The notes under the pieces were generated by a model that searched no databases, had not been told where the DNA came from, and was given only the letters and a program-made list of their open reading frames with translations. 50,879 nucleotides of DNA, taken from positions 1 through 50,879 of the forward strand of contig CAZGOR010000002.1 of NCBI GenBank assembly GCA_964527875.1, read 5' to 3'. This document shows, piece by piece, positions 1-50,879 of the stretch. Made by a program: the position numbers and the translations under genes. How positions within the stretch are numbered: the first letter of the stretch is position 1; each line of letters opens with the position of its first letter. Source of the DNA: an uncultured Bacteroides sp. (GTDB lineage Bacteria > Bacteroidota > Bacteroidia > Bacteroidales > SM23-62).

Positions 1-1
1 T

Positions 2-112
2 CAATATTATTTATACAGAAGGACCGAAAGGGGTTACCATGAAAAATTATTGTATCGTGTTGAGAAAGCAGGATGGAAATTGTTGAAGTCTGGGCAGCTG
101 AGGATGATTTGA
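2..112 (+). CDS. 3' end of a gene cut by the window edge (product unknown)
   Basis: Frame 2 is open from the edge to TGA at 110-112 (QYYLYRRTERGYHEKLLYRVEKAGWKLLKSGQLRMI*). There is no start in the window and it is too short to assign a family. Confidence 0.3.
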   Translation, partial: QYYLYRRTERGYHEKLLYRVEKAGWKLLKSGQLRMI

Positions 113-143
113 CAAGGAATGAACATATGGATCTTTAAAACTT

Positions 144-566
144 TTATTCTTTCAGCATCTCTTTCAAATATTCAATTTTCATCACACGGTTCATTGAATA
201 TACTTTACTGGTAGTTTGCAGATATTCAAGAATATAGAGTGACTGTTGCAGGACATGGTTCCCATCTTTGATCCTGTCATAGCTGATCAAATTTTCCCCG
301 GTAACCTGTAATAATTCCGCAATCTTTTCCAGGTGATGCACCATTAATTTGTTTTTCTTTAAAAAGCTTTCTATGATCTCTTCTTTCGGTATTTTAATCA
401 GCTCTTCCACATCCAGGTCAAGTTCGCTTTTGTAGGTCTGCCTGAGCTCTTCCAGCCCCAGGCTTGCATCACCTTTCTGTTTAATACCCAGGAGCCTGGC
501 AAGCATGACAGCCAGTACCTCTCCCAGCTGTTCGATCTGACGCATCAGGTAATCACGTTGTTCCAT
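144..566 (-). CDS. hypothetical helical cytosolic protein, no family recognised
   Basis: 140-aa ATG ORF with a clean single frame and charged/helical composition. No signal peptide and no motif I can name. Confidence 0.6.
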   Translation of the reverse strand: MEQRDYLMRQIEQLGEVLAVMLARLLGIKQKGDASLGLEELRQTYKSELDLDVEELIKIPKEEIIESFLKKNKLMVHHLEKIAELLQVTGENLISYDRIKDGNHVLQQSLYILEYLQTTSKVYSMNRVMKIEYLKEMLKE

Positions 567-577
567 TACAGTTCAAG

Positions 578-609
578 GTTCAAAGTTAGTGTGAGTTTGG
601 GTGATGTGT
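578..609. repeat. left arm of a perfect 32-bp inverted repeat bracketing the four-helix-bundle gene
   Basis: GTTCAAAGTTAGTGTGAGTTTGGGTGATGTGT is the exact reverse complement of 1179-1210. A second, imperfect IR module (618-663 vs 1211-1250, TAGTTCAARGTT..AAGAGTTT words) follows each arm. Confidence 0.9.
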
Positions 610-663
610 GTGAATCATAGTTCAAGGTTTAAAGTTAAGAGTTTGAGGTTAAGAGTTCAAAGT

Positions 664-1053
664 TTATTTGAATTTTAATCCTTTCAATTCTGAATTTTTA
701 AGGTAATTGATCAGTCCTGTGACAAGCTTTGAGCATTCTGAAACAAGTTCATAACTGTCCTGAAATTCATTTTCATCAATATATTTCTGATCCAGTGCCC
801 TGTAAAGTTGTGATCTCAATTCTGCCAGCGATCCCCGGGAAATGCCAAGAAAATTTATAAATTCCTTATTACCACCTCTCTCAAAGCCTTCGGGGATATT
901 ATCCATTGCTGAACCGCTTGATTTTCTAACCTGCCATACCAGTGATAAATCTTTTGAAAACTTTTCTTTATTGGTTAATTCATAGATTCTTTTACAAAGT
1001 TCCCGGCATTTCTGCCAGCATTCAAGTTCTTCAAATTTATTTACTGTTGCCAT
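664..1053 (-). CDS. four-helix-bundle protein (23S rRNA intervening-sequence protein / S23-type / Avd-like family)
   Basis: 129 aa. FEELECWQKCRELCKRIYELT...VRKSSGSAMDNIPEGFERGGNKEFINFLGISRGSLAELRSQLYRA is the characteristic signature of this family. Confidence 0.9.
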   Translation of the reverse strand: MATVNKFEELECWQKCRELCKRIYELTNKEKFSKDLSLVWQVRKSSGSAMDNIPEGFERGGNKEFINFLGISRGSLAELRSQLYRALDQKYIDENEFQDSYELVSECSKLVTGLINYLKNSELKGLKFK

Positions 1054-1178
1054 GATTAAAAAAGATTAGTTTATATTTATTCTAATCATTTATGACAAAA
1101 ACTTGATCATATCGGTCAATATTTTAGTATTATTTTTACCATAATCTGTCCTAACCAACACCCAAAATCATTATTTAA

Positions 1179-1210
1179 ACACATCACCCAAACTCACACT
1201 AACTTTGAAC
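1179..1210. repeat. right arm of the perfect 32-bp inverted repeat
   Basis: ACACATCACCCAAACTCACACTAACTTTGAAC is the reverse complement of 578-609. Confidence 0.9.
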
Positions 1211-1291
1211 ATTGAACTTTAAACTCTTAACTTTGAACTATTCTAATGAAAGTACAAATTATTTTATTTTGCAAACAAAAATGATGCTGTT

Positions 1292-2785
1292 TTGAATTTA
1301 CGTTTTCTCATATTGTTTAACCTTATTCTTATCGCATTCCATCTGGATGCCCAGGATGTAGCCGACAGTGTAGATGTTCTGTGGGGAGAGAAACTTTTTC
1401 TTGAATCGAAGAATGTCATTCCTGAAATCGTCGGATATGACTCAACAGGTTTTTATTCTTTGGTTCAGGACTATCAATGGGCCATTGAGCATTACGATAC
1501 CGTACTTGATGAATCCAGGAGAGAATATCTCCACATGACCTATGGATTCTGGTCAAGAGAACTTGAAGCCCTGATTCATTTTCATGGTATGCTCTACCTC
1601 TTCACCTCTGAAGAACGATTCAGAAGCCGCATACTATATGTTCAGACCATTAACAAAGAAACACTGAAGCAGGATGGTGATGGTCATATCGTCATGGAGG
1701 TTCCGGATATGGGTGGCTGGAGGGCAGACTTCCATTTCGTTTTATCCCGTCTTGAACAAAAACTTCTTATCGTCAGCCGAACCGTTATTTACGGTCCAAA
1801 GGTACAGGAAATCCGGTTTATGGTATTTGGCAAGGATATGGAAAAAGAGTGGGAATCCGGCGACCGTATCCAGCATGATAGAAAAATATACAGTGAGGCT
1901 GAATTTGTTGTAGATGAAACAGGGAATGCTTACATGCTATGCCTTTATTTCAAACCTGTCCTTTTTCAGCATTTCAATCAAAGGAAAAACAGTTACCTGA
2001 TTGTTGCTTTTACTGATCAGGGACAATCGGTAAACAGATACTTTGCAGACTTCCCCAATAAATATATCAGAGGCATTGCCATTGAACCTACCCTTCAAAA
2101 CGAATTGGCCTGTGCCGGCTTTTACTCCCCCAGCATGAACGACTTCAGCATCGATGGACTATTTTTCTTCACAATCGATCATCAATATCATATCATAAGA
2201 AATTTGAAGTTCCATGAGCTTGAATCTTATTTTCTTGAAGAGAGTATGGAACTTAAACCAGGACAGGAATTCAAGTATCTTTACAGTTTTTATCTCGATC
2301 ATCTGGTACTAAGGCAGAATGGGAATTTTATCCTGACAGGTGAACAACTCCTGGAACAAGACTATGACAACCACAAGAATATTATCGTCATGGGAATGAA
2401 TCCAGATGGTGAAATCATGTGGGAAAGAGTCATTCAAAAAATTCAGAACCACGAAAAGGAAACTTACCCAAATTTTACATCGTATGCTCTTTTTGCACCT
2501 GCCCACTGGAACAAGGTTGAGATCCTTTTCAATGAAAATCTCAAAAACTTTAACAGAAATACTGAAAAAGACCTGGTTACCTTTAATTACAATTCAAAGG
2601 CATACCTTTCCTGTGTAGAAATAGGTGAACATGGAGAAATAGGTAAAGATATCATCTACCTGAAGAAAAGAAGAAGAATGTTAACCCCGGCGCCTCTATA
2701 CTTTTATGATATGAAAACAAATGAAATGATTATGCCGGCATTACGTTACAGAAAATTCAAATTTATGAAACTGACTTTCAATTGA
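1292..2785 (+). CDS. secreted hypothetical protein
   Basis: 497-aa ORF with a TTG start in the track and an N-terminal signal-like LILFNLILIAFHLDAQ. No catalytic motif recognised. Its end overlaps the convergent sulfatase gene by 8 nt. Confidence 0.65.
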   Translation: MNLRFLILFNLILIAFHLDAQDVADSVDVLWGEKLFLESKNVIPEIVGYDSTGFYSLVQDYQWAIEHYDTVLDESRREYLHMTYGFWSRELEALIHFHGMLYLFTSEERFRSRILYVQTINKETLKQDGDGHIVMEVPDMGGWRADFHFVLSRLEQKLLIVSRTVIYGPKVQEIRFMVFGKDMEKEWESGDRIQHDRKIYSEAEFVVDETGNAYMLCLYFKPVLFQHFNQRKNSYLIVAFTDQGQSVNRYFADFPNKYIRGIAIEPTLQNELACAGFYSPSMNDFSIDGLFFFTIDHQYHIIRNLKFHELESYFLEESMELKPGQEFKYLYSFYLDHLVLRQNGNFILTGEQLLEQDYDNHKNIIVMGMNPDGEIMWERVIQKIQNHEKETYPNFTSYALFAPAHWNKVEILFNENLKNFNRNTEKDLVTFNYNSKAYLSCVEIGEHGEIGKDIIYLKKRRRMLTPAPLYFYDMKTNEMIMPALRYRKFKFMKLTFN

Positions 2786-4454
2786 GTTCCCAACCCAGTG
2801 ATTTCAATTTCTCCATATTTTCTTCCAGTCTTCTCTTTCCCTTTTCAATAGCCATTTTTTTCTCCTCTTCATTCAATTTCTCCCATTCCCCGGGGGATAG
2901 TCCCCCCGAATCAAATCCTTTATTTGTATAATAAGGGGCTTTAAAATACACCTCTTCCTGTCCTTTCATTCTCAAATCACCCCTTTCATCCAGATAATCT
3001 TTCAATTCCTGTTGAAGTTGAAACAATAGTTCATCATATTCTTCCATACCGGCAAGGTTTTTAATCTGAAAAGGATCACCGGTCAGATTATAAAGTTCAA
3101 ACTCAGGACGTTTTGCCCATGCCAGATCATAATACCATCTCATTGCTTCCTTTTTTTGCAGTGAAAGAAGGAAATCTTTGGTTGGGCTGTTGTCAACATC
3201 ACCAAATGGATAATAATTGAAATTATATTGCGGATCGGGATGACCGGCCAGATACATGTCAGGTTTCGGATTCCAGATGATTAAAAACTGATCTTTCCTC
3301 ATAGCCCTCATGGGATAAACCTGGCCATCGGGCTGAGTCCATGCATGCCGCTCGCGAAATGTAAATATTCTGTTCCTTGAAGGATCAGCCTGCCCGGAAA
3401 TATTAGAATTCAGAATATCTAACAGGCTTTTTCCCGACATTTCTTCAGGAACCGGTAAATCTGCGATTTCCAGAAAAGTTGGAGCCAGGTCGGTAAGACT
3501 TACAAGATCATCAATTTCCCGCCCTCCTGGTATAAGCTTTTTACAGAAAATGACAAGTGGCATATGTGTTCCATACTCATACAGATTGGATTTTGCTCTT
3601 GGAAAAGGCATTCCGTTATCAGATGTTACCACGATCAAGGTGTTATCCAGTTCGTCCTCTTCACGGAGTATATCGATCATTTTTCCCAGATGATTATCAA
3701 ACCACTCTATCTCAACCAGGTAATCCAATATATCATGTCTTACCTCCGGGACATCAGGCAGAAAAGCAGGTACATCAATATCTTCCGGCTGTTTACCCAT
3801 CATCAATCCAATGTCTTTTAAATAATCCCTGTGTGGTTCAAAAGCTCCATACCAGAAACAAAATGGTTTCCCCACAGGCCTTTCTTCTAGAAACTCAGCA
3901 AAATTAGCCGCATAATCAACATTACTCATCGGATTTGAATCTCCAAACCGTTCATAAGGAATTGTCCGTACTTCCTGATACCCTTTCCCTGCAGGATTTT
4001 TCGTCCTCCCACTATTTTTCCAGTCCCCCGGGCCCCATCCCTTTCCTGTATAACCTGTAAAATAACCCGATTCTTCAAGATATTCCGTATAGGTTTTAAA
4101 TTCTGAAGGAATAATACTCCAGAGGCAGGCACCTTCCCTGAGCTCAAAACCATTCCGCCCTGTAAGAATAGAGGCACGGGATGCAGAACATGACGGAGCA
4201 GAACAATAAGCATGATTAAACCAGACTCCATTCCTGGCCAGGTAATCGATATTAGGGGTTTGAATGGCTTCACATCCTGAAAAGCTCGTATGAAGCCAGC
4301 TCATATCATCAGCAATGGCAAATAATATATTAAGCCGGTCATCTTCCACAAACTCCTCATCCTCTGAAATTTCCTGATTTTGGTGCCTTTTTCCCGTACA
4401 ACCAGCTAAAGTCAACAAAAAAATGATAATCGTGTAAAAAATAATTTGTTTCAT
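2778..4454 (-). CDS. sulfatase (formylglycine-dependent; N-sulfoglucosamine sulfohydrolase-like), lipoprotein
   Basis: Lipobox LTLAGC; metal site FAIADDMSW; maturation motif SCSASRASILTGR; SDNG further on. Confidence 0.9.
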   Translation of the reverse strand: MKQIIFYTIIIFLLTLAGCTGKRHQNQEISEDEEFVEDDRLNILFAIADDMSWLHTSFSGCEAIQTPNIDYLARNGVWFNHAYCSAPSCSASRASILTGRNGFELREGACLWSIIPSEFKTYTEYLEESGYFTGYTGKGWGPGDWKNSGRTKNPAGKGYQEVRTIPYERFGDSNPMSNVDYAANFAEFLEERPVGKPFCFWYGAFEPHRDYLKDIGLMMGKQPEDIDVPAFLPDVPEVRHDILDYLVEIEWFDNHLGKMIDILREEDELDNTLIVVTSDNGMPFPRAKSNLYEYGTHMPLVIFCKKLIPGGREIDDLVSLTDLAPTFLEIADLPVPEEMSGKSLLDILNSNISGQADPSRNRIFTFRERHAWTQPDGQVYPMRAMRKDQFLIIWNPKPDMYLAGHPDPQYNFNYYPFGDVDNSPTKDFLLSLQKKEAMRWYYDLAWAKRPEFELYNLTGDPFQIKNLAGMEEYDELLFQLQQELKDYLDERGDLRMKGQEEVYFKAPYYTNKGFDSGGLSPGEWEKLNEEEKKMAIEKGKRRLEENMEKLKSLGWELN

Positions 4455-4459
4455 GGATT

Positions 4460-5725
4460 TTATTTATTACTTAATATTTCCTCCAACACCGGATCCCTTC
4501 CTGCAAAGAAGTCGGCCGATGAAAGCTCAACCACAATATCCGGATAAAAGGTAGGTTCATCCTCTTCCGTTTCTTTAAAATATTTTGTAGAATAACTGAT
4601 TGTTAAGCCTGTATTGGGGAGAATCATACTTCTGACCTCACCATAATGATTCGGTTTCCCCCTTGTAGGTTCTCCGATAAAAATAGCATTTGTTTCCTTT
4701 TTCAGGATTATCGCATTCAGGATAGCCGAAGAAAAGGTGTTTCTGCCTACACAAACATAAAGCTTCCCCTTCTGGTTAATCTTTTTATTATTTTTCAGGT
4801 CTTTAATAAGAGGTTCAGCAATGGAAGAATTCCCTCCTCCATTCAGCCTTATATCAAAAATAAACTTTTGTACATCATGATTTTCAATAAATCCCAGCAT
4901 TCTATTCATGAATTTTTTAAACGACAGGGTATCAATTTCTGCACAATGATTATATTGAAAGTAAAGTGTTTGTTCCTGATCGATCCATTTATACCAGTAA
5001 TATAAATCTTTATTAATCAGATAAAGAGGGGGTTCCTGTTCTTCATCCACAGCATAAATAAAATCAAGATTCTCCGTATTATAAGGAACAGGTATTAATA
5101 CCATTCTGCCGGCAACTTCAAATTCCATAATTACACTATCAGGTTCCGAAATGATATCAAGGGCATGCAGAATTTCAGGACATCCTATTAACCAGGGAAC
5201 CTGGGTTTTAACCTGGGCCTCATTCTCATGTGAAATAATGGTTTCAAGCACATGAATGACTTTGTCAACAGTGTGACCATTAATCGCAATCAGCTTCTGA
5301 CCAATAACAGGCCTGTATTCTTCAATAGCAGCAGTAGCAAATATTCCATCACTGAACAATTTATAAGTAACCGGTACATGTCTGAAAGCAGGGATCTTCC
5401 ATATTGCCACTCCCGTATGCGAATCTCCTACCTTTGCAGTAATCTTCATAATCTCTGTGATAATCCTATAATCTTCAAGATAAGGTATTTCCTTTTTAAG
5501 CTTCTCAATATCTTTATGAAAATCCTCTTCCTTTAATTGAAAAAACAGGTTCTTATGTCGTTTTGGCAATTCCTTTGCAAAATAATCAACATCTTCCAGC
5601 CAGTGTTCTGCCATTAGGTCAGATTCACCTCCTTCTAAAGCTTTTCTATCTTTCGGTTGTGTACAAAACGAAAGGATAACGAATAGTAAGGGAGACCACT
5701 TAAGAAAATGATGTTTTGAACTCAT
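4460..5725 (-). CDS. S41 family peptidase (tail-specific protease-like)
   Basis: FDIRLNGGGNS, NTFSSA (Ser nucleophile context) and GEPTRGKPNHYG (Lys) match S41 signatures. N-terminal signal/lipobox ILSFC. Confidence 0.8.
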   Translation of the reverse strand: MSSKHHFLKWSPLLFVILSFCTQPKDRKALEGGESDLMAEHWLEDVDYFAKELPKRHKNLFFQLKEEDFHKDIEKLKKEIPYLEDYRIITEIMKITAKVGDSHTGVAIWKIPAFRHVPVTYKLFSDGIFATAAIEEYRPVIGQKLIAINGHTVDKVIHVLETIISHENEAQVKTQVPWLIGCPEILHALDIISEPDSVIMEFEVAGRMVLIPVPYNTENLDFIYAVDEEQEPPLYLINKDLYYWYKWIDQEQTLYFQYNHCAEIDTLSFKKFMNRMLGFIENHDVQKFIFDIRLNGGGNSSIAEPLIKDLKNNKKINQKGKLYVCVGRNTFSSAILNAIILKKETNAIFIGEPTRGKPNHYGEVRSMILPNTGLTISYSTKYFKETEEDEPTFYPDIVVELSSADFFAGRDPVLEEILSNK

Positions 5726-6064
5726 CTGATAATATTTTTAAGATTCATTATTTATAATAAAAGCACGTTGATCTTATCAACCCTGTATTCATTGATGATC
5801 TTATCCAGTAGGTGATTCAACCGTTCCGGCGACCACTAATTACCCTCCGGGCATTATGGCGAAATAATGATAAATATGCTTTCTTTACCCTCTTCCACCG
5901 GTCCGGGGGTCATTCTTTTTTACCATTTCAAAGATTACATACCCAAACCCACACCAATCCCGAAAATTAGCAATCAACTTCAGGCTGATGCGTTAATTTT
6001 CAAGGATCCTAAAAAGATGAAAGATCAGGCAAAAATGGGCAGAAGCTGGCTTGACCAGATCAAA

Positions 6065-7600
6065 TTAACCCAGTTTTTCAAAACGATTCATAAAAGCTGA
6101 GATCCTTCCCAACACTTCTTCTCTGCCAAGAATCTCCATGAGCTGTACCAATCCCGGTCCCTGGTTTGCTCCCACCAAAATCAGTCTGAGAGGATTCATA
6201 ATACGGCCAAATCCGATGTTTTTCCCCTCAACATATGTTTTGATTGATGCCTCAATACGATGATGGTTAAAATCTTTTATATCGCTTAAAATATTCCGGA
6301 TATCATTGATCATCATGGTTGTATTTTCTTTCCACACCTTTTTTAAAACACTTTCATCATATTCTTCCGGCCGCTGAAAAAAGAACCATGATTCTTTCCA
6401 CAGGTCAGTCAACAGGAATATCCTTTCTTTTACAAGTCCGATTGCCTTTGATACATAATCCGGTGCAAAGTTCAGCTTTCTTTGTTTAAGTTCTTTCGAA
6501 AGCCATCCTGCCAGTTCACGATTACTCTTCTGAATAATATACTGGTGATTGAACCACCTGGCTTTCTCAGGATCAAATTTTGAACCTGACTTGATGATCC
6601 GTTCAAGAGAAAATTCCCGGATGAGTTCATCCATTGTATAAAGTTCACGTTCACTTCCCGGGTTCCATCCCAACAAGGCAAGAATATTGATAACTGCTTC
6701 CGGCAGATATCCCGATTCCCTGTAACCGGCTGATATTTCAACTGTTTCAGGATTTATCCATTGAATTGGAAAAACAGGAAATCCGAGCCTGTCACCATCC
6801 CTTTTACTCAGCTTCCCTTTTCCGTCAGGTTTCAGGGTAAGCGGCATATGGACAAAAACCGGCATTTTCTTTTCCCAGCCAAAAGCTTCATAAAGTAGCA
6901 CATGAAGGGGTGTGGAGGGAAGCCATTCCTCACCACGTATCACATGAGATATCTTCATCAAATAGTCATCCACAACATTTGCAAGGTGATACGTTGGCAA
7001 TCCATCTGCCTTAAGAAGAACTTTATCATCAAGCGTTGAAGTTTCAACCCTGATTTCACCCCGTACCACATCATTAAAGACAACTTCTCTGTTTTCAGGT
7101 ATTTTAAACCGTATCACATAAGGATAATCGTTATTAAGTAATGCTTGAACCTCCGGAGCCGGAAGACTCAGGGAGTTTTTCATATTGTCCCTCACAGTAA
7201 CATCATAAATGAATGTTTTTTTCTGTTCTTCATACTGTTTCCTGTATACATCCAACTCCTCCGGAGTATCAAAAGCATAATAGGCATAACCCCTTCTGAT
7301 AAGATCATCGGCATATTCCCTGTATGACTCAGCTCTTTCCGATTGTCTGTAAGGCCCGAAAGGACCTCCTGAGGTGACTCCTTCATCCGGTTCAATACCG
7401 CACCATTTTAATGATTCAATAATATATTCCTCAGCCCCGGGGACATATCGGGCCTGATCAGTGTCTTCAATACGCAGTACAAAAGTACCGTTGTGTTTAC
7501 GTGCAAAAAGGTAATTGAACAGTGCTGTCCGCATTCCACCAATATGAAGCGGACCAGTAGGACTGGGAGCAAAACGCACACGGACAGCTTTTTCAGTCAT
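6065..7600 (-). CDS. gltX: glutamate--tRNA ligase
   Basis: RFAPSPTGPLHIGG (HIGH motif) and KLSKR (KMSKS motif); 511 aa. Confidence 0.97.
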   Translation of the reverse strand: MTEKAVRVRFAPSPTGPLHIGGMRTALFNYLFARKHNGTFVLRIEDTDQARYVPGAEEYIIESLKWCGIEPDEGVTSGGPFGPYRQSERAESYREYADDLIRRGYAYYAFDTPEELDVYRKQYEEQKKTFIYDVTVRDNMKNSLSLPAPEVQALLNNDYPYVIRFKIPENREVVFNDVVRGEIRVETSTLDDKVLLKADGLPTYHLANVVDDYLMKISHVIRGEEWLPSTPLHVLLYEAFGWEKKMPVFVHMPLTLKPDGKGKLSKRDGDRLGFPVFPIQWINPETVEISAGYRESGYLPEAVINILALLGWNPGSERELYTMDELIREFSLERIIKSGSKFDPEKARWFNHQYIIQKSNRELAGWLSKELKQRKLNFAPDYVSKAIGLVKERIFLLTDLWKESWFFFQRPEEYDESVLKKVWKENTTMMINDIRNILSDIKDFNHHRIEASIKTYVEGKNIGFGRIMNPLRLILVGANQGPGLVQLMEILGREEVLGRISAFMNRFEKLG

Positions 7601-7661
7601 ATCCTAAAAATTTTGACTAAGATAGTAAATTCATCAGGGCGTAACTCTATGAAATATTATT

Positions 7662-7763
7662 TTAACCACAGTGAACACAGAGGAGAAACGGAGTTCACAG
7701 AGAAATAATAGCTTTCATATTTCTCCGTGTCCTCTGCGAATTCTCTGTTTACTCCGTGGTTAA
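7662..7763. repeat. imperfect ~45-bp-armed inverted repeat built from CACAGAG/CTCTGTG words, with no gene inside
   Basis: TTAACCACAGTGAACACAGAGGAGAAACGGAGTTCACAGAGAAATA ... TATTTCTCCGTGTCCTCTGCGAATTCTCTGTTTACTCCGTGGTTAA. The termini TTAACCAC/GTGGTTAA are exact complements. It lies in the divergent gltX/waaA intergenic region. Confidence 0.8.
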
Positions 7764-7850
7764 ATATAAATGGAATCCTTTCACGATAATTGATTTTAGA
7801 AAATATACTAAAATATCACTATTTTAGCCATTAATATATCAAATCCATAA

Positions 7851-9083
7851 ATGCTTTTTCTGTACAATATTGGTATCAGGTTCTATTACCTTTCTATCCT
7901 GTTTGCTTCCCTATTCAACAAAAAGGCCCGGTTTTGGATCAGGGGCCGGCAAGGCTTGTTTGAACGGATTGGTTCAGAAATAAATCCTGACGACCATATT
8001 ATCTGGTTCCATTGCTCCTCACTTGGTGAATTCGAACAGGGCAGACCGGTAATTGAAAAGATAAAGGAAAAACTGCCGGACAGGAAAATCCTGCTGACTT
8101 TTTACTCACCTTCAGGATATGAAATCCGAAAAAATTATACAGGTGCGGATCATATTTATTATTTACCACTTGACACAAGAAAAAATGCTAAAAAGTTCCT
8201 GAACCTTATCCGTCCTGAAATTGTATTCTTTGTGAAATATGAATACTGGTATCATTTTTTATCCATCCTGGATAAACGCTGTATTAATACTTATTTGATT
8301 TCCGGGAAATTCCGGCCAGATCAGATATTCTTCAAAAGATACAGCAAATGGTTCAGAAAAATGCTAAGATTTTTTCACCACTTCTTCATCCAGGATGAGA
8401 ATTCCGCAAGTCTTTTAAAATCAATCGGGATAAAAAATTTTACAATCAGTGGTGATACCCGTTTCGACCGTGTATGCGCAATTGCTCAGAAAGCTTTGGA
8501 TTTTCCTATCATCAGGAAAATAACAACAGGTCATCTGACTTTGATCGCCGGAAGTACATGGCCGGAAGACGTGGAAATCCTTGTCAGGTTCATGAATGAA
8601 AATAAGACTGAACTGAAATGTATTATTGTACCTCATGAAATACACGAAAGGAATATCAGGTATCTTCAGGAAAAGATCCAGCTGAAAACGATCAGATATA
8701 GTTCATTGGATCAAAAAGAAATCCATGATCCCGATGTATTGATCATTGATACTATCGGCATCCTTTCATCAATCTACCAGTATGGCAATATTGCTTACAT
8801 CGGAGGCGGATTTGGAAAAGGGATTCATAATACACTTGAGGCAGCAATATTCGGACTTCCGGTTATTTTCGGCCCGAATTATAAAAAATTCCGTGAGGCT
8901 GTTGACCTGATAAACCATCACGGAGGTTTTTCTATAAATGATTATCAATCATTTTCAGAAATTATGATTCAGTTAATCAGAAATAAAAACCTTTTAAAGA
9001 CATCCGGAGAAAATGCCAGAAACTATGTCAGGTCAGGTTTTGGCGCCACTGATAAAATTATTAATTTTGCACTTACAAAATAA
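7851..9083 (+). CDS. waaA: 3-deoxy-D-manno-octulosonic acid (Kdo) transferase
   Basis: 410 aa. WFHCSSLGEFEQGRPVIEKIK and C-terminal GGGFGKGIHNTLEAA are typical of KdtA/WaaA. Confidence 0.9.
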   Translation: MLFLYNIGIRFYYLSILFASLFNKKARFWIRGRQGLFERIGSEINPDDHIIWFHCSSLGEFEQGRPVIEKIKEKLPDRKILLTFYSPSGYEIRKNYTGADHIYYLPLDTRKNAKKFLNLIRPEIVFFVKYEYWYHFLSILDKRCINTYLISGKFRPDQIFFKRYSKWFRKMLRFFHHFFIQDENSASLLKSIGIKNFTISGDTRFDRVCAIAQKALDFPIIRKITTGHLTLIAGSTWPEDVEILVRFMNENKTELKCIIVPHEIHERNIRYLQEKIQLKTIRYSSLDQKEIHDPDVLIIDTIGILSSIYQYGNIAYIGGGFGKGIHNTLEAAIFGLPVIFGPNYKKFREAVDLINHHGGFSINDYQSFSEIMIQLIRNKNLLKTSGENARNYVRSGFGATDKIINFALTK

Positions 9084-9450
9084 TAGGATGGTTTATTACT
9101 ACTTTTCATCATATGGATTTTACAATACCATGCCTGATTTTAACTTATTTCATTTTTTTTAAACTAATTTTTAACTATTTGGGACTTTATCTATGAATTT
9201 TCATTTTTTGTTGTATTAATCATGAAAATTAAAAATAAAGAATTCTTGATCTGATTATATTATATTATTTAATTTATTGTCTGATAAGACATTATGCATC
9301 GGGTTAATAAGTATTATGATTTGTTGATAAATTGAATTCACATCAACTTGTCAACTGAGTTATCAATTTATATCTTGCATCTTTAACTTTCTTTTTCCAA
9401 ATCCACTTTTATTGTTTTAATTATTAACCTGTTATTATTTCTTACATTCA

Positions 9451-12048
9451 ATGGATGAACTAGTCTCAAAGAAAAACTCCGGTATTATCGTGAATAAAAC
9501 GAAAGACAAAAAAAATTCAACTGAATCTTCACCGGAAAGGAAAATATATTCTTATGAAGAAGCTTTTGAGGCTACAAGAAAATACTTTCATGGAGATGAA
9601 CTGGCCGCCACTGTATGGATCAATAAATACGCGTTAAAAGATTCAATTGGGAGGATTTATGAGCTTACACCTGATGACATGCATCGCAGGATTGCCCGTG
9701 AAATTGCCAGGATAGAAAATAAATATCCCAATCCACTTTCTGAAGATGAAATATTTGAACTCATCAGGGATTTCAAATACATTGTTCCCCAGGGGTCACC
9801 CATGACTGGCATTGGCAATGATTTTCAGATTGCCTCCCTGTCAAATTGTTTTGTCATTGGTCATGAAGGATCTGCTGATTCATATGGCGGGATTCTTAAA
9901 ATCGATCAGGAACAGGTTCAGCTCATGAAAAGGAGAGGAGGCGTCGGCCATGATCTTTCTTATATTCGTCCCAAAGGCAGTCCTGTCCTGAACAGTGCAC
10001 TCACATCAACCGGTATTGTACCCTTCATGGAGAGATATTCAAATTCCACCCGGGAAGTGGCTCAGGATGGACGTAGAGGAGCGTTGATGATGAGCATATC
10101 CATCAAACATCCGGATGCAGAGGAATTCATTGATGCCAAAATGGAAAAGGGTAAAGTTACCGGTGCAAATTTGTCAGTCAAGATTGACGATGAATTCATG
10201 CAGGCTATAATGAAAAATAAGCCATATACCCAACAATACCCGATAGATTCCGATAAACCGATATATACCAAGGTAATCGATGCACGGAGCCTGTGGAATA
10301 AAATTATTCACAATGCCTGGAAATCAGCGGAACCCGGTGTTCTTTTCTGGGATACACTCACCCGGGAGTCTGTAGCGGATTGTTACGCTGATCTGGGCTT
10401 CGAAACCGCATCAACCAATCCATGTGGGGAAATACCCCTTTGCCCGTATGATAGCTGCCGCCTGCTGGCTATAAATCTTTACAGCTATGTCGAAAAGCCT
10501 TTTGAGACTGATGTCAGGTTTGATTTCGACCTCTTCAAAAAACATGTAAGACTGGCTCAGCGTTTGATGGACGATATCATTGACCTTGAGCAGGAAAAAA
10601 TTGATGCCATTCTTGAAAAGATTAACACTGATCCTGAAGAGGAAGAATTAAAACGTGCAGAACGTCTTTTATGGGAAAAGATAAAGACCAGGACCATGCA
10701 AGGTCGTCGCACCGGCGTGGGTATTACAGGTGAAGGAGATATGCTGGCTGCTCTCGGTTTACGTTATGGTAGTGAAAATGCTATTGATTTTTCGGCGGAG
10801 GTGCATAAAACTATGGCACTGGAAGCTTACAGATCCAGCACAATGATGGCCAGAGAACGTGGTTCCTTCCCGATATATGATCCCGACCGTGAAAAAAATA
10901 ATCCTTTCCTGCTGAGACTCAAAGAAGAAGATGAGAAATTATACAGGGACATAGTCAAATATGGCCGGCGCAACATATCATTGTTAACCATCGCACCTAC
11001 CGGTACAACAAGCCTGATGACCCAGACAACATCCGGTATTGAGCCGGTTTTCCTGCCTATTTATAAACGCAGAAGAAAAGTCAACCCGAATGATTCAACC
11101 ACCACAATAACTTTTGTCGATGATGTTGGTGACAGCTGGGAAGAATATAATGTGTTCCATCACCAATTTGAAACATGGTTAAAAGTAAACGGTTACAATC
11201 TTGAAGAAGTAAAAAAACTGGATGATAATGATATCCGGAAAATAGTGAAAAAATCGCCTTATTACGGGGCTACTTCCAATGATGTTGATTGGGTGGCTAA
11301 AGTAAAAATGCAGGGTGATATCCAGAAATGGGTTGACCATTCCATCAGTGTCACCATCAACCTGCCAAGGGACGTGAGTGAAGAACTTGTCAGTGAACTT
11401 TATATGACCGCCTGGAACTGCGGCTGTAAAGGTTGTACCATTTACCGTGACGGATCGAGGGCTGGTGTTCTGGTTTCAAATAACAACGATGATGCGCCAA
11501 CAAAGTACAAAAGGCCAAAAATACTCGAAGCAGAGATTATCCGCTTTAAAAATAACGATGAAAGCTGGATTGCTTTTGTCGGGCTTAAGAACGGAAGGCC
11601 TTATGAAATCTTTACAGGTCTGGAAGACGAAGAAATGTTCCCGATTCCAAAATCAATCAAAAAGGGATATATCATCAAAAACAAGGAAGAAAACGGTACT
11701 TCACGGTATGATTTTCAGTATACAGATAAATACGGTTATAAAAATACCCTGGGAGGATTATCGCATATTTTCAATCCGGAATTCTGGAATTATGCCAAGC
11801 TCATCTCAGGTGTCTTGCGCCATGGGATGCCACTGCTGAATGTGGTCAACCTGGTATCTTCATTAAGATTCCACAGCGATACGATCAATACATGGAAAGC
11901 AGGCGTTGAAAGGGCACTGAAAAAATATATCCCGGACGGTACAAAAGCCAAATCGGGCCAACGATGCCAGGAGTGCGGATCAAGTAATCTCGTTTACCAG
12001 GAAGGCTGCCTGATCTGTTCAAATTGCGGATCGTCAAGATGCGGATAA
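9451..12048 (+). CDS. nrdJ: adenosylcobalamin-dependent (class II) ribonucleotide reductase
   Basis: 865 aa. Active-site TNPCGEIPL, IAPTGTTS, and a C-terminal CxxC...CxxC zinc-ribbon tail. Confidence 0.93.
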   Translation: MDELVSKKNSGIIVNKTKDKKNSTESSPERKIYSYEEAFEATRKYFHGDELAATVWINKYALKDSIGRIYELTPDDMHRRIAREIARIENKYPNPLSEDEIFELIRDFKYIVPQGSPMTGIGNDFQIASLSNCFVIGHEGSADSYGGILKIDQEQVQLMKRRGGVGHDLSYIRPKGSPVLNSALTSTGIVPFMERYSNSTREVAQDGRRGALMMSISIKHPDAEEFIDAKMEKGKVTGANLSVKIDDEFMQAIMKNKPYTQQYPIDSDKPIYTKVIDARSLWNKIIHNAWKSAEPGVLFWDTLTRESVADCYADLGFETASTNPCGEIPLCPYDSCRLLAINLYSYVEKPFETDVRFDFDLFKKHVRLAQRLMDDIIDLEQEKIDAILEKINTDPEEEELKRAERLLWEKIKTRTMQGRRTGVGITGEGDMLAALGLRYGSENAIDFSAEVHKTMALEAYRSSTMMARERGSFPIYDPDREKNNPFLLRLKEEDEKLYRDIVKYGRRNISLLTIAPTGTTSLMTQTTSGIEPVFLPIYKRRRKVNPNDSTTTITFVDDVGDSWEEYNVFHHQFETWLKVNGYNLEEVKKLDDNDIRKIVKKSPYYGATSNDVDWVAKVKMQGDIQKWVDHSISVTINLPRDVSEELVSELYMTAWNCGCKGCTIYRDGSRAGVLVSNNNDDAPTKYKRPKILEAEIIRFKNNDESWIAFVGLKNGRPYEIFTGLEDEEMFPIPKSIKKGYIIKNKEENGTSRYDFQYTDKYGYKNTLGGLSHIFNPEFWNYAKLISGVLRHGMPLLNVVNLVSSLRFHSDTINTWKAGVERALKKYIPDGTKAKSGQRCQECGSSNLVYQEGCLICSNCGSSRCG

Positions 12049-12054
12049 GTTAAG

Positions 12055-12148
12055 AAATGCTTCAAATGTGCCAAATGCTCTTAAATGCCTTAAAAATAAT
12101 ATTTTAAAATTTGAGGCACTTGATAGCATTTGAGGCATTTAAGGCATT
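12055..12148. repeat. AAATGC-word inverted repeat between convergent nrdJ and kbl (probable bidirectional terminator)
   Basis: AAATGCTTCAAATGTGCCAAATGCTCTTAAATGCCTT ... AAGGCATTT-type complements on the other side of an AT loop. Confidence 0.6.
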
Positions 12149-13336
12149 TTATAACACTTTTAACTCTTTCCCAACCTTCTTAAACGCAGCTATCGCTTTA
12201 TCAAGATGTTCCTTCCCGTGCGCAGCAGAGAGCTGTACCCTGATCCTTGCTTCACCCTGCGGTACCACAGGATAGTAAAAACCAATAACATATATTCCTT
12301 CATTCAGCAGTTTTGCCGCAAAATCCTGTGAAAGCCCGGCATCGTAAAGCATAATGGGAATAATTGCCGATTGTGTGGGCTTTAAATCGAATCCGGCAGC
12401 TTTCATTTCCCCGAAGAAATAATCCGTGTTCCAGTGTAATTTATCCTGCAGCTCAGGGGTCTCACTCATCATATCCAACATTCTGATACCTGAAGCAACA
12501 ATAGAGGGAGGCAGGGAATTGGAAAAAAGATATGGCCGTGAGCGTTGCCTGAGTAAATCTATGATCTCCTGCCGACCTGTGGTAAATCCTCCTATAGCTC
12601 CCCCAAAAGCCTTGCCAAGTGTTCCTGTTATAATATCCACTTCTCCCCTGATATTAAACAATTCTGTAACTCCTCTTCCGGTCTTTCCAATTACCCCCGC
12701 TGAGTGAGCTTCATCGACCATGACCAATGCATCATATTTTTCCCCCAGTTCAACAATCTTGTCCACAGGAGCAACATTGCCATCCATAGAAAATACAGCG
12801 TCTGTCACAATGATGCGGAATCGCTGTGCCTGTGCTTTTTTCAGCTGTTCTTCAAGGTCTTTCACATCTGCATTGGCAAACCTGTATCGCTGAGCTTTGC
12901 ATAACCTGACACCATCAATGATAGATGCATGGTTCAATGAATCTGAAATAATAGCATCCTGATCAGTCAACAACGGCTCAAAAACACCTCCGTTGGCATC
13001 AAAACAGGCAGCATATAAAATTGTATCATCAACACCGAAGAACTCAGCAATTTTTTTCTCGAGTGTGACATGCAGGTCCTGGGTTCCACAAATAAACCTG
13101 ACCGAAGACATACCGAATCCATGGGAATCCAATGCTTCCTTAGCAGCAAGAATGAGTTCAGGATGGTTCGAAAGACCAAGGTAATTATTGGCACAAAAAT
13201 TCAGCACCTCTTCTCCTGATTCCAAATTTATTACTGCATCCTGTGCAGAAGTAATTATTCTTTCCCGTTTATACAAACCAGCCTCATCGATAGTTTTAAG
13301 TTCCTGCTGAAGATGTTCTTTGATTTTTCCGTACAT
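12149..13336 (-). CDS. kbl: glycine C-acetyltransferase (2-amino-3-ketobutyrate CoA ligase)
   Basis: 395 aa. PLP class II fold with FSMDG...TLGKA lysine context. Sits immediately downstream of an SDR-type threonine dehydrogenase. Confidence 0.93.
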   Translation of the reverse strand: MYGKIKEHLQQELKTIDEAGLYKRERIITSAQDAVINLESGEEVLNFCANNYLGLSNHPELILAAKEALDSHGFGMSSVRFICGTQDLHVTLEKKIAEFFGVDDTILYAACFDANGGVFEPLLTDQDAIISDSLNHASIIDGVRLCKAQRYRFANADVKDLEEQLKKAQAQRFRIIVTDAVFSMDGNVAPVDKIVELGEKYDALVMVDEAHSAGVIGKTGRGVTELFNIRGEVDIITGTLGKAFGGAIGGFTTGRQEIIDLLRQRSRPYLFSNSLPPSIVASGIRMLDMMSETPELQDKLHWNTDYFFGEMKAAGFDLKPTQSAIIPIMLYDAGLSQDFAAKLLNEGIYVIGFYYPVVPQGEARIRVQLSAAHGKEHLDKAIAAFKKVGKELKVL

Positions 13337-13393
13337 GATATTATTAAAAATGAACGTGTTTTACTATTAAAGACAATAATATTTAAATCAGTT

Positions 13394-13427
13394 TTATATA
13401 TAGCCGCCCCGGGCGGCTATATATAAA
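13394..13427. repeat. GC-cored palindrome between tdh and kbl
   Basis: TTATATATAGCCGCCCCGGGCGGCTATATATAA. No adjacent U-tract on the transcribed (minus) strand. Confidence 0.85.
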
Positions 13428-13621
13428 AATTTCATATTTAACAACTTATATTATTCAATAGCACAACAAAATAAAATTGATTTATTATTAATGATTTATT
13501 GATTGATGAAGCAATATAAAAAATCTATAATCGTTAATCTTCATTCTTCATTCAAATGAACTTTATCATTTTCTGTGCTAGATAATCCGGCAAATTACTC
13601 ATTCCCGATAAAAGAAAGTAC

Positions 13622-14587
13622 TTACTTCAACACTCTCATATTCAATTTCTTATTAATCTCCTCAAGCATAATAGTTGTAATCTTTGGAAGATCAAACTCA
13701 TACGAAAATCCCCAATCTCTTCGCGAAACGGAATCATCAATGCTCTGCGGCCACGAATCGGCAATCACCTGACGAAAATCAGGTTTATATGAAATTGAAA
13801 AATCCTGAATATGTTTTTTAATTTCCTTCGCAAGATCTGCCGGTGTAACGCTGAATCCCCCAAGGTTGTAACTACCGTGTACCGTCAGTTTTTTCCTGTC
13901 TGCTTCCATTAAATCTATGGTTGCTTTTATAGCATCAGGCATGAAAAGTAATGGAATAGCCGTATCCTCAGACAGGAAACATTCATATTTTCCCTTTCTA
14001 ACAGCATCATAATAGATTTCCACTGCATAATCAGTTGTACCTCCGCCAGCTTCAGTTTTAAAACTTATCAATCCCGGATACCTGATACTCCGGATGTCAA
14101 GGTTATATCTTTCATGATAATACTCACACCATCTCTCACCTGCAAGTTTGCTGATACCATATACTGTTGACGGCTCCATCACAGTTAATTGTGGTGTATT
14201 TATTTTTGGTGTGGTTGGACCAAAAACAGCAAGTGAGCTCGGCCAAAAAACTTTTTTTACTTCTTCAACCATCCTGGCCACCTCGATGATATTCATCAGG
14301 GATTCTATATTGATATGCCATGCCTGGAGAGGAAGCTTTTCTGCATTCCCCGACAATACTGCTGCGAGGTGATAGACCTGGGTGATCTTATGACGGATCA
14401 CAAAGTGTATAAGCCGCTTGTCGTCCATCACATCCATCAGTTGAAACGGACCCCCTTCCATAATATCTTTCGAAGCTTCCTTGATATCCGTTGCATATAC
14501 ATGGTCACTGCCATATATTTTCCTCAATTCCCCTGTCAACTCTGAACCTATCTGGCCGGCAGCACCAATGATCAGTATGTTATCCAT
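13622..14587 (-). CDS. tdh: L-threonine 3-dehydrogenase, NAD-dependent epimerase/dehydratase (extended SDR) type
   Basis: 321 aa. N-terminal IIGAAGQIGSEL Rossmann motif and YGISK catalytic motif. Synteny with kbl. Confidence 0.85.
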   Translation of the reverse strand: MDNILIIGAAGQIGSELTGELRKIYGSDHVYATDIKEASKDIMEGGPFQLMDVMDDKRLIHFVIRHKITQVYHLAAVLSGNAEKLPLQAWHINIESLMNIIEVARMVEEVKKVFWPSSLAVFGPTTPKINTPQLTVMEPSTVYGISKLAGERWCEYYHERYNLDIRSIRYPGLISFKTEAGGGTTDYAVEIYYDAVRKGKYECFLSEDTAIPLLFMPDAIKATIDLMEADRKKLTVHGSYNLGGFSVTPADLAKEIKKHIQDFSISYKPDFRQVIADSWPQSIDDSVSRRDWGFSYEFDLPKITTIMLEEINKKLNMRVLK

Positions 14588-14656
14588 ATGTATAAATAAT
14601 ATACCCTAAAACTACGAAAATAAGACATTCAATGTAAGTAGAAAATGATAAAGAAC

Positions 14657-14696
14657 ATACATGATACCGGATGTCATGACATCCGGTATCATGTAT
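14657..14696. repeat. perfect 40-bp palindrome (20-bp arms)
   Basis: ATACATGATACCGGATGTCA|TGACATCCGGTATCATGTAT, checked base by base. Lies in the divergent region between tdh and the 1187-codon ORF. Confidence 0.95.
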
Positions 14697-14746
14697 CGAA
14701 TTATAATAAGTTCATTATATTTCAGTTTTTAGTAAAAAGTCCACGG

Positions 14747-17700
14747 TTGAAGAAAGAATTCCTGATCATCCTGTTTATCTTTTATTTCCTGAATGATTTT
14801 GCCCAGGATCTCAGCAATATCAGGACAAGGGAAATTGTGCTTGATGGTGATTCAGTTGTTTTTGACACAATCAGTATAGTACCAGGTTCCGTGTTCCTTT
14901 TTGATCTTAAACACCATGCTATACCCGATTCACTGTATTCCATCGATTATCCTGATCCCGTGCTCAGATATCATCCTTCTCTGGCAGGGAACGAAATAAT
15001 ACTATCTTACCGGGCTTTTCCTGTTTATTTTTCAAAACCTTATTATCACAAAGATACAGCATTGATCAATACCTATTCCAGACAGGGTTATGATCCTTTC
15101 CGGATCCCCGGATCGGAACTCAGATCGGATGGTTATTACAATTACAGCAATATCAATAAACGTGGCAGTATTGCCAGGGGTATTACTTTTGGGAATAACC
15201 AGGATGTGGTGGTTAACTCGAATCTGAATCTCCAGCTTTCAGGAAACATCTCCGATGATCTCAGAATCGTAGCGGCCATCTCAGACAATAACATACCCAT
15301 TCAACCTGATGGTTCATCCCAGCAGATCCATGAATTTGACAGGGTTTATATTGATATATATAATGACCGGTTGAGCCTTCTTACAGGAGACTATGACCTG
15401 CACGGTTCACCGGGCCATTTCATGAAATTTTATAAAAAAGGGAAAGGCATCCGTTTTACCGGCAATTTTATGCTGAACCAGCAAGAAACAGTAAGTCTAC
15501 GGACTACGCTGAGCGGAGCTATATCAAAAGGTAAAGTATGCAGGAATTCTTTTACCGGAACAGAAGGCAACCAGGGTCCATATAAGCTGAGAGGATGTGA
15601 TAATGAACAGTTTATTATCCTGCTCGCAGGGACCGAGAGGGTATATATCGACGGAAAATTAATGATGAGAGGCCTCGAGAACGATTATGTCATTGATTAT
15701 AATAATGCTGAAATAACCTTTACATCTAACCAGCTGATCACAAAAGATAAAAGGATCATTGTGGAATTTGAGTATTCAGAAAAAAATTATACCAGGTTTC
15801 TCCTTTATAGCAGTAACGAGTTTTTAACCAAAAAAGGGAATTTCTGGATCAACGTTTATTCTGAACATGATGATAAAAACCAGGCATTACAGCTGGACCT
15901 TAACGAAGATGATAAAAAAATACTTGGTGTGATTGGTGACCAGTTGGATAAAGCCATGGTTCAGAGAATAGACAGTGTAGGTTATAATAATTCAGAAGTA
16001 CTATATAAAAAGATTGATACGCTTATCTCCGGCACGTTATACAAAGATATATACATATATTCCACACATCCCGACAGTGCAGTTTACCGGTTGGGATTCA
16101 GCTATGTTGGTGAAGGTAACGGGAATTACCAGCCGGCTCTCACATCAGCGAATGGGAAAGTCTATCAATGGATCGCTCCCGAAAATGGTAGTTCCCGCGG
16201 AAGCTATCAACCTGTTGTTTTACTTGTTACACCGAAAAAGAAGCAGGTCCTTTCCTTTGGGGGCAGGACTTCATTAACCAACTCCGCATCATCCCTGTTT
16301 GAATTTTCCCTGACTAACAATGACCTGAACACTTTTTCTGATCTTGACCGGGGAGATAATGTCGGATTTGCATTTAAAGGTGGAATCATCCAGGATCTTA
16401 TTACCCGTGATACCAGCACGGCACGGATAAGGATTTCCGGTAATTACCAGTTCACAAACAGGTATTTTGATCCTATTGAAAGGTTTCGTCCTGTCGAATA
16501 TGAACGTGACTGGAACCTGGTTCAAAGACACTCCGGAACGAATGAACACCTGGCTGATGCAAACATCGGTCTATTCAAAAAAAATCTTGGACAAGCTTCA
16601 TTCAAATCCGAATTCCTGAATCGCGATCATCGTTACAATGGATTACGAAATAATCTTCAGGGAACACTTTCAATAAAGGGTTTCACCCTCCGGCTTAACG
16701 GAAGTATGATGAACTCAAATGATTCTCTTTTTACCACCAACTTTTTAAAACACCAGGTCCTTCTTTCGAAACAATTCAGATCCGTTGTATTGGGTGTGCG
16801 CGAAGAAGCAGAACAAAACCGGTGGCGTGATCAGGACTCCGACTCACTTATAAATAACAGCTTCAGTTATCAGCAATACGAAGTATTTGTTACAAGTCAT
16901 GATACCGTAAAGAATAAGCTTCTGATAAATTACCGTAACAGAAGAGATTGGTTACCTGCAAACGACATGCTTCGCCTTGCAACCATGGGTAATGATCTCA
17001 GTATCGGATTACGGCTTGATGCAAATCCCGGCAACAGACTGAATGTACTATTCACCTACCGCTCACTTCAGGTGAAAGATACTTCCTTAACAGGACCCCA
17101 GGCAGATAAATCTTTGCTCGGTCGGCTGGAACATAACCTCACAGCCTTCAAGGGTATATTAACCACATCTACTTTCTATGAAATTGGTTCAGGACTTGAA
17201 TCCAAAAAAGAACTCACTTACCTGGAAGTTGCTCCCGGACAGGGAGTTTATTCCTGGAATGATTATAACGAAAATAATGTAAAAGAGCTAGATGAATTTG
17301 AAATAGCAACATTTCAGGATCAGGCCCGCTATATCAGAATTTTTACCCCAACCGACGCCTTTATCAATGTCTACACAAATCAGTTCAACCAGGCAATCCG
17401 TTTTGAGCCTGCCAGGTTCTGGCGGGACAAAACAGGATTCAGATCAGTGATGGCAATGTTTTCCGATCAGTTCGGTTACAGGATAGACAGGAAAAACACA
17501 ACTAAAAACCTTCTGAGTAATATTAATCCGTTTGACATGAACCTGAACAGTCCCGATTTGATTACAATATCCACATCCGTAAGAAATTATCTTTCATTCA
17601 ATAAAACCAACCGTAAATTTGGTATTGATTATATATTTCAGAAAAACGTAAGCAGGTTCTTACTGGCAAATGGATTTGATACAAGGTCTCTGGTTTCAAA

Positions 17701-18208
17701 TGGTTTGAGAATCAGATTATCTGCAGGTGATGATCTCATATTGATCAACCAGTCGGATGCAGGTCATAAAAGTTTTAAATCAGAATTTTTCACCTTAAAG
17801 AATTTTGATATTTCCTTTGCGAAAAGTGATTTCTCCCTCCAATATCAGCCGGGTATCTTTTTCCGGATCATCACAAATTATATTTTTTCAGATGAAATAA
17901 ATGGTCCTGACGGGGAGCATGCCAGCAAACACGATATGGGTATTGAAATCAGATATAACATTCTAAAAAAAGGAAACCTGACAGGCAAATTTAATTATAT
18001 CAATGTGACCTATAATCAGGACCCGTATACACCTGTAGCTTATGAGATGCTTCAGGGCCTTCAGCCCGGTCATAACGGTATATGGTCATTATTGTTTCAG
18101 AGAACCCTTTCCGGTGGAGTTGAATTAAATCTTGAATATTCAGGAAGAGTCATTGAGAACCAAAAGGTTGTTCATCTTGGCAGTATGCAGGTGAGATGGA
18201 ATTTCTAG
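14747..18208 (+). CDS. large conserved-looking outer-membrane/secreted protein of unknown function
   Basis: Single 3.5-kb frame, rich in alternating beta-strand-like segments and ending in an aromatic residue (VRWNF). I prefer the in-frame TTG at 14747, which gives MKKEFLIILFIFYFLNDFAQ, a signal peptide. The ATG at 14645 would force translation through the 40-bp palindrome. Confidence 0.7.
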   Translation: MKKEFLIILFIFYFLNDFAQDLSNIRTREIVLDGDSVVFDTISIVPGSVFLFDLKHHAIPDSLYSIDYPDPVLRYHPSLAGNEIILSYRAFPVYFSKPYYHKDTALINTYSRQGYDPFRIPGSELRSDGYYNYSNINKRGSIARGITFGNNQDVVVNSNLNLQLSGNISDDLRIVAAISDNNIPIQPDGSSQQIHEFDRVYIDIYNDRLSLLTGDYDLHGSPGHFMKFYKKGKGIRFTGNFMLNQQETVSLRTTLSGAISKGKVCRNSFTGTEGNQGPYKLRGCDNEQFIILLAGTERVYIDGKLMMRGLENDYVIDYNNAEITFTSNQLITKDKRIIVEFEYSEKNYTRFLLYSSNEFLTKKGNFWINVYSEHDDKNQALQLDLNEDDKKILGVIGDQLDKAMVQRIDSVGYNNSEVLYKKIDTLISGTLYKDIYIYSTHPDSAVYRLGFSYVGEGNGNYQPALTSANGKVYQWIAPENGSSRGSYQPVVLLVTPKKKQVLSFGGRTSLTNSASSLFEFSLTNNDLNTFSDLDRGDNVGFAFKGGIIQDLITRDTSTARIRISGNYQFTNRYFDPIERFRPVEYERDWNLVQRHSGTNEHLADANIGLFKKNLGQASFKSEFLNRDHRYNGLRNNLQGTLSIKGFTLRLNGSMMNSNDSLFTTNFLKHQVLLSKQFRSVVLGVREEAEQNRWRDQDSDSLINNSFSYQQYEVFVTSHDTVKNKLLINYRNRRDWLPANDMLRLATMGNDLSIGLRLDANPGNRLNVLFTYRSLQVKDTSLTGPQADKSLLGRLEHNLTAFKGILTTSTFYEIGSGLESKKELTYLEVAPGQGVYSWNDYNENNVKELDEFEIATFQDQARYIRIFTPTDAFINVYTNQFNQAIRFEPARFWRDKTGFRSVMAMFSDQFGYRIDRKNTTKNLLSNINPFDMNLNSPDLITISTSVRNYLSFNKTNRKFGIDYIFQKNVSRFLLANGFDTRSLVSNGLRIRLSAGDDLILINQSDAGHKSFKSEFFTLKNFDISFAKSDFSLQYQPGIFFRIITNYIFSDEINGPDGEHASKHDMGIEIRYNILKKGNLTGKFNYINVTYNQDPYTPVAYEMLQGLQPGHNGIWSLLFQRTLSGGVELNLEYSGRVIENQKVVHLGSMQVRWNF

Positions 18209-18233
18209 TATAAAGGCAAAAGTAAAAAGTATT

Positions 18234-18362
18234 AACGTGTTGTGCGATTAAATCGACGATATTGATAATTAGGAATTTGTAGAGCCGCGTCCCGAGTACT
18301 CGGGCTCTACAAAAAAATTCTATAATTCAATCACTTAGTTCTTTCAATCGCACAACGCGTTG
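18234..18362 (+). repeat. MITE-like ~130-bp dispersed repeat, copy 1
   Basis: Termini AACGTGTTGTGCGATT ... AATCGCACAACGCGTT are inverted. Subterminal blocks TAAATCGACGATATTG and ATTCAATCACTTAGTTCTTTCAATC are shared with 25447-25580. The internal hairpin is GTAGAGCC...GGCTCTAC. Confidence 0.85.
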
Positions 18363-18366
18363 ATTA

Positions 18367-18912
18367 TTAATTATCAAATATTCTGCTGCCATCCGGCTGG
18401 TATTGATAATCGACAGTAACATTCACATAATCAGCAACCGGATTATCTTTCATAAGTACTATCTTCTTAATCAGCAATTTAGCATATTTCTTGTTAATTG
18501 TTTGGATGGTCCAAACCTGGTTCATCTGAACCGAATCTGCCAGGGGTAAATAAACGGATTCAGGTGCTTCAGAATAGCTGTCAAACCATGTTCTTGCTTC
18601 ATTTGCACTGCTGAGTGTCTGATTCAGGTAAAAGGCATCCTGATTCTTTGGACTTGTAAAGGTAACGATAAGATTATCTTCCAGATCTAAAAGATGTGTC
18701 ACAACCAGATCGGGTATGACATCTGTTGTGATTGGATAGGGAACATTTTTCCCTTTTTCAAATGAAAATCCAACAGTATTGTATATCTCTCCCATTTTAA
18801 CCTTTTCGGAAGAAAGGATGATCTCTCCTTCATACTCCGGTTCATTTCCATTTTTTGAACAGGATGTAATGATTACAGCCGATACAATCAGATAACAGTA
18901 AACTTTTTTCAT
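18367..18912 (-). CDS. hypothetical lipoprotein
   Basis: 181 aa. Signal plus lipobox VIITSCS. Confidence 0.65.
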   Translation of the reverse strand: MKKVYCYLIVSAVIITSCSKNGNEPEYEGEIILSSEKVKMGEIYNTVGFSFEKGKNVPYPITTDVIPDLVVTHLLDLEDNLIVTFTSPKNQDAFYLNQTLSSANEARTWFDSYSEAPESVYLPLADSVQMNQVWTIQTINKKYAKLLIKKIVLMKDNPVADYVNVTVDYQYQPDGSRIFDN

Positions 18913-18918
18913 GACGAA

Positions 18919-20142
18919 TTAAAATGCGGCCATTAGTAATTCAATATCTTTTGAGGGTATACCAAAGTGTTCCCCGATAAATTCATTTGTTAGAATACCA
19001 TTAAATATATACACACCATTTCTTACGCCGGTGTTTCCTTTAAGAAAAGGTGTAATTCCTCCTGAATCACCCATCTGGATTAATAGTGGCAAAAACACGT
19101 TACTGATAGCAATGGATGCTGTTCGGGCAACACGGGAAGGCAAATTGGGAACACAATAGTGGACGACACCATGTTTTGTAAAGGAGGGATCCTGCTGTGT
19201 CCGGCATTCTGATGTCTCAATACATCCACCCTGGTCGATACTGATATCTATGATCACTGCTCCTTTTTTCATTTCCTTTACCATTTCCTCGGTAACGACA
19301 AACCTCGGACCTTTTTCAATCAGATACATGGCGCCGATCAGTACATCAGCTGATCTGAGTGTTCGTGTCATGACCTGTTTATGAAAGACAGATGTATAGA
19401 GTGTTTGTCCAATATTATTCTGAAGACTCCTGAGCCTGTGTACTGAACTATCAAAGACTTTTACATAGGCACCAAGTCCGATTGCCGCTCTCACTGCAGA
19501 TTCTGCAGCGGTTCCGGCACCCAGTATGACAACTTCCGCCGGTGTAATACCCGAAATACCTCCCAGCATCACTCCTTTGCCTCCCCTGACATTACTCAGG
19601 TATTCTGCCGCTATCAGTATTGAAGTGATGCCGGCAATTGTGCTCATTGACCTGACCACAGGATGGCAGTTATGTTCATCCTTAATATTCTCAAATGAGA
19701 TGGCCGTTACTTTCTTTTCAATTAATTTCCTGATAAATTCTTCTGTCTGGCTATTCAGGTGAAGGGATGAGATTACCAGAGTCTGTTCCTTCATCATTTC
19801 AATCTCCTTCAGTGTCAACGGGGCAATTTTAAGAATAATATCAGTCTGGAATACCCGTTCTTTTTCCTCAACAATCATCCCGCCACATTCACTATAATCA
19901 GTATTATTGTAATTTGCCGATTTTCCCGCTTCTGTTTCAATGACTACCTGGTGTCCTTGTTCGATTAATTGTTCAACTGCTTCAGGGGTAAGGGCTACCC
20001 TGCTCTCGTTCTTCTGATCTTCTTTTGGTATTCCGATGGTCAATTGCTTTCGTGCTTTTTTTACCTCAAGCATTTCTTCCTGTGGCAAAAGGGTTGCCTT
20101 TCCAAATGTAAACCGCGTTCCGGAGGATTCCTGCTGAGCCAT
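18919..20142 (-). CDS. ald: alanine dehydrogenase / PNT family NAD(P)-binding dehydrogenase
   Basis: 407 aa. ESRVALTPE N-domain motif and VVILGAGTAAESAVRAAIGLGA Rossmann motif. It has a ~30-aa N-terminal extension. Confidence 0.75.
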   Translation of the reverse strand: MAQQESSGTRFTFGKATLLPQEEMLEVKKARKQLTIGIPKEDQKNESRVALTPEAVEQLIEQGHQVVIETEAGKSANYNNTDYSECGGMIVEEKERVFQTDIILKIAPLTLKEIEMMKEQTLVISSLHLNSQTEEFIRKLIEKKVTAISFENIKDEHNCHPVVRSMSTIAGITSILIAAEYLSNVRGGKGVMLGGISGITPAEVVILGAGTAAESAVRAAIGLGAYVKVFDSSVHRLRSLQNNIGQTLYTSVFHKQVMTRTLRSADVLIGAMYLIEKGPRFVVTEEMVKEMKKGAVIIDISIDQGGCIETSECRTQQDPSFTKHGVVHYCVPNLPSRVARTASIAISNVFLPLLIQMGDSGGITPFLKGNTGVRNGVYIFNGILTNEFIGEHFGIPSKDIELLMAAF

Positions 20143-20226
20143 GACAAAACTGTTTTAATTATATTGCAGAATGTCTAAAATAATACAATTCACCGATTAA
20201 GTCAAATAAATCTGATCCGGTTATGA

Positions 20227-20646
20227 TCACTCAATAATTTCCAGTACCCTTCTTGATTGCTCATCAACGATAATATGAATATGAACAGACTCGTTTGGCA
20301 ATAAAGTTTGAATCTTATCAGCCCATTCGATAAAACAATATTGTCCGCTGAAAAAATAGTCTTCATAACCAATATCAAATACTTCTTCCTGTTTTTCCAT
20401 CCTGAAAAAATCAAAATGATACACTTTACCATGTTTATGAGAGAAGTATTCATTAATGATTGAAAAAGAGGGTGAACTGACGATATCATCAACGCCAAGC
20501 TCTCTGCATAATGCCTTTATGAAAGTGGTCTTCCCCGATCCAAGCTCACCATAAAAGGCAAATATGCGATGCTCACCGTATTGTTCAAGAAAATCTCTTG
20601 CTACTTGCCGGATTTTACCCGTTGATTCAATTATTAACCGGGACAT
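20227..20646 (-). CDS. tsaE: tRNA threonylcarbamoyladenosine biosynthesis ATPase TsaE
   Basis: 139 aa. FYGELGSGKTTFIKALCRELGV P-loop and SPSFSIINEY. Confidence 0.92.
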   Translation of the reverse strand: MSRLIIESTGKIRQVARDFLEQYGEHRIFAFYGELGSGKTTFIKALCRELGVDDIVSSPSFSIINEYFSHKHGKVYHFDFFRMEKQEEVFDIGYEDYFFSGQYCFIEWADKIQTLLPNESVHIHIIVDEQSRRVLEIIE

Positions 20647-20662
20647 GACAGGTAAAGATTGA

Positions 20663-22219
20663 TCAGACCGGATTCAAAATGGAAAACGGGATAAGCATTT
20701 CTTCCATTGATATACCACCATGCTGAAATGTATTCCTGTAATAATTAACAAATTGGTTGTAATTATTCGGATAAACAAAAAAATCATAATTCGTTGCAAA
20801 AATATAGGTTGAACTGATATGTGATTTTGGAAGATGGATCTCAGCAGGTCTTTTTATCTCGTAAACTTCTTCCGGTTTATAATTTAAATTTTTTCCCTGT
20901 TTATAGCGTGTATTTGTTGTTGTTTCCCGGTCACCAACAACCTTCAACGGATTATTAACCCTGATAGTGCCATGGTCTGTTGTAATGACCAGCTTTACCC
21001 TGTGCACAGCCAGTTCCCTGATAAACTCAAGAAGATGTGAGTGCTGGAACCATGAAAGTGTAAGTGAACGGTAAGCCGCCTCATCATAGGCAAGTTCTTT
21101 AATCATTTCCATTTCCGTTCGTGCATGCGAGAGAATGTCTACAAAATTGAAAACCACAACAGCCAGGTCATAATTCAATAAGTCCTTAAGATTCTCAAGG
21201 AGCTTTTTTCCGGCCCTGGAATTATTGATCTTTTCATACCTAATCCTGGATTTCAGTCCAAAACGTTGAATTTGTTTTTCAAGCAACTGATCCTCCAGGA
21301 GATTTTTTCCTCCTTCCGCAATTTCATCAGTCCAAAGTTCCGGGAAAAGATCTTCAATCTCCATAGGCATTAATCCGGCAAACATGGCATTCCTGGCATA
21401 TTGTGTTGCCGTTGGTATGATTGAACAAAAAAGTTCCTCTGACTCAAGCCGGTATGATTCCTCTATCAATGGCAATATAGATTTCCATTGATCAAGGCGA
21501 AGATTGTCTATAAGCACTACACAAACTTTTTCCCCATTCCTGAGGAATGGAAAAACTTTATGTGCAAAAATATTTTGCGACATGAGTGGCTTGTCTTCCA
21601 CATGTTCGTCAAACCAACAGACATAATTGTTTTTTATAAATCTGGAAAAACCCTTGTTTGCATCTGCTTTCTGCATTTTTAATATCTCATATAAACCGGG
21701 ATCGGTGCCAGATTCAATTTCGAGCTCCCAGAATGTAAGCTTTTTGTATATCTCAACCCAGTCAGCAATTTTTTTTGCATCATTGATCATCAAACTGATC
21801 CTGGCAAATTCAGCCTGATAGGCAGATGTTGTTTTTTGGGTTACAAGTCTTTTAGTATCGATGTTCTTTTTTATTGAAAGCAATATCTGCTTTGGATTCA
21901 CCGGTTTTATCAGATAATCATCAATTTTTGACCCGATAGCTTCATCCATGATATTTTCCTCTTCACTTTTGGTGATCATAACTATGGGTATTGTTGGATT
22001 CAAAGTTTTGATCCTGCTCAGGGTCTCCAAACCACTGATCCCCGGCATGTTTTCATCCAGAAATATCAGGTCAATGGTTCTGTTTTGAACAATCCGTATG
22101 GCATCTTCCCCATTGCTCGCCGTAACAACCTCGTAACCCTTTTCTCTGAGAAATAAAATATGCGGCATGAGCAAATCAATCTCATCATCAACCCAAAGTA
22201 TTTTGATCTTTCTCATCAT
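20663..22219 (-). CDS. porX: T9SS response regulator PorX (receiver + PglZ/alkaline-phosphatase-superfamily domain)
   Basis: 518 aa. ILWVDDEIDLL...DLIFLDENMPGISG receiver, then a long PglZ-type domain (ITTDHGT). Confidence 0.85.
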   Translation of the reverse strand: MMRKIKILWVDDEIDLLMPHILFLREKGYEVVTASNGEDAIRIVQNRTIDLIFLDENMPGISGLETLSRIKTLNPTIPIVMITKSEEENIMDEAIGSKIDDYLIKPVNPKQILLSIKKNIDTKRLVTQKTTSAYQAEFARISLMINDAKKIADWVEIYKKLTFWELEIESGTDPGLYEILKMQKADANKGFSRFIKNNYVCWFDEHVEDKPLMSQNIFAHKVFPFLRNGEKVCVVLIDNLRLDQWKSILPLIEESYRLESEELFCSIIPTATQYARNAMFAGLMPMEIEDLFPELWTDEIAEGGKNLLEDQLLEKQIQRFGLKSRIRYEKINNSRAGKKLLENLKDLLNYDLAVVVFNFVDILSHARTEMEMIKELAYDEAAYRSLTLSWFQHSHLLEFIRELAVHRVKLVITTDHGTIRVNNPLKVVGDRETTTNTRYKQGKNLNYKPEEVYEIKRPAEIHLPKSHISSTYIFATNYDFFVYPNNYNQFVNYYRNTFQHGGISMEEMLIPFSILNPV

Positions 22220-22382
22220 TTGAAATGGCTTTCCTGTAGAATCTCATGAATAAAATAAATATACTCAATTTTCAGGACACATCCAATATTGATTCGAGGG
22301 AAATTTTAATCATCCAAAAAAATATAAATCCACACCCAATTCCCACACAACCTTGTAACCTGTAACCTGCAACCCATTCTTC

Positions 22383-25046
22383 TTATTCCCTTCTATAGTA
22401 TTTATCAAAAAATAGCAGATATTTATTTGCTACCTTATCCTGGATGAGTGTTTCGGAATTGGCCGGTGAAATAATAAACCTCGCGTAATCCGTCCCATCA
22501 ATCAATGCAAAGATATTATTGTTGGTTAAAACCTGATCATAATAATTCCATGCATTCTCAAGGTTTTTCAGAGACTTTACAAGGATCAATCTATGATTAT
22601 CCGCCAGGTTCTCACTTACAACATCAAATGTTTTATTGGGGAATAAGTCGAGATTAAAATTAATGATCTCAAATTTAAGCTGGTTAATATCAATATCACT
22701 GTTGACTACCAGTCCAAAATAATAATACCCTGTGGAATCGAATGTATAAATTTCCTCTGCCTCTTTTTTATCTGTTACCATCTTAACTTCAGGATCAGAA
22801 CTTTTAATATAGGCAAGGATCGTATGAGCCTGCTCTGCTACCTCATGAGTGGGATAGGTATTTATAATGGAATCGAGAGCTGTGGTAAATGTCAGGATAT
22901 CCTGCGTTTCTCCGATAGACAGTACTTTTAAAAGAGTAAATTGGGGGATTAATTCATCATCTTTATACTTGTTTAAAACATAATCCACATCCATAATAAC
23001 CTCTTCATAATTACTATTCTGATACTTGTGGTAAGTAGCCTCATAAAACCGGTTAACTTCATTTTCCTTTTCTATTAATTCATCAATATAATCGGGATTG
23101 GTCAGCATCTGTGCAATCTGGCTTTCAGGGAACTCTCTGATAATTGATTCTTTATAATAATTTAATAATGTCGCATTATTCATTTTGTTATACAGGTTGT
23201 ATAAATTATAATACGTTGGCAGGGCTAGCTCACAATCGGGATATCGATCAAGCAAATCAGTAAAAATTGTTATTACTTCCTCATAATCCTTCAAGTCATT
23301 GAAGTAAATAGTGCCTGCATTGAACAATGATTCCATGATTCTTTTATCGGACAATGCTTTCATTGAATCGGTCAGAGGTATATCCTGAATATAAAATTCC
23401 CTGGTTTTATTACTTAACATTTCTTTCCAAACTTCTGATGAATCAGTTGCCTCAACAGTTTCCTCTTCAATATCCCCAAATGATATTTCACTCTTATTTT
23501 TCCTTCTCCAGTTGTCTTCAATTTTACGGTTTCCCCATTTCATTCTGAATTCCGGCTGGCCAAATGATTTCGCTGTCTCATTGTAGAAATACCAATTGCC
23601 GTCTTCTGAACCAGTCTGGTATCCTGAACGGCTTGATTCGCTTAACAGCATTCTGTTGAATTGCACATCCTGCATCTGTTGTCTTTCCATCTGCTGGGCT
23701 TCTTGTTCCTCCCGGCGCACCCTGGCAATGATACTATCTATGACAGCCAACCGATCAGCCTCACTCATTTCAGCCAGTCTTTGCACGCTATCTTCAAAAC
23801 TGACCACAGCAAGATTTTCCACAAGTTGAGAAAGGCTTCTGGATTTTGTCATGACCTGGGCATAATCATGGTAATCTGGAGTCAGCGATACAATTGCACT
23901 ATCATAATAAAGCTTTGAAGACTCATAATCTTTCCTTTCATAAAATATTTCAGCAAGCGTAAGGCATGATTTTGTTTTTTGCTGGGCATTAGAAACACTT
24001 TTCACTGATGAAAGTTTATAATAATCAATAGCTTTGTCAACATTTCCTTCCCTGAAATATATATTTCCCAGTGCATAATATATCTGATCCTGATATTCCC
24101 TGTTTTTTTCATCCCTGAGCATCTTATCCAGTTCATTCTTTATTTCCATGCTCTTGTCTGCTCCTTCAACAAACACACTGGCTCTGTTAATACGTGCATT
24201 AATACTCATTTCATAAGGCGGATTCATTTTTATGACTTCCCGGTAATATTTAGAAGCTTCTTCCATATTCCCGACCTGTTGATGCAACTGGCCAAGGATG
24301 AAAGCATACCGTATTCTGGTTCTTTTTTTTCTGACTTCCTCCAAAGCTATGGTGAGCGGATCGATAGCATATTCATAATCTTCCTTCTTCATATATAGAT
24401 CAGCGACTGTAGCATACAGATCTGCATATAATTTCTTTGGGAAATTGTCATCTGCAGTGAGCTGGTTAAGAATCTTCTCCGATTCCTTGTATTCTTTTGT
24501 TTCATTATATGCACGGGCTAACCATACTTGTGTTTCATAAATAATATCTTCATAAGGGTATTCAGTGATAATAAACTTGAAAGTTTCAATTGCCAGGTTA
24601 TATTCATGCCTGAACAGGGATGCCTTTCCCATGATCAGGTAGTTTTCATCGACCCATTTATTGTATTCATTTTTAGCATAAAAGGCTTTCTGATTTTCTG
24701 TTTGGGGACCGTCTTTATATTCGGGTTTGGCAGTTATCGAATGGAGTGCAATAACCTTGGAAGATTTCTTAATGGTTCGCTCCATATCAGGAGCTATGCT
24801 CTGTGCAATACTCTCATCATCATAGGTAAATACCGGCAGGATCTGTGTATAATCATCCACATAAGATTCCTGTGCCTGTTTAAGCCCTTTTTTATAGCTT
24901 TCTATTCCGTTGAAAAAGATATTATAGTGGGATGTGAGGTTATGATATGAACGTGTCACCAGGGTGTTTTTTTCTGTCGTACACCCTGCAATAAAGCCGG
25001 ATATGAGAAATACGGCTAATAAATATGTCAGTATTTTACGGAACAA
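22383..25046 (-). CDS. porW: TPR-repeat lipoprotein, PorW/SprE-like (T9SS/gliding)
   Basis: 887 aa, TTG start, lipobox FIAGCTT. It is followed by NTLVTRSYHNLTSHYNIFFNG, which I recall as typical of the SprE/PorW N-terminus. There are multiple TPR-like YY..A...Y repeats. Adjacent to porX. Confidence 0.55.
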   Translation of the reverse strand: MFRKILTYLLAVFLISGFIAGCTTEKNTLVTRSYHNLTSHYNIFFNGIESYKKGLKQAQESYVDDYTQILPVFTYDDESIAQSIAPDMERTIKKSSKVIALHSITAKPEYKDGPQTENQKAFYAKNEYNKWVDENYLIMGKASLFRHEYNLAIETFKFIITEYPYEDIIYETQVWLARAYNETKEYKESEKILNQLTADDNFPKKLYADLYATVADLYMKKEDYEYAIDPLTIALEEVRKKRTRIRYAFILGQLHQQVGNMEEASKYYREVIKMNPPYEMSINARINRASVFVEGADKSMEIKNELDKMLRDEKNREYQDQIYYALGNIYFREGNVDKAIDYYKLSSVKSVSNAQQKTKSCLTLAEIFYERKDYESSKLYYDSAIVSLTPDYHDYAQVMTKSRSLSQLVENLAVVSFEDSVQRLAEMSEADRLAVIDSIIARVRREEQEAQQMERQQMQDVQFNRMLLSESSRSGYQTGSEDGNWYFYNETAKSFGQPEFRMKWGNRKIEDNWRRKNKSEISFGDIEEETVEATDSSEVWKEMLSNKTREFYIQDIPLTDSMKALSDKRIMESLFNAGTIYFNDLKDYEEVITIFTDLLDRYPDCELALPTYYNLYNLYNKMNNATLLNYYKESIIREFPESQIAQMLTNPDYIDELIEKENEVNRFYEATYHKYQNSNYEEVIMDVDYVLNKYKDDELIPQFTLLKVLSIGETQDILTFTTALDSIINTYPTHEVAEQAHTILAYIKSSDPEVKMVTDKKEAEEIYTFDSTGYYYFGLVVNSDIDINQLKFEIINFNLDLFPNKTFDVVSENLADNHRLILVKSLKNLENAWNYYDQVLTNNNIFALIDGTDYARFIISPANSETLIQDKVANKYLLFFDKYYRRE

Positions 25047-25161
25047 GATTCAGGTCAGACAATATAATTCAATTCAATAAACTGCTTTTTTTTAAACATA
25101 TTTTATTGATCCCGAAATTAATTGTTTTTTAACGAATCCTGCCCCACGCAATATGGTAAAT

Positions 25162-25410
25162 TCAACTTACCGAAACAAGATCCTTTATTTCAGGTACTTC
25201 TTTCCTCAGTGCTTGTTCAACACCAGCTTTCAAGGTCTGGTAACTAAACGGGCAGCCTTCACATGCTCCATGTAATTTAACTTTTACTATAAGATCATCC
25301 GTTACCTCCTCAAGCGTAATACCGCCACCATCTGCTTCCAGATATGGTCTCAGTTTATCCAGTACTTCATTGATCTTGTCTACAATACGTGTTTTCTCCT
25401 TTTCTTTCAT
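25162..25410 (-). CDS. NifU-like Fe-S cluster scaffold domain protein (Nfu type)
   Basis: MKEKEKTRIVDKINEVLDKLRPYLEADGGGI...HGACEGCP, 82 aa from the ATG at 25410. The longer track ORF (to 25548) reads into the MITE-like repeat. Confidence 0.85.
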   Translation of the reverse strand: MKEKEKTRIVDKINEVLDKLRPYLEADGGGITLEEVTDDLIVKVKLHGACEGCPFSYQTLKAGVEQALRKEVPEIKDLVSVS

Positions 25411-25446
25411 AATAATATGTTTAATCAAATATAATGTTAAACACTT

Positions 25447-25580
25447 AATGCGTTGTGCGATTAAATCGACGATATTGGTAATTAGAAATTTGCAGAGCTC
25501 CCCCCGAGTCCCCGAGGGGACGGTTCTATAAAAAAATCTATGATTCAATCACTTAGTTCTTTCAATCACACAATGTGTTA
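25447..25580 (+). repeat. MITE-like ~130-bp dispersed repeat, copy 2
   Basis: Same termini and subterminal blocks as 18234-18362 in the same orientation. The internal hairpin segment differs (CCCCGAGTCCCCGAGGGGA). Confidence 0.85.
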
Positions 25581-25585
25581 TATAC

Positions 25586-26677
25586 TTATTTTTTAACTTC
25601 TACAATTTTTGTCGGTGGCAGATTTTCATTACGTTTCTTCACTTCTTCTGTTAATCTGCCGGCCAGATCCATAAAAGCTTCCCCTACAGGGGATTCCTTT
25701 GTAAGTGCCGGGGGACTGCCGGTATCACTGTCTTCACAAATGCTTTGCACAATTGGTATCTGACCAAGCAATGGCACATTCAATTTTTCAGAAAGATCTT
25801 TACAACCATCTTTCCCAAAAATATAATATTTATGATCGGGTAACTCAGCAGGTGTGAACCACGACATATTTTCAATCAGACCAAGTACCGGTACGTTAAT
25901 ATGTTCACTTCTGAACATATTCACACCTTTTATTGCATCAGCAACAGCCACTTTCTGTGGTGTAGAAACAATGACGGCACCTGTTACCGGAATTTCCTGA
26001 ACCATTGTCAGATGTATATCACTTGTTCCGGGAGGAAGATCTATAATGAGATAATCCAACTCACCCCAGTCAGTCTGGTTTATAAACTGTCTCAAGGCAT
26101 TGGATGCCATAGGGCCTCTCCATATGACCGGATCATTCGGATCAACGAAGAAACCTATTGAGAGCATTTTCACACCAAACGTGTCAATCGGTACGATAAA
26201 ATCTTTATTATCGCGATTGACTATTGACGGTCTTTTGTTTTCGGCACTTAACATTTTCGGAATGGAAGGACCAAAAATATCTGCATCTATAAGACCGGTT
26301 TGCATACCTTTCATGGCAAAAGCAACTGCCAGGTTTGCTGCAATCGTTGATTTGCCAACACCACCTTTCCCCGAGGCAATGGCGATGATGTTTTTTACAC
26401 CTGGTAAAACGGGTTCCTTTTCCACCTTTTCCCTTGCCTTGACATGAATGTCAACCTTTGCCTGCCTGCTGACATAAGTTTTAACAGCCTTCGTAGCAGC
26501 TTTGCGGAGAAATGAAATAAAAGGATCATTTGAACGCTGAAAAACAAGGTTGAATCTTATCTGGCCTTCTTCAACAAAAAGATCCTGGACCATATTTAAA
26601 GCAACAATGTCCTGCTTTTTTTCAGGATGTTTTACTTTTTTCAGCGCTTCAAGTACCTGTTCCGGTGTAAAACTCAT
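25586..26677 (-). CDS. apbC: Mrp/ApbC/NBP35 family Fe-S cluster carrier ATPase
   Basis: 363 aa. SGKGGVGKST deviant Walker A and an N-terminal DUF59-like domain. Confidence 0.92.
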   Translation of the reverse strand: MSFTPEQVLEALKKVKHPEKKQDIVALNMVQDLFVEEGQIRFNLVFQRSNDPFISFLRKAATKAVKTYVSRQAKVDIHVKAREKVEKEPVLPGVKNIIAIASGKGGVGKSTIAANLAVAFAMKGMQTGLIDADIFGPSIPKMLSAENKRPSIVNRDNKDFIVPIDTFGVKMLSIGFFVDPNDPVIWRGPMASNALRQFINQTDWGELDYLIIDLPPGTSDIHLTMVQEIPVTGAVIVSTPQKVAVADAIKGVNMFRSEHINVPVLGLIENMSWFTPAELPDHKYYIFGKDGCKDLSEKLNVPLLGQIPIVQSICEDSDTGSPPALTKESPVGEAFMDLAGRLTEEVKKRNENLPPTKIVEVKK

Positions 26678-26724
26678 AAGATCAAGAAGTCTTAATTAAA
26701 ACAAAGACACAAAGATAAATCTAT

Positions 26725-27060
26725 TTAGATTAATTCTTTTGAAGGATTCCAGAAAATTTCCTTAAAATCAACTACTTTTTCATCAACAATCCTGACCCCT
26801 TCACTTTCGAGCAGCTCCTGCATTACCTTTGATCCTCCGAAATGATGCTTACCTGTCAACATCCCATTTCTGTTTACCACCCTGTGAGCAGGTATAAAAT
26901 CCTCAGTAAAACGAGACTTATTCAATGCCCAGCCCACCATTCGTGCCGAACGGGCTGTGCCAAGATATTTTGCAATGGCACCATAAGAAGTAACCCTTCC
27001 AAAAGGGATCATCCTGGTAACTTCATAGACCAGGCTGAAAAAATCATCCTCCTTATTCAT
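26725..27060 (-). CDS. MGMT-fold (alkyltransferase-like) DNA-binding protein lacking the acceptor cysteine
   Basis: VTSYGAIAKYLG...ARMVGWAL...IPAHRVVNRNG: the canonical PCHRV reads PAHRV. I prefer the ATG at 27060 (MNKEDDFF); the track ORF runs to 27093. Confidence 0.8.
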   Translation of the reverse strand: MNKEDDFFSLVYEVTRMIPFGRVTSYGAIAKYLGTARSARMVGWALNKSRFTEDFIPAHRVVNRNGMLTGKHHFGGSKVMQELLESEGVRIVDEKVVDFKEIFWNPSKELI

Positions 27061-27754
27061 CTTCAGGTTCTTCAATTTCTTTTTCATGATCAAGTCTAAA
27101 TGCCAGGTAATATATTTTCAGTCTTTGGTCAAGGAATTGTTTTTCATAAAATGTCTGAATATCTTTCATGGGCCCGGTAATGTCGGAATTGTAAAAATCA
27201 GTCGTGGAGCAAATTAGATTGAGATGATTATGTTTGATAAGTCTTACGGTATATTCAAACAGTCCTGAATGATCAGTTTTCAGGTGTATAATACCTTTGT
27301 TGATAAGAAACTGCTGATAAAGTTTGAGGAATCTTGAGCCGGTCAGGCGTTTTTTATTTCTCTTTTTCTTCACCTGTGGATCAGGAAATGTAAGCCATAT
27401 CTCCCTGATCTCATCCCTGTCGAACAAGGAATGAACAAATTCTATGCGTGTTCTGACAAAGGCAACATTACCCAGCTCTTTTTCAATCGCATATTTTGCA
27501 CCGGTCCATATTCTTGCACCTTTAATATCCACCCCGATAAAATTCATTTCAGGATATTTTTCAGCCAATCCTGTTGTATATTCACCTTTCCCGCAACCCA
27601 ACTCAAGGACGACAGGATTCTTGTTTTTGAAATATATTTTATTCCATTTACCCTTCAGTTGGAAATTATTCCCGGAAACCTCATCAAAACCGGGTTGAAA
27701 AACATTTTCAAATGTTCTCATTTCGGCAAATTTGACCAACTTAGCCTTACCCAC
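27053..27754 (-). CDS. trmB: tRNA (guanine-N7)-methyltransferase
   Basis: GKAKLVKFAEMRTFENVFQP start region, LELGCGKGEYT SAM motif, FPDPQVKK. I prefer the GTG at 27754; the track ORF extends to 27811, overlapping gldH. Confidence 0.88.
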   Translation of the reverse strand: MGKAKLVKFAEMRTFENVFQPGFDEVSGNNFQLKGKWNKIYFKNKNPVVLELGCGKGEYTTGLAEKYPEMNFIGVDIKGARIWTGAKYAIEKELGNVAFVRTRIEFVHSLFDRDEIREIWLTFPDPQVKKKRNKKRLTGSRFLKLYQQFLINKGIIHLKTDHSGLFEYTVRLIKHNHLNLICSTTDFYNSDITGPMKDIQTFYEKQFLDQRLKIYYLAFRLDHEKEIEEPEDE

Positions 27755-27779
27755 AACAATACATTTTGATTTGATAATA

Positions 27780-28244
27780 CTACCTGCTTTTTTCCACACG
27801 CAGTCCCACATCGAGGATGAATGGAAGCTTTTTCATTCTCATTGCCTGCTCATATTCGAATATGTACATCCCTTTTTGAGCAAAACGTACATTTTTTTTG
27901 TATAACCTTTGCATATCCCATATATCTCCAAGACCTTTACCAAGCCACTTCCCCTTTTCATCCGCCAGGATAACCTGAACGGTATCTTTTATTGAATGAC
28001 CTGAAGGAGCAGTGGTGGTTATGAAAAGATAAAGATTGCTGACAGGATACATACCTGTGTTCCGGACATTGATATAGATATTATGAGGAGTAATGGTATC
28101 CCGGATGATGACTTCAAATCGGACAGGAGCATCTTTATCCCAGATGCCATCCGGGATCCTGATATTCTTTTCATATACACAGTCAGGATCACATGAACAG
28201 AGCAGAGCAATAGCCAGAAAGATGAAAAGACGACGGTTACCCAT
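27780..28244 (-). CDS. gldH: gliding motility lipoprotein GldH-like
   Basis: 154 aa, lipobox LLCSC. Size, composition and its position downstream of the PSP1 gene match GldH as I remember it. Confidence 0.7.
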   Translation of the reverse strand: MGNRRLFIFLAIALLCSCDPDCVYEKNIRIPDGIWDKDAPVRFEVIIRDTITPHNIYINVRNTGMYPVSNLYLFITTTAPSGHSIKDTVQVILADEKGKWLGKGLGDIWDMQRLYKKNVRFAQKGMYIFEYEQAMRMKKLPFILDVGLRVEKSR

Positions 28245-28247
28245 ATA

Positions 28248-29396
28248 CTATGAACGTTTTTTCTGCCGAGGTTTCCCTGTTTTAACATTCTCCTCCTCAG
28301 AATCTGAAGGAATACTGGTTGTGTTATCTGTTCCTTTCTCAGAAAATCCGGACTTATTTTTCTGATCATAATCGATCAGGTCTGGTACTTTGGCTCCTTT
28401 CTTATTGATCTCTATGATCTCTGTCACTCTTTCAACAGGAACGGGAACCAGTTTAGTTACAACCTCTTCGCCGGGTTCAAACCCATACCATATGATCTTC
28501 CGGTATATGTCAGTTTTATGATGATAAGCCGGGCCTTTATCTGTCTCCAGGATAATATTTTTATCAGGAAAATCTTTCTGAGCATCTATATAACAATGTA
28601 CTTCATAATTCAGACAGCATTTGAGTTTTCCACATTGTCCTGCAAGTTTTTGAGGATTCAGTGAGATCTCCTGGTAACGGGCGGCACTCGTTGTGACGGA
28701 GACAAAGTTTGTGATCCAGCTGGCACAACAAAGCTCTCTTCCACATGAACCTATTCCACCAATTCTTCCGGCTTCCTGTCTTACTCCTATCTGTTTCATC
28801 TCAATCCTTATCTTAAACTCATCAGCAAGCACCTTGATCAGTTCCCTGAAGTCAACTCTTTCATCTGCGATATAATAAAAAATTGCCTTGGTTTTATCGC
28901 CCTGGTACTCTACATCTCCTATTTTCATGTCAAGGTTAAGCTTTTCAGCTATTTTCCTTGATTTGATCATTGTATCATGTTCCAGCGAAATAGTCTCCTT
29001 CCATTTTTCTATATCAACTGGTTTGGCTTTCCGGTATATCTTCCTGATATCTTCTGAATCAGGTGAAATATTATATTTCTCCATCTGTTTCAAAACAAGA
29101 TCTCCCGTCAGTGATATGATCCCGATATCATGCCCTGGTGAAGCTTCCACAGCCACAATATCTCCTTCATTTATACGAATCCCGTTCACGTTCCTGAAAA
29201 AACCTTTCCGGGTATTTTTGAACCTGACTTCTGCAATATCATTATATTCTGTGGACTTGGGAGTATTTCCCAACCAGTCGAATGTATCAAGTTTGGAGCA
29301 TCCGCATAGCTTAATAAAAGGTTCCTCAGAAGCCAACCCCCTCGGATCACATTTTCCACTTTCCCTGTATGCCATTTTCTCAAAATTTTTATTCAA
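28248..29396 (-). CDS. ricT: PSP1 domain protein (RicT/YaaT-like)
   Basis: Cys-rich GSCGRELCCASW...CGKLKCCLNYE PSP1 C-terminal signature. Classic holB-yaaT synteny. Confidence 0.85.
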   Translation of the reverse strand: MNKNFEKMAYRESGKCDPRGLASEEPFIKLCGCSKLDTFDWLGNTPKSTEYNDIAEVRFKNTRKGFFRNVNGIRINEGDIVAVEASPGHDIGIISLTGDLVLKQMEKYNISPDSEDIRKIYRKAKPVDIEKWKETISLEHDTMIKSRKIAEKLNLDMKIGDVEYQGDKTKAIFYYIADERVDFRELIKVLADEFKIRIEMKQIGVRQEAGRIGGIGSCGRELCCASWITNFVSVTTSAARYQEISLNPQKLAGQCGKLKCCLNYEVHCYIDAQKDFPDKNIILETDKGPAYHHKTDIYRKIIWYGFEPGEEVVTKLVPVPVERVTEIIEINKKGAKVPDLIDYDQKNKSGFSEKGTDNTTSIPSDSEEENVKTGKPRQKKRS

Positions 29397-29436
29397 TACA
29401 AAATTAAGAAATTAACTCAAACCGGGAACCAGGATT

Positions 29437-29455
29437 GTCCGGTTTGCAACCGGAC
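29437..29455 (+). terminator. 8-bp stem hairpin followed by a T-run on the plus strand
   Basis: GTCCGGTT-TGC-AACCGGAC then TTTTCTC. It lies between holB and the PSP1 gene, both on the minus strand, so a terminator role is uncertain. Confidence 0.35.
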
Positions 29456-29480
29456 TTTTCTCATGTATCCCCTTAATTCG

Positions 29481-29507
29481 TTAGTCCGGATGACATCCGG
29501 ACTAACT
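29481..29507. repeat. perfect 27-bp palindrome sharing the CCGGATG..CATCCGG core with 14657-14696
   Basis: GTTAGTCCGGATG-A-CATCCGGACTAAC. Confidence 0.9.
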
Positions 29508-29554
29508 TTATTGGATTTGAATATAAAGGAAATCATGTGAAAGTGTGAATTTTA

Positions 29555-29631
29555 CTCTGTGGGCCTCAGTTAACTCTGTGCTCTCTGTGGTTAATCACAC
29601 ACATCGCTCTAACCCACACTAACCGGGAACC
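29555..29631. repeat. solo arm of the CTCTGTG/GTGGTTAA word repeat plus a CACAC/AACC low-complexity tail
   Basis: CTCTGTGGGCCTCAGTTAACTCTGTGCTCTCTGTGGTTAA resembles the right arm at 7718-7763. It is followed by TCACACACATCGCTCTAACCCACACTAACCGGGAACC. Confidence 0.7.
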
Positions 29632-29632
29632 G

Positions 29633-30760
29633 TTATCTCCGGATTTGTTTTACCAGTTTCAGGACAAGATCCATAAAAACAATCCTGGCATTGGCATTGG
29701 CTTCGATATGCAGGCAGGCTTTGTTCAGTTCGTCTGTAACTTCAGCAGCATTATCGTGGTTTATAAATGATGAAAATTTTTCGGAGAACACCAGTTCATC
29801 AGTAGACAATCTTACCATATCCCGGTTTTCCATATTCAGTAAATAATTTCCATGGATCAACCTCAATGCATAAATCAGGAAATTTTTTTGCTTCTCGCGG
29901 CCAATAGCAGAAATATCTTCCACCCATTTATAAATTCCTGTCATGTTTCTGCTATAAGCCAGTCTCATTAACTGGACAAACCGCTCAAAATTGAGCTTTG
30001 TTTCCTCACTTCTTTCAACATATTCAATTGCCCTTATGAAGCTTCCATCTGCCAGCCTTGCCGCATTCCTCAATTCTTCATCAGACTGATTATATTTCTT
30101 CTTGAGCGCATTAAACAACGATTCTTCATCAACCCCGGGAATTTTTATGATCTGCGTTCTGGATAAAATTGTTGGCAGAAAATTTTCAGTACTATCTGCA
30201 ACCAGAAGAAAAACAGTATTCCCCTGTGGTTCTTCCAGGATCTTAAGCAATTTATTAGCCGCCGCAGGATGCATCTTATCCGGCATCCATATGATCATGA
30301 CCTTGTATTCCGATTCAAATGCCTTCATACTCAGCTTCCTTACGACCTCTTTGCTTTCATTTACACTTATGAATCCCTGTTTGTTCTCAATACCAATATT
30401 TTCATACCACTGAAAAAGGGTCAGGTAAGGATTCTTAAGGACAATATCTCTCCATTCATTTATGAAATCATCACTTACAGGATCTTGTGTAATTTCTTTT
30501 GTTTTGTTTACCGGGAACAAAAAATGCAAGTCTGGATGTATCAATTTTTTATATTTCACACATGATGTACATGCACCGCATGAATCATTTTCATTCCTGT
30601 CCAGGCATGAGATATATTGAGCATATGCCAGTGCCAGTGCCAGATTCCCTGATCCTTCCGGACCCAGGAATAGCTGGGCGTGACTGATACGGTTTTCCTT
30701 TACCGTCGCGATCAGTTTCTGCTTGATCTCATGATGCCCTATAACTTCTTTAAATAACAT
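29633..30760 (-). CDS. holB: DNA polymerase III subunit delta'
   Basis: 375 aa. HAQLFLGPEGSGNLALALAYAQYISC and a zinc-module-like CGACTSC. Confidence 0.88.
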   Translation of the reverse strand: MLFKEVIGHHEIKQKLIATVKENRISHAQLFLGPEGSGNLALALAYAQYISCLDRNENDSCGACTSCVKYKKLIHPDLHFLFPVNKTKEITQDPVSDDFINEWRDIVLKNPYLTLFQWYENIGIENKQGFISVNESKEVVRKLSMKAFESEYKVMIIWMPDKMHPAAANKLLKILEEPQGNTVFLLVADSTENFLPTILSRTQIIKIPGVDEESLFNALKKKYNQSDEELRNAARLADGSFIRAIEYVERSEETKLNFERFVQLMRLAYSRNMTGIYKWVEDISAIGREKQKNFLIYALRLIHGNYLLNMENRDMVRLSTDELVFSEKFSSFINHDNAAEVTDELNKACLHIEANANARIVFMDLVLKLVKQIRR

Positions 30761-30846
30761 GAATTTTTATTTACAAAAGAACAAAAGTAAAATTAAAATA
30801 CTTTATATAACTTTGATGAACTTTAAACCAATACAACCAAACAAAA

Positions 30847-32037
30847 ATGTATACACTTGATAATTACGATTTTACAGGAAAAAAAGTAATCATGAGGGTA
30901 GATTTCAATGTTCCGCTCAACGATAAATTTGAGGTAACTGATGATACAAGAATCAGAGCTGCTCTTCCTTCAATTAGGAAGATCCTTGAAAAAGGCGGTG
31001 CCCTGATCCTGATGTCTCATCTCGGCAGACCGAAAGAAGGGCCTGAAAATAAATTTTCCCTTAAACACGTTGTCCCCAAGCTCTCTGAACTACTTGGTAA
31101 ACCGGTAAAATTTGCCGATGACTGCATTGGGGATAAAATCCTGGAAATGAAGAAAAATCTGCAGCCAGGGGAAGTTCTGCTTCTTGAAAATCTCCGGTTC
31201 CATAAAGAAGAGCAAAAAGGTGATGAAGACTTCTCCGGAAAACTTGCTGAAGGTACCGATGTTTATGTCAACGATGCTTTTGGTACTGCTCACCGGGCAC
31301 ATGCCTCGACGACGATCGTGGCCAAATTTTTCCCAAATGACAGTATGTTTGGGTATCTGATCAAAAGTGAACTGGAAAGTATGGATAAGGTTCTTCATCA
31401 ATCCGAGAAACCTTTTACTGCTGTGATGGGAGGTGCCAAGGTGTCGGATAAAATCCTTCTCATCGAAAACCTCCTTGAAAAAGTAGATAATCTGATTATC
31501 GGGGGAGGTATGACATATACTTTCATCAGGGCTCAGGGTGTCAAAACAGGAGCATCACTCTGTGAAGAGGATAAGCTTGATCTTGCTCTCGAGCTGATCA
31601 AAAAAGCCGGAGAAAAGGGTGTAAACCTCCTGCTGCCTGTCGACAATATTGCTGCGGATAAATTTGAAAACAATGCAAATACCCGGATCACGAAATCCGA
31701 TGAGATCCCTGACGGCTGGATGGGACTCGATATCGGTCCCGAGACCATCAAGACATTCTCCCATGTGATCGAAAAATCCAAAATCATTCTCTGGAATGGG
31801 CCCATGGGTGTTTTCGAAATGGAGAATTTCCAGAACGGTACAGTGAGCATTGCAAAAGCCATTGCAAAAGCAACTGAAGCAGGTGCATTCAGCCTTGTGG
31901 GAGGAGGTGATTCCGTGGCTGCCGTGAACAAATACGATCTTGCCGATAAAGTTAGCTATGTCTCTACGGGCGGAGGTGCCATGCTTGAATACATGGAAGG
32001 CAAAGAACTGCCGGGAATAAAAGCCATCAGAGGATAA
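30847..32037 (+). CDS. pgk: phosphoglycerate kinase
   Basis: 396 aa. [22 protein letters not shown]. Confidence 0.97.
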
Positions 32038-32118
32038 AAGATTCTGATCCCAAACTTGCAGGCTGTCCTGAATATCAACGAGAAGACTTTAAAAGTTTTT
32101 TTATCAATTCCGTTAATC

Positions 32119-33105
32119 ATGTTTGATCTCCTGAAGGAAAGGATATTTAAAATAAATAATGACAGGGAATTTAATTTGCTGGCACTGGATATTTTCAGAT
32201 ACCAGGCAGTCTCAAATAAAACGTACCACGAATACCTTGGCCAGCTGGGTGTGAATCCCTATATCATTAAAAGTTTAAAAGAAATCCCCTTTCTTCCCAT
32301 TGATTTATTCAAATACCATAAGATCGTAACAGGAGAAGAAAATGCCGGGATCATCTTTGAAAGCAGTGGAACTACTTCGGGAGATAAGAGCAAACACCAT
32401 ATTATTGATCCCCAATTATACATCAACAGTCTTACAAAATGTTTCAGATTGTTCTATGGCGATCCTAAAGATTATTGTATACTTGCACTCCTTCCTTCCT
32501 ATCCGGAACGTTCCGAATCGTCACTCTTATTTATGGTTGAGCATTTGATAAAGCTTACAAATTACTCAGAAAGTGGTTTTTACCTGCATAATATTGAAGA
32601 ACTTGCTGAGAAGCTTGCACAACTTGAAAGAAAAAAACAAAAGACCATCCTCCTGGGAGTTAGTTTTGCATTACTCGACCTTGCCGAAAAATATCCTGTA
32701 ACGCTGAAAAATATTATCATCATTGAAACAGGAGGTATGAAGGGGCACCGGGAAGAAATAACACGTGAAGAACTTCACCAGATCCTGAAAAAAGCCTTCA
32801 GTGTAAAAGAAATTCATTCTGAATATGGCATGACAGAATTACTCAGCCAGGCATGGTCAAAAAAGGATGGCATATTCAAAACACCTCCGTGGATGAAGAT
32901 CATGATCCGTGACGCTTATGATCCTTTTTCTTATGTGTCTGAAGGAATATCCGGGGGTATCAATGTTATTGATCTGGCCAATATCCATTCATGCTCATTC
33001 ATTTCCACCCAAGATATCGGTAAACTGCATTCTGATGGCAGTTTTGAAGTACTGGGAAGATTTGATATCAGTGATATCCGCGGGTGCAACCTGATGGTGG
33101 GATAG
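32119..33105 (+). CDS. LuxE/PaaK-like acyl-adenylate-forming enzyme (acyl-protein synthetase family)
   Basis: SSGTTSGDKSKH AMP-binding-like P-loop, ETGGMKG, YGMTEL. I prefer the ATG at 32119 over the TTG at 32056. Confidence 0.7.
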   Translation: MFDLLKERIFKINNDREFNLLALDIFRYQAVSNKTYHEYLGQLGVNPYIIKSLKEIPFLPIDLFKYHKIVTGEENAGIIFESSGTTSGDKSKHHIIDPQLYINSLTKCFRLFYGDPKDYCILALLPSYPERSESSLLFMVEHLIKLTNYSESGFYLHNIEELAEKLAQLERKKQKTILLGVSFALLDLAEKYPVTLKNIIIIETGGMKGHREEITREELHQILKKAFSVKEIHSEYGMTELLSQAWSKKDGIFKTPPWMKIMIRDAYDPFSYVSEGISGGINVIDLANIHSCSFISTQDIGKLHSDGSFEVLGRFDISDIRGCNLMVG

Positions 33106-33134
33106 TCTTCCATTGCACTCACCGGGCTTCGTAT

Positions 33135-33167
33135 ACTCACCGGGTGACTGACAGTCACCCGGTGAGT
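33135..33167 (+). terminator. 16-bp perfect stem hairpin downstream of the LuxE-like gene
   Basis: ACTCACCGGGTGACTG-A-CAGTCACCCGGTGAGT. No clear U-tract follows. Confidence 0.45.
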
Positions 33168-33565
33168 CATATCGCGGCCGTTGAGATTCTCTTTGTAACC
33201 AATTGATAAAGCATATAAGCTATCCAACAACAGGACGATCATTTTCAAAATCCCCTGAAGCAATTATCAAAATACAAATCCAGTCTGAATCTGAATGTTT
33301 CTATCCCTTTATGACAGAAAATCGAATTTATCGTACCTTGTTTGGATTTTTTTTAAGATTATTACAATAGCTTGTGTAAATGGCAGTGACTATTTCAGGA
33401 ATTTAAAAGCTAAAAAGACCTTTACCTCTTAAGTCTTAATAAGTCTTAATATCATTATAATAAACAAAACCCGGCCTTACAGCCAAGTTCTTTTTTTTAC
33501 CTGTTCAGGCAACAGTTTAATAATAAATTACTTTAGGAATAATTGAAATTATTCACTTAGACTTA

Positions 33566-33934
33566 TTAGAAATGAAAGATCATCAATATTAAAGATCCAA
33601 AAACAAATAAACCAGATATTATATAACTAATTAAAATAGTTCTTCTACTTACATTTGCGTATTTCTTTTGTATTTTGACTAAATAATTAAACCTATATAG
33701 AATTATTATTTGAAATAAAAATATTAATAGACCTAATAGAAAAAAATGAAACTGTGAATAATTAAAATCAACATTTACTATGATTATTCTAATTAATTTA
33801 TCTATATCAAATAATAATAGAATTGTTATCCAAAGGATAGTACTTAATTGCGGGATAATATCAAACTTTTCCTTTTTTGTTTTAAAATGGCTATAAATAC
33901 CATAATATATATTATCATAAAGATTTGGCATCAT
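33566..33934 (-). CDS. small 3-TM membrane protein, putative immunity protein for the upstream Rhs-tip toxin
   Basis: 122 aa. The ATG is 3 nt after the toxin stop. There are three hydrophobic spans (LSTILWITILLLF, FHFFLLGLLIFLFQIIILY, ILISYIISGLFVFGSLILMIF). The DNA is conspicuously more A+T-rich than its neighbours. Confidence 0.6.
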   Translation of the reverse strand: MMPNLYDNIYYGIYSHFKTKKEKFDIIPQLSTILWITILLLFDIDKLIRIIIVNVDFNYSQFHFFLLGLLIFLFQIIILYRFNYLVKIQKKYANVSRRTILISYIISGLFVFGSLILMIFHF

Positions 33935-33937
33935 ATA

Positions 33938-34855
33938 CTATTTTTCAAATCTCTTATAATATTTGTCATTAGCCCCTTCAATATCCCTGATAGAATAATA
34001 TGTTCCAAAAACAAAGTACCATCTTATTTTGTTTGTTAAGTATGTATTCAATAATTGACCGTAAAATCTTGCTTCATTTGCTCTCGTTGGATTTTCTTGC
34101 CAATCCCAGTATGTATCAAGTAATACAACCGTTGAGAGTATTGTACTGCCTGCTTTTGCACCAATAAGTATAATAGGTAAATCTGCCGAGGCAGCAGCAG
34201 CTAATACTGAAAAACCCACTGATGCACCTATCAAACCTTCTATATCACTTTTACTCAAATTATACCAACGGTTAACGTCATTTTTCTTCTTCGGATCCCC
34301 ATCAAACATCATCCCGTATCCTGAACCATACTCACCAAGGGATGATGAATTTGCCAACAGATCATAAAATCCTGTCCAATAATCTTCTACAAATGCCTCT
34401 ATACCGGCAATACCTCCTGACAGGGCAGATTCCAGGATTCCGCCAAGGTAATAGGAACTTCCGGTATAGATAGTAATATCTTTTGCGATATCACTCCATC
34501 TGTAATATTTACCATCAACACCTTGTACATACAAATCCCCAAAGCCTGATCCGGGATCTGGAAAATTCCCGGGGTAATATCTGCCAAAGTTATTCCTCCC
34601 AAATCCAAACGGAGGTTCCAGATCATCTCCCTGGAAGGGCCAATCTGAAGCGGGATTACCACCCCCACCTGATTCCCTGGGATTTTTTGCTCTATACAGA
34701 CCGTAGGGGTCAAAAAAGTTAACAGGATTGTTTGCCACATAGTTATACGGGCTCAGGTCGGAGTCTGTTTCGGAGAGGGGGTCCTGCACGTGCCAACGTC
34801 CAAGAGCTGGGTCATAGAACCGGGCGCCGTAATCATACCAATTCAAAAAAATCAA
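33938..34855 (-). CDS. orphan Rhs repeat-associated core tip fused to an uncharacterised C-terminal (toxin-like) domain
   Basis: It opens (TTG, with an in-frame TAA just upstream) at WYDYGARFYDPALGRWHVQDPL...SPYNYVANNPVNFFDPYGL, the conserved end of the Rhs/YD core including DPxGL. About 250 aa with no motif I recognise follow. No YD-repeat shell lies upstream. Confidence 0.75.
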   Translation of the reverse strand: MIFLNWYDYGARFYDPALGRWHVQDPLSETDSDLSPYNYVANNPVNFFDPYGLYRAKNPRESGGGGNPASDWPFQGDDLEPPFGFGRNNFGRYYPGNFPDPGSGFGDLYVQGVDGKYYRWSDIAKDITIYTGSSYYLGGILESALSGGIAGIEAFVEDYWTGFYDLLANSSSLGEYGSGYGMMFDGDPKKKNDVNRWYNLSKSDIEGLIGASVGFSVLAAAASADLPIILIGAKAGSTILSTVVLLDTYWDWQENPTRANEARFYGQLLNTYLTNKIRWYFVFGTYYSIRDIEGANDKYYKRFEK

Positions 34856-34879
34856 AGAACGTCTGATAGATTATTATGA

Positions 34880-36010
34880 TTATAATCCTAACTTTTCCCT
34901 GATTTTTTCCGGTATTGCATCCTTATGCAGCATGATCGCAATTGTGTGAAGCCGTACATAAGGTATCGACATATAAAGCTTTCCACCCATCTCGTTGCTT
35001 TCCTCTCCCCAAGAATTTTTTGTCAGATAAAATCTCTTGCCGTTCTGATCAACCACCGTTCCCACAATATGCATCAGGTGATCGTCTGTGGTAGAGTAAT
35101 TCTCAAAACTCTCCTGCCTGATTTCCTGTGTAATCACCTTTTCCTTTACCGGGGATTTTGATTCCTCTTCAGGAATACTTTCCTCTTCCGGTACGATGGC
35201 TACACCATTTGTATGGGAAAAACTTTCCTCCGATATATCGCCATCCCAGCAAACTGTATATCTATTATTGAGAGCATAATCCATAACCTCTAATAACTCA
35301 TCGATGGGCAGATTATAATACTCGTCAAACGACCAGTTATCAGGAACCTCGAGTGCAAACGCAGAATAGAAAGGAGCATGAGAATAAGAAGTTATTTCTA
35401 TGTAATCTTCCGGATCGAATCCCATTGATCCGGCAAATTCAAAAGGGGTATAAGATTCTTCTTTATAATTAAATGATTCAATATCATCACCCAGATAAAC
35501 ATCCAGGATTGCCTCATACGCTTTTCCCCAGACCGGACTGAGTTGTCTGTTCTTCAACAATCCGTCAAGAAATCCTTTCAGCACCGAAAAGAGTTCACTA
35601 TGATTATGTGTATCCGACCCATAATTCAATCCCGGGTATACCTCATCAGGGACAAATCCATGTTCCTTTACAACATTGATAACATCATGTGCCTGGCCAC
35701 CCTGGCCAAAATTTGTCTTCCCGTGAAACCTGACATAATTTTCTGCTTTTTGTATATACGCATAACGTACAAAATACATCTCCGATAAATCCATAGACTC
35801 TTCGCCCATCCGGATCAGCTCCGATTCAATAAACGAAGTTGTGGCAAAACTCCAGCATGTGCCAGTTCTTTGCTGGCTCTTTACTGAAGTGTTTTTTATC
35901 TCATCTACTTTACTGAATTTATAGCCGGAAGGATCCTGGGCTGAAAGGTAAATAATGCCGGAAAAAAGAAAAATTGAAATGATAATAATAAAATAAATTT
36001 TTGATTTCAT
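34880..36010 (-). CDS. secreted C1 (papain-like; PepC/bleomycin-hydrolase-related) cysteine peptidase
   Basis: 376 aa. Signal peptide, QQRTGTCWSFATTSF catalytic Cys context, and a later DDHLMHIVG His context. Confidence 0.8.
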   Translation of the reverse strand: MKSKIYFIIIISIFLFSGIIYLSAQDPSGYKFSKVDEIKNTSVKSQQRTGTCWSFATTSFIESELIRMGEESMDLSEMYFVRYAYIQKAENYVRFHGKTNFGQGGQAHDVINVVKEHGFVPDEVYPGLNYGSDTHNHSELFSVLKGFLDGLLKNRQLSPVWGKAYEAILDVYLGDDIESFNYKEESYTPFEFAGSMGFDPEDYIEITSYSHAPFYSAFALEVPDNWSFDEYYNLPIDELLEVMDYALNNRYTVCWDGDISEESFSHTNGVAIVPEEESIPEEESKSPVKEKVITQEIRQESFENYSTTDDHLMHIVGTVVDQNGKRFYLTKNSWGEESNEMGGKLYMSIPYVRLHTIAIMLHKDAIPEKIREKLGL

Positions 36011-36061
36011 GATGTGAGAAAATGTTTGTTATAAATAAAAATAAAGATAATACATGATAAT

Positions 36062-36662
36062 TTAAAACCAAATACCATACTTCCGGGTCCAGCCGTAGTT
36101 AAACGGTTTCGTTTTACTCATTAAGTTCCTCCTAAATTACTTTAGTTAACTTATTCGTGAAACAGGACAATACAACCCCTTCGCTCCGCTTCCATTACAA
36201 AAGTTTCTTCACTACTACGGGTTGTTCCGACCCTGGGTCCTGCATCGGTACTCTTACTCTTGTGGTTCTTCCACTTGAGTTTCTCCCTTACCATCAGCAC
36301 GACAGGTTCCCAAGTTCCGCACATAAGCCTGTATTAAGTTCATGCCACCTTTATGCCGGATGCCGCATGAGCAGTAAACAGGTGCCCCTCATGCTTATCC
36401 CAGGTTAACGACTCCCCCCTGGTTTTGACATCGTCCATACGCTTTTGACACTTCATCAGTGGTTTACTTTCGTTCATCTCCTTAATACATACCTGATCTC
36501 TTAATCAAGACCTTTTCCATGTCGCTCACTACATCAACTCTTAATTGATGCAGCACAAGGTGGTTTGAAGCCTGTGCCTGTACACCGGCTCCGAGGGGCC
36601 GTCCCTCATCTTATGTGTAGCTCCGCTGAACAGAATGGCTGCTGTTTGCGTTCTTGGCACAC
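36062..36662 (-). mobile_element. group II intron 5' segment (GUGUG start, ribozyme domains I-III, domain IV SD + ATG + 19 codons), 3'-truncated
   Basis: Minus strand: GTGTGCCAAGAACGC... (~540 nt with no ORF, including CCCGTAGTAGTGAAGAAAC, which recalls the D3 CGUAGUAGU segment of Ll.LtrB) ...TAGGAGGAACTTA-ATG-SKTKPFNYGWTRKYGIWF-stop at 36062. A strong SD is atypical for host genes here. Confidence 0.55.
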
Positions 36663-37011
36663 TGTCGTCTGCATACCTCACTAAATAACTCTCCCCAATA
36701 AACTCTGATTTAATCGAAACATACCACTCATCCAACACTTCGTGCAGATAGATATTACTCAGCAACGGTGATATATTGCCCCCTTGTGGCATACCCTTAT
36801 CTGTCTTCCTTAATTGCCCTTCTTCCATCACTCCCGCTTTGAGCCATTTATCTATCTGCCGCTGTATCACTCCATCTCTGACCCCTTTGTCCAAAAATGC
36901 CCGCAGTGTCTCATGCTGATGACTACGCAAAACTCGCTTCCGGCTGTTGGTCAAACTTTGCCGGACAGCATTTGAACCTGTTGGGTTCCTACGAATGGTT
37001 TCAAAAAACTT
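36663..37011 (-). pseudogene. group II intron reverse transcriptase fragment (RT motifs 3-5 only)
   Basis: KFFETI ... IDKWLKAGVMEEGQLRKTDKGMPQGGNISPLLSNIYLHEVLDEW ... YLVRYADD. There is an in-frame TAG just upstream (37012-37014). The frame loses RT similarity right after YADD. The N-terminal RT0-2 and C-terminal RT6-7/X domains are missing. Confidence 0.8.
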
Positions 37012-37095
37012 CTATCCCCCTTTCACGGGTTTTCTTGTCGCAATCACTCATTACCCAAAATCCACACCAACCGAGAACTGAGAACCGAGAACCAT

Positions 37096-37662
37096 TTAAT
37101 CCTTCGCCACTCCACCTGACACAATAAATTTCATTGCCTCGGCAGGCGGAATATTAACCGGCCTGACCAGTTCTTTCGGCACAATGAAAAGCTCTCCTGA
37201 AAAGTTGTAGCTATGTGGAAAATAAACGGCCACTTTTTCTTTCAGATCCAGATCACTCAGGTCCTTCTGTGTAATAAATCCCATCTTCTCAAGATTGGAA
37301 ATGGTGTTAACGATCACCAGCACAGGCTGGTTAAATTTCCTCTCCTTCCCGACAAAGGCCGTCAGCAGGTCTCGGATCGAGGAATAAATCACTTTGACCA
37401 ACGGTGCTTTGGTAATCACCCGCTGAACAAGCATCTTAAATGGCCGCGCAATGATCGTCTGCCCGATCAGACCCAACAATGTAATAAAGACAAAAAGTAC
37501 CACGATGCCTAAACCCGGAATGCTAATATCCAGGAATCTCTCAATCTGCTTCATGATGAATCCATCAATGGCCGTGAAGAGGACATAAATAATATAAACT
37601 GTGATTCCCAAAGGAACAATGTAGATCAGTCCCTGGAAGAAGTAAGACATGATTTTTTTCAT
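37096..37662 (-). CDS. DUF502 family membrane protein
   Basis: 188 aa. Two N-terminal TM helices (GLIYIVPLGITVYIIYVLF; GLGIVVLFVFITLLGLIG) and a PxxKxIYSSIRD-type motif. Confidence 0.75.
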   Translation of the reverse strand: MKKIMSYFFQGLIYIVPLGITVYIIYVLFTAIDGFIMKQIERFLDISIPGLGIVVLFVFITLLGLIGQTIIARPFKMLVQRVITKAPLVKVIYSSIRDLLTAFVGKERKFNQPVLVIVNTISNLEKMGFITQKDLSDLDLKEKVAVYFPHSYNFSGELFIVPKELVRPVNIPPAEAMKFIVSGGVAKD

Positions 37663-37702
37663 ATTCTTAATTATTAATGATTTGCTACAGCGTTTGGTAA
37701 TG

Positions 37703-38056
37703 TCATAAATTCTTTAATCCCATCCTTTTCTTCTGTGATAATCCCTTTATCACCAGTTCATAGGAATGATCAATCCAGGAAAAGATTAAAGAATCCGGGA
37801 TACTACCGTCTATCAGGATCGTATTCCAGTGTTTCTTGTTCATATGGTATCCCGGTATAATTGTTGCGTATCTTTCCCTTAGTTCAATAGCTTTTCCCTG
37901 ATCACATTTCAGGTTGATGCTCAGGTCTCCCTCCAGGTCGGTAAGCGCAAACATCCTGTCCATGACCTTGAAAACAAGTGTCGTTTCATCAAAAGGAAAA
38001 CTTTCTGTCGCTCCCTTCTTTGACAGGCAATATTCTCTCAATTCCTCGATGTTCAT
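37703..38056 (-). CDS. MmcQ/YjbR family DNA-binding protein
   Basis: 117 aa. EELREYCLSKKGATESFPFDETTLVFKV...KHWNTI. Confidence 0.8.
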   Translation of the reverse strand: MNIEELREYCLSKKGATESFPFDETTLVFKVMDRMFALTDLEGDLSINLKCDQGKAIELRERYATIIPGYHMNKKHWNTILIDGSIPDSLIFSWIDHSYELVIKGLSQKKRMGLKNL

Positions 38057-38107
38057 TACTATTTATAACCCTTACCTTTTATTGAAAGTGATGTTAATCT
38101 AAAATTA

Positions 38108-38464
38108 TTACGGACTAAATGCATCCACTATATGTTCAATAAGAATCTCTTCATGTTTATACACAACAAATATCACATCAAACCTCACTTCCATGTCAAT
38201 ATCTTTTTTCATCATATATGCTTCTGTTGCCTCAATCAGGTAACGTTGTTTACCTGATTTAACTATATCTCCGGGTCGTTCATCACTCCAGAAGGATCTT
38301 GTCTTCACTTCAACGATTACTAAAAGCGGGTCTTTTTTTGAAATGATGTCGATCTCTTTCTTTTTATATCTGAAATTGGTGAATAATATCTCGTAACCAT
38401 GATCTTTCAGGTATTCAGCAGCAATTTCCTCACTTTTCTTACCTTTTTCAATATGCTTCGCCAT
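38108..38464 (-). CDS. YraN family (UPF0102) endonuclease-like protein
   Basis: 118 aa. GKKSEEIAAEYLKDHGYEIL..NFR....EIDII......LVIVEVKTR. Confidence 0.85.
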   Translation of the reverse strand: MAKHIEKGKKSEEIAAEYLKDHGYEILFTNFRYKKKEIDIISKKDPLLVIVEVKTRSFWSDERPGDIVKSGKQRYLIEATEAYMMKKDIDMEVRFDVIFVVYKHEEILIEHIVDAFSP

Positions 38465-38686
38465 GTTTTCTATTGTTTTTTCAATATGTGATTGAATAAA
38501 TTTTTTATAAAAATAGTGCTATCTTTTTTAATATTGGAATAATGAAATACTGGAATGTTGGAATATAGGGTTCGCAGCAACCGATAACCAATAACCAGGA
38601 ACTAATTCCCCCCGGTTGACAATCCAGCCTTCACTGAAGTTCCGGCTGGCAAGCGGATTCGACTGTTGCACCCTTTATTACTATAA

Positions 38687-38830
38687 CTGCCGGTTAACAA
38701 CCCTGCCTACCGGCAGGCAGGCGGCAAAACTTTCACACTTCTTTAACCTCAAACCTTCTTCTATTGTAGCAACTGCGACCATTGCGACCCTGCAACTTTG
38801 TATCCCTGCATCCTTTTCACCTCTATTCTT
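38687..38830 (+). repeat. repeat unit A (left copy), hairpin-rich word repeat
   Basis: CTGCCGGTTAACAACCCTGCCTACCGGCAGGCAGGCGG...GCAACTGCGACCATTGCGACCCTGCAACTTTGTATCCCTGCATC matches the reverse complement of 49605-49762 over most positions. Confidence 0.85.
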
Positions 38831-39674
38831 GTCTGGATAGAAATGCGGCGCGCGCAACGAGATAATTCTCATCCACGTTTCCGCATGCCCCCCTGCGATC
38901 CCGGACGGTCGGATTTCCCGAGTACCGGTTCTGACAATAACGATTATAAAAGTAATTACACCCAAAGTCTTTCCCTGGAAACTGAAGCTTAAATGCTGGC
39001 TCATATACACCCCAAATCTCCAAGGTTTACTTAAGGTTTAGACTTATGACCTATGCTCAATCGGTTCTGTGCCCGATGGCATTGTCGGTGCCCGCTATTT
39101 GCCCAGAGCCCCTTTGCCTGCATCAGGTGTTACGTTACTGCAGTATATCAGTGGACATTACTCCTCCTTCATCGCTCATACGAATTCATGCGCCAGACCA
39201 ATATCCTCTTGTCTTCTCCAGATTCGCCGTCGTCGACAAGTCTTTGCAGGTTGCCGCCAGCCCCTGCTGGAAATCGGCCCTTCCCGACTTTATTCCCTGC
39301 AATCTCTGTATAAGTGTCCAGACCCCCACCCCGCCCTGTACCTCCGGTGCTCTCGCCCATTTCTTCCCGGAAGTCTCCGGCCTCACCTCACTAAAAACAG
39401 GTTCGGCTCACAAAACAATCCCTGATATGCAACTTTAACAGGGGGCTCCTTTCGGGGGTGCAGTCATTCTCTAATGTTTGGACTCTCATACTTGCTTGGC
39501 CTCCATGTTGTACCCACCATGGTAACTCTGTTTTTATCCAGGCGGACAGGCCGTTTACACCACCCTATCCTGGTTGGTTATCTGCCCCAGCCTGTGGTAT
39601 CGCTACATGCCCGACATGGGCAATTGGCATGACTGGACTTTCACCAGTTAGATTGCAGCTTTGTCGGCTGCTCC
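38831..39674 (-). mobile_element. 844-bp ORF-less, GC-rich insertion with a group II intron-like architecture (putative IEP-less intron relic)
   Basis: Absent from the otherwise collinear repeat copy at 49503-49762. On the minus strand there are ~516 nt of non-coding sequence (..CUGGUGAAAGUCCAG..), then GAAGGAGGAGUA-AUG plus 7 codons (39135-39158). A D5-like 35-nt hairpin lies at 38897-38931, followed by a 3-nt linker. A D6-like helix at 38835-38893 carries a bulged A (38838) 7 nt from an ...AC end. Confidence 0.55.
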
Positions 39675-39775
39675 CCTTAGCCTCAGCCTTGCCCTGTGAA
39701 ATGCAAAGCAATTTTGCAAGCAAAATTATTTCACAGGGCGAGCCTTAGCCTTCTTATATTGCAACCATTGCGACA
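39675..39775 (+). repeat. repeat unit B (left copy) containing a long hairpin
   Basis: CCTTAGCCTCAGCCTTGCCCTGTGAAATGCAAAGCAATTTTGCAAGCAAAATTATTTCACAGGGCGAGCCTTAGCCTTCTTATATTGCAACCATTGCGAC is nearly identical to the reverse complement of 49503-49604. Confidence 0.9.
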
Positions 39776-39866
39776 ATTTAAACCATTGAAGCCACTTCAT
39801 CTGATGCATTAACAAACCTTGTTGAAAGTTCTCCCCTTACAACCTATGACATCTTATTTTCTTAAT

Positions 39867-39874
39867 TATCTTTG
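39867..39874 (+). promoter_or_regulatory. candidate Bacteroidota -7 promoter box for metG
   Basis: TATCTTTG fits TAnnTTTG, 43 nt upstream of the metG ATG. I found no clear -33 TTTG. Confidence 0.35.
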
Positions 39875-39916
39875 TCAGATTATACCGACTCATAATCGAC
39901 AACAGAGGCAGGTTCC

Positions 39917-41950
39917 ATGAAAAAATACAAACGTCACCTTATTACTGCCGCACTGCCTTATGCAAACGGACCTGTACACATTGGCCATCTTGCTGGCGTA
40001 TATGTCCCGGCTGACATTTATTCCAGGTATCTCCGTCTGAAGAGGGAGGACATCATTTTTATCTGCGGTTCAGATGAACATGGTGTACCGATAACCATCA
40101 AAGCCAGGCAGGAAGGTATAAGCCCTCAAAAGATTGTCGATAAGTACCACCAGCTCAACAAGGAATCCTTTGAAAAATTTGGTATCTCCTTCGATATCTA
40201 TCACCGTACCACTCATCCTACACACCACCAAACTGCTTCTGAGTTTTTTAAAACATTATTGGATAAGGGAAAGTTTACTGAAAAAACCACCCGGCAGTAT
40301 TATGATCCGGAAGCCAGCCAATTCCTGGCCGACAGGTATATCACCGGAACTTGTCCACGCTGTAATTATAACCACGCTTATGGCGACCAGTGTGAAAATT
40401 GTGGGAGTTCATTAAGCCCCACGGATCTCATCAATCCAAAATCAACCATCAGTGGCAGTCAACCCTTATTAAGAGAAACAAAACACTGGTATCTTCCACT
40501 GGATAAATATGAACCATTTCTTAAAAAATGGATCCTTGAAGAGAATAAACACTGGAAAAGCAATGTTTATGGTCAGTGCAAATCCTGGCTTGATGGAGGT
40601 CTTGAGCCAAGGGCCGTTACCCGTGATCTTGAGTGGGGAATTCCCGTTCCTGTTGAAAGAGCAAAAGGAAAGGTTCTCTATGTCTGGTTTGATGCACCCA
40701 TCGGATATATTTCTGCCACCAAGGATCTGACCAAAGAATGGGAGCTCTACTGGAAAGACAAGGAAACCCGGATGATTCATTTTATCGGAAAAGATAATAT
40801 TGTTTTTCATTGTATCATCTTTCCTGCTATGCTGAAAGCAGAGGGCACCTTCATCCTGCCTGAAAATGTTCCCGCCAATGAATTCCTAAACCTGGAAGGT
40901 GATAAAATCTCAACATCCAGGAACTGGGCAGTCTGGTTACATGAATATCTTGAAGAATTCAAAGACAAGCAGGATATATTAAGGTATGTATTGTGTGCCA
41001 GCGCACCCGAAACCAAGGACAATGATTTCACATGGAAAGATTTTCAGGCCAGAAATAATAATGAACTTGTTGCTATTCTCGGTAATTTTGTTCACCGCAC
41101 ACTGGTACTGACACATAAATATTTTGATGGGAAAACACCCGAATTAAAAAATCCGGATTCATATGATTCCAGAGTACTTGATGAAATATCAGCCATCAGG
41201 GGAAGGGTTGAATCCAACCTTGACCATTTTCGTTTCAGGGATGCCCTGAGAGAGGCGATGAATCTTGCAAGGTTAGGTAATAAATACCTTGCAGATACTG
41301 AACCATGGATATTGATTAAAACCGATAAGGAAAAGGTAGGCACTATCTTGAATGTATCATTGCAGATCACAGCCAACTTGTCTGCCCTGATTGAACCATT
41401 TATTCCCTTCACAGCAAAGAAACTGGTTGGATTTTTAAATATCAGCCCTGTAAAATGGTTTGAAATCGGGTCAAAAGAGATTTTGAAACCCGGCCATGAA
41501 ATCAACCAGCCGGAACTTCTGTTTGAAAAAATTGATGACACGATTATCCAGGCACAACTTGATAAACTCATAAAAATTAAGAAAATGAATGAATCAGCAG
41601 CATCCAGTCTTGAACCTGCACTTCAGGACATCAGCTTCGAAGAATTCAATAAAATGGACATCCGCACAGCGGTCATCCTGGAAGCAGAAAAAGTACCTAA
41701 AACGGATAAACTCCTTAAAGTCGTTGTGGATACCGGGTTGGATAAACGGACTGTGATCACCGGGATTGCTGAATTTTTCAAGCCCGAAGATCTGCCCGGA
41801 AAACAGGTTTGCGTACTGGCAAATCTGGCTCCACGGACAATCAGGGGAATTGAATCACATGGTATGATTCTCCTTGCAGAGGAACCGGATGGTAAATTTA
41901 TTTTTGTAGTCCCTGAAGAAAAAACAAATCCGGGATCTGTTGTTAAATAG
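39917..41950 (+). CDS. metG: methionine--tRNA ligase
   Basis: 677 aa. [11 protein letters not shown] (HIGH), CPRC...CENC zinc knuckles, KISTSR (KMSKS-like), and a C-terminal tRNA-binding (Trbp111-like) domain. Confidence 0.97.
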
Positions 41951-41955
41951 GTGTT

Positions 41956-42879
41956 TTAGTATTTCAATATCCAGGCTGAGCTCATGCCGGGTAGTTTTCT
42001 CAATTCAACCAATGTCTGACTGGCTTCCTGCTTGTTATCAAAGCTTACAGCCGACACCCGGAAATACTCACTTTCAGCAGACAAGATCCGTGCATGGTAA
42101 CCCTGATCAATTAATCTTTTCATAAGCATCCTGGCATTTCCGAATTCCTTAAAACTTCCGGTTATAATATGATATTCGGTTGGGAAAAACTCAATAACTT
42201 CTGATTCTGATGTTTGGCCAATCCCAGCCTGCTGAATAGTCATTTCATTTTTTACCGGCATTTTACTGCTTGCTTCTTCTGTTTCTTTGAATAAACGAAA
42301 CCCGGTATAATCAAAATATCCTGTTTTTATTGGTACCAGAACCATGGCTGCCAGGATGGAGGCTGCAATACCTGAATAGACCAGTCGCCTGATCTTTTTC
42401 CTGCGGTTCATGCCTGACATCTCTGATGAAATATAACGGGAAGAACCCTGAACAACCGATTGGTACATTGACCTGATATAAACATCAGAAAGGCCGTATG
42501 ATTCAAGTAAAAAGTTGGTACTCAGCTCAGACTGAAATTGCAGTTTTTTGTGTTTATCCGGGTAAAAGAACCCGATTTCATCAATTGTAAATTTGTCACC
42601 CGATCCTGTTGTCTTCAATAATTTATCAGCATATGTAACAACAATTTTTTCGGCATCTTTATACCCCAAACCGGTTTTCCTTGAAATATGACCAATAAGC
42701 AATCCGTCATTGTGGCTTAAATTCCTGTTAAAAAGAATGGATTTAGAAGGTGGTGAGATGACCTTTTTCATTTCATTCACTTCAGCAGACTTATAATTGG
42801 CTATAAATCCGCCAAGACCGGGAATGATCACACAGTCATGAAGAAGTAAAAGTTCCTTGATATATATCTCTACATTCAT
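41956..42879 (-). CDS. HU-like domain + SPOR domain protein
   Basis: The N-terminus IKELLLLHDCVIIPGLGGFIANY is typical of the Bacteroidota HU-CCDC81-like domain. There is a mid TM segment, and the C-terminal YHIITGSFKEFGNARMLMKRLIDQGYHARIL is SPOR-like. Confidence 0.75.
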   Translation of the reverse strand: MNVEIYIKELLLLHDCVIIPGLGGFIANYKSAEVNEMKKVISPPSKSILFNRNLSHNDGLLIGHISRKTGLGYKDAEKIVVTYADKLLKTTGSGDKFTIDEIGFFYPDKHKKLQFQSELSTNFLLESYGLSDVYIRSMYQSVVQGSSRYISSEMSGMNRRKKIRRLVYSGIAASILAAMVLVPIKTGYFDYTGFRLFKETEEASSKMPVKNEMTIQQAGIGQTSESEVIEFFPTEYHIITGSFKEFGNARMLMKRLIDQGYHARILSAESEYFRVSAVSFDNKQEASQTLVELRKLPGMSSAWILKY

Positions 42880-43084
42880 AACAGTTAAACAAATGTAGTA
42901 AAATTTTCCTGGTTTAACCGGGAGCCATCTCTTTAAAAATTCCTTTTAAATTATGCTGAATCTTCAACGTAATAAATCTGCAAGAAATAAACAATTTATG
43001 AATTTAAATTTAATTTGACTATACAATTATTATTTTTGTACGTGTTGTTCACTTAAACCATAAATACTAATATATAGATATTTG

Positions 43085-43092
43085 TAGATTTG
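43085..43092 (+). promoter_or_regulatory. candidate -7 promoter box for the nucleotide-sugar gene block
   Basis: TAGATTTG fits TAnnTTTG, 105 nt upstream of the 43197 ATG. Confidence 0.25.
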
Positions 43093-43196
43093 TCCTCCCA
43101 AGAACCATGGATAAGTTCCATAAAATATATATTTCTATTACGTCACTATTTTTATTGCACAACAGTTTATTTATATTCTCTTTTTAATATCAGAAC

Positions 43197-44339
43197 ATGA
43201 AAAAAATAAGTGTGGTAGACCTTTCGGGTCAGTATATCAGGATCAGGAAGGAAATCGATGAAGCAATCCAGGGAGTTCTGGATTCTGCTTCATTTATTTA
43301 TGGCCCTGATGTAAAACTCTTTGAGGAAGAACTCATGAATTACCTGAATACCGGTCAGGTTATCACATGTGCCAACGGTACGGATGCTTTACAGGTAGCC
43401 TTGATGTCTCTCGGTCTGGAGCCAGGTGATGAGGTGATCACAACTCCATTTTCATTCATTTCCACCATTGAAGTGATCCGTCTGTTAAATCTTACACCTG
43501 TTCTGGTTGATATTCGTCCTGATACCTTTAACATTGATGAGAGCTCAATTGAAAAAGCAATTACTGAATGTACAAAAGCAATTATACCGGTTCACCTGTT
43601 TGGACAGTGTTGCAGAATGGAAACCATCAAAGATATAGCTGCCAGGCATCATTTATATATCATTGAAGATGCGGCCCAGGCAATGGGAACAGAATATCTT
43701 TTCAGTGATGGTTCCGTAAAAAAGGCAGGTACCATTGGTCATATCGGCTGTACATCATTCTATCCCAGTAAAAACCTCGCCTGTTACGGGGATGGTGGAG
43801 CATTATTTACCGACAATGAAAAACTGGGTTTAAAGATCAGATCTATTATCAATCATGGACAACGTAAAAAATATTTTTATGAGGATATTGGAGTTAATTC
43901 AAGACTTGACAGCATTCAGGCAGCTATCCTGAGAGTTAAACTGAAATATCTTGATGAGTTTAATAACGACAGGATCAATGCAGCTGCTTATTATAACCGG
44001 GCATTTGAACCATATACATACATTCTGACACCATTCCGTGCAGATTACTCAACCCATACTTATCACCAGTATACAATTACCTTACTGGGTTGTAGCCGCG
44101 ACAGCCTTCATGAATATCTGAAAGAGCATGACATCCCTACAATGATTTATTACCCGCTCCCATTCCATTTGCAAAAAGCCTATGCCGATCTGAATTATAA
44201 AGAAGGTGATTTCCCGGTTTCAGAAGAAATTTCAAATAGTGTATTATCCCTGCCCATGCATACAGAACTCGACGAAGAGCAGCTTGAGTATATCACACGG
44301 CATGTCATCCATTTCATAAATAATTGCAAATCAAAATAA
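43197..44339 (+). CDS. DegT/DnrJ/EryC1/StrS family sugar aminotransferase (WbpE/WlbC-like)
   Basis: 380 aa, PLP-dependent. FYPSKNL lysine motif. Followed by WbpD- and WbpB-like genes. Confidence 0.85.
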
Positions 44340-44340
44340 T

Positions 44341-44922
44341 ATGGACAATAAAAAATATTTTGCTCATGAAACTGCAGTCATTGACGAAGGTTGCGAAATT
44401 GGAAAGGGTACCAAAATATGGCATTTTTCACATGTAATGACTGGTGCGAAAATCGGAGATAACTGTAATCTCGGACAAAATGTCCTGGTTTCAACTTATG
44501 TTATCCTCGGCAATAATGTAAAAGTTCAGAACAATGTTTCTATTTATACAGGTGTGATTTGTGAGGATGATGTTTTTCTCGGACCATCAATGGTGTTTAC
44601 AAATATTTTAAATCCCAGAAGCCAGGTAATCAGACATGATCAGTATATTCAGACGATGGTAAGAAGAGGGGCCACAATCGGGGCTAATGCAACCATTCTT
44701 TGTGGTCAGGAAATCGGCGAATTTGCATTCATTGGTGCCGGATCTGTACTCACCAGGGATGTAAAACCTTATTCTCTTGTCGTCGGAAATCCTGCCCGGC
44801 ACATAGGATGGATGAGTGAGTACGGACACCGGTTATTTTTTGACGATAAAGGAGAAGCTATTTGCCCCGAAAGCAAAGAAAAATATAAATTAATTGACGG
44901 ACAGGTTAAAAAAATCAGTTAA
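44341..44922 (+). CDS. left-handed beta-helix (hexapeptide) N-acetyltransferase (WbpD/WlbB-like)
   Basis: 193 aa with hexapeptide repeats ([23 protein letters not shown]). The start is 2 nt after the aminotransferase stop. Confidence 0.8.
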
Positions 44923-44925
44923 AAC

Positions 44926-45888
44926 ATGGATACAGCTTCAGGATTAAATTTTGCAATCATTGGTGTGGGAGGTTATATCGCCCCAAGACACATTAAAGCA
45001 ATAAAGGAAACAAAAAATAACCTTCTTGCTGCACTTGACATATGCGACAGTGTTGGGATTATTGACAGTTATTTTCCTTATTCTGATTTCTTTGTCGAAT
45101 TTGAAAGATTTGACCGGCACATAGATAAACTGAGACGAACAGATAAAAAAATTGATATTGTCAGTATATGCTCACCTAATTACCTTCATGATTCTCACAT
45201 CCGTTTTGCCTTGCGCAGCGGGGCTCACGCGATTTGCGAAAAACCACTGGTTTTAAATCCATGGAACATTGATGCACTGGAAGAATATGAAAATGATACA
45301 GGCAAAAAGGTATATAATGTGCTTCAACTGAGGCTTCATTCGGCTATCCAGGCCCTGCGCCGGAAAATCCAGAAAGGCCCGAAAAATAAGAAATATGATA
45401 TTCAGCTGACATATATTACCAGTCGTGGAAACTGGTATCACTTTTCATGGAAGGGTGACACACAAAAATCCGGTGGGATTGCTACCAATATCGGTGTTCA
45501 TTTTTTTGATATGTTAACCTGGATATTCGGGGATGTGAAAGAAAATATCACACATATTTCAAAACCCGATAAATCATCTGGTTTTCTCGAACTTGAAAAA
45601 GCAAGAGTGCGGTGGTTCCTGAGTATTGATTTTAACGATCTTCCCGAACAAACAAAAAAAGAAGGAAAACGGACATACAGGAATATCCTTATCGACAATG
45701 AAGAAATTGAATTCAGTGGTGGTTTTTCTGAACTGCATACGGAAACTTATCGTGAAATACTTGCCGGAAAGGGATTTGGACTTACAGAGGCTAAGAATTC
45801 AATCCAAACAGTTTATGCAATTCGCAACTCAGAACCAATGGGTTGTGTCGGATACTATCACCCGATGTGCAGAAATATCGCATTATAA
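44926..45888 (+). CDS. Gfo/Idh/MocA family oxidoreductase (WbpB/WlbA-like)
   Basis: 320 aa. FAIIGVGGYIAPRHIKAI Rossmann motif and the EKP motif (ICEKPL). Confidence 0.8.
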   Translation: MDTASGLNFAIIGVGGYIAPRHIKAIKETKNNLLAALDICDSVGIIDSYFPYSDFFVEFERFDRHIDKLRRTDKKIDIVSICSPNYLHDSHIRFALRSGAHAICEKPLVLNPWNIDALEEYENDTGKKVYNVLQLRLHSAIQALRRKIQKGPKNKKYDIQLTYITSRGNWYHFSWKGDTQKSGGIATNIGVHFFDMLTWIFGDVKENITHISKPDKSSGFLELEKARVRWFLSIDFNDLPEQTKKEGKRTYRNILIDNEEIEFSGGFSELHTETYREILAGKGFGLTEAKNSIQTVYAIRNSEPMGCVGYYHPMCRNIAL

Positions 45889-46055
45889 AAGATATAGAAA
45901 GTTCAACAGGTTATGCAATTATATGATGCAAGTTGTTAAATATCAATGTTTTATATAAAGCTTTGCCGTTGGTACTGCTTTGTATACACCTGATTAGGAA
46001 CATTGTACTTTTTAATTATACGACAAGCTAAAGTTTAAATACAGACAATAAAACA

Positions 46056-47345
46056 ATGTACAGGGAACTGGTTGATAAAAAAGCAAAAATGGCCTTGATC
46101 GGACTCGGTTATGTGGGATTGCCAATTGCCCTTGAATTCGCGAAAAAAGTATCTGTTATCGGATTCGACCTCAATCAGGAAAGGATCAATCTTATGCAAA
46201 AGGGAATAGATCCGAGTAATGAGCTGAATTCGGAAGCATTTAAAGGATGTGACATTAAATTTACATCTGATCAAAATGATATCAGGGAGGCGAAATGTTA
46301 TATTGTCGCTGTTCCTACTCCCATCGATGTACATAAACTGCCGGATCTCAAACCACTTCTGACAGCAACAGAGATTGTTGGTAAGGTCCTTAAGGAAGGA
46401 GATCATGTCATTTATGAATCAACCGTATACCCCGGCTGTACTGAAGAAGATTGTGTACCCATCCTTGAAAAGAATTCAGGATTAACATATATCAAACATT
46501 TCAAGGTTGGATACTCCCCTGAACGGATCAATCCGGGAGATAAAGAACATACTCTTAAAAAAATTATTAAGGTTGTTTCCGGTTGCGATGAATCCTCAGT
46601 TAAAGAAATAGCAATGATCTACGAATTGATCATTGAAGCCGGTGTTTACAAAGCCAGCTCAATAAAGGTGGCAGAAGCAGCAAAGGTTATTGAAAATACC
46701 CAGCGGGATATCAATATTGCCTTCATGAATGAATTATCAACGATATTTCATAAAATGGACCTCAACACCTATGAGGTTCTCGAGGCAGCATCCACCAAGT
46801 GGAATTTTCTTAGGTTTTATCCCGGACTGGTAGGCGGTCATTGCATTGGTGTAGACCCCTACTATCTTTCTTATAAAGCAAAACAATACGGGCATCACGC
46901 ACAAATCATTAATGCCGGAAGAGCCATCAACGATAGTATGGGTTATTATATCGCCGACCAGGTTTTAAAAAAACTTATCCCCCTCACCCGGGATATCCAG
47001 CAGAGTAAGGTGCTCGTTATGGGAATTACATTTAAAGAAAATGTGACTGATCTTCGTAATTCACGAACTATCGACCTGATTAATGAACTCCGGTCTTTTG
47101 GATTAAATGTCGATATTGTTGATCCCAGAGCATCAACTGAAGAAGTGAAATACGAATATGGGCTGGAACTTAAAGATCGGCCAACACCACCATATCAGGC
47201 TGTCATTGTGACTGTTAACCATAAAGAATACCTTGAGCTGGAAGAAGATTACTTCTCATCTCTTGGTAACAAAAACCTTTTGTTAGTCGATGTAAAGGGT
47301 ATATATAAAAAAAGGATAAAACAATTAAATTACTGGAGCCTTTAA
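46056..47345 (+). CDS. nucleotide-sugar 6-dehydrogenase (UDP-GlcNAc/UDP-GalNAc dehydrogenase; WbpA/TviB-like)
   Basis: 429 aa. ALIGLGYVGLPIALEFA, and catalytic GGHCIGVDPYY. Confidence 0.88.
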   Translation: MYRELVDKKAKMALIGLGYVGLPIALEFAKKVSVIGFDLNQERINLMQKGIDPSNELNSEAFKGCDIKFTSDQNDIREAKCYIVAVPTPIDVHKLPDLKPLLTATEIVGKVLKEGDHVIYESTVYPGCTEEDCVPILEKNSGLTYIKHFKVGYSPERINPGDKEHTLKKIIKVVSGCDESSVKEIAMIYELIIEAGVYKASSIKVAEAAKVIENTQRDINIAFMNELSTIFHKMDLNTYEVLEAASTKWNFLRFYPGLVGGHCIGVDPYYLSYKAKQYGHHAQIINAGRAINDSMGYYIADQVLKKLIPLTRDIQQSKVLVMGITFKENVTDLRNSRTIDLINELRSFGLNVDIVDPRASTEEVKYEYGLELKDRPTPPYQAVIVTVNHKEYLELEEDYFSSLGNKNLLLVDVKGIYKKRIKQLNYWSL

Positions 47346-47348
47346 TTA

Positions 47349-48377
47349 ATGAAAGATTTAATACTTGTAACCGGAGGTACAGGATTTATCGGATCTCACA
47401 CTGCTGTCGAACTCATGAATGCCGGGTATGAAGTTGTGATCATCGACAATCTTTCAAATTCAACTGAAGAGGTTCTCGACGGGATCAAAATGATTACCGG
47501 GAAAAAACCACTTTTTGAAAAATTTGACCTTTGTGATATTAATTTACTGGAGGATTTTTTTAAGCGTTACCCAATGCTCAAGGCAGTTATTCATTTCGCT
47601 GCCTTTAAATCCGTAACCGAATCAGTCGAGCACCCCCTAACCTATTATGAAAACAATATCATGTCCCTTATCAACCTGCTTAAGCTAATGGTTCAATTCG
47701 GGATCAGTTATTTTGTCTTTTCTTCATCATGTACTGTTTATGGAGAGCCTGATGAGCTGCCGGTGACCGAGAATTCACCATTCAAAAAACCAAACTCGCC
47801 CTACGGGAATACCAAGCAGATTTCAGAAGAAATCATCAACGACATCATCAGGGCAAACTATCCAATAAAAGCAATCTCGCTCAGATATTTCAATCCGATT
47901 GGAGCACACCCATCCGGCTTTATAGGAGAATTACCTATAGGTATACCAGGTAACCTTGTTCCTTTTGTCACACAAACAGCTATTGGCATCCATAAGGAAT
48001 TATCTGTTTTTGGTAATGATTACAACACACCGGACGGTTCCTGTATAAGGGATTATATTGATGTAATCGATCTTTCAATAGCACATATAAAAGCAATAGA
48101 AAGATTGTTGCTAAAAAAGAATAAATCTGATTATGAAATTTTTAACCTTGGAACAGGAAAGGGTATTTCAGTTATTGAAATGATCAGGGCTTTCGAAAAA
48201 GCTACAAACGTCACAGTGAATTATAAAATAACAAGCCGCCGGCCCGGTGATGCGGAACAAATCTGGGCCGATACTTCATATGCAAATAAAGAACTTGGAT
48301 GGAAAGCTGAAACAACTCTTGCAGATACTCTTCGATCAGCCTGGAAATGGGAACAGTATTACCGTAAAAAAATCTAA
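47349..48377 (+). CDS. galE: UDP-glucose 4-epimerase
   Basis: 342 aa. VTGGTGFIGSH, YGNTK (YxxxK), and NLGTGKGISV typical of GalE. Confidence 0.9.
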   Translation: MKDLILVTGGTGFIGSHTAVELMNAGYEVVIIDNLSNSTEEVLDGIKMITGKKPLFEKFDLCDINLLEDFFKRYPMLKAVIHFAAFKSVTESVEHPLTYYENNIMSLINLLKLMVQFGISYFVFSSSCTVYGEPDELPVTENSPFKKPNSPYGNTKQISEEIINDIIRANYPIKAISLRYFNPIGAHPSGFIGELPIGIPGNLVPFVTQTAIGIHKELSVFGNDYNTPDGSCIRDYIDVIDLSIAHIKAIERLLLKKNKSDYEIFNLGTGKGISVIEMIRAFEKATNVTVNYKITSRRPGDAEQIWADTSYANKELGWKAETTLADTLRSAWKWEQYYRKKI

Positions 48378-48416
48378 TAAAAAAATCCGGATTATTAACT
48401 GATTTAACTACTATTT

Positions 48417-49472
48417 ATGGAAAAAACCATTATCATAACCGGAGGTGCCGGTTTTATCGGATCGCATGTAGTCAGAAGATTTGTTCAACAATACGAACAT
48501 TACCGTATTATCAACCTTGATCTTCTTTCTTACGCCGGGAATCTTGAGAACCTGAGAGATATCGAAAATGCAGAGAATTATCTTTTCATTAAAGGAGATA
48601 TTGTTGACGGAGCATTCATCCTTGATGTTTTCCAGCAATATCAACCTGATGCTGTTATCCATCTCGCTGCTGAATCACATGTCGACAGATCTATCATGGA
48701 TCCCCTCGCCTTTCTAAATACAAATGTTCTGGGTACAGTTAACCTGCTGAATGCATGCAGATCAATATGGAAATATCCTTTTAATAATAATTTATTCCTT
48801 CATGTTTCTACCGATGAAGTTTACGGATCACTTGGCAGTACAGGCAATTTTACGGAACAAACAGCTTATGATCCCCGCAGTCCTTATTCCGCCTCAAAAG
48901 CCAGCTCCGACCACATGGTAAATGCATATTATCATACATACAATATCCCGATTATTATATCCAATTGTTCAAATAATTATGGCTCTTATCAGTTCCCCGA
49001 AAAATTGATACCCCTTGCTATAAATAATATCAAAAATGAAAAACCGGTTCCTGTTTACGGTAAGGGTGAAAATATCCGTGACTGGCTTTATGTTATTGAT
49101 CATGCCAGGGCCTTAGACCTTCTTTTCAACAAGGGAACACGTGGTGAAAAATATAATATTGGCGGCAATAATGAATGGAAGAATATTGACCTGATCCGGC
49201 TCCTCTGTGACATCATGGACAAGAAACTAAAACGCCCGGAAGGAACTTCCTCACAGCTAATATCCTTCGTTAAGGATCGCGCAGGACATGACTTCAGGTA
49301 TGCCATCGATGCATCAAAAATTATGAATGAACTGGGATGGAAACCATCCGTTCAGTTCAGCGAAGGATTGGAAAATACAGTCAATTGGTACCTTGATAAC
49401 GAGGTATGGCTTAACCATGTTGTTTCAGGAGAATATCAGAAATACTACGAGAAACAATATCTGAAAAGATAA
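48417..49472 (+). CDS. rfbB: dTDP-glucose 4,6-dehydratase
   Basis: 351 aa. ITGGAGFIGSH, STDEVYG, YSASKASSDH. Confidence 0.93.
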   Translation: MEKTIIITGGAGFIGSHVVRRFVQQYEHYRIINLDLLSYAGNLENLRDIENAENYLFIKGDIVDGAFILDVFQQYQPDAVIHLAAESHVDRSIMDPLAFLNTNVLGTVNLLNACRSIWKYPFNNNLFLHVSTDEVYGSLGSTGNFTEQTAYDPRSPYSASKASSDHMVNAYYHTYNIPIIISNCSNNYGSYQFPEKLIPLAINNIKNEKPVPVYGKGENIRDWLYVIDHARALDLLFNKGTRGEKYNIGGNNEWKNIDLIRLLCDIMDKKLKRPEGTSSQLISFVKDRAGHDFRYAIDASKIMNELGWKPSVQFSEGLENTVNWYLDNEVWLNHVVSGEYQKYYEKQYLKR

Positions 49473-49502
49473 TCAGTTTACAATATAGTCGCAGGTCTGC
49501 AG

Positions 49503-49762
49503 GGTTGCAATGGTCGCAATATAAGAAGGCTAAGACTCGCCCTGTGAAATAATTTTGCTTGCAAAATTGCTTTGCATTTCACAGGGCAAGGCTAAGGCTA
49601 AGGAAAAATAGGGGTTAAAATGATGCAGGGCTACAAAGTTGAAGGGTCACAATGGTCACAGTTGTTACAATAGAAGAAGGCTTAGGCAATAGGAGTGTGA
49701 AAGTGTAAAAGTGTGAAAGTTCTACCGCCTGCCTGCCAGTAGGCATGGTTTTTAACCGGCAG
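49503..49762 (-). repeat. uninterrupted B+A repeat unit (right copy, inverted relative to the left copy)
   Basis: The reverse complement reads ...CTGCCGGTTAAAAACCATGCCTACTGGCAGGCAGGCGG...CCCTGCATCATTTTAACCCCTATTTTTCC|TTAGCCTTAGCCTTGCCCTGTGAAATGCAAAGCAATTTTGCAAGCAAAATTATTTCACAGGGCGAG.... This is A directly joined to B. Confidence 0.9.
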
Positions 49763-49936
49763 CTGTATTCACCAAGGGAGGCAATAGAAAAGTCCGGTTC
49801 CATAGTTATCAGGATAACCGGACACATTTACACCTGATCACGACATATCCCTGAATAAAAAGTTGATTTGTTAAAACCTCATTCAGAGTAATATAGCTTC
49901 TTTTAAAGCAAATTCTTTAAAAAAATCCAAAATTTA

Positions 49937-49967
49937 TTTGTTTTTAAAATAAAATATACTACTTTTG
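49937..49967 (+). promoter_or_regulatory. candidate Bacteroidota sigma-A promoter for the PadR operon
   Basis: TTTG (49937-49940), a 19-nt spacer, then TACTTTTG (49960-49967; TAnnTTTG), 33 nt before the ATG. Confidence 0.5.
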
Positions 49968-49999
49968 TTATATATAAGTTTATATTATATAATCAAATT

Positions 50000-50344
50000 A
50001 TGATATCAAGAGAATTACTCAAAGGATCGTTGAAGTCAATAGTATTGAAGTTATTGTCTGAACATGGAAGGATGTATGGTTACGAGATAACTCAGAAAGT
50101 TGAGATTTTGTCTCAGGGTAAAATAAAACTTACCTATGGAGCCCTGTATCCCATTCTGCATAAACTTGAAAAAGACGGGGATGTTATTACGGATTCGGAA
50201 ACTGTGAATAACCGGATTCGGATATATTATCAACTATCCAATAAGGGGATGAGAACAGCAAAAGAGAAGGTAAAGGAACTGGAAGTATTTCTGGAAACAA
50301 TTGGATCCCTGATTCAATCAAAACTTGCATTTATTAATGGCTGA
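50000..50344 (+). CDS. PadR family transcriptional regulator
   Basis: 114 aa. LKGSLKSIVLKLLSEHGRMYGYEITQKV...GALYPILHKLEKDG winged-helix signature. Confidence 0.9.
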   Translation: MISRELLKGSLKSIVLKLLSEHGRMYGYEITQKVEILSQGKIKLTYGALYPILHKLEKDGDVITDSETVNNRIRIYYQLSNKGMRTAKEKVKELEVFLETIGSLIQSKLAFING

Positions 50345-50879
50345 ACTCAGTTTGCATCAGATAGAACAAATCAGAAAAGATCTAAAAAGGGAAAGCATCA
50401 ATTACTCCCATCTTTTGCATGATCTGCTGGATCATATTTGTTGCGATGTTGAATATGAGATGGACCGTGGAATCAGTTTCGAGGATGCTTATTCCAACGT
50501 AAAAAACTGGATAGGCAAAAACCGATGTAAAAAAATCCAGGAGGAAACTTTATTATTAACCGATAATACATACCGCTTTATGAAATCAATGATGAAAATT
50601 TCCGGAATTATATCTCCGGCCCTGCTGGCAGTGGGCGCACTCTTTAAAATCCAGCATTGGCCGGGTGGTGGTGTTATAATAACACTGGGATTTTTCCTGC
50701 TCTGCTGTTTCTTTTTACCTTCAGCCATTTATGTGCTTTATAAGGAAAATAAAGGGAAACGCTTCTTTCTTTATTTATCAGGCTTTATCAGTTTTTTTCC
50801 ATGGATGGCCGGAACGTTGTTTAAAGTCCAGCACTGGTCAGGTGCAGGTGTCCTTTTAACGATCGGTATTGCTGCAACA
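50337..50879 (+). CDS. membrane protein with repeated FK(I/V)QHW(P/S)G hairpin motif, 3' end beyond the window
   Basis: Not in the supplied track because it runs off the end. ATGGCTGA overlaps the PadR stop by 8 nt. The frame is open to 50879: MAELSLHQIEQIRKDL...GALFKIQHWPGGGVIITLGFFLL...GTLFKVQHWSGAGVLLTIGIAAT. Confidence 0.65.
   Translation, partial: MAELSLHQIEQIRKDLKRESINYSHLLHDLLDHICCDVEYEMDRGISFEDAYSNVKNWIGKNRCKKIQEETLLLTDNTYRFMKSMMKISGIISPALLAVGALFKIQHWPGGGVIITLGFFLLCCFFLPSAIYVLYKENKGKRFFLYLSGFISFFPWMAGTLFKVQHWSGAGVLLTIGIAAT

Follow-up and report, generated by a model that had tools for sequence, protein, structure and literature searches.

Two inverted copies of a repeat of about 275 bp lie in the window, by which is meant the whole 50,879-nt stretch of DNA that was analysed here. 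The right copy (49504-49778) is uninterrupted, and a repeat search together with a reading of the junctions showed that the left copy is interrupted by a block of 844 bp at 38831-39674. The inverted arms are 96% complementary on one side of the junction (39675-39774 and 49504-49603) and 88% complementary on the other (38751-38830 and 49604-49683); in the right copy they adjoin each other, and in the left one 844 bp separate them. Read on the minus strand, with a slash at each junction, the filled site is ...GGCUAAGG/GGAGCAGCC...CCAGAC/AAGAAUAG (in a longer reading, ...GGCUGAGGCUAAGG/GGAGCAGCC...CUAUCCAGAC/AAGAAUAGAGG), and the empty site is ...GGCTAAGG/AAAAATAG (in a longer reading, ...GGCTAAGGCTAAGG/AAAAATAGGGG). 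The comparison of the filled and empty sites places the insertion at exactly 38831-39674 and revealed no target-site duplication, nor did the comparison of the junctions reveal terminal inverted repeats on the block. The window also contains the T9SS genes PorW/SprE and PorX, by which it is placed in the Bacteroidota.

An earlier interpretation made from the letters of the window (the sequence-only reading) had described an insertion of this length with a surviving empty site, richer in G+C than its surroundings and carrying only short, overlapping ORFs. The repeat arms and the junctions agree with that description, as do the G+C content (51.4% in the block versus 39.1% in the window) and the ORFs, which are all of 130 aa or less and none of which has a Pfam match. 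The same reading had taken the block for the RNA of a group II-type intron that lies on the minus strand and lacks an intron-encoded protein (IEP), with D5- and D6-like domains at its 3' end and an unpaired A at 38838, 7 nt before the ...GAC terminus. This part was likewise borne out, in that the proposed hairpin and helix coincide with D5 and D6 of the family consensus presented below, and the unpaired A with that of the consensus D6. The features of the locus are collected in Table 1.

Table 1. Features of the interrupted repeat, of its uninterrupted paralogue and of the 844-nt element, in window coordinates
Feature	Position	Strand	Basis
Left part of the interrupted 275-bp repeat (target)	38671-38830	+	Repeat search, junction reading
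Right part of the interrupted repeat, with a 49-nt hairpin at 39691-39739	39675-39774	+	Repeat search
Uninterrupted paralogous repeat; empty site between 49603 and 49604	49504-49778	-	Repeat search
Whole element: probable ORF-less group II-type intron RNA, 844 nt, 5'-GGAGCAGCC...CUAUCCAGAC-3'	38831-39674	-	Filled/empty site; full-length homology to about 90 copies
Domain 1 (A4 columns 8-426)	39284-39667	-	Consensus structure
RF02003 (group-II-D1D4-4) sub-threshold match inside Domain 1	39472-39650	-	Rfam search
EBS2 loop GAAAGGAGCCCC	39442-39453	-	Family-wide complementarity to flank -7 to -18
EBS1 UUUUAGU, loop of hairpin 39380-39407	39390-39396	-	A4 columns 301-307 versus own flanks
EBS3 position, G in GGGGUG-G-GGGUC internal loop	39326	-	Column 376 versus first nt of 3' flank
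Domain 2	39192-39283	-	Consensus structure
Domain 3, with 'SD-like' hairpin at 39150-39167	39104-39190	-	Consensus structure
Domain 4 equivalent: structured, no ORF	38933-39103	-	Alignment, Pfam search
Domain 5 equivalent: GA-A-CCGG(U)AC-UCGG-GAAAU-CCGA-CC-GUCCGG-GA-UC	38897-38931	-	Alignment, consensus structure
Domain 6 equivalent, invariant unpaired A at 38838, 7 nt from 3' end	38835-38892	-	Consensus structure
IBS1 GCUAAGG, last 7 nt of 5' flank	39675-39681	-	EBS1 pairing
Partial IBS2 GGCU in 5' flank; can pair with AGCC in the EBS2 loop	39685-39688	-	EBS2 pairing
IBS3 A, first nt of 3' flank; mismatch with EBS3 G of the window copy	38830	-	EBS3 comparison

Relatives of the element

A blastn search of plasmids revealed a region of a Mycobacterium riyadhense plasmid that is collinear with the element along its entire length, as well as a core of about 60 nt, 85-90% identical, in plasmids of Niallia and Cupriavidus. 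When genomes were scanned with the D5 core motif ACTNGGGAAATCCNANCGTCCNGGATCG, the motif was found at at least 119 loci. The matches listed come from Bacillota, Actinomycetota, Planctomycetota, Acidobacteriota, Desulfobacterota, Pseudomonadota (Beta- and Gammaproteobacteria) and GN15, which, among those matches, puts the family in about seven phyla besides that of the window; they include genomes with many copies, such as Gracilibacillus massiliensis, Pseudalkalibacillus sp. A8 and Solirubrobacteraceae MAGs. An nhmmer search with the window element and 40 nt of flank on each side as the query gave 136 matches, some 90 of them full length and with a homology that begins at the element's first base. 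Members of the family are 805-921 nt long (median 858 nt), begin with GGAGCAGCCG(A/U)CAAGGCUG... and end with ...UUCUAYCC(N)GAC; the closest relative among those found is 71.5% identical to the window element. Tandem and multi-copy occurrences were observed, and the flanks differ at 33 distinct sites.

Neither a reverse transcriptase (RT) nor an IEP is present inside any of the approximately 66 unique full-length copies checked, about 100 copies having been examined in all. Two long copies (L035 and L114) were considered as IEP-bearing relatives and rejected, since their extra length is due to IS30/IS630-type transposases, not RTs, inserted in domain 1. RT-like ORFs were found at 44 of 122 loci; with respect to the distinct sites, such an ORF lies directly upstream at 5 of the 33, and the other 28 have no adjacent RT. 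The sequence-only reading had held the block to be an IEP-deleted derivative, with IEP-encoding relatives to be looked for; none turned up among the copies examined, and the region equivalent to D4, from which the ORF would have been lost, is a conserved, structured domain free of ORFs.

The search was also extended to other collections. A phage collection gave no match to the element, and none was found in viral contigs scanned with a D2/D3 motif. Sampling via plasmids, which is independent of D5, returned one already known copy and one 5' fragment only.

Fold, core and guide sequences

The consensus structure was derived with RNAalifold from a MAFFT alignment of 29 diverse family members (alignment A4). 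It comprises 181 pairs, 122 of which show compensatory double changes. Standard pairs account for 95.7% of the cells, versus 78.7% after shuffling (none of 500 shuffles reached the observed value), and for 33-45% when the 3' partners are slid by 1-3 columns; the covariation score is 0.531, versus 0.205 for shuffled alignments and at most 0.104 for slid partners. Folding single sequences told nothing of use, with z = -0.9 for the 3' end and z = -1.65 for the element as a whole. The helices fall into six domains, and the D1-D6 fold with EBS/IBS pairing to the flanks, which the sequence-only reading had put forward as a check, was recovered family-wide, complete with EBS1, EBS2 and EBS3.

The helices of D6 covary, and the unpaired A is invariant at column 1102 (38838 in the window); the 3' end is ...CC(C/A)GAC in all members and so has the terminal AY of group II introns. 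In D3, a hairpin at columns 548-565 (consensus GAUGAAGGAGGGGUAAUGCCCUCUGA) covaries and is present in all members. Its 5' arm and loop are the string GAAGGAGGAGUAAUG (39167-39150 region) that had been read as an SD with an AUG and 7 codons, the remnant of an IEP ORF in D4; it is part of a conserved hairpin and not such a remnant.

RF00029 (group II D5/D6), proposed earlier as a check, has no match in the 901-nt window region even at E<=10, and none at E<=0.01 in 8 family loci. The group-II-D1D4 models, proposed along with it, gave a sub-threshold match in the window: RF02003 covers its D1 segment (Table 1) end to end with 36.0 bits (E=2.8e-6), which is below the gathering score of 49, whereas three relatives (L091, L053 and L104) exceed that score with 51.9, 50.1 and 49.9 bits. 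The RF02003 model spans only about 140 nt of D1, and the host intron upstream in L091 likewise passes its gathering score. The sole gathering-level match in the window is to RF01999, at 36491-36607, and concerns another intron type. Weak matches to Twister-sister and lincRNA models were dismissed as chance.

A 5' GUGYG and an AGC/CGC triad in D5 are regarded as catalytically important in group II introns. The family has GGAGC (with the variants GGUAGC, GGAAC and GGAGU) in place of GUGYG, at a 5' boundary that was set by the insertion junctions and by the point where the IBS1 pairing ends. Its D5 reads G-A-[A]-CCGGAC-UCGG-GAAAU-CCGA-[CC]-GUCCGG-[GA]-U-C; it is 34 nt long (35 nt in the window) and has the usual 2-nt 3' bulge (CC), but its triad is AAC, with a 1x2 internal loop in place of the canonical G.U pair, and its upper helix of 4 bp is closed by a 5-nt loop, GAAAU. 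In the copies collected with the motif, AAC is almost invariant and constitutes the family norm, although the family was gathered with the D5 motif and the invariance of 28 motif positions is therefore partly by construction. The 8 nt that adjoin the motif and lie outside it, AGAACCGG, are invariant in 124 of 126 matches, and a swap from C-G to G-C is seen at one N-pair of the motif. The AAC triad had been taken to mean that the window copy might be inactive, a deduction that a family-wide triad does not support. With GUGYG and the AGC/CGC triad absent, the family is only putatively competent to splice. In one 3' fragment that is related to the family (L030, 3820-3936, on the minus strand), D5 is of the AGC...GUU type and has an AC bulge, and this observation suggests that the family descends from a canonical core. 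The altered catalytic hairpin and 5' end explain why standard intron searches miss the family.

The choice of target was studied by comparing each copy's own flanks with every column of the alignment, with permuted flanks as controls. Columns 301-307, which form the loop of a D1 hairpin (EBS1), find their partners in the final 7 nt of the 5' flank; pairing there reaches 83-97% at the individual positions (90-92% overall), versus at most 57% with permuted flanks, and drops to chance beyond 7 nt. Matching guide and flank sequences include GACGUC, CUAGAU, GAUAGG, CGCAACAC, UGCCAUGC, GGCGAAA, CCUAACG and GAGUUAG. Since the IBS1 pairing stops exactly at the GGAGC boundary, GGAGC is the native 5' end, and the earlier suggestion that about 17 nt had possibly been lost there is not supported; indeed, some 90 homologues start at the same base with GGAGCAGCCG, and the EBS1-paired flank abuts it. 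A GTGTG upstream of the Mycobacterium copy was considered as the missing 5' end and rejected, because it belongs to the D5 of a host intron, of which it forms the 5' half.

The loop that follows GCAGCCCCGAAA corresponds to EBS2 and pairs over about 6 nt with the flank at about -8 to -15; for the best 6-mer, the mean complementarity is 5.24/6, versus 4.29 +/- 0.11 for permuted flanks (0/300 reach the observed value). EBS3 is the single nucleotide at column 376, in the GGGGUA-N-GGGUC internal loop. In 93% of copies it is the complement of the nucleotide that opens the 3' flank (as fractions, permuted flanks average 0.64 and reach 0.79 at most). This complementarity of loop and flank, copy by copy, indicates that the element picks its sites by RNA-DNA base pairing. 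The combination of EBS1, EBS2 and EBS3 is the scheme of IIB-type group II introns, whereas those of the IIC type have only a short EBS1 and an EBS3, lack an EBS2, and insert just after terminator hairpins or attC sites. As predicted from these complementarities, the targeting of the family is group II reverse splicing in the IIB style, not IIC. The sequence-only reading had been reminded of intron classes that home next to terminator-like stem-loops, a IIC-like habit; besides having a IIB-style set of guides, the copies show no enrichment of upstream hairpins, as structure in the 45 nt upstream does not exceed that of controls (p=0.81). Empty sites, once reconstructed, have modestly more structure than random windows do, and the junction lies inside an enclosed loop in 17 of 29 cases versus 8.7 expected (p 0.02-0.05); this structured-target or hairpin-loop signal is a lead only.

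Several lineages sit in the terminal loop of the canonical D5 of another group II intron, where the flanks read GAGCCGUGUGCGGGAG/.../AACCGCAUGCACGGUUC and similar. Copies in such D5 loops, just downstream of a maturase ORF, occur in Solirubrobacterales, Mycobacterium and Bacillaceae; the EBS2 and EBS1 of such lineages have complementarity to the 5' strand of the host D5. This nesting explains the GTGTG upstream of the Mycobacterium copy. Another lineage, which forms tandem arrays, is inserted after codon 9 of the ORF MKESYVEDL/ANHGGPESCVG, the start of which seems to resemble IEP N-termini. Elements of the family thus appear to exploit resident IEP-encoding introns. In the window, relics of two other group II introns, with an RT fragment, lie 2-3 kb from the element.

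The copy in the window

In the window copy, EBS1 (UUUUAGU) and IBS1 (GCUAAGG) form 4 Watson-Crick and 3 G.U pairs, EBS2 matches at 4/6 positions, and the G of EBS3 stands opposite A. This poor match between guide and target makes the copy look like an ectopic insertion. Of the columns with a conservation of at least 93% among the other members, the copy deviates at 13, mostly from G to A, versus 5-6 for a typical member. An extra U at 38924, in the lower helix of D5, is private to the locus, and the D3 hairpin of columns 568-588 is missing. Consensus pairs are broken or missing in 22/181 cases, versus a family median of 6; half of the 22 are lost through the D3 deletion, and the other 11 are consensus pairs left unpaired elsewhere.

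A metagenome scan for the private D5 variant returned only two contigs, both from the same locus, at 99.75% identity and with the insertion present; in that scan, one copy of the element was seen for the window's organism. Among near-identical metagenome contigs, SNPs number 6 in the 844 nt of the element versus 4 in the 3143 nt outside it (Fisher p=0.008), and one of them falls at a position that is invariant in 28 relatives. The presence of the insertion in all contigs, together with this excess of polymorphism, suggests that the copy is fixed in the population and under relaxed constraint. To judge from its sequence, the window copy is probably inactive; an ectopic insertion that is now decaying, within an intergenic repeat on a Bacteroidota chromosome, is its probable nature.

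Explanations and known systems

The block very probably represents a group II-type intron that is obligately ORF-less, a ribozyme retroelement, on the minus strand. Its RNA folds into six domains, EBS2, EBS1 and EBS3 in domain 1 guide the choice of the insertion site as in group II reverse splicing, and the insertion left no target duplication. As no reverse transcriptase is encoded, copying into DNA would have to rely on an RT supplied in trans, for which the protein-encoding introns that host several lineages, and the nearby intron relics in the window, are possible sources. The window copy probably landed at a poorly matched repeat site and is now decaying. A wider proposal, made more tentatively, is that the family, with the window copy as a stray member, constitutes an unrecognised lineage spread over many phyla, protein-less, with a rewired core (GGAGC at the 5' end; AAC and an asymmetric loop in D5), invisible to D5-based surveys, partly hyperparasitic on IEP-encoding introns (in their D5 loops and, apparently, in the starts of their IEP genes), and borrowing its RT.

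Another mechanism could be that of an autonomous ribozyme of the HYER kind, in which cutting and/or integration, guided by the EBS, would take place by hydrolysis and free of protein in single-stranded or bubbled DNA. The family is ORF-less and multi-copy, 28 of 33 sites lack an adjacent RT, and the empty sites are somewhat structured, with the excess of junctions in enclosed loops noted above (17 versus 8.7 of 29); moreover, the concept has been described for IEP-less group IIC introns (PMC12990946). However, HYERs as described there are IIC introns with only a 6-nt TRS, whereas the family has EBS1, EBS2 and EBS3 and another D5 and 5' end; the hairpin-loop signal is weak (p 0.02-0.05); and a DNA copy would still require reverse transcription. 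This mechanism is therefore considered unlikely. It overlaps in part with that of a retroelement and differs from it only on the need for an RT helper. PMC12990946, in a summary of Liu et al. (Science 2024), presents HYERs as IEP-less group IIC introns, multi-copy, that cut DNA hydrolytically, and gives 637 nt as the length of HYER1. By this description, the family resembles HYERs, conceptually its nearest counterpart, in being protein-less, multi-copy per genome and RNA-guided in its choice of target, and is set apart from them by its length of 805-921 nt, by a 7-nt EBS1 with EBS2 and EBS3 versus the 6-nt TRS of IIC, and by its non-canonical 5' end and D5. HYERs being compared by description only, it is possible that the family is identical with one of the described HYER types.

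The explanation given in the sequence-only reading, a full-length intron of local origin that has lost its IEP and about 17 nt of its 5' end, could draw on the intron relics with an RT fragment 2 kb away and on the string GAAGGAGG-N-AUG, which is like an IEP start. It is contradicted by the homologues and by the IBS1 boundary: relatives in seven other phyla share the 5' end and the ORF-less D4 as well as the 'SD' hairpin, the IBS1 pairing stops exactly at GGAGC, and the neighbouring relics are of another type (RF01999). It is thus highly improbable, and of the sequence-only reading as a whole, the ORF-less group II-type intron and the empty site were retained, while the truncation, the ORF relic, the IIC-like homing and the idea that a divergent copy must be a dead one were abandoned. 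A domesticated gene for a structured non-coding RNA, or a leader of the downstream minus-strand operon, would accord with the strong conservation of the fold and with the position upstream of minus-strand genes at 38108-38464 and beyond; an equally slight probability is given to it, in view of the 33 distinct sites with different flanks, the multi-copy and tandem occurrences, the covariation of guide and flank, the paralogous repeat without the element, and the raised polymorphism and broken conserved pairs of the window copy. The least credible explanation is a non-autonomous DNA transposon (MITE) moved by a transposase. Such an element would also be short, non-coding, multi-copy and intergenic, but the anatomy of the junctions contradicts it, with neither terminal inverted repeats nor a target-site duplication and with asymmetric ends, and targeting tracks the complementarity of an internal RNA loop.

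By its target-pairing logic and its architecture, as they emerge from the alignments, the family of the retroelement works like a group II intron, but one that departs from the canonical form in its 5' end, in its D5 and in its want of an IEP. With the canonical, IEP-encoding IIB-like introns it shares the six-domain fold and the 3' ...AC end, the unpaired A of D6 that stands 7 nt before this end, a D5 of 34 nt with a 3' bulge of 2 nt, the EBS1/IBS1, EBS2/IBS2 and EBS3/IBS3 pairings, insertion without target-site duplication, and a D1 that matches Rfam group-II-D1D4-4, in the window below the gathering score. It differs from them in that no member has an IEP, in that its 5' end is GGAGC versus GUGYG, in having AAC with a 1x2 internal loop in D5 versus AGC with a G.U pair, in an upper D5 helix of 4 bp with GAAAU versus 5 bp with a GNRA loop, and in being undetected by RF00029.

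Bacterial introns without an ORF that are served in trans by the IEP of a related intron have been reviewed (PMC4424553), and those of Trichodesmium dnaN are an example cited in PMC12584367. These too are ribozymes without an ORF, and a dependence on a resident RT or maturase is likely in the family as well. However, they are few and genome-specific, have canonical cores and derive from IEP-bearing introns, whereas the family of the window spans phyla, with all of its members ORF-less and its core altered. Nested introns, or twintrons, are known from Methanosarcina, where introns home into other introns (PMC4424553). Several lineages of the family likewise lie inside group II introns, either within the loop of D5 or close to an ORF start; in contrast, their inner element is ORF-less, one set of lineages targets the conserved 5' strand and loop of the host D5, and the window copy itself is not nested.

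Zimmerly and Semper (PMC4424553) regarded ORF-less bacterial introns as rare, with more of them hidden only if domain V differs, and surveys of bacterial group II introns rely on the RT gene or on the canonical Rfam D5/D6 model (bioRxiv 10.1101/2021.09.28.462093). The window's family is a hidden, ORF-less case with a differing domain V such as PMC4424553 had foreseen, its covarying group II architecture extending over hundreds of nucleotides. If its members are active, they would show which parts of the group II and spliceosomal-type catalytic core can vary, they would provide further compact RNA-guided DNA-targeting ribozymes besides the IIC-derived HYERs, and they would document introns that are parasitic on other introns. 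As for the block in the window, the annotation that fits is that of a probable decaying retroelement insertion, neither a gene nor a regulator.

Family copies within host introns

At six loci in other genomes, the copy of the family of ORF-less introns is nested in a host group II intron that has a canonical D5, within the terminal loop of that D5 (see table). In each case, the maturase ORF of the host immediately precedes the copy, and the 5' strand of the host D5 is complementary to EBS2 plus EBS1 of the copy. At L091, the RT of the host intron is itself split by a serine-recombinase gene (1033-3078).

The Bacillaceae loci L038, L026, and L015, together with related ones, form a subfamily with common flanks consisting of a hairpin and TTTAAGCGTAGACAGTTAGGT/.../GGCGGGCCGAAAGCCAAATGGTTGAAGGG (slashes mark the copy's boundaries), in which the flank is matched by EBS2 and unmatched by the aligned EBS1. 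At L026, such a copy precedes an RT ORF by about 500 nt, and a second family copy, in a D5 loop, comes after this ORF, so a single host intron may carry two nested family elements.

Group II intron features in the window and family copies in host D5 loops
Feature	Locus	Position	Strand	Evidence
RT ORF fragment	window	36541-36954	minus	TIGR04416, 91 bits
Inner intron start, GTGTGCC	window	~36662	minus	sequence at break of RT ORF fragment
Inner intron RF01999 match	window	36491-36607	minus	111.5 bits
Family copy in host D5 loop	L091	4629-5503
Family copy in host D5 loop	L088	2211-3131
Family copy in host D5 loop	L104	5821-6739
Family copy in host D5 loop	L099	3840-4748
Family copy in host D5 loop	L122	3827-4679
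Family copy in host D5 loop	L001	4001-4988

Other arrangements of family copies

One family lineage (L044 1923-2795; L019, L020, and L070) splits an ORF start, MKESYVEDL/ANHGGPESCVG, which resembles IEP N-termini and is possibly the IEP N-terminus of a host intron; in one Solirubrobacteraceae MAG, this lineage forms tandem arrays with a 1006-nt period. L051 (1293-2943) holds a head-to-tail pair with zero spacer (...CTACCCGAC/GGAGCAGCC...). Domain 1 is interrupted by IS30- and IS630-type transposase genes in the copies at L035 3689-6278 and L114 1424-2542.

Relatives and relics

A 3' fragment of a relative (L030 3820-3936, minus strand) has a D5 with an AGC triad and an AC bulge, AGCCGGAC-UGGG-GAGAA-CCCA-AC-GUCCGGUU, then a D6 and the family-like terminus ...CUACCCGAC. 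It gave zero Rfam matches at E<=0.01 and may be a more canonical cousin.

The window holds two further group II introns as nested relics, one within the other (36070-36954, minus strand). The RT ORF fragment ends at YADD, exactly where the second intron starts; the latter stops past AGGAGG-N6-ATG and about 20 codons (~36140-36070). D5/D6 for these relics are absent across the whole window.

The 275-bp inverted repeats

Inverted 275-bp repeats (38671-39774 and 49504-49778), the only two copies within the window, bracket a 9.7-kb segment containing metG and nucleotide-sugar/polysaccharide genes, and both carry a 49-nt perfect hairpin (GCCCTGTGAAAT...ATTTCACAGGGC).
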